From Planctomycetota bacterium (GTDB taxonomy: Bacteria; Planctomycetota; SZUA-567), in assembly GCA_031270685.1 (NCBI GenBank), contig JAISXA010000095.1:1-52795 (forward strand): DNA of 52,795 nucleotides, in the 5' to 3' direction. This document shows, piece after piece, positions 1 to 52,795 of this stretch (position 1 is the first letter of the stretch; every line of letters begins with the position of its first letter). The notes beneath the pieces are model-generated. The model ran no database searches and had not been told where the DNA came from. It saw only the letters and a list, made by a program, of their open reading frames with translations. Position numbers and translations under genes: made by a program.

Positions 1-29
1 ATGGCGGGAGCATGTTTTTTGCTTTAAAT

Positions 30-163
30 CTGAAGTTTTGCAAAATGGCGATTAAACCACCAATCGCCATTTTGCAAAAATCTAAAACGCTTGTGCCGCA
101 AGGATCGTGATTTTTACAAATTGGGCATTCGGCGGTTTGAATGCCCAATTTACGAAAGTTCAG
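30..163 (+). mobile_element. hpMITE-A copy (full, 134 bp)
   Basis: TIRs CTGAAGTTTTGCAAA / TTTACGAAAGTTCAG with three internal hairpins. Flanked by a TAAAT duplication (25-29 and 164-168). Lies 53 nt upstream of cysK. Confidence 0.85.
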
Positions 164-216
164 TAAATATCACTATTTCGGTAGTTTATATGGAATTAAT
201 GGACAAAGGAGAAATC

Positions 217-1173
217 ATGGCGCGCGTTTACGAAGATAATTCGAAGTCAATCGGCAATACCCCCTTGATCCGGTTGAACCGGGTGGCGGGAAAGAAAGCG
301 ACAGTGCTGGCCAAAATCGAGGGCCGCAACCCGTCCTATTCGGTCAAGTGTCGCATTGGAGCGGCTCTGATCTGGGATGGCGAGTCCAAGGGACTGATCA
401 AGCCCGGCATCGAAATCATCGAACCGACCAGCGGCAATACCGGCATCGCCCTGGCGTTCGTCGCCGCCGCGAGGGGATACAAACTGACCCTCACCATGCC
501 CGAGACCATGAGCCTGGAACGGCGCCGGGTGCTGGCGATGCTGGGGGCGACCCTGATCCTGACGCCGGGAGCGGAAGGCATGACGGGGGCGGTGCGCAAG
601 GCCGAGGAGATCGCGGCGTCGGATCCGAAGAAGTATTTTCTGCCGCAGCAGTTCAAGAACCCCGCCAATCCCGCCATTCACGAAAAGACCACCGGTCCCG
701 AAATCTGGGACGATACCGATGGGGCGGTCGACGCGGTGATCTCGGGAGTGGGAACCGGCGGCACCATCACCGGCGTCTCGCGCCACATAAAGAATACGCG
801 GAAAAAGCCCATCACGGCGATCGCGGTCGAGCCTGCCGGCAGTCCCATATTGACGCAAAAGCTGGCCGGCCGCGAATTGAAGCCGGGGCCCCATAAAATC
901 CAGGGGATCGGCGCCGGGTTTGTGCCGGATACTCTCGACTTGTCGTTAGTGGATCGGGTGGAACAAGTCGACAACGAGGAAGCCATCGAATTTTCGCGAA
1001 GGCTGGCGAAGGAGGAAGGCATTCTTAGCGGCATTTCTTCCGGCGCGGCGGCGGCGGTGGCGGCGAAGCTGGCGGCCTTGAGCGAATTCGGCGGCAAGAC
1101 CATTGTCGTCATTCTCCCGGATGCGGGCGAACGCTATCTGTCGTCCGCGCTCTTCGACGGCATCGGCGTCTAA
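217..1173 (+). CDS. cysK: cysteine synthase A (O-acetylserine sulfhydrylase)
   Basis: Near full-length resemblance to E. coli CysK ([54 protein letters not shown]). AGGAG-like RBS lies before ATG 217. The longer ORF from 91 starts inside a repeat element. Confidence 0.95.
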
Positions 1174-1175
1174 TA

Positions 1176-1212
1176 GTGGATTTCTGGAGAAAATCGGGCC
1201 GACCGCCGGAGA
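1176..1212 (+). repeat. hpMITE-B fragment (TIR plus half of hairpin B)
   Basis: GTGGATTTCTGGAGAAAATCGGGCCGACCGCCGG lies 2 nt after the cysK stop. Confidence 0.6.
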
Positions 1213-1221
1213 CGTTTTCCC

Positions 1222-1653
1222 ATGGATGACCTTATTGGCAAGCCCCCGAGCCGCGTGGCTGTCGCCAGCAGAAGCGGCGCCAGGGTGGACGAGTGCTTTG
1301 GACGCGCGGAAAACTATTACATCTACGAAGCCGGTCCCGACGGGTATCGACTGAAGGAAACCCGCCCCGGGATCGTGCCCTGCCGGTCCCGTCGGCACGA
1401 CGCCGCGGTCATGGACGAGGCGGTGTCGCGGTTGTCCGACTGCGATCTGGTTCTGGCGGGACGCATCGGCCCGGCGGCCATTCGGCAACTGGCTGAAAAA
1501 GGCGTCAGGGGACTGGCCGTTGACATCGGGATCGAGGAGGCGCTGGCTCGACTGGGGAAAAAACGGCGCGGCGGCGCGGATACGGGCGAATGGGGATCGC
1601 GAAACACAGTGGAAACGAATAATTTCGGAGGGAAGCGGGGCGGGAGCGGATGA
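1222..1653 (+). CDS. NifB/NifX-family (dinitrogenase Fe-Mo cofactor biosynthesis domain) small protein
   Basis: The pattern RVAVASRSGARVDECFGRAENYYIYE ... DLVLAGRIGPAAIRQL is typical of the NifX/NifB C-terminal domain family. The stop overlaps the next start (TGAATG). Confidence 0.6.
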   Translation: MDDLIGKPPSRVAVASRSGARVDECFGRAENYYIYEAGPDGYRLKETRPGIVPCRSRRHDAAVMDEAVSRLSDCDLVLAGRIGPAAIRQLAEKGVRGLAVDIGIEEALARLGKKRRGGADTGEWGSRNTVETNNFGGKRGGSG

Positions 1654-2604
1654 ATGACGAAACTTCGTGTTTGGTGGCCGCCGTTGTCCGCGCTTGCGGC
1701 CGTCGCTGTGGACCTATGGCTTTCAAACAGCTCCAGACAACCATCGGTCAGGCATCCGTTTCTACTCTATTGCCTGCTTGCCGCTGCCGCCGCTCTCGGC
1801 CTCCTCGCCGCGTTCGGAAGGCGTTGCCCCCGTCTCGCCGCCTGGCTGGAGAATAAGGCGGTCTTTTACGGGACGGCGCTCCTCGCCTTGAACACATATA
1901 ATCTCGCGACCAAGAAACTGGCGCTTTTGCCCGCCATTTTCTTTCCCGCGCCGGATCGGGTCATCGGAGTCCTGGCATTGGATTGGCGATACCTTCTCTT
2001 CGATTGCCTGTGGTCGTCGGCGAAGCTGCTTTTTTCGGGATTTCTCGCCGGGGCGGCAGCCGGCCTAGTCACCGGCGTGGCGGTCGGGTTCAGCAAACGG
2101 GCCGGCTATTGGGTGAATCCCCTCATCCGCACCATCGGCCCCATCCCCTCGACCGCGTGGATACCCATCGTGCTTGTCGCCTTTCCGACCACCTTCCTGG
2201 GCGGGGCGTTTCTCATCGCCCTGGCGGTGTGGTTTCCCACCACGGTCATGACCTCCAGCGGCATTGCCAACGTGCAGAACGCGTTTTTCGAGGTGTCGAG
2301 CACCCTGGGCGCGGATCGCCGCTATCAAATCTTTCATGTGGGGATACCGGCGGCCATGCCCTTCATTTTCATCGGCTTGTTCACCGGCTCCTGTTCGTCG
2401 TTCATCACCCTGATGACGGCGGAGATGCTGGGCGTGAAAAACGGCATAGGCTGGTACATCAACTGGCAGCGCGAGATGCTTTCCTACGCCAACGTCTATG
2501 CCGGGCTCATCATCGTCGCGGCAAGCTTTTTCGTCCTGATAACGCTGCTTTTCAAACTGCGCGATTACGTCCTGGTATGGCAAAAAGGGGTGATCAAATG
2601 GTGA
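1654..2604 (+). CDS. ABC transporter permease, NitT/TauT (sulfonate/taurine/nitrate) family
   Basis: Multi-TM protein with a BPD-type permease core resembling SsuC/TauC. Translationally coupled on both sides. Confidence 0.85.
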   Translation: MTKLRVWWPPLSALAAVAVDLWLSNSSRQPSVRHPFLLYCLLAAAAALGLLAAFGRRCPRLAAWLENKAVFYGTALLALNTYNLATKKLALLPAIFFPAPDRVIGVLALDWRYLLFDCLWSSAKLLFSGFLAGAAAGLVTGVAVGFSKRAGYWVNPLIRTIGPIPSTAWIPIVLVAFPTTFLGGAFLIALAVWFPTTVMTSSGIANVQNAFFEVSSTLGADRRYQIFHVGIPAAMPFIFIGLFTGSCSSFITLMTAEMLGVKNGIGWYINWQREMLSYANVYAGLIIVAASFFVLITLLFKLRDYVLVWQKGVIKW

Positions 2605-3428
2605 TGCCCGGCAATTTTCCCCGCGCCGGAAACGGGACGGACGGAGACGGCCTCGGGGAAATCCGGGCGGAAAACGTCGTCAAGGCGTTTCGCCATCATG
2701 ACGGGACGGAGGTCGCCGCTTTGTCGGGGGTCGAGCTGCGGGTGCGGGCGGGAGAATTCGTCTCCCTCATCGGGCCTTCCGGCTGCGGCAAATCGACGCT
2801 TCTCAGATTGATCGCCGGCTTGATTCAACCCAATTCCGGACGGTTGTCCATCGACGGCGCCGAAATCGCCGGCCCCGATTGGGAAAAAGGGCTGGTGTTC
2901 CAGAATCCCCTGCTTTTCCCCTGGATGAACATCCGCGACAACGTCGCCTTCGGGTTGCGGGCGAGAAAGGTGTACCGGGAGCGGAAAAACGAGGTGGAGA
3001 CCTTCCTGAAGCTGGTGGGACTGGAAAAATTCGGCCGCTCCTATCCGCATCAACTGTCCGGCGGCATGGCGCAACGCGCCTCGCTCGCGCGGGCGCTGGT
3101 GAATCGCCCCCGGGTTCTTCTCATGGACGAACCGCTGGGAGCCCTGGACGCCTTCACCCGCATGAACATGCAGGATGAAATCCTCCGCATCTGGCGGGAG
3201 CGGAAGACCACCATGGTCATGGTCACGCACGATGTCGACGAGGCGCTCTATCTTTCGGATCGGGTAGTGGTGATGAGTCCCGGGCCGGGGCGGATAGATA
3301 CGGCGATCTACATCCCTTTTTCCCGCCCCCGGGCGAGGAGCGATCCCGATTTCCTGCATTTGCGCGCGACCATTCTGAAGATTCTCAATTTCGGGGGCCA
3401 GTCGCGGGAACCGAATTATCAGATTTGA
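2598..3428 (+). CDS. ABC transporter ATP-binding protein (SsuB/TauB-like)
   Basis: Walker A GPSGCGKST, signature LSGGMAQR, Walker B LLMDEP. The start ATG at 2598 overlaps the permease stop (ATGGTGA). The 1983 start of the track ORF is an out-of-context extension. Confidence 0.9.
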   Translation: MVMPGNFPRAGNGTDGDGLGEIRAENVVKAFRHHDGTEVAALSGVELRVRAGEFVSLIGPSGCGKSTLLRLIAGLIQPNSGRLSIDGAEIAGPDWEKGLVFQNPLLFPWMNIRDNVAFGLRARKVYRERKNEVETFLKLVGLEKFGRSYPHQLSGGMAQRASLARALVNRPRVLLMDEPLGALDAFTRMNMQDEILRIWRERKTTMVMVTHDVDEALYLSDRVVVMSPGPGRIDTAIYIPFSRPRARSDPDFLHLRATILKILNFGGQSREPNYQI

Positions 3429-3488
3429 AGGTTGATAGGCATAAGAAAACGCCATGATGGACATGGCTGACAAAAGGAGGGAAGCGCA

Positions 3489-4466
3489 ATGAAAACGCGA
3501 AAAGTCCGCGCCGGTCTTTTTTTCGGCATGCTGGTTGTCGCCGGTTCGCGCCTCGCGGCCGCGGCGGGTCCGGTTGAACTCAAGGTCGGCTATTCGGGCA
3601 GCCTGTGCGAGGGGCCGCTCCATATAGCCATCGAAAAGGGGTTTTTCCGCGAGGAGGGCCTCGCGGTGGACGCCGTGCGATTGGCCCCTGGCACCACCTT
3701 CGAGGCGATCGCCGCCGGACGCATCGACGCCAGTTTCGGGTTGCTGGCCACATTGATCCAGCCGTTGTCCAACGGACTGCCCATTAAAATCACCACCGGC
3801 CTCCATACCGGCTGCGACAAGCTGCTGACGCCGCCCGACTCCGACATCAAGACCCTTGCCGACTTCAAGGGGAAGCGCATCGGCGTTCCCAGCCTTACCA
3901 GCAGCCCCATCATGTTCGCGAAGCGGGCGCTGGCCACGGCTGGCCTCAAGGTTGGCGGCCAGGGACTGGATGTGGATTTTATCGTTTTCACCAATGCCGA
4001 GCTTCCGTTGGCGCTGGAAAAGGGGGCGGTGGACGCCATCGCCGCCAACGATCCGGTCGCTTCGACCGCGGCCCGGGAATACAACCTGACCATATTGCTC
4101 GATTCGGCCGTCACCCCGCCCTATGACAAGCAATATTGCTGCGCCGCCTATGTGAGCGCCGATCTGGCCGAGTCCAACCCCGCCGCGGCCGTCAGCTATA
4201 CCCGGGCCATGCAGCGGGCCGCCCTCTGGATCCAGGCTAATCCGGACGCGACCACGCGCATCCAGGTGGAGCGCAACTACGTGCCGGGGGATCCCGTCTT
4301 CAACGCTTCCATTCTGAAGACGTTCAACTACATCCCCTCGGTGCAGGGGGCCTATGACGCTTTCGGCATCACCGCCGTGGAGTTGCTGAATATCGGCATT
4401 CTGTCCGCCGACGTGGACGTGGAGGAGCTGCGGACCAGCAGTTTCGCCTTGTTCCCGGAATTGTGA
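3489..4466 (+). CDS. periplasmic substrate-binding protein, NMT1/SsuA-like
   Basis: Signal peptide MKTRKVRAGLFFGMLVVAGSRLAAA, SsuA/TauA-like architecture, and genomic context with the permease and ATPase. Confidence 0.8.
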   Translation: MKTRKVRAGLFFGMLVVAGSRLAAAAGPVELKVGYSGSLCEGPLHIAIEKGFFREEGLAVDAVRLAPGTTFEAIAAGRIDASFGLLATLIQPLSNGLPIKITTGLHTGCDKLLTPPDSDIKTLADFKGKRIGVPSLTSSPIMFAKRALATAGLKVGGQGLDVDFIVFTNAELPLALEKGAVDAIAANDPVASTAAREYNLTILLDSAVTPPYDKQYCCAAYVSADLAESNPAAAVSYTRAMQRAALWIQANPDATTRIQVERNYVPGDPVFNASILKTFNYIPSVQGAYDAFGITAVELLNIGILSADVDVEELRTSSFALFPEL

Positions 4467-4666
4467 AAATCGGCTTTTACAGGAAATTGGGCCAACCGCC
4501 GCCCGATTTTCTCCAAAGATGTTACTGCTTACGGGCCAATGGGTTGATTTTTCGTCAGGTCGGGCGATACCGCCGACCTTGCAATAATTCCCGACGTAAA
4601 ATGGAAACCCAAGAAACTTTGGCGAGAATCAAACGGCGGTTTGTTTGCTTTTCTCCAAAAGTCCAC
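4463..4666 (-). mobile_element. hpMITE-B copy (full length, degenerate left end)
   Basis: Hairpin B (GGAAATTGGGC-CAACCGCC-GCCCGATTTTCTCC), the central module and hairpin A, ending in AAAAGTCCAC. The left end contains the stop codon of the SBP gene. Confidence 0.8.
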
Positions 4667-4693
4667 ATGGAGAAAAATGGATTTCATGATAAA

Positions 4694-4827
4694 CTGAAGT
4701 TTTGCGAAGCGGCGATTAAACCGCCAATCGCCGCTTCGCAAAAAATCAAAACGCATGTGCCGCAAGGATTGTGATTTTTACAAATTGGGCATTCGGCGGT
4801 TTGAATGCCCAATTTGCAAAAGTTCAG
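4694..4827 (+). mobile_element. hpMITE-A copy (full)
   Basis: About 90 % identical to the 30-163 and 22520-22653 copies. Ends 17 nt before the metY ATG. Confidence 0.85.
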
Positions 4828-4844
4828 AGAAAAGGAGATTCGCC

Positions 4845-6134
4845 ATGAGCGCCAAAAATTACAAGTTCGAGACCCTCCAGGTGCACGTGGGGCAGGAAAA
4901 GCCGGATCCCGCCACCGACGCCAGGTCGGTGCCCATCTACCAGACGACGTCCTACGTGTTCAAGGATTCGGCTCAGGGCGCCGGGCGCTTTGCGCTGTCC
5001 GAGCCGGGCAACATCTACACCCGTCTCATGAACCCGACGTCCGATATTTTCGAACGCCGCATCGCGGCGCTGGAAAACGGTCTGGCGGCGCTCGCGACCG
5101 CCTCCGGCGCCGCCGCCACCGCCTACGCCATCCAGAACATCGCCCGCAAGGGCGATCATATCGTGTCGGACCAGGCTATTTACGGCGGCACCTACAATCT
5201 GTTCGCCAACACCCTGCCCGAATCCGGCATCGACGTCACCTTCGTGGACGGCGGGATCGCGGACAACTTCGCCAAAGCGCTCCGCGACAACACCAAGGCG
5301 ATCTTCATCGAAACGCTGGGCAACCCCAACTCCACCATCGTCGACATCGAGGCGGCGGCGGACATCGCCCACAAGCACGGCATTCCGCTCATCGCCGACA
5401 ACACCTTCGCCACCCCGTACCTGCTCCGGCCCATCGAATACGGAGCCGACGTGGTGGTGCATTCCGCCACCAAGTTCATCGGCGGACACGGCACCTCCAT
5501 CGGCGGCGTCATCATCGACGGCGGGCGCTTCGACTGGAAGCAAAACGACAAATTCCCCGGCCTGACCAAACCCAATCCCAGCTACCACGGGGCGGTCTTC
5601 ACCGAGGCGGCGGGCGAAGCCGCGTACATCGTGAAAATCCGCACCACTTTGATGCGCGATACCGGCGCGGTTATCAGCCCCTTCAACTCATTCCTGTTCC
5701 TCCAGGGACTGGAAACGCTGTCGTTGCGCGTCGAAAGGCATGTGGAAAACGCGCTCAAGGTGATCGAATTCCTCCGGAGCCACCCGCAAGTGGTACGGGT
5801 AAACCATCCGTCGCTGCCCGACCATCGGGACAACGCCCTGTACAAAAAGTATTTTCCGCGCGGCGCCGGTTCCATTTTCACTTTCGAAATCAAGGGCGAC
5901 GCGGACAAGGCGAAACGCTTCATCGACAACTTGGAGTTGTTTTCCCTGCTTGCCAATGTCGCGGACGTCAAATCCCTGGTCATCCATCCTGCGTCGACCA
6001 CCCATTCCCAGATGTCGGAAAGCGAACTGCTCGCTTCGGGAATCAGGCCGAACACGGTTCGCCTTTCGATCGGAACGGAACATATCGACGACATTGTATC
6101 GGACCTGGAAACCGCCTTCGCGGCCGTTGAATGA
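4845..6134 (+). CDS. metY: O-acetylhomoserine / O-acetylserine sulfhydrylase (PLP, Cys/Met metabolism family)
   Basis: [17 protein letters not shown]...[10 protein letters not shown] and the PLP-lysine region [14 protein letters not shown] aaaggag lies before ATG 4845. The track ORF start at 4755 lies inside a repeat. Confidence 0.9.
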
Positions 6135-6152
6135 AAAAGGAGGAGACAGCGC

Positions 6153-7130
6153 ATGACAGCGACCAAAAAATCGCAATACCCGCTGGAGGCGTCGGAACGC
6201 GCCTTTGTGGAAATACTCCGCACCACGCCGGTTGAAACCATCTGTCCGAATTTTTTCGCCCTGGATCACGCCCGCGGCTGCGCCTTTACCCCGCTGTGCG
6301 CCTATTGTTACCTCAAGGATCCGTATTACCAGGGCGGCAAGACCTCGGCGGCCACCAACGTGGACGAGCTGGAGCGGGAACTGCGCGCCTGGCTGCAACG
6401 GGAAGATCTCGAAACCTATGTCGCCAACGCGGGCAATCTCTCCGACAGTCTCGCCTTCGAGGAGCAACGACCCCTTATCGGGCGATTGGTTGAGCTCTTC
6501 CGGAACGAGGCGGAGCGTCTGGGCAAGCCCCACACGCTGCTGCTCGTCACCAAGGGCGGGGTGGAGGAAGCCGCCCCGCTGCTGGAGCGGGAACCGTGCG
6601 CGAACGTCATCGTATCCTTTTCCGTCAATTCGGAAGAGGCGCGGCACGAACTGGAACAGGGGGCGGCGACCACCGCCGACCGGCTGGAAGCCGCGCGCCT
6701 GCTTCAGGAAAAAGGCTGGCGCATGCGGATTCGGCTGGACCCGATGATCGCGGGCTACGACTACGCCGCCGTGGCCGACGCGATCGCCCGGTTGGCGCCG
6801 GAACGGGTCACGCTCGGCACCTTGCGCGCGGACCCCGGTCTGATGCCGGTGTTGCCGCTGCATCTCAAGGAACCGCTCGTGCCCGCTCCGGAACATAAAG
6901 GGAAATACGCCCTTGCCCGCTATCCCTTCGACCTCCGCCTCGGCATCTATCGCCAGGCGGCGGACCGACTTCGCGATGTCTGCTCCCTGGGATTGTGCGA
7001 GGAAACGCCGGACATGTGGAAAGCGCTGGGATTCGACTGGCAAAACACCAGTTGCAATTGCGAAGGCCACCCGGGCCACCACGAGGGATTCGTCCCCAAA
7101 CGCCCCGATGAATCCGGGAACCGCCGGTAA
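6153..7130 (+). CDS. radical-SAM-like protein (SplB / DNA-photolyase-like family), non-canonical Cys cluster
   Basis: GCAFTPLCAYCYL resembles the GCxxxCxYCY cluster of COG1533-type proteins but is spaced Cx5Cx2C. RBS aaaggagg lies upstream, 18 nt after the metY stop. Confidence 0.5.
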   Translation: MTATKKSQYPLEASERAFVEILRTTPVETICPNFFALDHARGCAFTPLCAYCYLKDPYYQGGKTSAATNVDELERELRAWLQREDLETYVANAGNLSDSLAFEEQRPLIGRLVELFRNEAERLGKPHTLLLVTKGGVEEAAPLLEREPCANVIVSFSVNSEEARHELEQGAATTADRLEAARLLQEKGWRMRIRLDPMIAGYDYAAVADAIARLAPERVTLGTLRADPGLMPVLPLHLKEPLVPAPEHKGKYALARYPFDLRLGIYRQAADRLRDVCSLGLCEETPDMWKALGFDWQNTSCNCEGHPGHHEGFVPKRPDESGNRR

Positions 7131-7151
7131 CGGCGTGGGAAGGAAAATTTC

Positions 7152-7499
7152 ATGCGCCGCGATCCCGACTGCCTGTTCTGCCGCATCGTCAAGGGCGAGA
7201 TCCCCTCGGCGAAAGTCTATGAGGACGATGCCGTCCTGGCGTTCCGCGACATCAATCCCGCCGCGCCGACCCATGTGCTGGTCGTGCCCAAGGATCATGT
7301 GGCGACGCTTGCCGAATGCGGGGACGGCGACCGCGCTCTTCTCGCCGACGTCATGCTCGCCGCGGGCAAGGTCGCCGGGCTGGAGAAACTGGACGCCTTC
7401 AGGCTCATCGTCAACAACGGTTCCGGGGCGGGGCAGACCGTTTTCCATCTCCACGCCCACGTGCTCGGCGGAAAGCCGATGGGGGAGAGATTGCTGTAA
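7152..7499 (+). CDS. HIT-family (histidine triad) nucleotide hydrolase
   Basis: CLFCRIVKGEIP N-terminus and histidine triad HLHAHVLGG. Confidence 0.9.
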   Translation: MRRDPDCLFCRIVKGEIPSAKVYEDDAVLAFRDINPAAPTHVLVVPKDHVATLAECGDGDRALLADVMLAAGKVAGLEKLDAFRLIVNNGSGAGQTVFHLHAHVLGGKPMGERLL

Positions 7500-7513
7500 C
7501 CGCAATCGTTCAA

Positions 7514-7569
7514 GTGGACTTTTGGAGAGAATCAAACAAACCGCCGTTTGATTTCCCCCAAAAGTCCAC
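7514..7569. mobile_element. hpMITE-B solo hairpin-A unit (56 bp)
   Basis: GTGGACTTTTGGAGAGAATCAAAC-AAACCGCC-GTTTGATTTCCCCCAAAAGTCCAC, flanked by a TTCAA duplication (7509-7513 and 7570-7574). Confidence 0.85.
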
Positions 7570-7654
7570 TTCAAGCCATTCCCGGATTTCCGCAAGTTTT
7601 TCCCCGTTTTTGTCGAAAGAAACCGGAATAAGGAGGAAAGTGTAAACAGCAAGG

Positions 7655-7696
7655 CCGCGCGCGGCCGACGGCAGGTCGTTTCGGCCCTGCGCGCGG
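7655..7696 (+). promoter_or_regulatory. GC-rich leader stem-loop upstream of the 68-aa ORF
   Basis: CCGCGCGCGGCCGA-CGGCAGGTCGT-TCGGCC-CT-GCGCGCGG. About 14 bp pair, 34 nt before the ATG at 7730. Confidence 0.35.
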
Positions 7697-7729
7697 AACG
7701 GGGCGCGGAATATTCGGGGAGGAGGAAGG

Positions 7730-7936
7730 ATGTACGAGAAGACGGTCGTCTTGCGCAAAAATGGCCATTGGTATGTGCTCAATTCCCAAACCGGGGACGA
7801 GCGCGAAATCATCCTCGCGCTCATGGAATACGCGGAACGGAAAACATACGATATCGAGATGGAAGAAGTTTACGACCTCATGAAACAACTGGGGTGGAAG
7901 CTGGAAGTCTATATCCCCGGTCTCGGCGCCGCGTAA
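7730..7936 (+). CDS. hypothetical small protein (68 aa)
   Basis: Strong RBS ggaggaggaagg lies directly before the ATG. Amino-acid composition is balanced, unlike the spurious GC-frame ORFs. No family recognised. Confidence 0.45.
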   Translation: MYEKTVVLRKNGHWYVLNSQTGDEREIILALMEYAERKTYDIEMEEVYDLMKQLGWKLEVYIPGLGAA

Positions 7937-8077
7937 TGCGCGACTCCCGGTAGCGGCGGCGGCCATTCCCGGATCGGCGAACGCGTCGAAACCCTCCGGA
8001 CTCCGGAAAAAGGAAAACGGATCAGCGCACCGCCGGCGTTTTTGGGTCGGCCGCGCGCATCCGACGGATTGTGGAAA

Positions 8078-8701
8078 ATGGACAACTTCTTCGACAGGGA
8101 CCCGGAGATCGCGACGGCGGGGCGCCGTCCCCGGAGCCGGGCGCCGCGGTTCGGCCCCTTTGTCACCATCGCGGCGGCGCTTCTGCTCCTGTTCGGAGCG
8201 GCCAGCCGGGTCGGCAAAGCGCCCGAGATACCGGCGCTCATGGGAATAGACCAGTTGGCCGAGAAGCGGGTGCGCCCCGACCCGTCGCTGATCGACGCGA
8301 TGGTGATGATCGGCGGCGTTCCGGTGGAAAAGGAGGCTGTGGTTCCGCGCCGGAACGCGCTGCCGACCGACTCGCTTCCCGTCCCGCCGCCGCGCGGCGA
8401 TCTCGGGCTTGAGGAAAGGCTTTCCGACAACGCTCTCGGCCTCCGCCCCCCGCCCGGACTTTCCATGAATTTCGACGCCGCCGACGCGATGCCGGAAAAT
8501 CGTGAAAACGCCCCCCCCGCCCCGACGCGACCCGAACCCGTGTCCGCGAAAAGCCATACCTACCGGGTTTCCCAGGGTGACACCTGGGCGAAGATCGCCA
8601 AGCGCACCCTCGGCGACGTCAACCGCTGGCAGGAAATTCGCGCGCTCAACCCCGGGGCGGCCAACGGATTGATGGTCGGCATGGAATTGATCTTGCCCTG
8701 A
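8078..8701 (+). CDS. membrane-anchored LysM-domain protein
   Basis: TM segment FGPFVTIAAALLLLFGAAS and C-terminal LysM (YRVSQGDTWAKIAKRTLGDVNRWQEIRALNP). The start is uncertain, with an alternative TTG at 8042. Confidence 0.75.
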   Translation: MDNFFDRDPEIATAGRRPRSRAPRFGPFVTIAAALLLLFGAASRVGKAPEIPALMGIDQLAEKRVRPDPSLIDAMVMIGGVPVEKEAVVPRRNALPTDSLPVPPPRGDLGLEERLSDNALGLRPPPGLSMNFDAADAMPENRENAPPAPTRPEPVSAKSHTYRVSQGDTWAKIAKRTLGDVNRWQEIRALNPGAANGLMVGMELILP

Positions 8702-8792
8702 CGGACCACGACCTTCTCCCGACGGACTTTCGGACCTTCACGAAGAAGCGACGGGTTGCAACTCCCGGGAAACCGCCGTATACTCGAACAAT

Positions 8793-9536
8793 ATGACAAA
8801 CAACCAAGACAAGGCGGTGCTTTTCGACATGGACGGCGTGTTGGTTGACAGCATGAACGTCCATTGGCGGGCATGGGAACAAGTCTTCGCCAGGCGGGGC
8901 ATTCGAATTTCGAGCGAAGTCTTCGCCGAAACGTCCGGCTTGCGCGCGCGGCCGGTCATTCGGCTGCTTTCCGGCAGGGATTTCGACGACGCCGAGGTGG
9001 AAGCCATCATTCGCGAGGAAGAGGATTTGGCGCGGGCGTTGCTGTGCGACGATTTTCCCGCCATGCCCGGCGCCGACGAACTGATCCGGGGGCTGGACGA
9101 GGCGGGCTGGAAGATGGCCGTCGGCACCTCCGGGCCGATCGACACCATCCGCCTGGTGCTTGAACGCCTTAAAGAGGGACGCCGCATCGCGGCGACGGTG
9201 GTTGCGGCGGACGTCGCGCGCGGGAAACCGCATCCCGAGGTTTTTCTGAAGGCGGCGGATAAAATCGGCGTTTCACCTTCCGGTAGCGTGGTGATCGAGG
9301 ACAGCATCGCGGGACTGGAAGCCGCGCGGGCGGGCGGGTTCAAGGCGGTCGCCTTGACCTCCACCTTTCCGGCGGACAGCCTCCGGCCGCTCGCCGACCT
9401 GGTGGTCGATTCCCTTCTCGAATTGACCCCGGGGAGGCTGGATAAGCTTTTGGCGCTCCGCAAGGCTGGCCTTTGCGGACCGCGAGGACTGAGAGCCGGA
9501 AAAAAGCGCGAAGGGTCCGGTCGGTTTTGCGTATAG
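8793..9536 (+). CDS. HAD-superfamily hydrolase (beta-phosphoglucomutase-like subfamily IA)
   Basis: Motif I FDMDGVLVDS, a later GTSG, and EDSIAGLEAARAGG (motif IV region). Confidence 0.85.
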   Translation: MTNNQDKAVLFDMDGVLVDSMNVHWRAWEQVFARRGIRISSEVFAETSGLRARPVIRLLSGRDFDDAEVEAIIREEEDLARALLCDDFPAMPGADELIRGLDEAGWKMAVGTSGPIDTIRLVLERLKEGRRIAATVVAADVARGKPHPEVFLKAADKIGVSPSGSVVIEDSIAGLEAARAGGFKAVALTSTFPADSLRPLADLVVDSLLELTPGRLDKLLALRKAGLCGPRGLRAGKKREGSGRFCV

Positions 9537-9566
9537 ATATCAGGGGGCTTACAGCGTACTGTTGAG

Positions 9567-9932
9567 GTGGACTTTTGGTTGCGGCCGAGCAATGCCGTGT
9601 CGCGGGGAAGGAGGAATCCTGTCGCCGGTTTGGGTCGAGTTGACGAAAAATCAACCCATTGGCCTGTAAGCGGACTTTTGGAGGAAATCGGGCCAACCGC
9701 CGCCCGGTTTTCTCCAAAGATGTTACTGTTTACGGATCGACGGGTTGATTTTTCATCAGGTCGGGTGATACCGCCGACCAGGCAATAATTCTCGACGGAA
9801 AATGGAACCCCAGGAAACTTTGGAGAGAATCAAACGGCGGTTTGTTTGATTTTCTCCAAAAGTCAACTGTAAGCAGTAATATCTTAAAAGGAAGTCTGGC
9901 GGCGGTTGGCCCGATTTTCTTTAAAAGTCGAC
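9567..9932 (+). mobile_element. hpMITE-B outer copy carrying a nested insertion
   Basis: It starts with GTGGACTTTTGG and ends with TTTAAAAGTCGAC. Its central module is interrupted at 9672-9867. Confidence 0.8.
9672..9867 (-). mobile_element. hpMITE-B complete copy inserted inside another hpMITE-B
   Basis: Complete inverted element flanked by TGTAAGC on both sides (9665-9671 and 9868-9874). Removing the insert and one repeat restores the consensus ...CCATTGGCCTGTAAGCAGTAA.... Confidence 0.85.
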
Positions 9933-9950
9933 TCAAGGAAACCCCGTTTG

Positions 9951-12092
9951 ATGTTGATTCGTTTTTTATTGGCGGCGTTCATCTCCGCCATTACAACGCT
10001 CGGCGCGGCGGGCGAATTGTCTTTTGGCAATTTCGGCGGCAATTCATTCGGGCTTTCGCCGGCTGCCGGCATGCGCGAGAAAAAGCTTCTCGACGTGGCG
10101 CTTATTCCCGAGTCCGCGGTGGTTGGCGCGGGAAAACCCTTTACCGTCGTGGTGGCGTTGCGGCATTCGGGGGAGGGATACACCTACTGGAAAAATCCCG
10201 GCGGCCCCGGCCGCGGCAGCGACATTTCCTGGCGCCTCCCCGACGGCTTTTCGGTCAGCGAGCCGGAATGGCCGGCCCCCGAACTGTATTCCAGCTCCGG
10301 CATCACTTCGTATATTTACAAAGGCGTGGTGAACATCCCCTTCACCATCACCCCGCCCCGGTCGCTCGCTCCGGGCGACGCCATTGATATCCAGGCCGAC
10401 GTCGACACGCAGGTTTGCACCACCCGGACCTGCACTCCCGAAAAGATTCCGGCCTCGGCCAGGATGACCGCCGGCGAAAAAACCGGAACCGTCAATCCCA
10501 TCGTGGAAAAGGCCCGCCTCGCCCTTCCGGTCCGGCCGGAAGGGTGGTCGGTCGCGGTGGAACCCGGTGACGGGCTTCTCGCCTTGCGGCTCAAGCCCGC
10601 CACCGGCGTCGCCGCCGATCCGGGGAGCGTTTATTTCTTCGACGCCTCCTCGCCCGCGCCGCTGGTGGACAGCCAATCGCCCCAAACATTGCAAAAGGAC
10701 GGCACGGATTGGGTTCTTACCCTGCCGCTCAAGCGCGTGGGGTCGGAGATTCGGCGACTGTCCGGCATTCTCCGCGCGGAAAACGGATGGCTGGACGGGA
10801 AACGGATTCCCGATTCCTTCATGGTCAGCCATTCCTTCGTCGAAGACGAGGCATCGGCTTTGACCGCTCCGCGGGGCGGCCCTAAAACCACCCTTGACGC
10901 GCGGATGTTGCTGGCGTTCGCGTTCATCGGAGGTTTGTTGCTTAACGTCATGCCCTGCGTCTTTCCCGTCATCAGCCTCAAGGTGATGGGATTCGCGAAG
11001 CAGGCGCACAAGGACCGGCGCTCCATTTTCATGCACGGCCTCGCCTACGGAGCCGGCGTACTCATTTGCTTCTGGATTCTGGGCGGCGTGGTGATATCGC
11101 TGGGCCGGGGCTGGGGGGCGCAGCTTCAGTCGCCGCCGTTCGTCTTCCTGCTCTGCAATCTGTTCGTGGTCATGGCGTTGAACATGGCGGGGACTTTTGA
11201 AATCGGCGCCTCGGCGGCGAGCGCCGGCCACGCCATTCAGGATCGGGTGGGCATCAAGCGCTCCTTCCTCACCGGCCTCCTCGCTACCGTCACCTCGACC
11301 CCCTGTTCGGCGCCGTTCCTCGGTTCGGCGCTCGCCTACGCACTGTCCCTTCCCGCGCACTTGGCGCTAGGCGTTTTCACGCTTATGGGAATCGGCTTCG
11401 CCCTGCCCTACCTCGCGCTCGCGCTGTTTCCCAACTGGCTGAAAAAACTTCCCAAACCCGGTCCTTGGATGGACGCCTTCCGGCAAGCGATGAGTTTTCC
11501 GCTTTTCGCGGCCGGTTTCTACATGCTCTGGACGCTGGAGGCGATGATCGACGAGTGGCGGCTGCTTATGACCCTGTTCGGCCTGGTCGCGGTCGCGTTC
11601 GCGTGCTGGTTGTACGGGCATGGGCAAAAGATGCGCCATGCGCACGTCCATGGCAAAACCGCCGGACGGCGGCGCCTGTTGCCGGCGCTGGCCGCGGTTG
11701 GCATCGCGGCCGGCCTCTGGCTGGGTTGGCCCTCTCCGGGGCAGGGCGTCCAATGGCGGGAATGGTCGCCGGAACTGGTTCAATCCCTGCTCGGCGAAGG
11801 GAAAGCCGTATACGTCGATTTCACCGCCCGGTGGTGCGCCACCTGCCAGGTGAACAAACGGGTGTACAAGGATCCCGGAGTCGCCGGCCTTATCGACGAA
11901 AAGAAGGTCGTCCTGCTCAAGGCGGATTGGACGCGGTACGACGAACGCATCACCGAGGTCCTTCGCGACGAATTCAACAAGGCGGCGGTCCCGGTCACGG
12001 CCTTGTACGTCCCGGGCGAAAGCCGCCCCCGCCTTCTCCCCGAGCTTCTGACCGTCGGCAACGTTTCGGCCGAATTGGGCGCGCTGCCGTAA
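9951..12092 (+). CDS. thiol:disulfide interchange protein, DsbD/ScsB-like (N-terminal domain + DsbD membrane core + thioredoxin domain)
   Basis: Signal-like MLIRFLLAAFISAI, a multi-TM cytochrome-c-biogenesis (DsbD) core with conserved PC motifs, and a C-terminal thioredoxin WCATCQ. The track ORF start at 9906 lies in a repeat. Confidence 0.85.
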   Translation: MLIRFLLAAFISAITTLGAAGELSFGNFGGNSFGLSPAAGMREKKLLDVALIPESAVVGAGKPFTVVVALRHSGEGYTYWKNPGGPGRGSDISWRLPDGFSVSEPEWPAPELYSSSGITSYIYKGVVNIPFTITPPRSLAPGDAIDIQADVDTQVCTTRTCTPEKIPASARMTAGEKTGTVNPIVEKARLALPVRPEGWSVAVEPGDGLLALRLKPATGVAADPGSVYFFDASSPAPLVDSQSPQTLQKDGTDWVLTLPLKRVGSEIRRLSGILRAENGWLDGKRIPDSFMVSHSFVEDEASALTAPRGGPKTTLDARMLLAFAFIGGLLLNVMPCVFPVISLKVMGFAKQAHKDRRSIFMHGLAYGAGVLICFWILGGVVISLGRGWGAQLQSPPFVFLLCNLFVVMALNMAGTFEIGASAASAGHAIQDRVGIKRSFLTGLLATVTSTPCSAPFLGSALAYALSLPAHLALGVFTLMGIGFALPYLALALFPNWLKKLPKPGPWMDAFRQAMSFPLFAAGFYMLWTLEAMIDEWRLLMTLFGLVAVAFACWLYGHGQKMRHAHVHGKTAGRRRLLPALAAVGIAAGLWLGWPSPGQGVQWREWSPELVQSLLGEGKAVYVDFTARWCATCQVNKRVYKDPGVAGLIDEKKVVLLKADWTRYDERITEVLRDEFNKAAVPVTALYVPGESRPRLLPELLTVGNVSAELGALP

Positions 12093-12181
12093 ACGCCCGC
12101 TTCGCGCCACCGCAGAGTCGTCGCCGGAGGGCTTCCTCCCGCCGCCCGACGGACGCCGGCGCGTTCGCGACCGGCCGCGCG

Positions 12182-13306
12182 TCACTTCTCTTTGCGTTCG
12201 GTCCGCATCAGGCGCATGTAGTTGCGCAGTTTTTCCACGCCGTCGTCGTCCACCTCCACAAACTGCACGCCCATGCCGGACGCCGCCTGCGCTTCGGAAC
12301 GCCAGCGCACGACGCCGAAGGCGTGAATATTGCCGTAGTCGCCCCGCAGCTCGAAGTCCAACTCCACGATGGAGCCGACGGCCAGCGGATCGGGAACGCC
12401 GACGAAAACGCCGTTTTCGCCGATGTCGCGTATTTTCGAAAGAATCGCGGCCGTCTCCACCGGCGTCGCCGAGCGACGCTTGACCTGAACCGACATCTCC
12501 GCCGGAATGCGCCGGTATTGGCGTTGCGGGCGCGGCGTCGACCCGCCAAGCCGGTTTTCCTCGCGCCGCAGGGAGGCTTTGAAAAATTGCAGCGCCGCGG
12601 CGGGGGAGGCGCCGCGCCTTTCCGGCGCGGCACTCAAAAACGCACCAATCGCGGCGGAAAGGCGGTCTCCCGCCGCTTCGGGGGCCAGGGCCTCGCGCAG
12701 AATGGCGCCGAGGCTGAACAAATCGCTTCGCCAATCGCCGCACCCGCCGGCGAGGAGCTCTGGCGCGACGTAGCGGGAATCGTCGGCGAACAGCGGCCGG
12801 CCGGCCCCGGACGCGGGCTGGAAAAAATCGTCGACCCGGATCCATCCCGAGGGGAGGAGAAAGACGTTGCCGGGAAAAAGATTCCCGTGACAGCGGCCGG
12901 TGGCGTGCAACCCGGCGAGGCAGTCGAAAACGCCCGCGCCGACGCGCAGGGCGTCCAGCGTCGACAGGACGCGGGATTTGCCGCCGAGCGACTGGTCGGG
13001 ACACCACTCCATGACGATGCAGTTCTGTTCGGGAAAAACGTTGTACACCGGGAGCGACGAGGGATGGACGATTTCGGCGGCGCGGCGGCCCGCCTCGATG
13101 AAGGAATCCGCGAAGCCGGCGGCGGCCAGGTCGACCCGCAGGCGTTTCACGGCGACGGTCCGCGCCAGCATGGTCTGCACCCCCTCGAACCAATCCGAAC
13201 GCCGGCCGCGATGGCGCATGCGGATTATGTCGATGCCCCGCAACCGGGGCGGCTCGTCGGCGGGACGCTCTGTCATCGGGGCGCTTCGCTTTCCCTTTTC
13301 GTCCAT
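12182..13306 (-). CDS. Ser/Thr-kinase-like pseudokinase fused to a C-terminal PilZ domain
   Basis: Kinase subdomains are recognisable (VAVKRL, APE in YVAPELL, DLFSLGAIL). The catalytic loop reads HGNLFPGN instead of HRDLKPxN, and DFG reads DFF. The C-terminus has PilZ-like RQYRR and DIGENG motifs. The 784-aa track ORF is an out-of-frame extension over the two upstream genes. Confidence 0.7.
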   Translation of the reverse strand: MDEKGKRSAPMTERPADEPPRLRGIDIIRMRHRGRRSDWFEGVQTMLARTVAVKRLRVDLAAAGFADSFIEAGRRAAEIVHPSSLPVYNVFPEQNCIVMEWCPDQSLGGKSRVLSTLDALRVGAGVFDCLAGLHATGRCHGNLFPGNVFLLPSGWIRVDDFFQPASGAGRPLFADDSRYVAPELLAGGCGDWRSDLFSLGAILREALAPEAAGDRLSAAIGAFLSAAPERRGASPAAALQFFKASLRREENRLGGSTPRPQRQYRRIPAEMSVQVKRRSATPVETAAILSKIRDIGENGVFVGVPDPLAVGSIVELDFELRGDYGNIHAFGVVRWRSEAQAASGMGVQFVEVDDDGVEKLRNYMRLMRTERKEK

Positions 13307-13308
13307 GG

Positions 13309-13893
13309 TCACGCCCGGTCGGCGTGCTCCAGGGCCAGTTGGATCTCGATCGTGGACAAGCCGGTGGCGGCCGTTATTTCGGCCGCGGTTTTTCCCTCGT
13401 CGCGCAGCGCCACCACCCGCGCCTGCAGATTGGATCTGAACCGCCGCCCGTCGCCCGCTTCCGCCGCCTCCGCGTTTCCGGCCGGCCGCGGCGCCGGCGG
13501 CGCGATCCCGCCGTTTTCGGCGGCGGTCAGGGCTTCGAGCCGGGCGATGCGCCGCTCGGCGTCCCGCATCAGGGCTTCGAGCCGGGCGACAAGCTGCCCG
13601 GCGTCCTTCACCAGGCGGTTGAGCATGCGGATCTTGTTGTCGACCCCGGCGTTTATTTCCCTTCCCGTCTCGATAAGCTCCACCAAGGCTTGGTCGGAGG
13701 CGTCGCGGTAGCGGTCGGGTTCCCGGTCGCGCGCCCGGAATTCCTTGACGTCGAGCGGCGGCGGCTGGCGCGCCTTGCGCCGGCGCGCGATAAGCCCCAG
13801 CACGCCGATGCCCGCCAGCACCAGGGCGAGCCGCCAGTAGCCGCCGGCCGCCGCCGCTTCGGCGACGGGTTCCGCCGCGAGAATTACGCCCAT
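13309..13893 (-). CDS. membrane-anchored coiled-coil protein with C-terminal HTH-like motif (DUF2802-like architecture)
   Basis: N-terminal TM YWRLALVLAGIGVLGLIA, heptad-like RLEAL repeats, and C-terminal VVALRDEGKTAAEITAATGLSTIEIQLAL. The stop lies 2 nt before the next start. Confidence 0.6.
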   Translation of the reverse strand: MGVILAAEPVAEAAAAGGYWRLALVLAGIGVLGLIARRRKARQPPPLDVKEFRARDREPDRYRDASDQALVELIETGREINAGVDNKIRMLNRLVKDAGQLVARLEALMRDAERRIARLEALTAAENGGIAPPAPRPAGNAEAAEAGDGRRFRSNLQARVVALRDEGKTAAEITAATGLSTIEIQLALEHADRA

Positions 13894-13920
13894 TCCGCGA
13901 GTCCCATTGTTCTTCCCCGG

Positions 13921-15621
13921 TCAGAATTGCCCCGCCAGCGCGTCCCGGCAGTAAACTCCCCACATGGAATCGGCGGCGCGGTCGGCGCCGTGGGTGAAAA
14001 AGGTGTTCGCCGCCTTCTGGTCGTCCTGCGCGCGGAGGAACATCCCCATCATGAACATGGTCTCGCCGTCGTTCGGGTCCAGGCGCATCGCGGAGGTGAA
14101 TTGCAGCGCCGCCGCCTCGTAGTTGCCCTGCTGCCAATACAGCGCCCCCAGCCGGCGATGAAGATTGACGTCGTTGTCGCCGCCGGTGAGCTGCTTTTCG
14201 AGGCGGCGGCAGATGATTTCCCGGGTTTGCGGGCCGATATTGCGCAGGTTGGGCGGGACGATCGGCCCGCCGACGTCGGGGCCGACGAACTCGCGGAAAA
14301 AAGCCCGCCGTTCCGGCGTCATGACCGAGATCTCCCCCTTGGTCAGGCGGCAGAGCCAAGCGCGGTAGTCGACGGGGAATTCGTTGTTGAAGCTGGAGCC
14401 GGGGAAGCGTTTCTCGTATTCCCGCGCCAGCGCGCCGCCCTGCCGGTAGCGGTCCTCGTACATGCGCTGGCAGGCGAAGGCGGTGGCGATCGAATCCTCT
14501 GGGCCGACCAGCGGCCGCAGCGACAGGATGACGCATCCGATCTCCCAGGCGAACAGGCCGCGCCCGAGGCCGGGGACGATGATCGCCGGCGGTAGTTCGG
14601 AATAAGAACGGTCGAAGGAACGCGCCACCGGGAGAAAGGCGGCGAGCGCGGTCTTGGTCAGCCGCGGCCCCTGCGAGGAAAGAACGGTATCCGGCCTCGG
14701 TTCATGGCTCATCGCCGAGGCGAGGGCGATGCGCATGCGCATCTGCCGCGCTTCGAGCATGATCTGGCCGGAGACGGTGAAGTAGAGCGAATTGGTGTCG
14801 GGCGTCGAGGCGGCGGTCGGCTCGCGGAAACCGTCGGTCTGGCGCAGGAACTTGTCGTAGCGTTCCCGCCAGTCCCGGGCGTAGACTTCGTTCAGCATGT
14901 CGAACAGTTTCAGGGAGGCGGGGCCGTCCGCGCGTGCCCTGGCCTTGGCGATGACCTGTTCGCGCAACTGCCACAGATTGCGGCGGCGCAGCAGCAGCGG
15001 CCGCGAATCGTTCTTGAGGAGCGCCACCCCGAGATTCAGGATGACGTCGTCGAGGTCCCCCGACTGCATGGACCGGGACACCTCGGCGGGAATGCCGGGA
15101 AGGCTGGAGAAATAGGGCTGGAGCCGCGAAAGGATCCTGGTTCGGGTTTCGATGATCTGCGAGGCGTAATTGTCGTCGCCGGCGATGAAGGAATCGGCGA
15201 GCGAATCCTCGATCAGCAACTGGTTGCGCCGTTCGATGAACCATTCGCTCATATGGAAGCAGCCCGCGACGCCGGCGGCGCGCAGCTCGCCGGTCAGTTC
15301 CGCGGACACCGGGGCGGAATCGCCGCCCAGCATGCGCACATCGATGACGCCGAAATCGAGCAGCAGCCTTTCGTCGTCGGTGAATTCGAGAACCTGCCGG
15401 TTCTTGGCCAGGACGCGTTGCAGGGTGGAGAAAAAATCCCGCCAATACCTGCCCTGGATGGTTCGCAGGTGCTGCGCCATCTCCTTGTCGGCGCCGGCGT
15501 GTCCACCCTCGGCGCGCTTGCGCGCCGCGATGAAGGCGTTCACCGCCAGGGCCATGTCGTTCTCGGCCTTGATGATCGCCACGGTGTCGGAGCCGGGATT
15601 CCTTGCCGTTTCCACGCTCAT
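13921..15621 (-). CDS. large hypothetical protein with C-terminal TPR repeats
   Basis: 566 aa with balanced composition and a TPR-like LGALYWQQGNYEAAALQFTSAMRLDPND. The start overlaps the rsmD stop (ATGA). Confidence 0.7.
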   Translation of the reverse strand: MSVETARNPGSDTVAIIKAENDMALAVNAFIAARKRAEGGHAGADKEMAQHLRTIQGRYWRDFFSTLQRVLAKNRQVLEFTDDERLLLDFGVIDVRMLGGDSAPVSAELTGELRAAGVAGCFHMSEWFIERRNQLLIEDSLADSFIAGDDNYASQIIETRTRILSRLQPYFSSLPGIPAEVSRSMQSGDLDDVILNLGVALLKNDSRPLLLRRRNLWQLREQVIAKARARADGPASLKLFDMLNEVYARDWRERYDKFLRQTDGFREPTAASTPDTNSLYFTVSGQIMLEARQMRMRIALASAMSHEPRPDTVLSSQGPRLTKTALAAFLPVARSFDRSYSELPPAIIVPGLGRGLFAWEIGCVILSLRPLVGPEDSIATAFACQRMYEDRYRQGGALAREYEKRFPGSSFNNEFPVDYRAWLCRLTKGEISVMTPERRAFFREFVGPDVGGPIVPPNLRNIGPQTREIICRRLEKQLTGGDNDVNLHRRLGALYWQQGNYEAAALQFTSAMRLDPNDGETMFMMGMFLRAQDDQKAANTFFTHGADRAADSMWGVYCRDALAGQF

Positions 15622-16190
15622 TCGCCACCTCCGGGCTTCCGCTCATAAAGACACACCCTGCTGCGGCCGTAAACGCCGTCGCGGACGACCGCCATCCCGT
15701 TCCAGGCCGGCGGCGAGACGCGCCCGCCCTCGATCCTGAGCACGGCGATTCCGCCCTCGGCAAGCCTCGGCGCCAGCAGGCGCCCCAGAATGGCGCCGTC
15801 CCCGTTTTCATCCCACTCGGCCGGGTCGGGAAAGGGCGGATCGATGAAAACCGCGTCGAAAACCGCATCCAGCCTTTCGAGAACCGAAAGGACATCTCCG
15901 GCGACGATTCGCGCCGCCGTCGCGAAGCCGCAGCGGGCGATATTGTTCCGCAGCGCGGCGACCGCTTTCCGGTCGCGTTCGACAAACACCGCGCTCCGCG
16001 CTCCCCGCGACAGCGCCTCGAGACCGAGCGCGCCGCTGCCGGCATAGAGGTCGAGCACCCGCGCGCCTTCCAGCCTGCCGAGGAGGGAGTTGAACAACGC
16101 ACCGCGCGCCAGCGCCAAAAACGGCCTGGTCGCGCTTTCGGCGGCCACATCCAGCCGCGCGCCGCGTGCGCTTCCGGCGATGATGCGCAT
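15618..16190 (-). CDS. rsmD: 16S rRNA (guanine966-N2)-methyltransferase
   Basis: MRIIAGSARG..., SAM motif VLDLYAGSGALGLEALSRGA, and DPPF catalytic motif (VFIDPPF). The longer 459-aa track ORF is an upstream extension. Confidence 0.85.
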   Translation of the reverse strand: MRIIAGSARGARLDVAAESATRPFLALARGALFNSLLGRLEGARVLDLYAGSGALGLEALSRGARSAVFVERDRKAVAALRNNIARCGFATAARIVAGDVLSVLERLDAVFDAVFIDPPFPDPAEWDENGDGAILGRLLAPRLAEGGIAVLRIEGGRVSPPAWNGMAVVRDGVYGRSRVCLYERKPGGGE

Positions 16191-16207
16191 GGGCCGGGGA
16201 GGGGATT

Positions 16208-16921
16208 TCACCGCGCCGGCCCCGCCGCCGCTTGGCCAGCCGCCGCGACGGGATTGGCCTGGTCTATCCGGCCCCTTAGATGGTCCAGCCTGGATTTCAA
16301 TTGATTGGACAACGACTCGGCCATGCCGCCGCCCAGCTTGTCGTTCAGCATGACCATAGCCGCCGCCTGGTCCAATTCCCGAAAAAACCGCACCGCGTCC
16401 GCGTTGATGTCGTCGTAGCTGTCGTAAATCTCCGTCCTGCCCTCCCCCGAGGCGAGCATTTCCCCGAGGCGGACCGCGTTGTCCTCGAGCTCGGCGATCC
16501 GCCCCTCCTCCGCCTTGGCCTTGATGAGGCTGCCTTCCTCCTGGAGCCGCCGCACGCGATCCTTGGCCGCCACGATCGTCTTGAGGACGGTCTCGCGTTC
16601 CTCGCGGTAATCGTTCTCGGTTTTGACCGCCGCGTCCATCACCTTGTTGTGGCGGGCGAGCAAAACCTCGATGGCGGCGGCGACGACGTCCGACAGGCAA
16701 TTGTACTTCCGGAGCAGGAGGCTGGCCATGGGTGCGTCCCGGTCGTTGGCGAGATGGAGGTGGTCCATCGCGGCGCGGAAATCGCGGATATCCCCGCCTT
16801 CGAGGCCCCAGCGGTAATACCGTTCGCCCATGGTCAACGGTTCGAGAAAGGAGGTGAGCGAATCCCGCTTGCCCATCATCACCGACATGAAATAGGAAAA
16901 GAACTCGCGGAACATCCCCAT
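16208..16921 (-). CDS. hypothetical coiled-coil protein
   Basis: Balanced composition. GAGGAA RBS lies before ATG 16921, with an alternative ATG at 16987. First gene of the 16.9-12.2 kb operon. No family recognised. Confidence 0.55.
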   Translation of the reverse strand: MGMFREFFSYFMSVMMGKRDSLTSFLEPLTMGERYYRWGLEGGDIRDFRAAMDHLHLANDRDAPMASLLLRKYNCLSDVVAAAIEVLLARHNKVMDAAVKTENDYREERETVLKTIVAAKDRVRRLQEEGSLIKAKAEEGRIAELEDNAVRLGEMLASGEGRTEIYDSYDDINADAVRFFRELDQAAAMVMLNDKLGGGMAESLSNQLKSRLDHLRGRIDQANPVAAAGQAAAGPAR

Positions 16922-17016
16922 GAAACGCCGTTCCTCGACCCGGTAACCGGCGGCGGGGACGGCGGCGCCGCGCCGCCCCCGCCGCATGGCGATGCATTAT
17001 ACCGCTTTCGCTTCGT

Positions 17017-18000
17017 TTAGTCCACCGCGCGGGTCATGGGATCGAGCAGTCCGAGAATATCGGGATGGTCCATGTTTTCCCTGGTGACGATGGTGACGCC
17101 GGTGTCGACGTAGGCGGGGATGTCCTGTCCCGCCAGTTTCTTCAGTGCGCTGTCGACGCCGTAGTAGCCCATGCCGTAGGGATCCTGCAGCACCAGCGCC
17201 TTGAGCGCGCCGTCCCGCACCGCCTGGATTTCCTCGGGGTCGGAGTCGAAGGCGATGCCGATGAGCTTGTCCGACAGGTTGAGTTCGGCGATGGCGCGCG
17301 CGACGCCGTCGCCGGTGTGGTTATTGTCGGCGAAAAAGCCGAGCAGGTCGGGGTTGGCGGTGTACATGTCGATCGCGTTGTTGAGGGCGCGGACGATGTC
17401 GTTGTCGCAAAAGCGCGGGCCGAGCAGCTGGATGCCCGGCGCGTACTTCTTGACGCCGTTGACGAAACCGTCGTCGCGGTCGGTAAGCACCTGAACGCCG
17501 GCCATCGCGCTGATGATCCCGACCTTGCCGCTGGGCTGAACGCCCTTGGCCTTGAGAAGGTCGACGAAGGTCTTGGCCGCCAGCTCGCCGGCGGCGAGGT
17601 TGTTGGTCGCCAGGAGCGAATCGACGCGGTCGGTGTTCACCCGGTTGTCGATGGTGACGACCACGATGCCCTGCTCCTTCGCGTCCTCGAGCGCGGGCAC
17701 TGTGGCGTCGGAACTGGTCGAGGAGATGACGATCGCGTCCGGCTTGGTGGAAATCACGTCCTCGAGAATGGTGACCTGGCGGTCGATGTCGGCCTCGGAG
17801 CGGGGGCCGTAGGTGGTGATGGACACCTTGTCGGGGAATTCCTTCGCGTAGTTGCGGGCGCCGACGAGAACGTATTGCCAGAAATCGGAATCCGTCGCCT
17901 TGATGATGACCGCGACGTCGGCGGGGTCGGCCGCCGCGCGCGCTTCCGACGCGCACAGGCCGAAGGCCGCCAACAACAGCGCTGCGATGATTCTCTTCAT
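17017..18000 (-). CDS. periplasmic sugar-binding protein (RbsB/PBP1 family), orphan
   Basis: Signal peptide MKRIIAALLLAAFGLCASEARA and a PBP type-1 pattern (VAVIIKATDSDFWQ, VVVTIDN, GFFADNNHTGDG). No adjacent permease or ATPase. Confidence 0.85.
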   Translation of the reverse strand: MKRIIAALLLAAFGLCASEARAAADPADVAVIIKATDSDFWQYVLVGARNYAKEFPDKVSITTYGPRSEADIDRQVTILEDVISTKPDAIVISSTSSDATVPALEDAKEQGIVVVTIDNRVNTDRVDSLLATNNLAAGELAAKTFVDLLKAKGVQPSGKVGIISAMAGVQVLTDRDDGFVNGVKKYAPGIQLLGPRFCDNDIVRALNNAIDMYTANPDLLGFFADNNHTGDGVARAIAELNLSDKLIGIAFDSDPEEIQAVRDGALKALVLQDPYGMGYYGVDSALKKLAGQDIPAYVDTGVTIVTRENMDHPDILGLLDPMTRAVD

Positions 18001-18186
18001 GGTGTTTCCTCCCTGTCCACAAAAGAAGCTCCCATAAGGGCCGCGCAAGATTCTAACTGGAAGCCAGCGCGGTTTGAAGGCTGCGGAACCGGTTCCACAG
18101 CAACGCCAACAACAACTGCATACAACCGCCGGCCACAAAAAAAAACCGGGGATTGCGGAGAACCGCAACTGCATTTTCCCTCGGAA

Positions 18187-18323
18187 CCGAAGCTTGGCAA
18201 AACGGCGCTTGCACCGCCGCTCGCCGCTGTGCAAAAAAAACGAAGTATGCGCCGCAAGGGTTGTGGTTTTCACCGATTGTGCCTTCGGCGTTTTGAAGGC
18301 CCAATCGGTGAATATCCGGTCAG
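18187..18323 (+). mobile_element. hpMITE-A copy (diverged, stems kept by compensatory changes)
   Basis: Same three-hairpin architecture. Hairpin 3 reads CACCGATTGTGCCTTC-GGCGTTTT-GAAGGCCCAATCGGTG against the consensus CAAATTGGGCATTC-GGCGGTTT-GAATGCCCAATTTG. Confidence 0.7.
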
Positions 18324-18832
18324 AACTCGACAATTCTCGGTTCGCCGGTTCCCGAGAACGAATGAAATCGCGCCGTCGCATCCTTGAGGTACAAAACCTG
18401 GGTGTTGCCGTCGTCCGCGGAATACATGCTCTTCAACTCCGGGTGCGCGTCCAGCAGAAACTGTTTCGCCTCCCTCCTCGGATCGTCGACGGCGACGGCC
18501 TGAACGCGGATCCAGGCGCCTTTGCCGTCGAAGGCGCAAATCTCGATCTTGGGATTGGCGGCCATTTGCTTCGAGACATTCTTGATTTTCCCGGTCTGGA
18601 AATAGAGTCTGCCCTCGAAAATCGCGAGACTCCCAAACGGGCGGACCCTCGGCTGGTCGCCTTCCGCGGTTGCGAGATAGTAGGCGCCGCAGCCTTTCAG
18701 GAAAGCGTAAACTTCCCTCAGCCCGGCGTTTTCATCTCCGGCGTTTACGTTCGCGGCATAAGACGCGCCGCGGGTTCCCGCGAACAACAACGCCAGGGAC
18801 AACGACAAGGCGAGCGCGAATCCCTTTCCCAT
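18320..18832 (-). CDS. pyridoxamine 5'-phosphate oxidase-like (FMN-binding split-barrel) protein with signal peptide
   Basis: GAYYLATAEGDQPRVRPFGS...GRLYFQTGKIKNVSKQMAANPKIEICAF is typical of the PNPOx-like family. N-terminal MGKGFALALSLSLALLFAG looks like a secretion signal. Confidence 0.7.
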   Translation of the reverse strand: MGKGFALALSLSLALLFAGTRGASYAANVNAGDENAGLREVYAFLKGCGAYYLATAEGDQPRVRPFGSLAIFEGRLYFQTGKIKNVSKQMAANPKIEICAFDGKGAWIRVQAVAVDDPRREAKQFLLDAHPELKSMYSADDGNTQVLYLKDATARFHSFSGTGEPRIVEF

Positions 18833-18846
18833 GTTCGATCTCCATT

Positions 18847-19044
18847 GTCAACTTTTGGAGGAAATCGGGCCAACCGTCGCCCGATTTCCTCCAAAGATGT
18901 TACTGCTTACGGGCCAATGAGTTGATTTTTCGTCAGGTCGGGCGATATCGCCGACCTTGCAATAATTCCCGACGGAAAACGGAACCCCAGAAAACTTTGA
19001 AGAGAAACAAACGGCGGTTTGTTTGATTCTCTCCAAAAGTCCAC
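18847..19044 (-). mobile_element. hpMITE-B copy (full)
   Basis: Runs GTCAACTTTTGGAGG ... CTCCAAAAGTCCAC. Perfect TCCATT duplication at 18841-18846 and 19045-19050. Confidence 0.85.
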
Positions 19045-19071
19045 TCCATTGAAAGCCGCCCCGCGGCGGGT

Positions 19072-19851
19072 TCAACCGGCGGCCTGCTCGGGGGGGCGGC
19101 GTTTTTTCCCGTCGTCCCGATCGCGTTTGCCGTCCTTGTCCTTCCACTTCTTGTCGCGAACAAGGCGTCTGCTGTCGCTATTGACGTTTACCCGGTTTTT
19201 ATCAAACGGCTGTTTGTCCTTTTCGGCCGGTTTCTTGTCCTTGGCGGCGTCGTGCTTGACCTCCCCGGAATCCTGGGCCTTGTCCTTGCCGTCCTTGATC
19301 TTTCCGTCATCCGTCTTTTGGGCCGCGTCGTCATCCTGCTCCGCCTGCTTATCCTTCTTGCTCTTGTGTTTTTGTTCAAGCTCGAGTTCGATGTGGTGGC
19401 CGTCCGCGCGGTCCGACGTTTCCTCCAGGTTTTCGCGCCACGCGCCGCGCCTGCGGCGTTGCTCCCGCCGCTCGCGCTCCTGGGCCGCGAGGGTGGCGAG
19501 GATTCGCTCCGCGTCGTCGTGGCGGAGGGAATCGCGGTCGAGCGCGAGGAGAAGCGTCGAGCAGGCCGCCCACGGCGCGGCACGCGGAGCGAAAGACGAG
19601 GCGGCGGATTGGCGGCGGCCGGTTGCGCGTTCGGCAAGCGCTTCGAAATAGCGGTCGGGATCGACGGCGTGCACGGGCAGGCTTATCGGTCCGGATGGCA
19701 GCGCGCTGTCGATGACCGCGCCAGTCCGCCGGAAACCGGCGAAGAGGGAATCGGCGTCCCGCGTAAAGTAATTGGACGAAAAAGCATTCGGAAGCCACAG
19801 CGCCATCGCCGCGGCAATGACTGGCCAGGTACGCGATCCGGGCATCCGCAT
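19072..19851 (-). CDS. secreted hypothetical protein with K/D/E/R-rich low-complexity C-terminal half
   Basis: Signal-like N-terminus VIAAAMALWLPNAFS. The C-terminal 120 aa are dominated by KDK/DDG/RRR runs. Confidence 0.5.
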   Translation of the reverse strand: MRMPGSRTWPVIAAAMALWLPNAFSSNYFTRDADSLFAGFRRTGAVIDSALPSGPISLPVHAVDPDRYFEALAERATGRRQSAASSFAPRAAPWAACSTLLLALDRDSLRHDDAERILATLAAQERERREQRRRRGAWRENLEETSDRADGHHIELELEQKHKSKKDKQAEQDDDAAQKTDDGKIKDGKDKAQDSGEVKHDAAKDKKPAEKDKQPFDKNRVNVNSDSRRLVRDKKWKDKDGKRDRDDGKKRRPPEQAAG

Positions 19852-19896
19852 TCTCCAACTTCATCGCGCGCGACGCAAGCGCTTGGCATGCCGGGA

Positions 19897-19952
19897 GTGG
19901 ACATTGGAAGGAAACCGGACGGCGGTTGACCCGATTTTCTTTGAAAGTCCAC
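19897..19952. mobile_element. hpMITE-B solo hairpin-B unit (56 bp)
   Basis: GTGGACATTGGAAGGAAACCGGAC-GGCGGTTG-ACCCGATTTTCTTTGAAAGTCCAC, flanked by a CGGGA duplication (19892-19896 and 19953-19957). Confidence 0.8.
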
Positions 19953-20006
19953 CGGGAGAAACCGATTATATTCGCCGGCGGGAAATTGTCAAGGCAAAAA
20001 CCGCCG

Positions 20007-21338
20007 TCAAGCCTTGACCACGCGCGCGCGGACCGCGTCCACGTCGGCCATGGCGTTTCTGGCGTCGACGATCAGGCGGGCGGATTCGCCGAGCAGGCGG
20101 TAATCCACCCCGCTGTGGGCGGCGGCCACCACCACGGCGTCGTATTCGGCGAGGGCGGCCGGTTTCAAGGAGACCGATTTCAGCTCCTTGCCGTCCGGGC
20201 CCCGGCCGGGGAGGCGGGGAACGTGCGGATCGTGGTACTCCGTCCGCGCGCCGTATTTTATGAACAGGTCGAACAGCCTCAGGCCGGCGCTTTCGCGGAC
20301 ATCGTCGATGTCCTTCTTGTAGGCGACGCCAAGAACGAGGATGCGGCTTCCGTTGAGGCTTTTCCGTTCGCGGTTAAGTTCCTCGGCGGTGCGCTTCAAC
20401 ACGTATTCCGGCATCGCCGCGTTGATCTCGCCCGCCAGCTCGATGAACCGGGTGGGCTGGCCGTATTCGCGCGCCTTCCAGGCGAGGTAATACGGATCGA
20501 CGGGGATGCAGTGTCCGCCGGGTCCCGGCCCCGGATAAAACGGCATGTAGCCGAAAGGCTTCGACGCGGCGGCGGCGACAACCTCCCAGATGTCGATGCC
20601 CATGCCGGCGAACACGGCCTTCAATTCGTTGACCAGCCCGATGTTGACGGAGCGGAAAATGTTTTCCATCAGCTTCGCCGCCTCGGCGGCCTCGGGCGAG
20701 GATACCGGCACCACCTTGGGGACGATGAACCCGTACAGCCGGCCGGCCAGTTCCAGGCAGCGGGGAGTGATCCCTCCCACCACCTTGGGGACGTTCGCGG
20801 CGCCATGGCCGGCGCGGCCGGGATCCTCGCGCTCCGGGGAATAAACCAGGAAGACGTCCCGCCCGACCTTGAGGCCGGTACGCACGATGAACGGCAGGAC
20901 CACTTCGCGGGTGGTGCCGGGATAGGTCGTGGATTCGAGGGCGACCAGTTGCCCGGGCCGCAAATTGGAGGCGACTGCCACGGACGCCTCGATTACGTGG
21001 CTGATGTCGGGTTCGCGTTGGGGCGTGAGCGGGGTCGGGACGGCGAGGATGATCGCGTCGGCGAGGGCCAGGTCCCGCATGTCGGCGCATCCCCGCCCGC
21101 CGGCGTCCTTGACCGCGCGGACATCGGCGGCCGGAATGTGCCGGATATAGCGCCTGCCCGCGTTGATGGCGGAGATTTTCCGCCGGTCGCGGTCGAAGCA
21201 CAACGTCTTGAATCCCGCCTTCGAGAAGGACGCGGCGAGCGGCAGGCCGACGTAGCCCATGCCGACGATGCCCACCACCGCTTCCCTGGACGCTATTTTC
21301 CGCGCCAATTCGTCGGCGCAGTTCCGGCTTTGTGACAT
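20007..21338 (-). CDS. nucleotide-sugar dehydrogenase (UDP-GlcNAc/UDP-ManNAc 6-dehydrogenase family)
   Basis: N-terminal Rossmann motif VGIVGMGYVGLPLA, the catalytic Cys region GGHCIPVDP, and a length of 443 aa. Confidence 0.9.
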   Translation of the reverse strand: MSQSRNCADELARKIASREAVVGIVGMGYVGLPLAASFSKAGFKTLCFDRDRRKISAINAGRRYIRHIPAADVRAVKDAGGRGCADMRDLALADAIILAVPTPLTPQREPDISHVIEASVAVASNLRPGQLVALESTTYPGTTREVVLPFIVRTGLKVGRDVFLVYSPEREDPGRAGHGAANVPKVVGGITPRCLELAGRLYGFIVPKVVPVSSPEAAEAAKLMENIFRSVNIGLVNELKAVFAGMGIDIWEVVAAAASKPFGYMPFYPGPGPGGHCIPVDPYYLAWKAREYGQPTRFIELAGEINAAMPEYVLKRTAEELNRERKSLNGSRILVLGVAYKKDIDDVRESAGLRLFDLFIKYGARTEYHDPHVPRLPGRGPDGKELKSVSLKPAALAEYDAVVVAAAHSGVDYRLLGESARLIVDARNAMADVDAVRARVVKA

Positions 21339-21470
21339 GATGCCGCCGCCCTCCCCAAGCGCTTTCCGTGACCGCGATGCCCCGCATGATACGCGTTTCG
21401 GCCCGGAAAGGCAACGCTGGTCAATGGCGGCATTCCTCCACGAATGCGGCCATGCTCATGGCCTTCATGC

Positions 21471-22499
21471 TCATGGCCTTGCGAGCAGATCCAGGGCCGC
21501 CCGCGTCACCCGGTCGACGCCGAGCGCCAGCATGGCGGCCTGGTCGAGGCGGCGCCGCTCGCGCGTGGATCCGGGCAAGGCGAGACGTTCGTGCACGACC
21601 GCGCCGCGCGGACCGTACGGTCCGAGGCGGGCGGGGTCGGTGACGCCGAACAGGCCGAGCGTCCGGCAGCCGACGCCGGCGGCGGCGTGCATGGGAAACG
21701 AATCGCAGCCGACGAACAGGCGTGCCCGCCGCGCCAGTTCCGCCACGCCGGGGATCGACAGGTCGGGCGCGGGGAAGAGATCGCCGGACGCGCCGGCGGC
21801 GAGGCGTTCGACCGCGCCGCGCTCTTCCGGGCCGTGGCCGAGGACCAGGCTCGGCCAGCCGGTTTTTTCGCGCAACAGGGCGGCGAGCCGGCCGAACCGC
21901 GCCAGTGGCCAGCGTTTGGCGGCGAAACTGCCCCAGGGGCCGAGAAGGATGAAGCCGTCCCCGCCGGCGCGCGCCGCGACGAAAGCGTCGATAGCCTGTT
22001 TCTCCCGGTCCGGGCAGGGAGGGAAAACGAACTCCGCCGCGCCGGGATCCGCTTCGCCGATACCGACCAGAAGCGACCGCACCTTGTCGACGACATGCGT
22101 TCCCGTGGGCCGCACCAGCCGGTTGTCGAGCCAGGGCGCGAGCTCGCGGCCCTCGCCCCTTTCGAATCCGATCCGCGTCCGCGCCCCGGAAAGGCGGGCG
22201 GCTATGGCGCTCTTGGCCAGGCCCTGAACGTCGAAGGCGATGTCGAAGCGTTCGGCCGCGAGCGCCCGGCGCGCCGCCAATACGGCGGAAAGCGATTTCA
22301 GCCAACCCCGGGGAAGGATGTGGCGCCAGTCCACAAGGGGATTGCCGACAATGAGCGGAGCGGACGGCGCTTCCGCGATCCAGCCGAGACGGCAGCCGGG
22401 ATGCAGCCTTTTCAGCGCGGCCGCCAGCGGCAGCGCGTGAATTGTGTCGCCGATGGACGAAAGCCTGACGATGAGGAAACGCTCAGTGTTTTGGCCCAT
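21471..22499 (-). CDS. glycosyltransferase family 9 (ADP-heptose:LPS heptosyltransferase)
   Basis: RFLIVRLSSIGDTIHALPLAAALK N-terminus and C-terminal GCDSFPMHAAAGVG, typical of WaaC/WaaF. Confidence 0.85.
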   Translation of the reverse strand: MGQNTERFLIVRLSSIGDTIHALPLAAALKRLHPGCRLGWIAEAPSAPLIVGNPLVDWRHILPRGWLKSLSAVLAARRALAAERFDIAFDVQGLAKSAIAARLSGARTRIGFERGEGRELAPWLDNRLVRPTGTHVVDKVRSLLVGIGEADPGAAEFVFPPCPDREKQAIDAFVAARAGGDGFILLGPWGSFAAKRWPLARFGRLAALLREKTGWPSLVLGHGPEERGAVERLAAGASGDLFPAPDLSIPGVAELARRARLFVGCDSFPMHAAAGVGCRTLGLFGVTDPARLGPYGPRGAVVHERLALPGSTRERRRLDQAAMLALGVDRVTRAALDLLARP

Positions 22500-22519
22500 A
22501 TCCCCTTTTCAGTGTATAG

Positions 22520-22653
22520 CTGAAGTTTTGCAAAGCGGCGATTAAACCGCCAATCGCCGCTTTGCAAAAATCAAAACCGCTTGTGCCGCGAGGATCGTGA
22601 TTTTTACAAATTGGGCATTCGGCGGTTTGAATGTCCAATTTGCAAAACTCCAG
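22520..22653 (+). mobile_element. hpMITE-A copy (full, reference copy)
   Basis: CTGAAGTTTTGCAAAGCGGCGATT-AAACCGCC-AATCGCCGCTTTGCAAAA ... CAAATTGGGCATTC-GGCGGTTT-GAATGTCCAATTTGCAAAACTCCAG. Sits between the der stop and the GT9 gene start. Confidence 0.85.
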
Positions 22654-24009
22654 TTATGCGTATCTTCCCACTTCTTTTTCCGAGCTGGTCTTGAACAGCA
22701 GCCGAAGCGGGATTTCGGGATAGTCCAGGCCGAAACGGAGCCGGCCCGCCAGGTAGCGCTGGTAATTGCCGTCGAACTGCGAGGGATTGTTGACGAAAAG
22801 GAGGAAGGTCGGCGGAGAAACCCCGACCTGGGTCGCGTAGTAGATTTTCCCGAGCTTTCCGCCTTTGGCGCGGGGAGCCCTCTTCTTCAGGGCCGCTTCC
22901 ACCGCCGCGTTGACTGCGGCGGTGGAGGTCTTCCGCGCGCCCTGTGCGACCAGTTCGAGGACGGATTCGACCACCTGCCAGGCGTTGTCGCCCTCCTTCG
23001 CGGAAAGAGCCGCCAGACGCGCGAACGAAAGGCCGGGAAGCCGGTCGCCGACGTATTTGGCGAACGCGTCCAGGGCGAGGCCCGGGCTTTTCCCGGTCAC
23101 GAGATCCCATTTGTTCAAGGCGATCAGGCAGGGCTTGTAGTTTTCGAGGATAAACGCGCCGATCCGCTGGTCGACCTTGCCGATCTCCCCGGTCGCGTCG
23201 AGCATCAGCGCCACGGCGTCGGCGCGGCGCACGGCGCGCTCGGTGCGCATCTGGCCGAAGAATTCCAGCGCATCATCCATCCGGCCGCGTTTGCGCAGAC
23301 CAGCGGTGTCGATAAGCGTGAAGGCGAGACCGTCACGGCGGACGGCTATGTCCAGCGAATCGCGGGTGGTGCCGGGGGCGTCGGAGACGATGACGCGTTC
23401 CATGCCGGCGATCCGGTTGACGAAGGTCGATTTGCCGACATTGCGGCGGCCGACGACGGCGATCTTCGGGAGGGCGCGGACATCGCCCTCCGCCGCGCTC
23501 CCGGCGTCCTCCGCCGGCAGGAGTTCGAGGATGGCCTGCTCCAGATCGGCGAGGCCTCGATTCTGCTTGGCGCTGACCGGCAACGCGTCGCCGAAGCCGA
23601 GGGCGTGGAAGCTGGGCAACGCGTCCTCGATGCGCTGGGTGTCGACTTTCGCGGCGACGAGCAGCGCCTTCCTGCCGGAGCGGCGCAGCTTGTCCGCCAC
23701 CTCCCGATCAAGGGGGGTGATGCCGTCGCGGCTGTCGACGAGGAAAACGAGGACGTCGGCCGCGCCGATGGCGAGATCGATCTGGCGCTCCACCAGCTTT
23801 TCCAGCTTTTGGCTGTCCACGACGCCGATGCCGCCGGTGTCGACGAGGTCGAAGATCCGGTCCCCGACGGCGAGCGGGTAGAGCACGCGGTCGCGGGTGG
23901 CGCCCGGCGTATCGGCCTCGATCGCGATCCGCGATCCGGCGAGGGCGTTGAACAGCGTCGATTTGCCCACGTTCGGGCGGCCGACTATGGCGACTGAGGA
24001 ATGGGGCAC
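22654..24009 (-). CDS. der: ribosome-associated GTPase Der (EngA), double GTPase domain
   Basis: Two G domains (GRPNVGKSTLFN and GRRNVGKSTFVN) plus a KH-like C-terminus. Start proposed at GTG 24009 (VPHSSVAIVGRPNVGKS). The track ORF extends to 24144 and would overlap the upstream gene. Confidence 0.9.
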   Translation of the reverse strand: MPHSSVAIVGRPNVGKSTLFNALAGSRIAIEADTPGATRDRVLYPLAVGDRIFDLVDTGGIGVVDSQKLEKLVERQIDLAIGAADVLVFLVDSRDGITPLDREVADKLRRSGRKALLVAAKVDTQRIEDALPSFHALGFGDALPVSAKQNRGLADLEQAILELLPAEDAGSAAEGDVRALPKIAVVGRRNVGKSTFVNRIAGMERVIVSDAPGTTRDSLDIAVRRDGLAFTLIDTAGLRKRGRMDDALEFFGQMRTERAVRRADAVALMLDATGEIGKVDQRIGAFILENYKPCLIALNKWDLVTGKSPGLALDAFAKYVGDRLPGLSFARLAALSAKEGDNAWQVVESVLELVAQGARKTSTAAVNAAVEAALKKRAPRAKGGKLGKIYYATQVGVSPPTFLLFVNNPSQFDGNYQRYLAGRLRFGLDYPEIPLRLLFKTSSEKEVGRYA

Positions 24010-24046
24010 GGGGTTTGCGCTTTCATTTTTCCCGGCGCCGGCCGGG

Positions 24047-25903
24047 TCACCAGGCCGGAACGGCGGATTTGAGTTGGCTCGCCCACGAATAGGCCCAGGC
24101 GAGAACCAGCGGATTGGACGCCACCAGGCGGTCGAACAGGACAACGGTCAGGCCGTGGATGCCGATCGGGCTGTAGGCCTGGAGGGAGATGCCTTGGGGA
24201 TGGTTGCGGATTCCCAGCGCCACACCGAACATTTTCGGCACGATCGCCGAGGCCGGAGGCAGCAACCCGGTGTCGACGGGGTAGTGCGACGACCCCGCCC
24301 AGAGCGACGCCAGCGGGAGCAGCGTATTGTACGCCCTGCGGTACGCGGTCCCGGCGGCCGTGTAATAAAACATGGAATAGTTGCCTTCCAGCCCCGCCAT
24401 GGCCTTGCGGAAATCGGCGTCGTTCGCGAGGGATTCCCGCGCCGCCGCGGCCTCTTGGATGAGCGATACGATCGCTTGCGGGAACGAGGCGGCATAGAGC
24501 ACTCCCCGCCCGGGGGTTTGGGCCCTGGGAATGAGGCAGAAGGCGGGAGCGGCGGGCAGATCCAGGCCGGAAAACTGGTTGAAATAACGGACCTGGTACT
24601 TGCCCACCGCCGCCGAGCGGAACTTCGCGCCGGCGTTCCGCTCCATGTGGGTTATTATCCGCTCGAATCCCTGGATGTCCACGTTGTTGAACAGGAGGAC
24701 CATGGCGTCGTCATGCGGGCGGATCGCCAGGTCGCTGCCGAGAACGCGCGCGATTTCGCCCACCGGCACGCCGAGAACCGTCTTGTCGGAGATGAGGGAG
24801 GCGATCCCCCCCGGTCTCGCGACGCCGCCGACCGCGTCCGCGAAATACGGAATCTCGTCGAGAAAAGCGGGGACGTCCAGCCGCAGCGCGGCGAATCCCC
24901 CGGTCTCCGCCGGCGTCGCCTGGGCGAACGCCTCCATGCCGGCGGTGGCGTCCGGCGGCATGGATGCGAGCGCCGAAAGAAGACCGCTGCGTTCGCCCGG
25001 CCAGTGAAGATACAGATTGTGCCGGATGCCTTCTCCGCGATAGCTTCCGGAAAGGCCCAGTCCCTGGGCGGTCGAAACGCCGAGGGAATCGAGGATTCTC
25101 CCCGCGGCGCCGAGGTTGGACACGTCGAGGAGCGGCAGCAGGCGCGCGATGTTGACGAAGGTGAACGCCGCGCCCGGCGAGGCTTCGGCTCCCCGGAGGC
25201 AGGCCTGGTAGAGGGGCTGGCTGGAAAGGGCGGCCTGGGGGTTCGCCAACGAGTCGAGAAGGCCGCGGATGCCTTCGGCGCCCCGGCCGTTGTGGTAGAG
25301 GATCATGCGCCCGACGACCGTCATCCTGATGTCGGGGCCGATCCGGAGCAGCGGCGGATAGCCGGGAATAATCTCCTCCTGGGCGATGGTTCGGATGGGG
25401 GTGTTGGGGTCCAGACCCTGGCTTTCGAGAGCCAACCGTATCACCTCGCGGCGATTGAGCATGTTCCCGACCGCCTGAAAAACCAGGTTGCGGTCGGGTT
25501 CGAAAGGCAGGGCGATGCAGGCCGCGAACTCGGGCGCCGGCCTGCCCTCGCGGTCGAGAGTCACCTTGAGCAGCGCGAAACCGAAACGGCCGTTGAGGAT
25601 GGCGGCCGCGAGGTCGGGGCCGACGCCGGCGCCGGCCGCCAGATCCATCGCGAATTCCTGGCGCGAACGCTCGAGACTTTGAAAAAAGGCGACCGCCTCC
25701 GGCATGGCGGCGAGCGAACGGAGCAGGCTGTTTCGATACTCGTATTCCAAAGCGCGCTCGTCGGGAGGGACGAGGCAGGCGATGGTCGAGGCGGGCAGAA
25801 GGTCGGGGAAGGTTATTTCGGCCGCGCGGCAGGAGGGCCCGGCGGACAACGCCGCCGCGAGCAGCGCGGCGAAAAGGCGAAGCGTCCTGATCGACGTTTT
25901 CAT
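24047..25903 (-). CDS. secreted hypothetical protein (618 aa)
   Basis: Signal peptide MKTSIRTLRLFAALLAAALSAGPSCRA and balanced composition. No motif recognised. Confidence 0.65.
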   Translation of the reverse strand: MKTSIRTLRLFAALLAAALSAGPSCRAAEITFPDLLPASTIACLVPPDERALEYEYRNSLLRSLAAMPEAVAFFQSLERSRQEFAMDLAAGAGVGPDLAAAILNGRFGFALLKVTLDREGRPAPEFAACIALPFEPDRNLVFQAVGNMLNRREVIRLALESQGLDPNTPIRTIAQEEIIPGYPPLLRIGPDIRMTVVGRMILYHNGRGAEGIRGLLDSLANPQAALSSQPLYQACLRGAEASPGAAFTFVNIARLLPLLDVSNLGAAGRILDSLGVSTAQGLGLSGSYRGEGIRHNLYLHWPGERSGLLSALASMPPDATAGMEAFAQATPAETGGFAALRLDVPAFLDEIPYFADAVGGVARPGGIASLISDKTVLGVPVGEIARVLGSDLAIRPHDDAMVLLFNNVDIQGFERIITHMERNAGAKFRSAAVGKYQVRYFNQFSGLDLPAAPAFCLIPRAQTPGRGVLYAASFPQAIVSLIQEAAAARESLANDADFRKAMAGLEGNYSMFYYTAAGTAYRRAYNTLLPLASLWAGSSHYPVDTGLLPPASAIVPKMFGVALGIRNHPQGISLQAYSPIGIHGLTVVLFDRLVASNPLVLAWAYSWASQLKSAVPAW

Positions 25904-25946
25904 GGCTCCGATCGGTCCTTGCTGGTCATGCGGCGAACCTGGCCGG

Positions 25947-26660
25947 TCACTCGGCCGTGGACGGTTCCGCGCGCAGGGCTTGCGCCAGTTTTTCGCCGGC
26001 GTCGCGTATGGCGGCGGTCACCGCGGTGGATGTTATCGTCGAGGCGGTGATCGCGTCGAGATCGCCGCCGCGCTTTTTCAGGAGCAGGTTGTCCGGCAAC
26101 CGCCCGCGGAACTGCCGCTGGAAGGAGGTCGCCGTGTCGGGATCGGGAGGGGGCGTCTCGCCCTTGACGAACTGCAGCCAGGTGAACGGCGGTCTCCGGT
26201 CCTTCACCCGTTCGCCGAGGCCGGGCGTCTCCTCGCTCGAAAGCACCGAAAAACCGACTATGTAATGTCCCCGCTCGCCGGCGGCGGGCAGCCGGTCCGC
26301 GCCGACGTAACCGGCCAAAAGGTCGCGCGCGTCAAGTCCGGACGCGGTGAAGCCGACCATGAGCGCGATCGGGGAGGCGGAATTGTAGCCCGCCGCCTCG
26401 CCCCGCGCCGCGTAATACGCCGGCTTTTCGGGGGCGGCGGGGTCGTGGAGCGCGACGACGCCGTCGGAAATCTCCCGCGGGGTCATTCCTTCCCCGCCGA
26501 AACTCCCGAGAAAGAAGATGTTTTTCAGGGCCTTGGCCCGCTCTTCCCTCTCCCGCACCTGAATGACCGGGAAGGTGACGCGATAGGTGGCGGCGAGCAA
26601 CCCGGCGGCGATCCCCGAAACCAGCGCAAGCGATACGACCAGGCGGCGGTAGAATTCCAT
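25947..26660 (-). CDS. membrane-anchored FMN-binding-domain protein (RnfG/NqrC-like)
   Basis: N-terminal TM, then C-terminal LDAITASTITSTAVTAAI resembling the flavinylation motif (S/T-G-A-T) of FMN_bind domains. Confidence 0.65.
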   Translation of the reverse strand: MEFYRRLVVSLALVSGIAAGLLAATYRVTFPVIQVREREERAKALKNIFFLGSFGGEGMTPREISDGVVALHDPAAPEKPAYYAARGEAAGYNSASPIALMVGFTASGLDARDLLAGYVGADRLPAAGERGHYIVGFSVLSSEETPGLGERVKDRRPPFTWLQFVKGETPPPDPDTATSFQRQFRGRLPDNLLLKKRGGDLDAITASTITSTAVTAAIRDAGEKLAQALRAEPSTAE

Positions 26661-26754
26661 GGCACTCCCGCACTAACGGCTTTTCCAGGAAACCGGTTCA
26701 CTCTCCTTCATCATACCGCGCCGACGATTGGTGGCAAGGAATTTCATCTCACGA

Positions 26755-26854
26755 CCGAAGTTTTGCGAAAATCAAAAACGCTTATGCCGCAAGGATCGTG
26801 ATTTTTACAAATTGGGCATTCGGCGGTTTGAACGCCCAATTTGCAAAAGTCCAG
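26755..26854 (+). mobile_element. hpMITE-A copy lacking hairpin 1
   Basis: There is a precise deletion between the two TTTGCAAA arms of hairpin 1. Flanks are TCACGA / TCATGA (5 of 6 identical). Confidence 0.8.
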
Positions 26855-26952
26855 TCATGATTCCGATTCCGGCCGGTTTTTGGTTGTGAATCATGGCCGC
26901 TTGTCCATAATTCGCCGGAGACGCGGATCCGGGAGAAAGGGAGGCATAGCCA

Positions 26953-27930
26953 GTGAAAGCATCGATTTTTCTCCGGCACGACGCGGTCCCGCTCCCCGAG
27001 CCGGCGGCTGATTTTCTCCCGGGAGCGCGCTGCCTTATGCCCGGGTTCAAGTGGGTCGAATGCGTGAGCGAGGCCGAATTCCTCGAACAACTGCCGGACT
27101 CGGAGATCGTCCTGGCGTGGCGGTTCGAGGCGCACTGGCTGCGCCAAGCCCGGCGCCTCCGCTGGATAGCGACCCCGGCCGCGGGCGGGGAATTCATCCG
27201 AGTCGCGCCGGGGGACGGCTTGCTGGTCACCCATGGCGCGTTTCACGGCATAATCATGTCCGAAACGGTGCTTGCCCTGCTGCTCGCGTTCCTGCGCGGC
27301 GTCAAGGCGGGGCTCGACCTGATGCGGAACAATCCCTGGCCCCGTGGGCAATTGACCGGCATGCTGCGGCCCCTCTCCGGAAGCGCGGCGGGCATCCTCG
27401 GTTTCGGGAACGTCGGGAAGTGGATCGGCCGGCGGCTCAAGGCGTTCGACGTCCGCGTCGTCGGCGTTAATCGCCGCGATCTGGCCCGTCCCGACTATTT
27501 CGACGCCGGGGACGAGGTTGTCCCGTCCGGCGGCCTTGACGCGGTTCTTCCCGCCGTCGACCACCTGATTCTGGCGCTGCCCTCCGGGACCGCGACCGAC
27601 GGGATCATGGACGCCCGGCGCATCGCCCTGCTCAAGCCGGGGGCGCTGTTCATCAACGTCGGGCGCGGCAACGCGGTGGACGAGGTCGCGCTCGCCGGTG
27701 CGCTGCGATCGGGGAGACTGCGGGGCGCCGGCCTGGACGTGTTCGGCGAGGAACCGCTTCCGGCCGATTCCCCCTTGCGGACCTGCCCCAATGCCATATT
27801 GTTGCCGCATGTTTCCGCCATGGCCCCGAATTATCTCCGGCTTTTCCTCGAGGAATTCGCGGTCCTGGCGCGAAAGCATTTTCCGGGTGAATGCGGGCTG
27901 GACGAAAGCGGAGGGTTTGGGTCGAGTTGA
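26953..27930 (+). CDS. D-isomer-specific 2-hydroxyacid dehydrogenase family protein
   Basis: NAD motif GILGFGNVGKWIGRRL, then RGNAVDE...LDVF and PHVSA. GTG start at 26953. Confidence 0.85.
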   Translation: MKASIFLRHDAVPLPEPAADFLPGARCLMPGFKWVECVSEAEFLEQLPDSEIVLAWRFEAHWLRQARRLRWIATPAAGGEFIRVAPGDGLLVTHGAFHGIIMSETVLALLLAFLRGVKAGLDLMRNNPWPRGQLTGMLRPLSGSAAGILGFGNVGKWIGRRLKAFDVRVVGVNRRDLARPDYFDAGDEVVPSGGLDAVLPAVDHLILALPSGTATDGIMDARRIALLKPGALFINVGRGNAVDEVALAGALRSGRLRGAGLDVFGEEPLPADSPLRTCPNAILLPHVSAMAPNYLRLFLEEFAVLARKHFPGECGLDESGGFGSS

Positions 27931-27935
27931 TGAAA

Positions 27936-28133
27936 GTGGACTTTTGGAGAAAATCAAACAAACCGCCGTTTGATTCTCTTCAAAGTTTCTTGGGGTTCCA
28001 TTTTACGTCGGGAATTATTGCCTGGTCAGCGGTATCGCCCGACCTGGCGAAGAATCAACCCATTGGCCCGTAAGCAGTAACATCTTTAAAGGAAATCGGG
28101 CGGCGGTTGGCCCGATTTACTTTAAAAGTCGAC
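27936..28133 (+). mobile_element. hpMITE-B copy (full, reference copy)
   Basis: GTGGACTTTTGGAGAAAATCAAAC-AAACCGCC-GTTTGATTCTCTTCAAAG, then the central module, then CTTTAAAGGAAATCGGGC-GGCGGTTG-GCCCGATTTACTTTAAAAGTCGAC. Confidence 0.85.
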
Positions 28134-28150
28134 GGATGGGAACAACGCCT

Positions 28151-29521
28151 ATGCATCTTCACATCGACTGCACGCTCGGCATGTCCGGGGACATGTTCCT
28201 GGCCGCCCTGATCGATGCCGGCGCCGATCTCGACGCCGTGCTTCGCGGTTTGGAACGCCTGCCCCTCGAAGGATTCTCGATCACGGGCAAAAAGACGCCG
28301 CGGAACGGGATCGCCGCGCTTTCGATTAACGTCGAGGACTTGACGGAGGCCGAATCCGCCGACCGCGCCGGCCATGGGCGTGACGGCGACGATCCCGGGC
28401 AGGGCCGGGCCCGCGAACCCGAACCCGGAACCGGCGGCCCGCACCGGCATTTGAAGGATATGCTCGCGCTGCTCAATCCGGAAGTGTTGTCGCCGCGCGC
28501 GCGCGATCGCGCCGAGCGGGTGTTGAGCATACTTGCCGAGGCCGAGGCGGTCGTTCACGCGACGCCGGTGGAAAAGGTGCATTTCCACGAAATCAGCGGC
28601 ATCGACACCGCCGTCGACGTCATCGGTTCGTGCATCGCGCTCGACCTTCTCGATGCGGACAGCGTGTCCGCGTCGGCCCCGGGCACGGGTTCCGGAATGA
28701 TCATGTGCGCCCACGGCCTGTTGCCGGTTCCCGCTCCGGCGACGCTGGAAATACTGAAAAGCCGGAATATCCCCTGGCGCTCCGGCGGCGACGGCGAACG
28801 GCTTACCCCCACCGGCGCCGCATTGCTCGCCGGCGTCGCCGAGACCTTCGGGGGAGCGCCGGAATTGAACGTCATGCGGATAGGGTATGGCGGAGGAAAG
28901 AACGATTTCGCGGACGCGCCGAATCTGGTCAGGGTGATCGTCGGCAAGCCGACCGCCGGGGGCGGATCGCTGGATGCCGGGACCGAAGGCGGCGACGCCG
29001 GGACGGCGGGCATGCCGCTTGCGGTCAACGCGGCGTTGCCGCCCGCCGAGCGGAAACCGCCGCTTCCCGATCTCGCCGACGCGCATCGCGAACTGGTGGT
29101 CGAGTTCCGCGCGGTCATCGACGACATGACGCCCGAAGCGGTGGCGTTCCTGCAGGAGGCGTGCCTGGCCGCCGGGGCGGTGGAAGCCTACAGCCTGCCG
29201 GCCACTATGAAAAAGGGGCGTTTGGGGCATGAAATAACGGTCATCGCGCACGCCGGCCGGGCCGGAAAGGTGCTCGACGTCATGTGGCGGCAATCCTCGA
29301 CCTTCGGCATCCGCCTGCGCGAAATATCCCGGATCGTTCTCGCCCGCGAAATCCGCGCGGTGGAGGTTGACGGCCGCCGCATCCGCGTCAAGCTCGGGAT
29401 GCTGGGCGACGAAATCATACGCCGCCAGCCGGAATACGAGGACTGCCGCGCCGCCGCCCTCGCGACCGGCAAAAGCCTGCGCGAAATATTCGGATTGGCG
29501 GATGCGGCTGCGAGGCGCTGA
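28151..29521 (+). CDS. larC: nickel-pincer cofactor biosynthesis protein LarC (DUF111 family)
   Basis: MHLHIDCTLGMSGDMFLAALIDAGAD N-terminus, HFHEISGIDTAVDV, and the C-terminal LarC domain. Confidence 0.85.
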   Translation: MHLHIDCTLGMSGDMFLAALIDAGADLDAVLRGLERLPLEGFSITGKKTPRNGIAALSINVEDLTEAESADRAGHGRDGDDPGQGRAREPEPGTGGPHRHLKDMLALLNPEVLSPRARDRAERVLSILAEAEAVVHATPVEKVHFHEISGIDTAVDVIGSCIALDLLDADSVSASAPGTGSGMIMCAHGLLPVPAPATLEILKSRNIPWRSGGDGERLTPTGAALLAGVAETFGGAPELNVMRIGYGGGKNDFADAPNLVRVIVGKPTAGGGSLDAGTEGGDAGTAGMPLAVNAALPPAERKPPLPDLADAHRELVVEFRAVIDDMTPEAVAFLQEACLAAGAVEAYSLPATMKKGRLGHEITVIAHAGRAGKVLDVMWRQSSTFGIRLREISRIVLAREIRAVEVDGRRIRVKLGMLGDEIIRRQPEYEDCRAAALATGKSLREIFGLADAAARR

Positions 29522-29544
29522 CGCCGGCGGCGGGACCGGCGTCA
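29519..29544. terminator. shared hairpin between convergent larC and rsmA (no U-tract)
   Basis: TGACGCCGG-CGGCGGGA-CCGGCGTCA. The 9-bp stem arms contain both stop codons (TGA 29519-29521 and TCA 29542-29544). Confidence 0.4.
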
Positions 29545-30453
29545 GCCTTGCCGCCGCTCCGCCTCCCACATTTCGCCCAGTTTTCTGAATTCGCGCGGGG
29601 AGAGCGTTTCGCCCCGGCATTCGGGATCGAGATTCGCCTCCGCCAGCGCCTCCGCCGCTTCGCGATCGCGGTAAACGCCTTTGAGCGCGTTTTTCAGTAT
29701 CTTCCTCCGCGCGCCGAACACCGCCGAGGCGACGCGCCTGATGCCCCGCCAGGGAAGCGCGGCGCGGGCCGGCGCCGGGAGGAATTCAATCCTCGCCACC
29801 ACCGAGTCCACATTCGGACGCGGCCAGAACGCGGCCGGCGGTACGATCCGCTCCACGCTCGCCGTTCCCGCCAGCGCCGCCGCTATGGAAATCGTCCCGT
29901 ACGCCTTGCCGCCCGGCGCCGCGCACAACCGCTCGCCGACCTCCTTTTGCAGGAGGAATACGCCTGTCTTCCACGGCAGGGGGGAGGCGAGCAGGTTCAT
30001 GACGAAGGGAGTGCCGGCGGAGTAGGGGAGATTCGAAACGCTTTTCAGGGCCGGGGTCGCGGGAAATCCGGCGGAACCGGCTTGCCGGCGCTTGAGTTCC
30101 ATCAATTCGGCCAGCTTCCCCATCGCCTCGGGATTGAGTGCGTTTTTCCCGGCGAGAATGTCGCCGAAATGGTAAACGACGTTCGGCAGGCCCCTGGTCT
30201 CCTCCATGGCGAGGGGTAGCAAGCCCTTGTCGATTTCGACCGCGAAGACCAGCGCGCCGGTCTTCGCCAGCGCGCGGGTGAGGAAGCCACTCCCCGGCCC
30301 GACCTCGAGAACGATGTCGCCGGGATCCAGGCGGGCCGTATCCACGATGAATCCGAGCTGGTTCCGGTCCAACAGGAAGTTTTGCCCGCGCCGGACCGAT
30401 GGCTTGACGCCAAGCCGGTCCAGGCGGGTCCGCAGTATTCGCAGTGTGCTCAT
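29542..30453 (-). CDS. rsmA: 16S rRNA (adenine1518/1519-N6)-dimethyltransferase
   Basis: RRGQNFLLD, SAM motif VLEVGPGSGFLT, and NLPYS. Start taken at ATG 30453 (MSTLRIL). Confidence 0.9.
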   Translation of the reverse strand: MSTLRILRTRLDRLGVKPSVRRGQNFLLDRNQLGFIVDTARLDPGDIVLEVGPGSGFLTRALAKTGALVFAVEIDKGLLPLAMEETRGLPNVVYHFGDILAGKNALNPEAMGKLAELMELKRRQAGSAGFPATPALKSVSNLPYSAGTPFVMNLLASPLPWKTGVFLLQKEVGERLCAAPGGKAYGTISIAAALAGTASVERIVPPAAFWPRPNVDSVVARIEFLPAPARAALPWRGIRRVASAVFGARRKILKNALKGVYRDREAAEALAEANLDPECRGETLSPREFRKLGEMWEAERRQG

Positions 30454-30484
30454 TAACTTGTATCGGGGGAAGCAAAGCGGAACG

Positions 30485-30700
30485 TCAACGTTCATCCCTT
30501 TCTTGTCGGACGGCGTCAATGGAGGATGTGCCTTCCGGAAGTTTGCATGCCTTCCTGTGTTCGGACAATCTCTTCAGCCATGCCTTGCCCTCGCCGGAGG
30601 TGCGCAGTCGCCATTCCGGCCTTGGGCCTTCGGCGGGGATGATTCCATCCGGCCATGCTTTCCATGGGTCGACAAGAAACTCCAAATTCTTTGTCGTCAC
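30485..30700 (-). CDS. possible small hypothetical protein (71 aa, GTG start)
   Basis: ORF in a lower-GC spacer. Its ATG-extended version (to 30757) starts inside hpMITE-A. No homology recognised. Confidence 0.3.
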   Translation of the reverse strand: MTTKNLEFLVDPWKAWPDGIIPAEGPRPEWRLRTSGEGKAWLKRLSEHRKACKLPEGTSSIDAVRQERDER

Positions 30701-30708
30701 GATTATAC

Positions 30709-30842
30709 CTGAAAGTTTTGCAAAATGGCGATTAAACCGCCAATCGCCACTTTGCAAAAATCAAAAACGCCGGTGCCGCAAGGATCGTGATTTTTACAAA
30801 TTGGGCATTCGGCGTTTTGAATGTCCAATTTGCAAAACTTCG
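30709..30842 (+). mobile_element. hpMITE-A copy (full), abutting an hpMITE-B fragment
   Basis: Full three-hairpin element, immediately followed by an hpMITE-B end fragment at 30843-30873. Confidence 0.85.
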
Positions 30843-30873
30843 TTTGATTTCCTTATTTTCTTTAAAAGTCCAT
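30843..30873. repeat. hpMITE-B end fragment
   Basis: GTTTGATTTCCTTATTTTCTTTAAAAGTCCA directly abuts hpMITE-A. Confidence 0.55.
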
Positions 30874-30888
30874 TGCGCCTGAAGATGC

Positions 30889-31156
30889 TCATATCCCGCC
30901 TCCTTCTTCACCCTTCAATGCCTGGCGCATGGTCTCCGAGATGAATTTCGCCAGCGGCATCTTTCTCTTCACAGCCGCCGCCTCCCACACCGCATATTCC
31001 GCCTGCGTCAAGCGGTCGGTGAAGAGAACCGTCTTCCTGTCCCCGGGGAGCGAGGAATGGTCGGCCGCGCGGTCGCCTGGGCGATTCCATGTCTTCCGGC
31101 ACTGGTTTTCGAGGTCTGTCTCTCGGGCGTTTGGGGCGTTCGTTGTCGGTTGTCAT
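30889..31156 (-). pseudogene. frameshifted ribbon-helix-helix (MobC/CopG-like) gene with AT-hook-like N-terminus
   Basis: The N-terminal frame gives MTTDNERPKRPRDRPRK...RPRGRPFLAP. A convincing RHH (KTVLFTDRLTQAEYAVWEAAAVKRKMPLAKFISETMRQAL) continues in another frame with no start codon of its own. The switch lies at the CCCCGGGG run, 31041-31048. Confidence 0.55.
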
Positions 31157-31162
31157 ATCGCC

Positions 31163-31396
31163 TCATATCCTGCCATGTTTTCCGTCCGATTGCAATACAT
31201 CCCATTTTTGCCGTGCTGGGCAACCCGCGTCGATCCAGCTTTCCAGCTCCCGCCGCCGCCAACGCGAGAGGCGACCGATCTTGACCGGGCACGGGATTCT
31301 CCCGGATGCCAATTGCTTATGCCAGGCGGCCCGGCTCATGCCGCAAAGTGTCGCCGTTTCCCTGGCATCAATGAGGAGATTTCCGGTGGTCGTCAT
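31163..31396 (-). CDS. AlpA/excisionase-family HTH DNA-binding protein
   Basis: LLIDARETATLCGMSRAAWHKQLASGRIPCPVKIGRLSRWRRRELESWI matches the prophage AlpA / MerR-like excisionase pattern. Confidence 0.7.
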   Translation of the reverse strand: MTTTGNLLIDARETATLCGMSRAAWHKQLASGRIPCPVKIGRLSRWRRRELESWIDAGCPARQKWDVLQSDGKHGRI

Positions 31397-31472
31397 TTGG
31401 GTCCAGTCCCCGTCTTCAAAGAATTATTCGCGAATTTACCTTATTTCAAGTTTATCGCAGGTTTTCCTCAAT

Positions 31473-31630
31473 GTGGACTTTTGGAGAAAATCAAATAAAC
31501 CGCTGTTTGATTCTCTCCAAAGTTTCCCAGAGTTCCATTTTCCGTCGAGAATTATTACCTGGTCGGCGGTATCACGTGGACTTTAAAGGAAATCGGGCCA
31601 ACCGCCGCCCGATTTCCTTTAAAAGTCGAC
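31473..31630 (+). mobile_element. hpMITE-B composite (left part plus a complete solo hairpin-B unit at 31576-31630)
   Basis: Hairpin A with a mutated loop (AAACCGCT), a truncated central module, then GTGGACTTTAAAGGAAATCGGGC-CAACCGCC-GCCCGATTTCCTTTAAAAGTCGAC. Confidence 0.8.
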
Positions 31631-31892
31631 GCACATTCTTCTGAATAATAAGCGAAGGGGAGTCCCGTAGAAGGCCACAGATAAGGGTGAATCCGACATC
31701 CTTACCCTTCATGGCGGCTTCCCCCAATGCGTGAAGACAGGCTTTTCGACTTTTCGTTCAACCCTGCCGTGAAGCTTCGCGCCGAGACTCCGCGCGTTGG
31801 GTAGCGACGCAAAATAACATTGGCAATGACCACTGGTTGGGCGCTGGCAATACTTTGTCCCGACGCTCCCCGATATAAACGTTATTTCGTGT

Positions 31893-32493
31893 CTACTCCT
31901 TACCGCCGACGCCGGTGTCCTGCTCATCCGCGAGGCCGATCATCGCTTGGGTCTGACCGAGACGCTTGCCGACCGACTCCATGACCACCGTGATCAGCGC
32001 CTCGTCCGCTAACCCCTGGCCGAACTTCTTCGCGAAAGACTCTACGCCTTCGCCTTGGGGTTTTCCCGGCAGGACGGCGCCGACCGGCTCGCCCACGACC
32101 CCGCCTTCAGGACCGCCGTCTGGGACCGGCCAGGGTGTGAAGCGGCGGACGAGCGCCTCGCCTCGCAACCCACATCGTCGCGGCTCGTCTCCCTCCTGGC
32201 CGGCTGGCACAACGCGAGGAACTCCGCCAGTTCCTCCACCAACCCGTTCTCCGCCTGCGGGAGAGGAACAGCCGGGCGTCGCGCTCCTATTATGCCAAGG
32301 TGCATGATGACGGCGACCGAGCGCGTCTGGAGTGGAGCTTCGACGCGGATCGCGCCGGGTGCTTCGGGAGTTGTCCACGATCCAATTGGTAGACGTGATT
32401 TTCCCGACCAGCGCCGGGGTCGAACTCAAACGGAGTTGCGTCACCGTGCCCACTCCGCACCAACAGATACTGTTTCAGCGTCAGAAGTTGTAA
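31893..32493 (+). pseudogene. decayed IS1380-like (IS4 superfamily) transposase relic
   Basis: LLIREADHRLGLTETLADRL...R*PLAELLRERLYAFALGF..GADRLAHDPAFRTAV...LASQPTSSRL follows the conserved N-terminal pattern of IS1380-type transposases. It carries an in-frame TAA at 32010-32012. A transposase C-terminus-like piece (IQLVDVIFPTSAGVELKRSCVT) sits in another frame, and the DDE core is missing. Confidence 0.55.
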
Positions 32494-32783
32494 TTGCCCA
32501 CTCAGTGGGCAAGATGCAATGTGAAGCCAAGTTTGTAGTGAAGGCTTTCAAGGACCGATCCTTGTAAATCAACAACTTACAAAAAAACTGCGGAACTTGG
32601 GGTAGCGGCTGTTTGCGGCCTTCGCTTGCCTCCCAAATGACGATACCGTCCACCGGCCGTGGTTCCCTGATCTTTTGGATTCCCCGCATCGGGTTAAGGT
32701 GTTTCGGCATATGGCCGGAATTGCGCAGCCACTTGCCCCCGAAGGTGGAAACTGGATGAACCGGGGACGCAATTACGGCGGCG

Positions 32784-34271
32784 CTACTCGCTTTTCGCCG
32801 CGTAGATGGTCTCCGGCGCGATGCCCAGGCGCGTGAGGTGCAATTCGTACGCGCGGGTGCGGCGCGACAGCTCCTCCAGCGCGGTATGGTATTCGGTGAT
32901 CTTTTGGTCGCGATCGGTCAGCGAAGACTGGAGATTCCTGATCTCCGTCTCCAGCCTGGCGGCGTTTTGCGCCTGCGCCATCGCGTTTTCGTACATGTTC
33001 TTGACCGCCGCCTCGACTTCGCGCAGGCGTATGCCCTCCTCCTCGCCCAAGCGTATCCCCCCCCGCGAGATCGCCGCGATGTCGCGTTCCAGCGACGCCA
33101 AGCCGTCCCCGATCGCCAGAATCTCCCGCTCCAGGGCGGCGAAGCGCTCGTCGCCGTCGCCGGACCCGAGTTCGCCGGGCAGGAACAGATAGCCGAGAAT
33201 CAGCAGCAGCGGCAACAGCACCGAGGCGAACAGCCACGCCGGAACGCCGCCCCCGCCGTGCATGATTTCGCGGATGAGCGGACGCTGCGCCTCGCGCACC
33301 GAGCGGGAAACCACGTCCACCAGCTTCTGATCCTGGACGCTGGCGAGAATCTGCGGCGCCTGCCTGGCGATGGCGTCCGAAACCGGCAGCACTAGGCGCT
33401 CCTCGAGCGTCCTGCCGATCGCGTCGATGAGGCTGTCGGGGAGGATTTCCTCCACCCGCGGAACCGGGGCGTTTTCCAGCCGGGTCGTCAGCGAGCCGAA
33501 ACGCCCGGCCAATTCCTCGATGGCGGATTTCATGCCGCCGGCGCCGCGCTCCGCGGCGGCCGACCAGCCGGCGTACAAGCCGCGCAGCTCTTCCCGCTGC
33601 TCGCGGAGTCTGGCGTCCATGGCCGCGAGCAGGCGCTCCGCCGCCTGGCCGCCGCTCTTCGCCTCCTCCCCTTCGGCGCCGCGCATCGCCTCGATGACGG
33701 CGCTCCTGATTTCCGATTCGTGGCGGGAGCGGGCGGTTTCGAATCCAGTCATCGCGTCGCGGATCTGGTCGCTCAGCGTCCGCACCGCGGCGAGGTCGAG
33801 CGGATCGGAAAGCTTGTCGCCGAGCATTTCCGTCTGGCGCGCCATCAGTTCGCCGTGCTCGGAAAGGCTTTCGCCCAGATCCCTGGACAAATCCGTCATT
33901 TTGTCGGCGGCTTCGGCGAGCTCGGAAACGAGCGATCCGATTTCCGCCTGGTGCAGCCGCTCCAGACGCTCGGCGAGGGCCTCGGAGAGGGATTCCAGAC
34001 GGCGCAGGTACAGATCGGCCTCGGGTTCGGTCCGGCCGCGCGGCTGTCCGGCCGCCTGTTCCGGCGCGGCGCGGCGCGGGTTGAGCGACGCCGCGGCGAG
34101 AAGGTTCGAGGAAGCGATGTCGGACGAAAGCTCACCGGGATATTCGATCCCTTCCGACCGGCGCAACTCCGATCCGCAACGCTTGCAACGATACGTTTTG
34201 CCCGGAATCAGGCGCTTGACGCGGTGCGCCGCCCGGCAGTCCGGGCAAACCAGTTTCGCCTGCTCTTCCAC
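32784..34271 (-). CDS. zinc-ribbon (MJ0042-type) / long coiled-coil / single-TM hypothetical protein
   Basis: N-terminal CPDCRAAHRV...YRCKRCGSEL, long alpha-helical repeats, TM WLFASVLLPLLLILGYLFL, and a second coiled coil. Confidence 0.65.
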   Translation of the reverse strand: MEEQAKLVCPDCRAAHRVKRLIPGKTYRCKRCGSELRRSEGIEYPGELSSDIASSNLLAAASLNPRRAAPEQAAGQPRGRTEPEADLYLRRLESLSEALAERLERLHQAEIGSLVSELAEAADKMTDLSRDLGESLSEHGELMARQTEMLGDKLSDPLDLAAVRTLSDQIRDAMTGFETARSRHESEIRSAVIEAMRGAEGEEAKSGGQAAERLLAAMDARLREQREELRGLYAGWSAAAERGAGGMKSAIEELAGRFGSLTTRLENAPVPRVEEILPDSLIDAIGRTLEERLVLPVSDAIARQAPQILASVQDQKLVDVVSRSVREAQRPLIREIMHGGGGVPAWLFASVLLPLLLILGYLFLPGELGSGDGDERFAALEREILAIGDGLASLERDIAAISRGGIRLGEEEGIRLREVEAAVKNMYENAMAQAQNAARLETEIRNLQSSLTDRDQKITEYHTALEELSRRTRAYELHLTRLGIAPETIYAAKSE

Positions 34272-34386
34272 GAAGGCTCTCTCCCCCGGCGATTGTTCGG
34301 TCCGCCGGTTGTCGAATGCCGAATGATATCGCCGCCCCTACGATTGTTTGAAAACGCGGCGAAAAGAAAAGGGTTTTTTGTTCCGT

Positions 34387-34493
34387 CTGAACTATTGCCA
34401 ATTGGTAAAAATCACAACCCTCGCGGCACAGTCGTTTTCGTTTTTTTGCAAAGTGGCGATTGGCGGTTTAATCGCCATTTCGCAAAACTTCAG
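34387..34493 (-). mobile_element. hpMITE-A copy with collapsed hairpin 3
   Basis: The hairpin-3 tip is deleted, leaving CCAATTGG. Perfect TTCCGT duplication at 34381-34386 and 34494-34499. Confidence 0.85.
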
Positions 34494-34498
34494 TTCCG

Positions 34499-35425
34499 TC
34501 ATTCCTCCCCGGGCGGGAGAAACACATACCCGGGGAGCGCTTCCGGATCGGACAAATGATTCAGCCACAGCCGCCTGCCCAATACGATGCGCTTTTCCGC
34601 GGCCATGCGCTCGCGGTCGAACCAGGCCGCGTCGACGATCGACCCCGAGGTCCGCCGCGAAAAGCAGCCGCTTCCCCGAGCGGTCCCCAAATAGACGTGC
34701 AGCACCAAATGCAGATCCCGCGCCGGATCGATGCGTTCGATCACGCAGCGGTGCGCGCCGATTTCCGTCTTGAGGCCGGTTTCCTCCAGCGTCTCCCGCT
34801 CCGCGGTTTCGCGAAGCGTTTCGCCGCGCAGTTGCCCGCCGCCCGGGAGCGACCACCGCGTTCCGTCCGCGTATTCGGTGGCTACCATGAGGAGCCGATT
34901 CCGCGCGCCGGCGATCAGGGCGCAGGCGCCGCTCACGATCTTTTCCGGGTCGGCGCGGCGGATCTTCTTGACCAGCAAGGTCGTGCTCAATCCCGGCGTC
35001 AGCGGCGTGATGACGATGCGGCCCCCGTTTTCAAGGATCGCCCGCCGTTCTTCCGGGTCGAGCGATTCCTCGGCGTAATCCCCCGATTTGCTCCAGATGT
35101 CGGGTTTGAGGCGGGCGATTTCCCGGTCGCAGCGGACACCGTCGAAAAGCACGATCCGGTCCACGGAGGAGAGCGCGGTCAGCACCCCGGCGCGGTCGCC
35201 TTCCGGACAGATCGGCCTTCCCTCCCCCTTCAATTCGCGAATCGAGCGATCCGAATTCAACCCAACAACCAGCACGTCGCCAAGCCCCTTCGCATCGGCC
35301 AGCGCCCGCGCGTGGCCGGCATGAAAAAGATCGAAACAGCCGTTGGTCCAGACGACGCGCTTCCCCTCGCGGCGCCAGGCTGCCGACTCGCCGGCCATTG
35401 TATCCAAATCCACGACTTTTTCCAT
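34499..35425 (-). CDS. fusion: D-beta-D-heptose-1-phosphate adenylyltransferase (RfaE domain II / HldC-like) + Nudix hydrolase
   Basis: The N-half, VVWTNGCFDLFHAGHARALADAKGLGDVLVVGLNSDRSIRELKGEGRP, closely parallels the E. coli HldE C-domain. The C-half has a Nudix box GGGQLRGETLRETAERETLEETG. Start taken at ATG 35425, because the track start at 35467 lies in a repeat. Confidence 0.8.
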   Translation of the reverse strand: MEKVVDLDTMAGESAAWRREGKRVVWTNGCFDLFHAGHARALADAKGLGDVLVVGLNSDRSIRELKGEGRPICPEGDRAGVLTALSSVDRIVLFDGVRCDREIARLKPDIWSKSGDYAEESLDPEERRAILENGGRIVITPLTPGLSTTLLVKKIRRADPEKIVSGACALIAGARNRLLMVATEYADGTRWSLPGGGQLRGETLRETAERETLEETGLKTEIGAHRCVIERIDPARDLHLVLHVYLGTARGSGCFSRRTSGSIVDAAWFDRERMAAEKRIVLGRRLWLNHLSDPEALPGYVFLPPGEE

Positions 35426-35439
35426 GCCGCCCCATTCAA

Positions 35440-35461
35440 CTGAAGTTTTGCGAAACTCCAG
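35440..35461. mobile_element. hpMITE-A minimal 22-bp remnant (two TIR halves only)
   Basis: CTGAAGTTTTGCGAAACTCCAG flanked by a perfect ATTCAA duplication (35434-35439 and 35462-35467). Confidence 0.7.
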
Positions 35462-35468
35462 ATTCAAC

Positions 35469-35490
35469 GGTGATTTTCTTCAAAAGGACG
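35469..35490. repeat. hpMITE-B end-like fragment
   Basis: GGTGATTTTCTTCAAAAGGACG resembles GTTTGATTTTCTCCAAAAGTCCAC. Confidence 0.4.
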
Positions 35491-35604
35491 CATTCAATTT
35501 TTCGAGATAGATATTTTTTTCCCTAAACCTGTTGCGCGCACCGCTCCGCCCGCTATAATGCGGGGCAGACCTGCCATTGGCCGGCGTGGATCCTTATTGA
35601 ATTA

Positions 35605-35729
35605 TCACCAATTGGGCATTCAAACCGCCGAATGCCCAATTGGTGATAATTGCAACCCTTTCGCGCAGGCGGTTTTGATTTTTGCAAAGCGGCTATTGGC
35701 GGTTTAATCGCCGCTTTGCAAAACTTCCG
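35605..35729 (-). mobile_element. hpMITE-A copy (diverged)
   Basis: Inverted orientation. Hairpin 3 reads TCACCAATTGGGCATTC-AAACCGCC-GAATGCCCAATTGGTGA. Ends 42 nt upstream of serC. Confidence 0.75.
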
Positions 35730-35771
35730 TGTCCTTGCTCTTATTGTAGCGATTTTCCGGAAAGGAACAAC

Positions 35772-36851
35772 ATGGCTCGCATCTTCAATTTCAGCGCCGG
35801 CCCGGCGGTCCTGCCGCTGCCGGTTTTGGAACAGGCCCGGTCCGAAATGCTGGACTTCCAGGGCTCCGGCATGTCCATCATGGAGATGTCGCACCGCGGC
35901 AAAACCTATGACGCGGTCATCAAGGGCGCGGAAGCCGGCCTCCGCCGCCTGATGAATATTTCCGGCGAGTATTCCGTGCTGTTCCTTCCCGGCGGCGCCA
36001 GCCAGCAATTCGCGATGATCCCGCTCAACCTCCTCCGCCCCGGCGGATCGGCCGACTACGTCAACACCGGTTCCTGGTCCGGCAAGGCGATCAAGGAGGC
36101 GAAGATCGTCGGCAAGGTGAACGTGGTCTGGGACGGCAAGGACGAAAACTATCTCCGCGCGCCCGAAGCGGCGGAGCTGTCCTTCAGCCCCGACGCGTCC
36201 TACGTGCACATCTGCTCGAACGAGACCATCGGCGGCATCCGCTTCCGCGAATACCCCAGAACCCCGGCGCCGCTCGTCGCCGACATGTCGTCGGACATCA
36301 TGTCCAGGGCGATCGACGTCGACGGCTTCGGCTTGATCTACGCAGGCGCGCAGAAAAATCTCGGCCCGTCCGGACTCGCCGTCGTCATCCTCCGCAAGGA
36401 GCAGGCCGAGCGTGTGCCGGATACGGTCAACCTGTTCTTCCGCTACGCCACCCATATGAAGGAGCCGAGCCTCTACAACACGCCCAACACCTGGGCGGTG
36501 TACATCCTCAAGCTGATCGCCGAGTGGACGGAAAGGGAGGGCGGGCTCCCCGCCATGCAGAAACGGAACGAGGAAAAGGCGGCGCTGCTGTATCGCGAGC
36601 TCGACTCGGACGCTTTCTGGAAGCCGTGCGCCGCGAAGAAGTCGCGTTCCATTATGAACGTCACCTGGCGGCTCGGCGGCGAGGAGTTGGAAACCAGGTT
36701 CGTGAAGGAGGCCCGGGAGGCGGGCATGGACGGCCTGAAGGGGCATCGTTCCGTCGGCGGCATCCGCGCCAGCATCTACAACGCCTTCCCGGTCGAGGGC
36801 GTCGAGGCGTTGGTGGAGTTCATGAAGGAATTCAAACGGAAGAACGGCTGA
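35772..36851 (+). CDS. serC: phosphoserine aminotransferase
   Basis: MARIFNFSAGPAVLPLPVLEQA, SHRGK, and the PLP-lysine region YAGAQKNLGPSG. Start at ATG 35772. Confidence 0.95.
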   Translation: MARIFNFSAGPAVLPLPVLEQARSEMLDFQGSGMSIMEMSHRGKTYDAVIKGAEAGLRRLMNISGEYSVLFLPGGASQQFAMIPLNLLRPGGSADYVNTGSWSGKAIKEAKIVGKVNVVWDGKDENYLRAPEAAELSFSPDASYVHICSNETIGGIRFREYPRTPAPLVADMSSDIMSRAIDVDGFGLIYAGAQKNLGPSGLAVVILRKEQAERVPDTVNLFFRYATHMKEPSLYNTPNTWAVYILKLIAEWTEREGGLPAMQKRNEEKAALLYRELDSDAFWKPCAAKKSRSIMNVTWRLGGEELETRFVKEAREAGMDGLKGHRSVGGIRASIYNAFPVEGVEALVEFMKEFKRKNG

Positions 36852-36877
36852 CCCGCTTGCGAAAAAGGGAAAGCCGC

Positions 36878-37660
36878 ATGGCTGGAAAAAAGAGGGTCCA
36901 GCTCGAATTCCTCGGCACCGGCACCTCGAGCGGATTGCCGGTGCCGGGTTGCCGCTGCCGCGTGTGCAAGTCGGCGGACCCGCACGACTCGCGGATGCGT
37001 TCGAGCGTGGTCGTGCGTAACGGCCGGCGAAACATCGTGATCGACACCGGGCCGGAATTCCGCCTGCAGTGTTTGCGCGCCGACCTCGACAACGTCGACG
37101 CGGTCGTCTTCACCCATGGCCACGTGGACCACACCAGCGGCTTCGACGACATCCGCGCCTTCAGTTTTTTCAAGAACCGCACCGTCCCGGTCTTCGGCGA
37201 CGCGGGAACGCTCCGGACGCTCCGCGAACGTTTCCGCTACATCTGGCGCGCAAGGCAGCGGGGGGGCGGCCTTCCCCAGATCGAGCTGTTTGAAATCGAC
37301 GGCCCCTTCGCCGCCGCCGGCCTGGAAATGATCCCGATCCCCGTTTTTCACGGCGTTATGCCGATACTCGGTTTCCGCATCGGCGACCTCGCCTACCTCA
37401 CCGACGTTTCCGGGATCCCCGACGCCTCGCTGCCGCTGCTCGAAAACCTCGGCGCCCTCATCGTCAGTTGCGCCCGCACCCGGCCGCATGAAACGCATTT
37501 CAACCTGGCGGACGTCAAGCGCCTCTCCCGCGCATTGAAGCCGGGGCGCACCCTGGTCACCCATATCGCGCACTATTTCAGCCACCGCGACCTGGTCGCC
37601 GCCCTTCCCGCCGCCGCCAATCCCGCCTACGACGGGCTTCGCGTCGACATCGAGGTTTGA
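36878..37660 (+). CDS. MBL-fold metallo-hydrolase (PhnP/GPP-like)
   Basis: LEFLGTGTSSGLPVPGCRCRVC and the metal motif THGHVDH. Start at ATG 36878, 26 nt after serC. Confidence 0.8.
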   Translation: MAGKKRVQLEFLGTGTSSGLPVPGCRCRVCKSADPHDSRMRSSVVVRNGRRNIVIDTGPEFRLQCLRADLDNVDAVVFTHGHVDHTSGFDDIRAFSFFKNRTVPVFGDAGTLRTLRERFRYIWRARQRGGGLPQIELFEIDGPFAAAGLEMIPIPVFHGVMPILGFRIGDLAYLTDVSGIPDASLPLLENLGALIVSCARTRPHETHFNLADVKRLSRALKPGRTLVTHIAHYFSHRDLVAALPAAANPAYDGLRVDIEV

Positions 37661-37731
37661 CGCGGCTCGTTTCGCGGTGGCTTTTGAAGCTGCCGGCCGG
37701 CCCGGGCGGGGCGTGGGAACCCCCGGCGGCG

Positions 37732-38769
37732 CTACGGATTGACGATGACTTTCAGCCCCTCGCGGGATTCGTGGTAATTGAAGGCTTCCTGGACCTGGTC
37801 GAGCGGGAAGGTCTTCGAGATGTAAGCCTGGGCGTTGACGAACCCGCCGGCGATCAGGTCCACCGCGAGCCGGTGGTGGCGCGGCAGCGAGCCGTGGCTG
37901 CCCATGACGTAGCATTCCTTGTAATGGATCAGGTTCGAGTCGATGGTCAACGGCGGCTGGTTTTTCAACCCGCCGAAGAGGTTGACATAGCCGCGATGCC
38001 CCACCATCCCGATCGCGTCCACGTGGGACTGGACGGTTCCGGCGGTGGTGACGACGCAGTCGACGCCGTCGCCGTCCGTCTCCCGCATCACCACTTCGAC
38101 CGGATCCTCGGTCCCGGAGGCGATGAAACGCGCACCCGGCAGGAAGGGTTTGGCCATTTCCAGCCGTTTCCTCGAGCGCTGCGCCGCCCATACCTTGCGC
38201 GTGCCGTACACCTTGGACAGTTCGAGCATCATGCAGCCGATCGGCCCGAGCCCGATGACGCACAGGGACTTGCCGAGGGAGAAGTTCGCCAGTTCGAGTC
38301 CGTTGACCGCGCAGGCGAGGGGTTCGGCGATCGCGGCCTGGTCGTAGCTCATGGAATCGGGAATCCTGGTGACCGGGCCGTAGCCGAGGATGGTCTCGTT
38401 CAGGACCATGATTTCCTGAAAGCCGCCGGCGAACTGGTAGCCGATCGCATAGTTGATCCTGCAGTTCGTGCCCATGCCGTTCCGGCACCAGCGGCATTTT
38501 CCGCAGGGGACGTCGGCGCCCAGCGCGACCCGGTCGCCCACCTTGACCTGGTTGACGTTCTTGCCGACCTGGATGATTTCGCCGGCGATTTCGTGACCCA
38601 TGACGGCGGGGAATTTCACCCTGTCGTTGCCGAAATGGTAGATGCGGATGTCCGAACCGCAAACGGCGCAGGCGCGCACCCGGAGAAGCGCCTCGTTGTC
38701 CCCGCAGACCGGTTCCGGCGTCTCCTTGACCACAATCCTGTTCAATGCTTCCAGCACCGCGGCTTTCAT
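37732..38769 (-). CDS. zinc-dependent alcohol/polyol dehydrogenase (MDR family)
   Basis: CAVCGSDIR, GHEIAGE, the structural-zinc Cys cluster CGKCRWC, and the Rossmann motif VIGLGPIG. Confidence 0.85.
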   Translation of the reverse strand: MKAAVLEALNRIVVKETPEPVCGDNEALLRVRACAVCGSDIRIYHFGNDRVKFPAVMGHEIAGEIIQVGKNVNQVKVGDRVALGADVPCGKCRWCRNGMGTNCRINYAIGYQFAGGFQEIMVLNETILGYGPVTRIPDSMSYDQAAIAEPLACAVNGLELANFSLGKSLCVIGLGPIGCMMLELSKVYGTRKVWAAQRSRKRLEMAKPFLPGARFIASGTEDPVEVVMRETDGDGVDCVVTTAGTVQSHVDAIGMVGHRGYVNLFGGLKNQPPLTIDSNLIHYKECYVMGSHGSLPRHHRLAVDLIAGGFVNAQAYISKTFPLDQVQEAFNYHESREGLKVIVNP

Positions 38770-38854
38770 GTCGTCTCCTCGTCGCTAACCATGGGAATTG
38801 AAAAGTGCGGCCGTATTCATGAAATAGGCTCCGTTCGCCCCAGTATACACCCGC

Positions 38855-39526
38855 TCACTCCTTGGCGTCCAGCGACAATACCTCGAACACCGACGCCTTG
38901 AGGTCGGGCAGGACCTCCATCATGCCATGCCTGCGGCCGGTGAGCGTCTCGAGGCTGGCCACCGACCCCTCTTCTTCGCGGATGCCGCAGGGATGCATGA
39001 AAGCGGTGAAGTGCGAAATGTCGGGATGGATGTTCAGGGCGAAGCCGTGCCAGGCGATCCATCGGCTCACGGCGACGCCGACCGCAGCCACCTTGCCCCG
39101 GCCCACCCAGACCCCGGTCAGGCCCTTGCGGCGGGTTCCGGCTATGCCGCGCCGGGAAAGGAAGGCGATGGCGCATTCCTCGAGCAGGCGCAAATAGCGG
39201 TGCAGATCCTTGCCGTACCACGCGAGGCGCAGAATCGGATAGACCGTCCATTGCCCGGGGCCATGGTAGGCGACGTCGCCCCCGCGGCCGGCGCGGCGGT
39301 AGGCGATGCCGTTCCCGGCGAGCGTCTCCGGATCGACCAGCAGGTTCGACCCGTCCCCGGATCGGCCGCAGGTTATGACCGGTTGGTGTTCCACAAACAG
39401 CACCGCGCCCGGTTGGTCGGGGTTGCGCGCCATGGCGTCGAGATGCGACCGCTGCCGCGCCTCGGCGTCCGGATAAGGGACGCCGCGCAGAACGATCGCG
39501 TCCACCGTGTTTTTCCGTCGAATCAT
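38855..39526 (-). CDS. lipB: octanoyltransferase (lipoyl(octanoyl) transferase)
   Basis: FVEHQPVITCGRSG, RGGDVAYHGPGQ, KVAAVGV, HGFALN, and the catalytic PCG. Start at ATG 39526. Confidence 0.9.
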   Translation of the reverse strand: MIRRKNTVDAIVLRGVPYPDAEARQRSHLDAMARNPDQPGAVLFVEHQPVITCGRSGDGSNLLVDPETLAGNGIAYRRAGRGGDVAYHGPGQWTVYPILRLAWYGKDLHRYLRLLEECAIAFLSRRGIAGTRRKGLTGVWVGRGKVAAVGVAVSRWIAWHGFALNIHPDISHFTAFMHPCGIREEEGSVASLETLTGRRHGMMEVLPDLKASVFEVLSLDAKE

Positions 39527-39578
39527 GAGCTCAATATGGGCGCCGCGCCGCATTCTGTCAAGAAGGGGCGGCCCGGGC

Positions 39579-40898
39579 TCATTGCCCCGACCCCCACAGC
39601 CGCACCGGTTTGGAGCCGGGATAGTAGAGGGCGAGGATGTCGAGGAAGCCGTAGCCGAGCTTGTCGGCGGCGAAGGCGGCGCCGTTCTGGCACAGGCCGA
39701 CGCCGTGCCCCCAGCCAAGTCCGGAGAAAGTGATGCGCGCCTCGCCGCCGCCGTCGATGGTCAGGTAGGTGCTGGAAAGGTTTTTCCGGTCCGCGCCCAT
39801 GGCCATGCGGAATTCGTTGGCGGGGATGCGCAGGGTGGCGCCGCTTCCCCCGGCGAGCGTGATCTCGATCGTCACCGCCCTCCCCAAGCGGCGTCCCATG
39901 GGGTTGCCGTTCTGGTCGAGCGCCTGGAGGTTGCGGATTTCCCCGCCCTGTTTGAACCGCCCGGCCTTGCGCAGGCGGGCGGCGATCTCCTGGCGGCTGT
40001 AGGTTGCGCTCCAGGCGGTCGGTTTGTTGGCGGGGTTCGCGCAGCGCGGACAGCGGACGCCGGAAAGCGCGAGGATGGGGGTTTTGGTGAAGACCAGGCG
40101 CGCGTCGGCGGTGAAGCCGCCGCATTCCGAATGGAAAAACGTCTTGATGAGCGCGTTCTTTTCGGTGACCACGATGCCCTGCGTGGAATCGACCGCCCTC
40201 CTGACCGGCGGCTCCACCGCCATCGAGGGTCGCCACACCTGGGAGCGCGTGCCAGCGTGGACGTCGTATTCCTCGTTGTGGCGGCTGCGGATCTCGAAAT
40301 AGGCATAGGTGCGGCTGGCGACCGCCTGGGCGCGGAGCGCCTCCAGCGGCCAGCTGGTCGGAACCTCGCCGGCGACAACGCCATACAGGTATTCCTCGAG
40401 GGGAAGGCGCGCCAGAATGCGCACCTTCGGCTTGCGTTCGCCGCCCTGGTAGACATGGACGGCGTAGAGCTCGATCTCGTGCGGCAAACTGAGGTTCACG
40501 TCTTGCGACCCGTTTTTCCAGGAAAGGCGCAGCGGTTGCGAGCCAAGGGGTCGGATGCGGGTCCGGACGTAATGATCGGCGCCGACCTTGATGCCGTTGC
40601 CGGTGGGGCTGACGTCCACGGCGACGGACTGGGTGAATTCCCCCTCCCGCGTCGCCATGCCCATGGTCACCGCGCGCATATGCACTTTCCCGTTGAGGGT
40701 CAGGGTCGCATAGTCGAGCGCGTCGGCGATCAGCACCCGGATCCCGGGCTGGCCGGCGCGCGAGGGCATGTTCGCCGCCAGCAACTCGTTGCGGCTGGCG
40801 GCGAGGTCGAAATCGTCGGGAGCGTCCCGGAAGGCGATATGGTAAAAGCCGAATCCAAGGGCGGCCAGAAAAATGAGTTTTATGAGCCAGCGCGCCAT
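39579..40898 (-). CDS. SpoIID/LytB-domain protein (amidase enhancer-like)
   Basis: EEYLYGVVAGEVP, ALRAQAVASRTYA, FHSECGG, and GHGVGLCQNGA. Confidence 0.85.
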   Translation of the reverse strand: MARWLIKLIFLAALGFGFYHIAFRDAPDDFDLAASRNELLAANMPSRAGQPGIRVLIADALDYATLTLNGKVHMRAVTMGMATREGEFTQSVAVDVSPTGNGIKVGADHYVRTRIRPLGSQPLRLSWKNGSQDVNLSLPHEIELYAVHVYQGGERKPKVRILARLPLEEYLYGVVAGEVPTSWPLEALRAQAVASRTYAYFEIRSRHNEEYDVHAGTRSQVWRPSMAVEPPVRRAVDSTQGIVVTEKNALIKTFFHSECGGFTADARLVFTKTPILALSGVRCPRCANPANKPTAWSATYSRQEIAARLRKAGRFKQGGEIRNLQALDQNGNPMGRRLGRAVTIEITLAGGSGATLRIPANEFRMAMGADRKNLSSTYLTIDGGGEARITFSGLGWGHGVGLCQNGAAFAADKLGYGFLDILALYYPGSKPVRLWGSGQ

Positions 40899-40912
40899 GC
40901 GGACACTTCCAC

Positions 40913-40984
40913 CTGAAGTTTTGCGAATTGGGCATTCAAACTGCGGTTTGTTTGATTTTCTCCAAAAGTCAACTCAAAGTCCAC
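40913..40984. mobile_element. hpMITE-A / hpMITE-B chimera
   Basis: The A-type TIR and one hairpin-3 arm (CTGAAGTTTTGCGAATTGGGCATTCAAAC) are joined within the loop motif (TGCGGTTT) to a B-type hairpin-A arm and TIR (GTTTGATTTTCTCCAAAAGTCAAC). Confidence 0.7.
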
Positions 40985-40995
40985 CGTAAGGATAT

Positions 40996-41619
40996 TCAGC
41001 CTGCGCCGTTCGCCCTCGCGCCCGGCGGGGGATAGAGGTGCTTGCCGGTATGGCGATAGCGTTCCGCCTCCGAAAAGACGCATCCGCAATACTGTTGGCG
41101 GTATATTCCCTTGAGTTCGCTTTCCGCCGGCCTGGCGCGGCTAAAATCGGCGGTCAGAAATTCCAGGTCGAACCTGTCCGCGACTTCCCTGCCGGCATCG
41201 AGAATCAGCTCCCGGCTTTGTTCCCGGCTGGCGAGAAGAGTCGTTGTAAACGCTTCCCGGCCGCGCGCCTTGAACCTTTCGGCCGCCCGCGACAGCCGGA
41301 GAAGATAACAGCGGCGGCAGCGGTCACGGCGGTTTCTTGGCAAACCGCCATCCGCAACCATGGCCGCCAGCCAGGATTCCAGGCCGTATTCGTCATCAAT
41401 TTCCGATTCGAGGCGATTCCTTTCAAGATAAATCCGCAACGCCTTGACCCGGCGGCGAAACTCGATAAGGGGATGAATGTTGGGATTGAAGAAAAACAGT
41501 TCCCCCGGAGCGGGGATTCCCTCTCCCGCCCGCAGCGTCTCCAAGGTTCCAGAGAGGCAGGGGGCGCAACACACGTGCAAACCGATGTTCCCGGTCGACG
41601 GGGAAATGGACGGATTCAT
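40996..41619 (-). CDS. queH: epoxyqueuosine reductase QueH (DUF208)
   Basis: LHVCCAPC N-terminal cluster, CRRCY, and C-terminal YRQQYCGC. Confidence 0.85.
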   Translation of the reverse strand: MNPSISPSTGNIGLHVCCAPCLSGTLETLRAGEGIPAPGELFFFNPNIHPLIEFRRRVKALRIYLERNRLESEIDDEYGLESWLAAMVADGGLPRNRRDRCRRCYLLRLSRAAERFKARGREAFTTTLLASREQSRELILDAGREVADRFDLEFLTADFSRARPAESELKGIYRQQYCGCVFSEAERYRHTGKHLYPPPGARANGAG

Positions 41620-41882
41620 ATTATCGACTTTTGAAGAAAATCGACGAAAAGATGCAAGAAAAAAATATTTTTCATTTTTTGCCGAAGGAGGGGATACGGA
41701 TCCCGACAGATGTTTAATGAAGCGGAAAGAATAAAACTCCTTCTCCCAACCCCCGGCAGGAACTCCTCCTCCTTCCCCTTCCGGGGGTCGCTTTTAAAAC
41801 GCCGAAAGGCGCTTTGAAAATAGAGACAGGGTGAGGTTGCAAATCCCATTACCCATCCCCGTGGGCCTTCCCCCAGGCCCTA

Positions 41883-41921
41883 GCGGTTCAACCCCTCCCC
41901 CGGTTGAACCGCTTTTTTTTT
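41883..41921 (+). terminator. intrinsic terminator with no annotated upstream plus-strand gene
   Basis: GCGGTTCAACC-CCTCCCCC-GGTTGAACCGC followed by T9. Confidence 0.7.
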
Positions 41922-42097
41922 GTTTCCGCTTGTCCTAGTGCTCCGCAAAGTCAAAATCTTCGATTTGGACTTTGCGGGGAGTGTCCCCGGTTCATCCAGC
42001 TTCCGCCTCCGTGGAAGTGAATTCCCCTTCGGCATCGGAGGTCGATTTCGGAACGGATGGACTTCGGCACTCGCAAGGTTAGCCTTTTCAGAGCACT

Positions 42098-42177
42098 AGA
42101 ATTATTGCAAGGTCGGCGGGATCGCCCGACCTTACGAAAATCAACCCATTGGTCCGTAAGCGGTGGCATCTTTGGAG
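42098..42177 (+). repeat. hpMITE-B central module only (both end hairpins missing)
   Basis: AGAATTATTGCAAGGTCGGCGGGATCGCCCGACCTTACGAAAATCAACCCATTGGTCCGTAAGCGGTGGCATCTTTGGAG aligns to the centre of the 27936-28133 copy. Confidence 0.7.
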
Positions 42178-42234
42178 TCAGGACAATTCTTGAAATTTTC
42201 TCCCCAAGAAATCCTCCGGGAGTCGATTTTTTCG

Positions 42235-42540
42235 TCATCGGGTAACGCCGCGTCGACTCCCCTTTCTATCCATGACAAAATCCCCCATCAGCAACGCCAA
42301 TTCCCTGTGCTTCCGCTCCCTTATCTCCCGGAACTTCGCCGCGCCCACCTTATCCACCACGAAATCCCGGAACGCCCTGGGCATATCGCCCAGGCTGACC
42401 GGTTCCTTGCCGTCCGTGAACGCCGCCGCCTTCGCCAGGCGGCCCAAACCCTGCCCGAATCAAGCGTCCATGCCCAGCTTCACCGCGCGGCCGACCTTGA
42501 ACTCTTTCCTGGCAGCCAACGAGTCCGCCTATTCGGATAG
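42235..42540 (-). pseudogene. possible gene remnant with in-frame stop
   Basis: The reading ADSLAARKEFKVGRAVKLGMDA*FGQGLGRLAKAAAFTDGKEPVSLGDMPRAFRDFVVDKVGAAKFREIRERKHRELALL has protein-like composition but is interrupted by TGA. No family recognised. Confidence 0.25.
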
Positions 42541-42544
42541 GCTC

Positions 42545-42898
42545 TTAACCGGCCGGATAATTCTCGATCTCGACCTTGTCCTTCTCCTGGTAGGGCGCGA
42601 GCGTCGCCACCATCTTCACCGGCTTGCCGGAGACGTTCCTGAGGTAGTGTTTTTCATCCGGCTCGATGTGGATGAAATCGCCCTTCTTCAAGGGATGGAC
42701 GACGCCGTCGACAATGATCTCGACCTCGCCCTCCAGGACGAAGAAGTTTTCCTCCATCACCTTGTGGTAGTGGGCCTTGAAATCCTGCCCCGCCTGGAAT
42801 TGCACCACCGCGAAATTCATCCGCGGGCCGACCATAAGGTATTTCGGGCCGTTGTCGCCGTTGCGGTACTCGCGCTCGCTCTCGTTCAGAATGAACAT
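42545..42898 (-). CDS. cupin-domain protein (paralog 2)
   Basis: Cupin motifs AHYHKVMEE (HxH...E) and GDFIHIEPDEKHYLRN. About 60 % identical by eye to the upstream paralog. Confidence 0.8.
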   Translation of the reverse strand: MFILNESEREYRNGDNGPKYLMVGPRMNFAVVQFQAGQDFKAHYHKVMEENFFVLEGEVEIIVDGVVHPLKKGDFIHIEPDEKHYLRNVSGKPVKMVATLAPYQEKDKVEIENYPAG

Positions 42899-42934
42899 GC
42901 CTTCCTCCGTTCCCGCGCCGTCCAGTCAATCCGT

Positions 42935-43285
42935 TCAGCATATATGATCGTCGACTTCCACCTTGTCCTTGTCGGCGTACGGCGCGAGGGCGGAAATCAT
43001 CTTCACCGCGCCGTCGTACAGATTCCTGACGTAATGGACTTCGCCCGGCTCGATGTGGATGTAGTCGCCCGCCGAGAGGGTATGCACTTTTCCGTCCACG
43101 GCGATATCCACCTTGCCCTCGATGATGAAGAAGTTTTCCTCCATGACCTTGTGGTAGTGCGCCTTGAAATCCTGGCGCGGCTGGAACTGCACCAGCGCGA
43201 AATTCGAACGCGGACCGGTCATCAGGTATTTCGGACCGCTGTCGTCGAAGCGATAAGCGCGGTCGTTTTCATTCAGGACAAACAT
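42935..43285 (-). CDS. cupin-domain protein (paralog 1)
   Basis: MFVLNENDRAYRF..., AHYHKVMEE, and GDYIHIEPGEVHYVRN. Start taken at ATG 43285 by alignment with the paralog. The track start at 43390 would overlap lsrK. Confidence 0.8.
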   Translation of the reverse strand: MFVLNENDRAYRFDDSGPKYLMTGPRSNFALVQFQPRQDFKAHYHKVMEENFFIIEGKVDIAVDGKVHTLSAGDYIHIEPGEVHYVRNLYDGAVKMISALAPYADKDKVEVDDHIC

Positions 43286-43341
43286 GGCTGGTCCTCCACC
43301 GATGAATCGTCGAACAGGAACTGCGCCAGGCTTCGGCCCGA

Positions 43342-44907
43342 TCAGAGGCCTGGAGCCATCCACATGTTCTTCGTGAGTTTCTGGTCGCACAGGGCGAGTT
43401 GGGCCGCGTAGACCTTGCGCCAGTTCTCATAGACGCCGATGTACAATTCGTGATTTTCCGCGTCCGGGCGGAAGGTGTTTTCCCACTGCACCGTCTCCGC
43501 CGCCGCCCGTGATATGTCCGGATGGAGGCCGATGCCGTGGCCGGCGAGGATGGCGGCGCCGAGCGCGGTCGCCTCCTTCACCGCCGGAACCTTCACCGGC
43601 AGGCCCAGGACATCGGCGACGATCTGACACCACAAGGGGCTTTTCGCCGCGCCGCCGGCGAAAACGATGGCGGAGGGAACGTTGCCGGTCGCCGCCTCCA
43701 CGAGCCGCAGATGCCCAAGGGTGACGAGCGCGGTATTTTCCATGATGGCGCGGTAGAACGTGTACCGGTTGAAGCGCCGGGGATCGAGATCGAAATTGGT
43801 GAAGGTGGGCGCGGCGTGCTTCCAGGCCATGAAATTCATCACGTCCGAAAACGCGCAGAGCATGCCGTGACTGCCGGCCGGAATCCTGGCCGCCTCGGCG
43901 TCCAGGATCCGGTACGGATCCTTGCCTTCCTTTTCCGCCTGCGCCTTCTCCGACTGGCAGAAGGCGTCGCGGTACCAGCGCATGGCGAGACCCGGCTTGA
44001 AGGCGAGCGCCTCGTACTGCCAGACCCCGGGGACGGCATGGCAATTGACCCGGACGCGGCAGCCGGGGTCGGTCTTGCCGTTCCCGGTGTTGAATTCGTA
44101 TTGCCAGAAGCTGCCGCCGAACACCGCCGCCTGCCCGGGATCAACCACGCCCACGCCGATGCAGCCGAGCTGCGCGTCGCCGCCGCCGACCACGATGGGC
44201 GTGCCCTCGGCGAGACCGGTGTCCGCCGCGCCCCTGGCGGCGACCGCGGCGACGACGGCGCCGCACTCCTTGACCGGCGGGAAGATGTCGGAACGCAATC
44301 CACAGCGTTCGGCAATGCTCCGGTCCCAGGTCCGCCGCTGCAGGTTGAAAATGCCGGTCGTCGAGCCGTTCGAGGGCTCGACGGCGAGAACCCCGGACAT
44401 CCTGTAGACGAGCCAGTCGTTGAACATGCCCACCAGCGCGGTCCTGGCGTAGACGTCGGGGAGCTTGTTCCTGACCCAGAGGATGCGCGGCAAGGCGCCG
44501 AGGGCGAAGGTTTGCCCCGATTCGAGGTAGATTTCCTTCTCGAGCGCGGGATTCATGCGGATGAGCTCGCCGACTTCGTCGTTGCTGCGGGCGTCCACAT
44601 TGGCGCAGGCCCAGATCTCCACGCCGTTTTTGTCGTACAGGACGATGCCCTCGCGCATGCAGGTGGTGGATACGGCGGCGACGGCCTTGGGGTCGATCCC
44701 GGTTTCATGAAGGACGCCGCTCACGCATTCGCAAGCCAATCTCCAGTTGCGCGCCCAGTCGAAATCCATGCTCCCGGGGTAGCGGGGATCCTCGCGGTGC
44801 TCCCATTCCCGCTGTACGCAGCCAACCTGAACGCCCTTGACGCCGAAGAGCACGGCCCGTACGCTGCCGGTTCCGGCGTCTACGGCGAGCAAATACTTGT
44901 CACTCAT
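43342..44907 (-). CDS. lsrK: autoinducer-2 kinase (FGGY family)
   Basis: Colinear with E. coli LsrK along the whole length (LAVDAGTGSVRAV, NWRLACEC, MREGIVLYDKNGVEIWACANVDAR, VVGGGDAQLGC, VKEATALGAA, ending MWMAPGL against LWKAPGL). Confidence 0.9.
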   Translation of the reverse strand: MSDKYLLAVDAGTGSVRAVLFGVKGVQVGCVQREWEHREDPRYPGSMDFDWARNWRLACECVSGVLHETGIDPKAVAAVSTTCMREGIVLYDKNGVEIWACANVDARSNDEVGELIRMNPALEKEIYLESGQTFALGALPRILWVRNKLPDVYARTALVGMFNDWLVYRMSGVLAVEPSNGSTTGIFNLQRRTWDRSIAERCGLRSDIFPPVKECGAVVAAVAARGAADTGLAEGTPIVVGGGDAQLGCIGVGVVDPGQAAVFGGSFWQYEFNTGNGKTDPGCRVRVNCHAVPGVWQYEALAFKPGLAMRWYRDAFCQSEKAQAEKEGKDPYRILDAEAARIPAGSHGMLCAFSDVMNFMAWKHAAPTFTNFDLDPRRFNRYTFYRAIMENTALVTLGHLRLVEAATGNVPSAIVFAGGAAKSPLWCQIVADVLGLPVKVPAVKEATALGAAILAGHGIGLHPDISRAAAETVQWENTFRPDAENHELYIGVYENWRKVYAAQLALCDQKLTKNMWMAPGL

Positions 44908-44952
44908 GGCGTCTCCCCTGCAAATGAATGCGCGTCGGCCGCCGCCGCGCCG

Positions 44953-45927
44953 TCACGACTCGCGGGCGCGAATCGGTTCCAGGCGATTCTCCCCGGCGTC
45001 TCCGACCCCATCGAGCAGCGTTCCGGCGGTCCGCTCGTCGGTGATAAGCACGTCCACATACTTCCCGAGAAGGGCGGCATGGATGGCCTCGACCTTCGCC
45101 GGACCCGCCGCGACCCCGACGACGTTCCGCAGTTTTTTCATTGTTTCGAGCGGGGTGCTGATCAACCGGTCCTCGGTCGCCGTATGAACCAGCGAACCGT
45201 CCTTGTCCACGAAATGGCTAAGCACATCGCCAACCGCGCCCTGCATTTTGAGATACATCTGATCGTGATGGTTGAGGATTCCGGACTTGAAAATGGTGGC
45301 GTCGTCGTTCAGGCCGCCGACGCCGACCACCGTATAGGCCGACGAGGCGACCATCCGGTATATCTCGCCCACCGACGGTTCGTTCCTGATGGCCGCGGCC
45401 ATCTCGGGCGTTGACGCCAGGAGCGGTGCGGGGATAAGGTAGAGGCGCGCGTTGAATACGTTCGATTGCATGTTGGCGAGGTAGTTGTTCACCCCGCCGG
45501 TGAGCGAGATGCACGATACCGGTTCCTCGGCGATGGTGGCGAGCTCGTTGAGAACGCGGCTGGGCGTGTCGCCGTAACCGACGTTGATGTAGCGGTTATC
45601 CTCGAGGCGGTCGTTTATGTACATCGCGGCCGCCCTGGCGATGTTGACGTTGACGACAGACTGGTCCGACCCGGCGGCGTCAGGAACCACGAAGACGTCC
45701 TTGAGCCCGAACGCCTCGCCGAGGCGTTTTTCGACCTGGATGCGCTCGGTGCTGTCCTTGCGTATGTTGAATTGTATAACCCCGGTCTGACGGGCTTTTT
45801 CCAGCAGGCGGATGACCCGCATGCGGGAGATGCCGAGAATATCCGAAATGCCTTGCTGCGTCAGGTTTTCTATATAGTAATACCACGCTGTTTTGATCAT
45901 CAGAATGGTTTCATAGTCGTCGCCCAT
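44953..45927 (-). CDS. lsrR: SorC-family transcriptional repressor of the lsr operon
   Basis: N-terminal HTH AWYYYIENLTQQGISDILGISRMRVIRLLEKARQTGVIQ parallels E. coli LsrR, followed by a sugar-phosphate-binding SorC domain. Divergent from lsrA. Confidence 0.85.
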   Translation of the reverse strand: MGDDYETILMIKTAWYYYIENLTQQGISDILGISRMRVIRLLEKARQTGVIQFNIRKDSTERIQVEKRLGEAFGLKDVFVVPDAAGSDQSVVNVNIARAAAMYINDRLEDNRYINVGYGDTPSRVLNELATIAEEPVSCISLTGGVNNYLANMQSNVFNARLYLIPAPLLASTPEMAAAIRNEPSVGEIYRMVASSAYTVVGVGGLNDDATIFKSGILNHHDQMYLKMQGAVGDVLSHFVDKDGSLVHTATEDRLISTPLETMKKLRNVVGVAAGPAKVEAIHAALLGKYVDVLITDERTAGTLLDGVGDAGENRLEPIRARES

Positions 45928-45999
45928 GGCCGCGCTTGCTCCGGAAACACACGCGATCGAACAAATGTTTCGTATTTGATAAAATTATCAACGAACAGG

Positions 46000-46029
46000 A
46001 GTATAGCAGACCCGTTCCCGGATTGTCAA
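46000..46029 (-). promoter_or_regulatory. sigma70-type promoter for lsrR-lsrK
   Basis: On the minus strand: TTGACA (46029-46024), 18-nt spacer, TATACT (46005-46000). About 70 nt upstream of the lsrR ATG. Confidence 0.55.
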
Positions 46030-46269
46030 TACAATTCCCGCCGCAAGCGTCCGGCAACGCCGCCGCGCGGATTTTTACCCTGCGCCGATTTCACTTCCGG
46101 TCAAGCCGGCCTGGCTTTCTTCGCCGGTATTTACCGGCTACCGGTCTATTCAGTTTTCTTCTCCGGGCGAAGTGACTATCCCTTCGGCGTCGGAGGTTGA
46201 TTCAAGGGCAAACGTATTCAGGCGCTCGCGAGATTGGTCTTTTTCAGACCGCCGGCGGCAACTTTAGGG

Positions 46270-46298
46270 TTGACAAACGAGTAATTCCTGGCTATGAT
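46270..46298 (+). promoter_or_regulatory. sigma70-type promoter for lsrACDBF
   Basis: TTGACA (46270-46275), 17-nt spacer, TATGAT (46293-46298). About 100 nt upstream of the lsrA ATG. Confidence 0.6.
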
Positions 46299-46403
46299 CC
46301 GATTGTAACAAAAATATCGACGCCAAACATTTGTAAATGACTGGCAGATGCGTCGGCACCCGTCTCCAACGCACCCTGCATGTTTGGAGGTAGTAGCTTG
46401 GCA

Positions 46404-47900
46404 ATGGCTCAAAAAAACGCCTCAGCCGCCCCCATGCTTTCCGTTCGCAACATCCACAAAGCATTCGGGTCGAACGAGGTTCTCAAGGGGGTGGACCTCG
46501 ATGTCCATCCCGGCGAGGCGGTGGCGCTTATCGGCGGCAATGGCGCCGGCAAGAGTACCCTGGTCAAGATCATCATGGGCATTTACCAGCCCGACCGGGG
46601 AGACGTATTCATCGCCGGGAACAAGGTCAGCCTGAACAATCCGTCGGCCGCCCTGGCGCAGGGAGTCTATCTCGTTCCGCAGGAACCGATGCTCTTTCCC
46701 AACATGTCGGTCGAGGAGAATGTGATCCTTGGATTCGAAGAAAAGACGGCCGACCTGCGCAAGCGACTTCTCGACTTCACCCGCCAGATGAAATGGGAGG
46801 TGGACCTGTCGCGCAAGGCGATAAGCCTGTCCATCGCGGAACAGCAGTTGGTGGAGATTCTGCGCGGCTTGATGCGCGATTCCCGCATCCTCATCCTGGA
46901 CGAACCCACCAGCGCCCTCACCTTCGACGAGGTGGAATCGCTCTTCCGCGTCATCGGCGATCTCAAAGCCAAGGGAATCAGCATCATTTACATCACCCAC
47001 CGCCTGACCGAGGTCTTCACCATCGCCGCCAGGGTGGCGATCATGCGCGACGGGGTCATCACCCTCAACGGTCCGGTCGGCGATTTCACCCGGGACGATC
47101 TGGTAAAGGGCTTGCTCCCCCCGGACGCCCAGGAGAATGAACGGGGTGAAAAACGCCCCGTGCCCGAATGCGGCCGCGGGAAACCGGTTTTCTCGCTCAT
47201 CGGCTTCACCGGCTACGGTTTCGCCGATATCGACCTCGATGTCCATCGGGGCGAGATTCTCGGGCTCGCCGGGGTGGTCGGCGCCGGCCGCACCGAACTC
47301 GCGACCACCATATTCGGCCGCGACGAGGTCCTACGCGGAAAGGCCATCCTCAACGGCGAGGACATCACCGGCCTCTCCACCCCCAAGGTGATCGAAAAGG
47401 GCATCAACTACGTCCCCGAGGACCGCTTCCTCAACGGCATCTACAAGATAAGCGACGTGGCCGCCAACACCTCGTCGGCGCGGCTGTACCTGATGGGCAA
47501 GGTGTTTCTCAAGCGCCGGGACGAACGCGAGTTGACCAACAGCTACGTCAAGGATTTCCGCATCAAGATCACCAGCCAGGAGCAATCCGTGGGCAGCCTT
47601 TCGGGGGGCAATCAGCAAAAGGTGGTTTTGGCCCGGGCGCTTTCCACCAATCCCAAGCTGGTGATTCTGGACGAACCGACGCGCGGCATCGACGCGGCGG
47701 CGCGCGGCGACGTCTATGCGATCATCAACCGCCTCAAGGCCGAGGGGGTGGCGATCCTGCTCATCTCCTCCGACATGGAGGAGATCGTCGAGCTGAGCGA
47801 CCGCGCCATCGCCATGTACCATGGCCGGATCAACCGCGAATTCGAGAAAGACCGGATAACTCAGGACAACCTGATGGCGGCGGCTTTCGGGGCGGTATAA
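46404..47900 (+). CDS. lsrA: AI-2 ABC transporter ATP-binding protein (duplicated ATPase)
   Basis: Two ABC cassettes (GGNGAGKST / LSIAEQQ / ILDEP and GVVGAGRTE / LSGGNQQK / ILDEPT). GGAGG RBS lies before ATG 46404. The track ORF starts at 46380. Confidence 0.9.
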   Translation: MAQKNASAAPMLSVRNIHKAFGSNEVLKGVDLDVHPGEAVALIGGNGAGKSTLVKIIMGIYQPDRGDVFIAGNKVSLNNPSAALAQGVYLVPQEPMLFPNMSVEENVILGFEEKTADLRKRLLDFTRQMKWEVDLSRKAISLSIAEQQLVEILRGLMRDSRILILDEPTSALTFDEVESLFRVIGDLKAKGISIIYITHRLTEVFTIAARVAIMRDGVITLNGPVGDFTRDDLVKGLLPPDAQENERGEKRPVPECGRGKPVFSLIGFTGYGFADIDLDVHRGEILGLAGVVGAGRTELATTIFGRDEVLRGKAILNGEDITGLSTPKVIEKGINYVPEDRFLNGIYKISDVAANTSSARLYLMGKVFLKRRDERELTNSYVKDFRIKITSQEQSVGSLSGGNQQKVVLARALSTNPKLVILDEPTRGIDAAARGDVYAIINRLKAEGVAILLISSDMEEIVELSDRAIAMYHGRINREFEKDRITQDNLMAAAFGAV

Positions 47901-47974
47901 CAGGTTGGAATCCACCGCCGGGCGGACCGGCGTTCGCACCGGAACCGGAATTTGCAGAGGAAGGCCTTCGGTAA

Positions 47975-48991
47975 GTGAAAATCCTGAAGACGGTCGCGCA
48001 GGCCAGGGAGTTCACCTCGTTTCTTTTCGTGGTGGCCCTGTTCCTGATCGTCGGCGCGATCAATCCCGATTTTCTGTCCCTCCAGAACATCCTCCTCTCC
48101 CTGAACGGGAGCGTGGTGTTCACCATGCTCGCCGTGGGCATCGCCTTCGTCATCATTACCGGCGAGATCGACGTCTCGATAGGCGCGACGCTGGGTCTGG
48201 CGGCGACCGTATCGGCGGTGCTGATACGCGACGGCTCGTCGTGGATCGCCGCCGTGCTCGCCGCCCTCGCGGTCGGCGCGGCGATTGGGCTGGCGAACGG
48301 CATCGGCGTCATGATCCTCAGGATCCCTTCCATCATCATGACCCTGGGCATCAACGGCGTCGTGCGCGGTTTGTGCTACGTTTACACCGGGGGCAAATGG
48401 GTCGAGAACCTGCCTTTCGACTACAAGGCCCTCTCCCAGGCCACGCTCACCGGAGAGCCGGGCAGCGTCACCTGGTTCTATCTCTTCGCCGCGGCGATCG
48501 CGATCGGCATCTATTTGCTCCAGACCCGCTCGCGTCGGGGCAGATATTTCGCCGCCGTCGGCGATAACGAAGGCGGGGCGAACCTCATCGGCATCCCGGT
48601 CGTCAGGACGAAGATGACCGCATTCCTCCTGTGCTCGCTTTTTGCGGCGGCGGCGGGGTTGATGTACGTCAGCCGCATCGGCTTCGTCACTCCCACCGCC
48701 GGCAACGGCTACGAGATGAAGGCGATCGCCGCCTGTGTGCTGGGCGGGGTCAGCCTTTCCGGCGGCATCGGTTCGATGATCGGCGCCGCCCTGGGCGCGG
48801 TCATCATGGCCTCCATCGGCCGCATCCTCGTGTTCATGCATTTCTCCTCCAACTACGACAACACCATCACCGGCATTTTGCTCATCACCATCGTGGTCGG
48901 GGACGCGCTCCTGCAGAAGCGCGCTTCCGAACGGGCCCGCCGCAAGCGCCTCAGCGCCAGGATAGCGGCCAAACCGGGCGGGGGGGCATGA
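47975..48991 (+). CDS. lsrC: AI-2 ABC transporter permease
   Basis: RbsC-type permease colinear with E. coli LsrC (GEIDVSIGA, TLGINGVVRG, GDNEGGA, MKAIAACVLGGVSL). GTG start. Confidence 0.85.
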   Translation: MKILKTVAQAREFTSFLFVVALFLIVGAINPDFLSLQNILLSLNGSVVFTMLAVGIAFVIITGEIDVSIGATLGLAATVSAVLIRDGSSWIAAVLAALAVGAAIGLANGIGVMILRIPSIIMTLGINGVVRGLCYVYTGGKWVENLPFDYKALSQATLTGEPGSVTWFYLFAAAIAIGIYLLQTRSRRGRYFAAVGDNEGGANLIGIPVVRTKMTAFLLCSLFAAAAGLMYVSRIGFVTPTAGNGYEMKAIAACVLGGVSLSGGIGSMIGAALGAVIMASIGRILVFMHFSSNYDNTITGILLITIVVGDALLQKRASERARRKRLSARIAAKPGGGA

Positions 48992-48992
48992 C

Positions 48993-50003
48993 ATGCCGGA
49001 ATTCCTGAAAAAGCGGCTGCTGCGCTGGGAGGCGTTCCTGCTCGTTCTTCTCGCGGCCGAAATCGCGGTCTTCGGCCACCTCAACCCCCGCTTCCTGCGC
49101 ATCCCCGTACTCCTGGGAAGCATCAATGATTTCATGTCGATCTGCGTCATTTCGCTCTTCGTGACCCTGGTGCTGGTCACCGGCGGCATGGACATCCAGG
49201 CCGGGTCCATCGTCGGGCTCGCCTCCATCGTCGTCGGTCTGTTGTGGAAGGATTTCGGGGTCAACGTCTGGGCGGCGTCCCTCCTCGCCCTCGCGATCGG
49301 CGCGGCCTGCGGCGCCCTGTCCGGATTCTTCGTCGCCTACACCGGCGTCCAGGCCATGGTGGTGACGCTCGGGGGATCGTTTCTCTATTCCGGACTCGCG
49401 CTGGCGGCGACGCAGCTTTCGGACACGGAATCGTACAAGGGTATCAGCGGCTTTCCCCGCGCCTTCACCGCCTTTTCAAAATACCGCCTGTTCGGCATGA
49501 TTCCAAGCCAGACCCTGATCTTCCTGGCGCTGATCGCGGTCAGCTACGTCATCCTGCACAAGACGCGGTACGGCAGGTGCGTCTTCCTCTGCGGCGTCAA
49601 CCAGAGCGCCGCCGAATATTCCGGCATCAACAGCCGCCTGGTGATCATGAGCGCCTACATCTTCTCCGGAGCCAGCGCCGCGTTGGCGGGCGTGGTTCTC
49701 ACCTCCTACCTCGGAACGGCGAAGGCCGACTTCGGCAAGGAGTTGACGCTGCCCATCATCACCGCGGTGGTGCTCGGCGGCACCTCGAACCTCGGCGGAA
49801 GGGGCGGGGTGATCGGCACCGCGCTCGCGGCGCTGGTCATCGGGGTCATGCGCTTCGGACTGTCCATGTCCGGGATCAGCACGCAGTACCTGGACATTCC
49901 CGTCGGTGCCCTCCTGGTGCTCGCGGTGGCGTGCCGGACTTTCATGGACAACCCCGACATTTCGCGCCGGGTGCGGCGGCTGTTCGCGCGGCGGAAGGCG
50001 TGA
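48993..50003 (+). CDS. lsrD: AI-2 ABC transporter permease
   Basis: Second RbsC-type permease. Its start lies 1 nt after the lsrC stop. Confidence 0.85.
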   Translation: MPEFLKKRLLRWEAFLLVLLAAEIAVFGHLNPRFLRIPVLLGSINDFMSICVISLFVTLVLVTGGMDIQAGSIVGLASIVVGLLWKDFGVNVWAASLLALAIGAACGALSGFFVAYTGVQAMVVTLGGSFLYSGLALAATQLSDTESYKGISGFPRAFTAFSKYRLFGMIPSQTLIFLALIAVSYVILHKTRYGRCVFLCGVNQSAAEYSGINSRLVIMSAYIFSGASAALAGVVLTSYLGTAKADFGKELTLPIITAVVLGGTSNLGGRGGVIGTALAALVIGVMRFGLSMSGISTQYLDIPVGALLVLAVACRTFMDNPDISRRVRRLFARRKA

Positions 50004-50090
50004 CGGAAGACGTGGCGGCGCAGGACATTCATCCCTGGTCGCATCTGTGGCGACGGGAAAACCATATCGGGCACAGGCAAGGAGACAATC

Positions 50091-51137
50091 ATGAGGAAAT
50101 TTATGGCGGGTGCGGTTATGGCGATGCTGTTGACGGCCGCGCTGGCGGACGCTGGCGACATCACCGTGGTGTTCGTCCCCAAGCTCACCGGCAACGCATT
50201 CTTCGAATCCGCAAACGACGGCGCCCAGGCGTACGCCAGGAAGATCGGGTTCACCGTCAAGTACGACGGCAGCCCGGAGGCTTCGGTCGCCAATCAGGTG
50301 ACGGTCATCAACAATGCCGTCCAGCAGGGGATGGACGCGATCTGCGTCTCATCGGTCGACGCAACCGGCCTCGACGACGTCATGCGCCATGCGATGGCGG
50401 CCGGACTCGCGGTCACCACCTGGGACTCGGACGTCTCCGGCGATTGCCGGACGGTCATGGTCTCCCAGGGCACGCCGGACATCCTCGGCAAGATGCTGGT
50501 TGAAATGGGCGTCAAGTCCCTCAAGAGCCGCGGCAAGGATCCGGCCAAGGACGCCGTCAAGTACGCCTGGCACTACTCCCAGGCCACCGTCGCCGACCAG
50601 AATTCCTGGCAGGTCGCGGGCGAGGCGTACATCCGCCAGAACTACCCCGGCTGGATCAACCTCCAGCCCAGCAATTATTACAGCGAACAGGACGCCGAGA
50701 AGGCCATCAGCGTCGGCGAATCCATCCTGACCGCGCACAAGGACATCGACCTCATCATCTGCAACGATTCCACCGCACTTCCCGGACAGGCGCAGGCCGC
50801 GCAGAATCTCGGCCTCGACAAGAGCAAGGTCACCATTACCGGCTTCGCCGCGCCCAATTCGATGAAGGACTACTGCCGCGCCGGCGTCCTCGAGCGCTGG
50901 GGACTATGGGACTGCCAGGTGCAGGGCGCGCTCGGCTGTTACCTCGCCTACTACCTCGCCCGCGGCAACAGCATCAAGGTGGGCGACAGGATCAACGTTC
51001 CGGACATCGGCGTGGTCGAGGTCCTTCCCAACACCGTCCTCGATCCCAACGCCTACACCGCCGACGATTCCGGTGTCGTGCTGTTGCCGGAGCGCACCGA
51101 ATTCACTCTTGAAAACATGGACCGGTACAACTTCTAG
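50091..51137 (+). CDS. lsrB: periplasmic AI-2-binding protein
   Basis: Colinear with E. coli/Salmonella LsrB (FVPKLTGNAFF, TWDSDVSGDCR, QGTPDILG, TVADQNSW, VVLLPERTEFTLENMDRYNF). Signal peptide present. Confidence 0.9.
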   Translation: MRKFMAGAVMAMLLTAALADAGDITVVFVPKLTGNAFFESANDGAQAYARKIGFTVKYDGSPEASVANQVTVINNAVQQGMDAICVSSVDATGLDDVMRHAMAAGLAVTTWDSDVSGDCRTVMVSQGTPDILGKMLVEMGVKSLKSRGKDPAKDAVKYAWHYSQATVADQNSWQVAGEAYIRQNYPGWINLQPSNYYSEQDAEKAISVGESILTAHKDIDLIICNDSTALPGQAQAAQNLGLDKSKVTITGFAAPNSMKDYCRAGVLERWGLWDCQVQGALGCYLAYYLARGNSIKVGDRINVPDIGVVEVLPNTVLDPNAYTADDSGVVLLPERTEFTLENMDRYNF

Positions 51138-51144
51138 TCCGCAT

Positions 51145-51195
51145 GCCGCCGTCCCCGCGCGCGGAAGCGAAGAGGCGCGGGGACAGAACGGCGGC
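51145..51195 (+). promoter_or_regulatory. intercistronic GC-rich stem-loop between lsrB and lsrF
   Basis: GCCGCCGTCCCCGCGC ... GCGCGGGGAC(AGAA)CGGCGGC, followed 10 nt later by CCCCCTTTTTGGAG (T5 plus the lsrF RBS). Confidence 0.45.
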
Positions 51196-51224
51196 ACGCG
51201 CCCCCTTTTTGGAGATCTACTGAC

Positions 51225-52103
51225 ATGGCTGACAAAGACGGCTTGAAAGCCGAAAAGAACTACCATCTGGACGTTCCCTTCGCCAATCAGGGCGGATTTC
51301 ACGTCAAAGGCGCCAACAGCCTCGATTGGGGCATGAAGCACCGCCTCGCCAACATTTTCAATCCCAAGAGCGGCAACACCGTGATGTTCGCCTTCGACCA
51401 CGGCTACTTCATGGGTTCGGTGTCGGGGCTTGAACGGCTCGACCTCGCAATCCCCCCGCTCCTGCCCCATCTCGACGTGCTGATGGGCACACGCGGCGCG
51501 CTACGCGCCTGCGTGCCGCCCGAATGCCGCAAGGCGATAGCGCTGCGCACCACCTCGGGCTCGTCGATGCTTGACGACGACCTCAGCCACGAGGTGATCG
51601 CGGTGGACATTGAGGACGCGATCCGCCTAAACGCCGACTGCATGGCGGTGCAGACCTTCATCGGCGCGGACGGCCAGTTGTCCAGCCTGGACAACCTGTC
51701 CAAAACCGTCAACGCGGGCCTGCGCTACGGCATCCCGATCCTCGGGGTGGTCGCGGTCGGAAAGCAGATGGAGCGCACCGATCGCTTCTTCAAGCTGGCG
51801 ACGCGCATGCTCGCCGAGCTGGGCGCCAACCTGGTCAAGACCTACTACTGCGACAACTTCGAAGAAGTCGTAGCCGCCTGCCCGGCGCCTATCGTCGTCG
51901 CCGGCGGCAAGAAGCTGAGCGAGGAGGACGCCCTCTCCCTGGCCTACAATTCCATACGCGGCGGCGCGCGCGGCGTCGATATGGGAAGAAACATCTTCCA
52001 GAGCGCGCACCCGGCCGCGATGGCGGCGGCCATCGCCAGGATCGTCCATGAGAAATTCACGGACAAGGAGGCTTACCAGTTCTTCAAGGATTCCACGAAG
52101 TAA
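51225..52103 (+). CDS. lsrF: 3-hydroxy-5-phosphonooxypentane-2,4-dione thiolase (class I aldolase fold)
   Basis: Colinear with E. coli LsrF (LDWGMKHRLANIFNPKSGNTVMFAFDHGYF, catalytic-lysine context LVKTYY, VVAGGKK, VDMGRNIFQS). Confidence 0.9.
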   Translation: MADKDGLKAEKNYHLDVPFANQGGFHVKGANSLDWGMKHRLANIFNPKSGNTVMFAFDHGYFMGSVSGLERLDLAIPPLLPHLDVLMGTRGALRACVPPECRKAIALRTTSGSSMLDDDLSHEVIAVDIEDAIRLNADCMAVQTFIGADGQLSSLDNLSKTVNAGLRYGIPILGVVAVGKQMERTDRFFKLATRMLAELGANLVKTYYCDNFEEVVAACPAPIVVAGGKKLSEEDALSLAYNSIRGGARGVDMGRNIFQSAHPAAMAAAIARIVHEKFTDKEAYQFFKDSTK

Positions 52104-52252
52104 AAAACGCGGCGTCCCCGCGCCGTGTTCGCATTCAGGCTCCGAACGCTGTCCACACGGAATGGAACGCCTCCTGGGCTCTCCGGCCTTGGGGGGGAAT
52201 TTCGTTCCCGGCGGCCGGGCCAATGCGTTTTAAATAAATACGCCAACCTTTA

Positions 52253-52298
52253 GTGGTCTTTTGGAGGAAATCGGGCCAACCGCCGCCCGATTTCCTCT
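52253..52298. mobile_element. hpMITE-B hairpin-B unit (right TIR missing) inside the ISL3 relic
   Basis: GTGGTCTTTTGGAGGAAATCGGGC-CAACCGCC-GCCCGATTTCCTC. Confidence 0.7.
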
Positions 52299-52299
52299 T

Positions 52300-52587
52300 C
52301 ATGGGCGCCGCGAACCTCACTTCCGCCTGGCGCTTGGCGCCGCAGGAACGGCAGCGCAATCGCGGCACCGACAGCACCGCGTACACCAAGTGCAGTCCAA
52401 TGGGTGGGAGACGGAAGGTACGCTCATATGCTCCATCCCTTACCGCCTCCGTCGACCCATATACCGAACACCGGGGGCGGCGGTCCTCAATATGGAAGTA
52501 AACTTTGGAGTCCTTGTAAATCGTCTTCACATACCCATAGTCGCGAAGACCAAAGGTCCGATTCAAAAGCGTGCTGGACATATTCAT
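52300..52587 (-). pseudogene. ISL3-family transposase N-terminal (zf-ISL3) relic
   Basis: RPRCSVYGS...RTFRLPPIGLHLVYAVLSVPRLRCRSCGAKRQAEVRF matches the zinc-finger/HTH N-terminus of ISL3 transposases. One Cys position reads Tyr. Homology stops where an hpMITE-B hairpin unit begins, so the tail of the 150-aa track ORF is repeat-encoded. Confidence 0.55.
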
Positions 52588-52630
52588 TCCTATCCCTTGG
52601 ATAACTTCAACCCAAAGAATAGGTTATCGA

Positions 52631-52795
52631 CTAACTCGCCTTTCGGGAGCGCCCATCCCCGAAGAAACCGGATGAGCCCAAAAATACAAGAAATGCTGCA
52701 TGCGGAAGAAGTTCGACAAGCAAGCTCTTCCCGGAGCCGGTCGGGCCGACCAGGAGCATCCGGTCGTTGTCGAGAAGGGACAGGAGCGCCCCCCT
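52631..52795 (-). pseudogene. partial P-loop NTPase fragment at the window edge
   Basis: The reverse frame reads ...DNDRMLLVGPTGSGKSLLVEL (Walker A) and stops 30 codons later. The upstream part lies outside the window. Confidence 0.3.

Follow-up and report, generated by a model that had tools for sequence, protein, structure and literature searches.

An undescribed MITE-like superfamily in an uncultured Planctomycetota lineage: shared ACCGCC tips on changing stems suggest a putative factor that reads hairpin tips

The Planctomycetota DNA analysed here, a stretch of 52,795 nucleotides (the window), carries a MITE superfamily that is undescribed, has been active recently and includes very small mobile units, of 56 bp. 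Its elements are miniature transposons, MITE-like and non-autonomous, and the family has no known parent IS. Their hairpins share an ACCGCC tip on freely changing stems, which suggests a putative factor reading hairpin tips. I tentatively propose, with confidence slightly short of even, that this tip serves the superfamily as a cis-acting handle for a putative trans-acting mobilising protein. A sequence-only reading of the window had noticed one loop on several hairpin stems; the observation was confirmed and is wider than first seen, and the interpretation was supported in part only.

Elements and their mobility

MAACCGCC is matched 35 times in the window, whereas shuffles give 8.73 +/- 2.76 matches, with a maximum of 15. 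The exact centres of long inverted repeats account for 22 of them, and the 13 that lie off palindrome centres are near chance expectation. In every long inverted repeat of the repeat families in the window, the spacer between the arms is exactly 8 nt; a hairpin set with a 6-nt spacer proved to be an artefact of permitting one mismatch beside the loop. MAACCGCC or a one-base variant forms the loop of 19 of the 20 window hairpins with an 8-nt loop and at least 12 pairs. There are about 27 hairpin units per 52.8 kb window, or roughly 1 per 2 kb. All elements of the window are non-coding, 56-198 bp long, and located between ORFs with high third-position G+C. Across 512 kb, nhmmer gave 181 element matches. 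The four hairpin types quoted earlier (hairpins 1 and 3 of element A, hairpins A and B of element B) are present as written, for example in the A copy at 4694-4827 and the B copy at 27936-28133. The elements are listed below.

30-163, plus strand: element A, 134 bp, with hairpin 1 (loop AAACCACC) and hairpin 3
4694-4827, plus strand: element A, 134 bp, with hairpin 1 (4695-4748) and hairpin 3 (4774-4823)
18187-18323, plus strand: diverged element A copy, left terminus CCGAAG, right terminus GGTCAG, nhmmer score 81
18211-18218, plus strand: loop remnant of the decayed hairpin 1 of the diverged copy, GCACCGCC, read directly, with the ACCGCC core intact
18265-18316, plus strand: hairpin 3 of the diverged copy, loop at 18287-18294 GGCGTTTT (AAAACGCC on the minus strand), outer stem CACCGATTG
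22520-22653, plus strand: element A, 134 bp
26755-26854, plus strand: element A, hairpin 1 side truncated, hairpin 3 intact
30709-30843, plus strand: element A, hairpin 3 loop GGCGTTTT
34394-34495, minus strand: partial element A, hairpin 1 (34444-34487) and the middle region
35595-35730, minus strand: element A of the CACCAATTG subfamily, hairpin 3 (35597-35654) and hairpin 1 (35678-35725)
4469-4666, minus strand: element B, about 198 bp, hairpin B (4481-4512) and hairpin A (4618-4659)
9670-9867, minus strand: element B nested in another B (9621-9669 plus 9868-9932), TGTAA(GC) at both junctions
18847-19044, minus strand: element B, flanking direct repeat TCCATT
27936-28133, plus strand: element B, hairpin A (27943-27984) and hairpin B (28082-28129)
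31473-31630, plus strand: shortened B, hairpin A (loop AAACCGCT), partial interior and complete hairpin B unit (31575-31630)
7514-7569, plus strand: solo 56-bp palindromic unit (24 + 8 + 24 nt) of the hairpin A type, flanking direct repeat TTCAA
19897-19952, minus strand: solo 56-bp unit of the hairpin B type, loop CAACCGCC on the minus strand, flanking direct repeat CGGGA
52255-52301, plus strand: hairpin B unit, right arm truncated or diverged
40913-40975, plus strand: chimera of an A hairpin 3 arm, AAACTGCGGTTT and a B hairpin A arm, with the junction within the two loops

Element A has the terminal inverted repeats CTGrAsTTTTGCAAA ... TTTGCAAAAsTyCAG, and element B has GTsrACTTTTrr ... yyAAAAGTysAC. 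Each full element presents its loops on opposite strands, as had been pointed out; this two-fold pseudo-symmetry is merely the inverted-repeat symmetry of a transposon. An exact direct repeat of 6-8 bp abuts both termini in 35 of 47 unique A copies (6 bp, n=14; 7 bp, n=18; 8 bp, n=3), and the 7-bp duplications have an AT-rich target consensus, roughly TTAwTAA. Element B and the solo units are flanked by direct repeats of 5-6 bp. The TGTAA(GC) that is duplicated around the nested B is single in intact B copies. A flanking extension, CTAGAGCGGTTCTAA, was considered as a longer element end and rejected; it is actually a separate small repeat that attracts insertions.

Occupancy of orthologous intergenic sites differs between species. 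An A element of locus L004 is represented by only a remnant in L051, that of L031 has no counterpart in L027, and element E of L040 is missing from L003; in these comparisons the flanks are too diverged to display a clean empty site. One MAG has 26-32 identical copies of individual hairpin units, indicating a recent burst. Up to 31 kb, the six A copies that are full or nearly so all point the same way, and B flips earlier than A. A replication- or transcription-strand bias was considered and dropped, since adjacent A copies within one locus or the window have the same orientation in only 8 of 12 cases and solo units are sense in 7 cases and antisense in 10.

The copy at 18187-18323 scores 81 with nhmmer against about 175 for other A copies, and it has no recognisable target duplication around it. 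Its hairpin 3 has 19 of 22 positions paired and a loop one mismatch from the motif; in its decayed hairpin 1, about 9 of 15 stem positions are still paired. The paired changes formerly noticed in this copy, CCTTC/GAAGG and CACCGATTG/CAATCGGTG, are present. Since the CACCrATTG outer stem is found again at 35597-35654, and MAG locus L010 has a related variant of it, they mark a subfamily, from which they were inherited rather than made in place. The copy is an old subfamily member. The gene flanking it has its closest relative in MAG QR, where the neighbourhood differs.

Database searches gave no close relatives of the elements. The whole window has zero Rfam matches at the gathering score, and at E up to 1 only miRNA hairpins appear, at noise level. 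No similarity of the elements to any plasmid record was found, and none was found in the viral contigs searched. A first metagenome scan, using solo B units with a free loop, gave no match. The single match in a non-Planctomycetota genome (L029) pairs in the outer stem only and was set aside as a chance match.

Loop core and stems across genomes

The same loop was found on hairpins of four other Planctomycetota genomes and two metagenomes. The number of distinct inner stems that bear ACCGCC is 14, whereas any unrelated 6-mer has 2-3. The 14 inner arms take in two further families, D and E, and one terminator-like hairpin, and the arms and termini of these three are unrelated to those of A and B. 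The loop is carried by a single-copy hairpin in L041 that is followed by a T7 tail. In a structure-only search, 98 long hairpins with an 8-nt spacer were obtained without conditioning, 88 of them lie within one mismatch of the motif, and other spacer lengths are essentially absent after artefact removal.

When the arms of hairpin 1 are fixed and the loop is left free, ACCGCC (loop bases 3-8) is intact in 23 of 27 copies, while bases 1-2 vary (AA, AC, GA, CA, AG, TC). Hairpin 3 was never conditioned on by any search. Its mean column identity is 97% in the loop, 89% in the inner arms and 82% in the middle region, and its consensus loop is identical in all six sources, with arms that differ through paired changes. 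It had been thought that the loop might only reflect recent common descent. This fails, because six sources keep it on different stems and the D and E arms are unlike those of A and B. The earlier description of the stems as unrelated is overstated for A versus B, since their outermost 11-12 nt (cTGrAsTTTTGc and gTsrACTTTTrr) are termini of the elements and homologous to each other.

Among 76 distinct hairpin units, all 21 stem pairs have changes on both sides. The share of paired cells is 92%, against 74% in shuffles and 32-48% with the partners slid; the first figure is biased upward because the units were found by palindromy. The covariation score of the same units is 0.487 versus 0.156 in shuffles. 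Paired changes extend to the non-terminal return arms of composite elements; in MAG RW, for instance, these arms show CTGGGC/GCCCAG, CCGGGC/GCCCGG and CTGGAC/GTCCAG. In all 78 aligned unique A elements, the loop lies 24-25 nt from the terminus and its inward polarity is fixed. The covarying pairing and the kept ACCGCC core bear out the proposed selection on structure plus loop identity, at least as to which copies propagate. A G-T wobble asymmetry was tried as evidence for an RNA strand and discarded as uninformative, since a master copy shows one G-T and one A-C whichever strand is read.

Modules are also shuffled between families, as in a chimera in L026 and in the one at 40913-40975 of the window. 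A degenerate unit has a binding-protein gene on one side and an ABC ATPase gene on the other, the classical REP position. Between 17800 and 23000, zero terminator-like calls were obtained among the family hairpins; a T7 tail is present only on the unrelated L041 hairpin.

Possible readers of the tip

The common module of the superfamily is a palindrome with arms of about 24 nt and a fixed 8-nt asymmetric centre, NNACCGCC. Alone, it is the 56-bp unit, and it also supplies both terminal modules of composites A (134 bp) and B (about 198 bp), where the centre is always NNACCGCC reading inward from each terminus, starting 24-25 nt in. Integration by staggered cuts leaves the 5-7 bp duplications. 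If the module is extruded as a hairpin (in single-stranded DNA) or as a cruciform, its ACCGCC centre would become the tip. A trans-acting protein of the mobilising machinery, either a transposase domain or an accessory factor, may then read this tip, and transposition would probably need that reading; the stem would need only to pair. Against this handle model, masters with one or two stem mismatches are still actively copied. It also counts against the model that cruciform extrusion with a G+C-rich centre is kinetically unfavourable. Moreover, paired stem changes could arise mechanically from template-switch correction in quasi-palindromes, without selection.

A bolder and rather doubtful extension is that a trans-acting reader of this clade, protein or RNA, defines transposon ends by structure plus the 6-nt tip code ACCGCC within an 8-nt loop and not by terminal-repeat sequence. 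Any palindrome with suitable arms and an ACCGCC tip could then become mobile, which would explain one loop on unrelated arm families.

A candidate reader was sought in the window, in 459 kb of MAG loci and in 104 kb of metagenome loci, and neither a cognate transposase nor any other candidate was found there. Scans of terminus pairs 0.4-4 kb apart and of multi-copy ORFs across loci revealed no transposase. The absence of an autonomous IS is weak evidence, because MAGs often lose IS copies. The earlier remark that the window encodes no transposase holds for a cognate one, while a degraded IS1380-family transposase gene is present at about 31640-32560. This pseudogene adjoins the hairpin at 31578-31627. 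It was rejected as the partner, since its ends are unlike the hairpin termini, the homologues L068 and L069 carry another IS end, and none of the MAG loci contains it; encoding contigs of its closer homologues are not on record.

The reader may instead belong to the host. A chromosomal factor (nucleoid-associated, hairpin-binding or RNA-binding) of this Planctomycetota clade would bind hairpins with the NNACCGCC loop, and several unrelated MITE families would have gained the tip independently, or swapped it as a module, because it aids their persistence or toleration. I regard this as rather unlikely. Possible benefits would be protection of the palindromes from hairpin nucleases, the architecture of the transposition complex, or mRNA stabilisation. 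The unrelated termini (A/B, D, E) and the differing duplications (6-7 bp for A, 5-6 bp for B) may mean different transposases, which would favour a shared host factor. The L041 hairpin with its T7 tail, the two chimeras and the degenerate unit at the REP position also agree with it. However, solo hairpins have no orientation bias relative to the flanking gene direction (7 sense, 10 antisense), which argues against a strand-specific RNA role. Orthologous sites of different species do not retain the elements, terminator-like calls are lacking for the hairpins, and the search gave no candidate protein.

The constant loop distance and inward polarity in A and B, established for A with the 78 aligned copies, would also fit an ordinary duplex site. 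ACCGCC at nt 27-32 would then be the internal block of a bipartite end, and the palindromy would be historical and functionless. Bipartite ends are common among DDE transposons. A solo unit would be two inverted ends, and composites would have been assembled from two solo units; the homologous A and B termini, and solo units with complete termini at both sides and their own duplications, agree with this. Nevertheless, the non-terminal return arms keep pairing by paired changes in several subfamilies. The motif is always the exact centre of a palindrome, with arms from about 13 to about 65 nt across families, and elsewhere, as a linear site, it shows no enrichment. I consider this reading improbable.

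A, B and E each present their two loops on opposite strands, and the conserved 6-nt G+C-rich core stands beside two free bases, a geometry similar to that of known kissing loops. One strand of a composite element thus has complementary tips, ACCGCC and GGCGGT. It was considered whether loop-loop kissing of these two (6 bp) joins the ends, or whether a trans-acting RNA pairs with the tips. Pairing alone would permit family-specific drift, yet all families keep one sequence; solo units and family D have a single tip per strand, and changes at the variable bases 1-2 of one loop are not matched in the other loop of the element. This makes kissing quite improbable.

An HUH or Y1 enzyme (RAYT, IS200/IS605-like TnpA or a Rep-like nickase) might nick in or beside the loop. 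The origins of CRESS-DNA viruses and rolling-circle plasmids combine a conserved loop with variable stems, as the elements do, and the present hairpins give strong folds in single-stranded DNA (z from -7 to -9; the A copy at 4694-4827 folds into three hairpins closed by its termini, z = -7.3). The terminal inverted repeats and the 5-7 bp target-site duplications speak against the RAYT/Y1 mechanism suggested earlier; REP/RAYT and IS200/IS605 are without both, and Y1 and HUH elements make no duplications. A Y1_Tnp or Rep match was found in 0 of the 50 scanned window ORFs, and the loop orientation never flips relative to the termini. The GTAG or CGTC tag is lacking, and the stems are two to three times REP length (PMC3733652). 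Such an enzyme is very improbable here.

Lox/FRT-like sites recognised by a tyrosine recombinase are scarcely credible: arms around an exact 8-bp asymmetric spacer fit the architecture, and strand exchange by such enzymes requires spacer identity between sites, but the would-be recombinase-binding arms vary around a constant spacer, the target duplications and terminal inverted repeats show transposition, the window ORFs encode no integrase or tyrosine recombinase, and in the sole chimera (40913-40975) the arms meet across 12 nt, AAACTGCGGTTT, unlike the product of a conservative exchange.

Should a mobilising protein indeed read the tip, as the handle model proposes, transposon ends would be recognised through a hairpin-presented hexamer that acts as an address and leaves the stem sequence free. 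The tip would then be a handle for finding the responsible protein, for annotating much of the intergenic DNA of an uncultured Planctomycetota lineage, and for structure-addressed DNA tools.

Comparison with known systems

The elements resemble REP, BIME and REPIN sequences as abundant extragenic palindromes, often in inverted pairs, whose stems are kept by complementary changes. REPs have stems of 6-13 bp, loops of 2-5 nt and a GTAG/CGTC tag at the stem foot, and their targets are not duplicated (PMC3733652, PMC3116915, PMC2817692). The present elements differ in having the tag in the loop, no GTAG/CGTC at the stem foot, stems of 20-24 bp and duplications, and none of the 50 window ORFs matches Y1_Tnp. 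An origin from IS200/IS605 is likewise at odds with their having both terminal inverted repeats and duplications.

Rolling-circle and CRESS-DNA origins and the AAV ITR tip (RBE') also have a conserved, protein-read loop on lineage-variable stems. They are single HUH-nicked origins and not dispersed repeats with inverted-repeat termini and duplications; unlike them, the present elements have no Rep gene, and their loop orientation does not flip. In loxP and FRT, inverted arms likewise surround an asymmetric spacer of exactly 8 bp. Their arms are conserved and bind the recombinase, whereas here the arms vary, the spacer is conserved and the elements transpose.

Integron attC sites are recognised by their fold; the R''(RYYYAAC)/R'(GTTRRRY) boxes at the stem base and the extrahelical bases are conserved, and the loop is variable. 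The likeness is that structure-based recognition would leave the stem sequence little conserved, so that many unrelated sequences are served by one enzyme. In the present elements, by contrast, the loop is conserved, the stem bases are the element termini and duplications are left; the window contains no integrase and no cassette array.

Duplications of 6-7 bp are made by Tn552 and of 4-8 bp by the IS21 family, transposons whose ends have multiple sites. Transposons of the Tn552/IS21 type resemble element A in a 6-7 bp duplication that varies within the family and in TG/CA one base in from the termini. They differ in that no transposase or ATPase helper gene was found here and the ends are dissimilar; the likeness is a lead only.

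A further likeness is to bacterial MITEs such as Correia/NEMIS of Neisseria, RUP and ERIC, which are also small, non-coding, intergenic and multi-copy, have terminal inverted repeats, short target duplications, nesting and occupancy that differs between species, and fold into rods or cloverleaves (PMC3184786). Inverted-repeat termini, duplications, small multi-copy intergenic copies and variable occupancy were all found here, and a cognate autonomous IS was not. At 56 bp, the solo unit falls near the lower limit of MITE sizes. Unlike in those MITEs, each end here is in itself a hairpin, of 20-24 bp around a fixed 8-nt loop, and the loop core is common to families with different or unrelated arms. 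If the handle model is true, it would link DDE-like, duplication-making elements with the structure-reading single-strand recombinases, so far handled separately. On the bolder extension above, attC-style structure logic in a duplication-making transposition system would be a combination so far undescribed.

Element families and their hairpins

The window (52.8 kb) contains 35 copies of the loop octamer MAACCGCC, against 8.7 ± 2.8 (maximum 15) in dinucleotide-preserving shuffles. Their flanks place 22 of the 35 precisely midway between the arms of long inverted repeats, and the other 13 approximate the chance expectation. In an independent inverted-repeat search, the arm spacing is exactly 8 nt in every long repeat-family inverted pair. 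A window scan for 8-nt-loop hairpins of 12 or more pairs gave 20, of which 19 bear the motif or a one-base variant, and the four hairpins cited in the sequence-only reading were all found exactly as quoted. A full A element, when folded as single-stranded DNA, forms three hairpins with the termini closing the structure (z ~ -7.3 on either strand), and a solo unit (a lone hairpin) gives z from -7 to -9. Within the queH coding region, an inverted motif pair (41328-41349, GGCGGTTT-N6-AAACCGCC) has the motif as stem, not loop, possibly by chance.

Direct-repeat analysis of the window resolved several solo units besides two composite families. Every copy is intergenic, and the bordering ORFs have high third-position G+C.

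Composite families, and hairpin 3 of a diverged A copy
Family A, 134 bp: termini CTGrAsTTTTGCAAA ... TTTGCAAAAsTyCAG
Family B, ~198 bp: termini GTsrACTTTTrr ... AAAAGTysAC
18265-18316: hairpin 3 of the diverged A copy, loop GGCGTTTT, one mismatch to the motif

In both families, the loop starts 24-25 nt from the terminus (set by the target duplication), with a polarity kept in 78 of 78 unique aligned A elements. From each terminus inward, the loop reads NNACCGCC without exception. Thus, the two-fold pseudo-symmetry that had been noticed in full elements is there, but it is the symmetry that transposon ends ordinarily have. The stems had been called unrelated; A and B differ in the inner 12-13 nt alone, and the outermost 11-12 nt are homologous (cTGGACTTTTGc versus gTGGACTTTTGg). 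A solo unit is a complete 56-bp palindrome (24 + 8 + 24 nt) that has a terminus at each side as well as its own duplications, and the inner arms of composites resemble decayed termini. Joining of two solo units may have built the composites, or solo A units may instead be deletion products between the TTTTGCAAAA palindromes, which occur four times within A.

Irregular units and strand features
40913-40975: chimeric unit, left arm and terminus of A type, right arm and terminus of B type; junction AAACTGCGGTTT, either two overlapping loop motifs of opposite polarity or a deletion at microhomology CAAAC
42099-42173: piece of the element B interior (85-89% identity) lacking both terminal hairpins
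L004 (a related locus), ~3100-3125: beside an A element, minimal palindrome GTTGACTTTTTGAAAAGTCGAC, two back-to-back B-type termini with no arm or loop
~28000-29000: maximum of the cumulative GC skew (near 28-29 kb), which then declines
19 to 28 kb (B) and 31 to 34 kb (A): intervals in which element orientation switches; the points do not coincide

The diverged A copy at 18187-18323 had been cited for paired changes in both arms of hairpin 3. These changes are present, but they did not arise in place. They were inherited from a subfamily, because the CACCrATTG outer stem of this copy recurs at 35597-35654 and in a related variant from another genome. Its hairpin 1 is largely decayed, yet reads GCACCGCC. 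The stop codon of a PNPOx-like gene, 18320-18832 (TGA, minus strand, 18322-18320), lies inside the last four bases of the copy. Thus, the element abuts the 3′ end of this gene and may have reshaped it.

Conservation of the loop and of stem pairing

I performed a gapped pattern scan with one genome per species, which gave at least 67 loci. Among the loci listed, 66 come from four Planctomycetota MAGs; the 67th (L029), outside these MAGs, is a chance match. The window and the four MAGs match in the repeats alone (~85% identity), so none of the four is its source, and a flanking gene has its closest relative in one of them (78% amino-acid identity). A profile from the window A copies gave 181 matches in 512 kb; copies within one genome are related by descent, and copy counts are not counts of independent events. 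Plasmid and viral collections held no relatives of the elements.

By three measures not conditioned on the loop, the loop is more conserved than the stems, in agreement with the proposed selection on loop identity. Among 98 long hairpins with an 8-nt spacer, ascertained by structure only and unselected by the genome scan pattern, 66 have exactly AAACCGCC, 22 more differ from it by at most one base, and the last 10 or so are unrelated palindromes. A second metagenome scan, with the stems fixed and the loop free, returned 27 loci, whose loops are AAACCGCC (9), ACACCGCC (5), GAACCGCC (5), CAACCGCC (2), GAACAGCC (2) and four further variants found once each. The core ACCGCC (loop bases 3-8) is intact in 23 of these 27 copies, and loop bases 1-2 are freely variable. 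In hairpin 3 of A, on which no search was conditioned, mean column identity is 97% in the loop, 89% in the inner arms and 82% in the middle region. Its consensus loop is the same in all six sources, and its arms vary through paired changes (TTGGGC/GCCCAA, CTGGGC/GCCCAG and ATCGCC/GGTGAT, the last with one unpaired position).

The claim that stems are kept by compensatory changes was supported by a MAFFT alignment of 76 distinct units, found by their palindromy, in which both sides change at 21 of 21 pairs. In this alignment, hairpins 1 and 3 differ by a one-base gap, matched across the two arms. Paired cells amount to 92%, versus 73.9% when shuffled and 32-48% when partners are slid, in units ascertained by palindromy. 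The covariation score is 0.487 versus 0.156 in shuffles (0 of 500 reached the observed value), which retain column composition, not sequence relatedness. The arms of a solo unit are both transposon ends, and their match is required for reasons other than folding. The return arms of composites are more telling because they are not termini; in MAG RW, these read CTGGGC/GCCCAG, CCGGGC/GCCCGG and CTGGAC/GTCCAG, each with a normal internal continuation. Paired changes could also arise without selection, via template-switch correction of quasi-palindromes. Master copies tolerate one or two mismatches, each reading G-T or A-C depending on the strand, and therefore give no evidence for a single functional strand.

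In the 616 kb examined, ACCGCC is found on 14 distinct 7-nt inner arms, and the next unrelated 6-mers on 2-3. A foldback family of ~135-150 nt, D, has arms (GGGGnnATGnnCTAnnGTTCCC) unrelated to A and B, and its copies differ mutually by paired changes; the loops are GAACCGCC, GAACTGCC and AAACCACC, and a relative lies in L046.

Family D, long foldback with arms of ~65 nt and the shared loop core in the middle
L079, ~921-1085
L086, ~1730-1880
L095, 1760-1854

Family E lies in L040, and the orthologous site in L003 is without it. Its left hairpin is GCTAGATTTGCGG-AAACCGCC-CCGCAAATCTAGC, and the right-hairpin loop reads inward AACCACTT, or AACCGCAT in a related fragment (L017). Another locus, L041, has a single-copy hairpin with the same loop, then T7. 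Thus, the common denominator is position, the tip of an 8-nt-loop hairpin, not terminal sequence.

Third small repeat of MAG JAVBRG (arms CTAGAGCGGTTCTAA, AT-rich centre, repeated A insertions into it)
L009, 180-265
L010, 6106-6150
L012, 3892-4012
L014, 5146
L058, 2578

Mobility and possible readers of the tip

Exact direct repeats surround 35 of the 47 unique full-length A copies, at 6 bp (14), 7 bp (18) and 8 bp (3); the AT-rich target consensus from the 7-bp class is roughly TTAwTAA. Flanking repeats in the window are TTCAA and CGGGA at solo units and TCCATT at one B element. At 9621-9932, a B element is inserted in another; TGTAA(GC) is duplicated at the junctions and single in intact B copies, which offers a natural comparison of filled and empty sites. 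Occupancy is unequal between MAGs at orthologous intergenic regions, and one MAG has individual hairpin units in 26-32 identical copies, hence a recent burst. From the duplications, nesting, occupancy differences and identical copies, it follows that the elements are MITE-like transposons integrating by staggered cuts, a mode that appears typical of DDE transposases. REP/RAYT and IS200/IS605 mechanisms leave no duplication. The RAYT/Y1-like enzyme suggested earlier as a candidate reader of the loop is incompatible with the target duplications observed.

That reading had also stated that no candidate protein is encoded in the window. The 50 ORFs compared with Pfam are housekeeping or unassigned proteins (including ABC transporters, Der GTPase, DsbD, UDP-glucose dehydrogenase, KsgA and QueH), with no transposase, Y1 enzyme or recombinase among them, but a degraded transposase gene is present. 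All 116 database homologues found for it are short fragments (79-206 aa), mostly from Planctomycetota and Pirellulales.

Window genes and gene-associated features
31640-32560 (+): degraded IS1380-family transposase gene with stops and frameshifts (NF033539, E = 1e-19, 118-aa conceptual fragment); left end adjoins the terminus of hairpin 31578-31627
19992-19965 (-): perfect sigma-70-type promoter match, TTGACA-16-TATAAT, 12/12; transcription would pass through solo hairpin 19897-19952 into gene 19851-19072
42545-43390 (-): cupin-domain gene pair in tandem (42545-42898, 42935-43390), 76% identity over 300 nt, a local gene duplication
13527-13610: tandem pair of 42-nt copies (83% identity) within ORF 13309-13893, for which Pfam gives no match

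The facts to be explained are a hexamer kept across different or unrelated arms, its restriction to palindrome centres, maintained pairing, fixed polarity to the termini in composites, and mobility leaving target duplications. I tentatively favour a reading in which the palindromic module would extrude as a hairpin or cruciform, and a trans-acting component of the mobilising machinery would read the tip as a cis-acting handle. No candidate reader was found in the window, 459 kb of MAG loci or 104 kb of metagenome loci, the related sequence being MAGs and short metagenome contigs only, which lose repeated genes such as those for transposases.

The strongest rival, a rather unlikely one, is that a host protein reads the tip, which several MITE families share because persistence is helped. 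Termini unrelated between families and differing duplication lengths would suit it, but solo hairpins have no orientation bias (7 sense versus 10 antisense), the family hairpins between 17800 and 23000 are not terminator-like, and the elements are not kept at orthologous sites. It is less probable still that the motif is a purely duplex subterminal site; fixed distance and polarity would be accounted for, but not the invariable placement at palindrome centres or the continued pairing of return arms. Loop-loop or trans-RNA pairing is improbable, an HUH/Y1 nickase very improbable, and lox-like recombination sites come last.

Comparison with known systems

On every test run except that for a parent IS, the elements qualify as MITEs; no parent IS was found in the window, MAG loci or metagenome loci. 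They fit no Rfam family, and in the literature searched nothing of this kind is described for Planctomycetota. They depart from REP/RAYT elements in the defining tag position, stem length and absence of duplication (PMC3733652), and they lack the defining features of IS200/IS605 derivatives, attC sites, lox/FRT sites and intrinsic terminators. A degenerate hairpin 1 unit (L009 1293-1355, loop GGAGCGCC) lies between sugar-binding-protein and ABC ATPase genes of one operon, the same position as REPs in enterobacterial transporter operons. What is unusual is a tip code common to unrelated stems, in elements that duplicate their targets.
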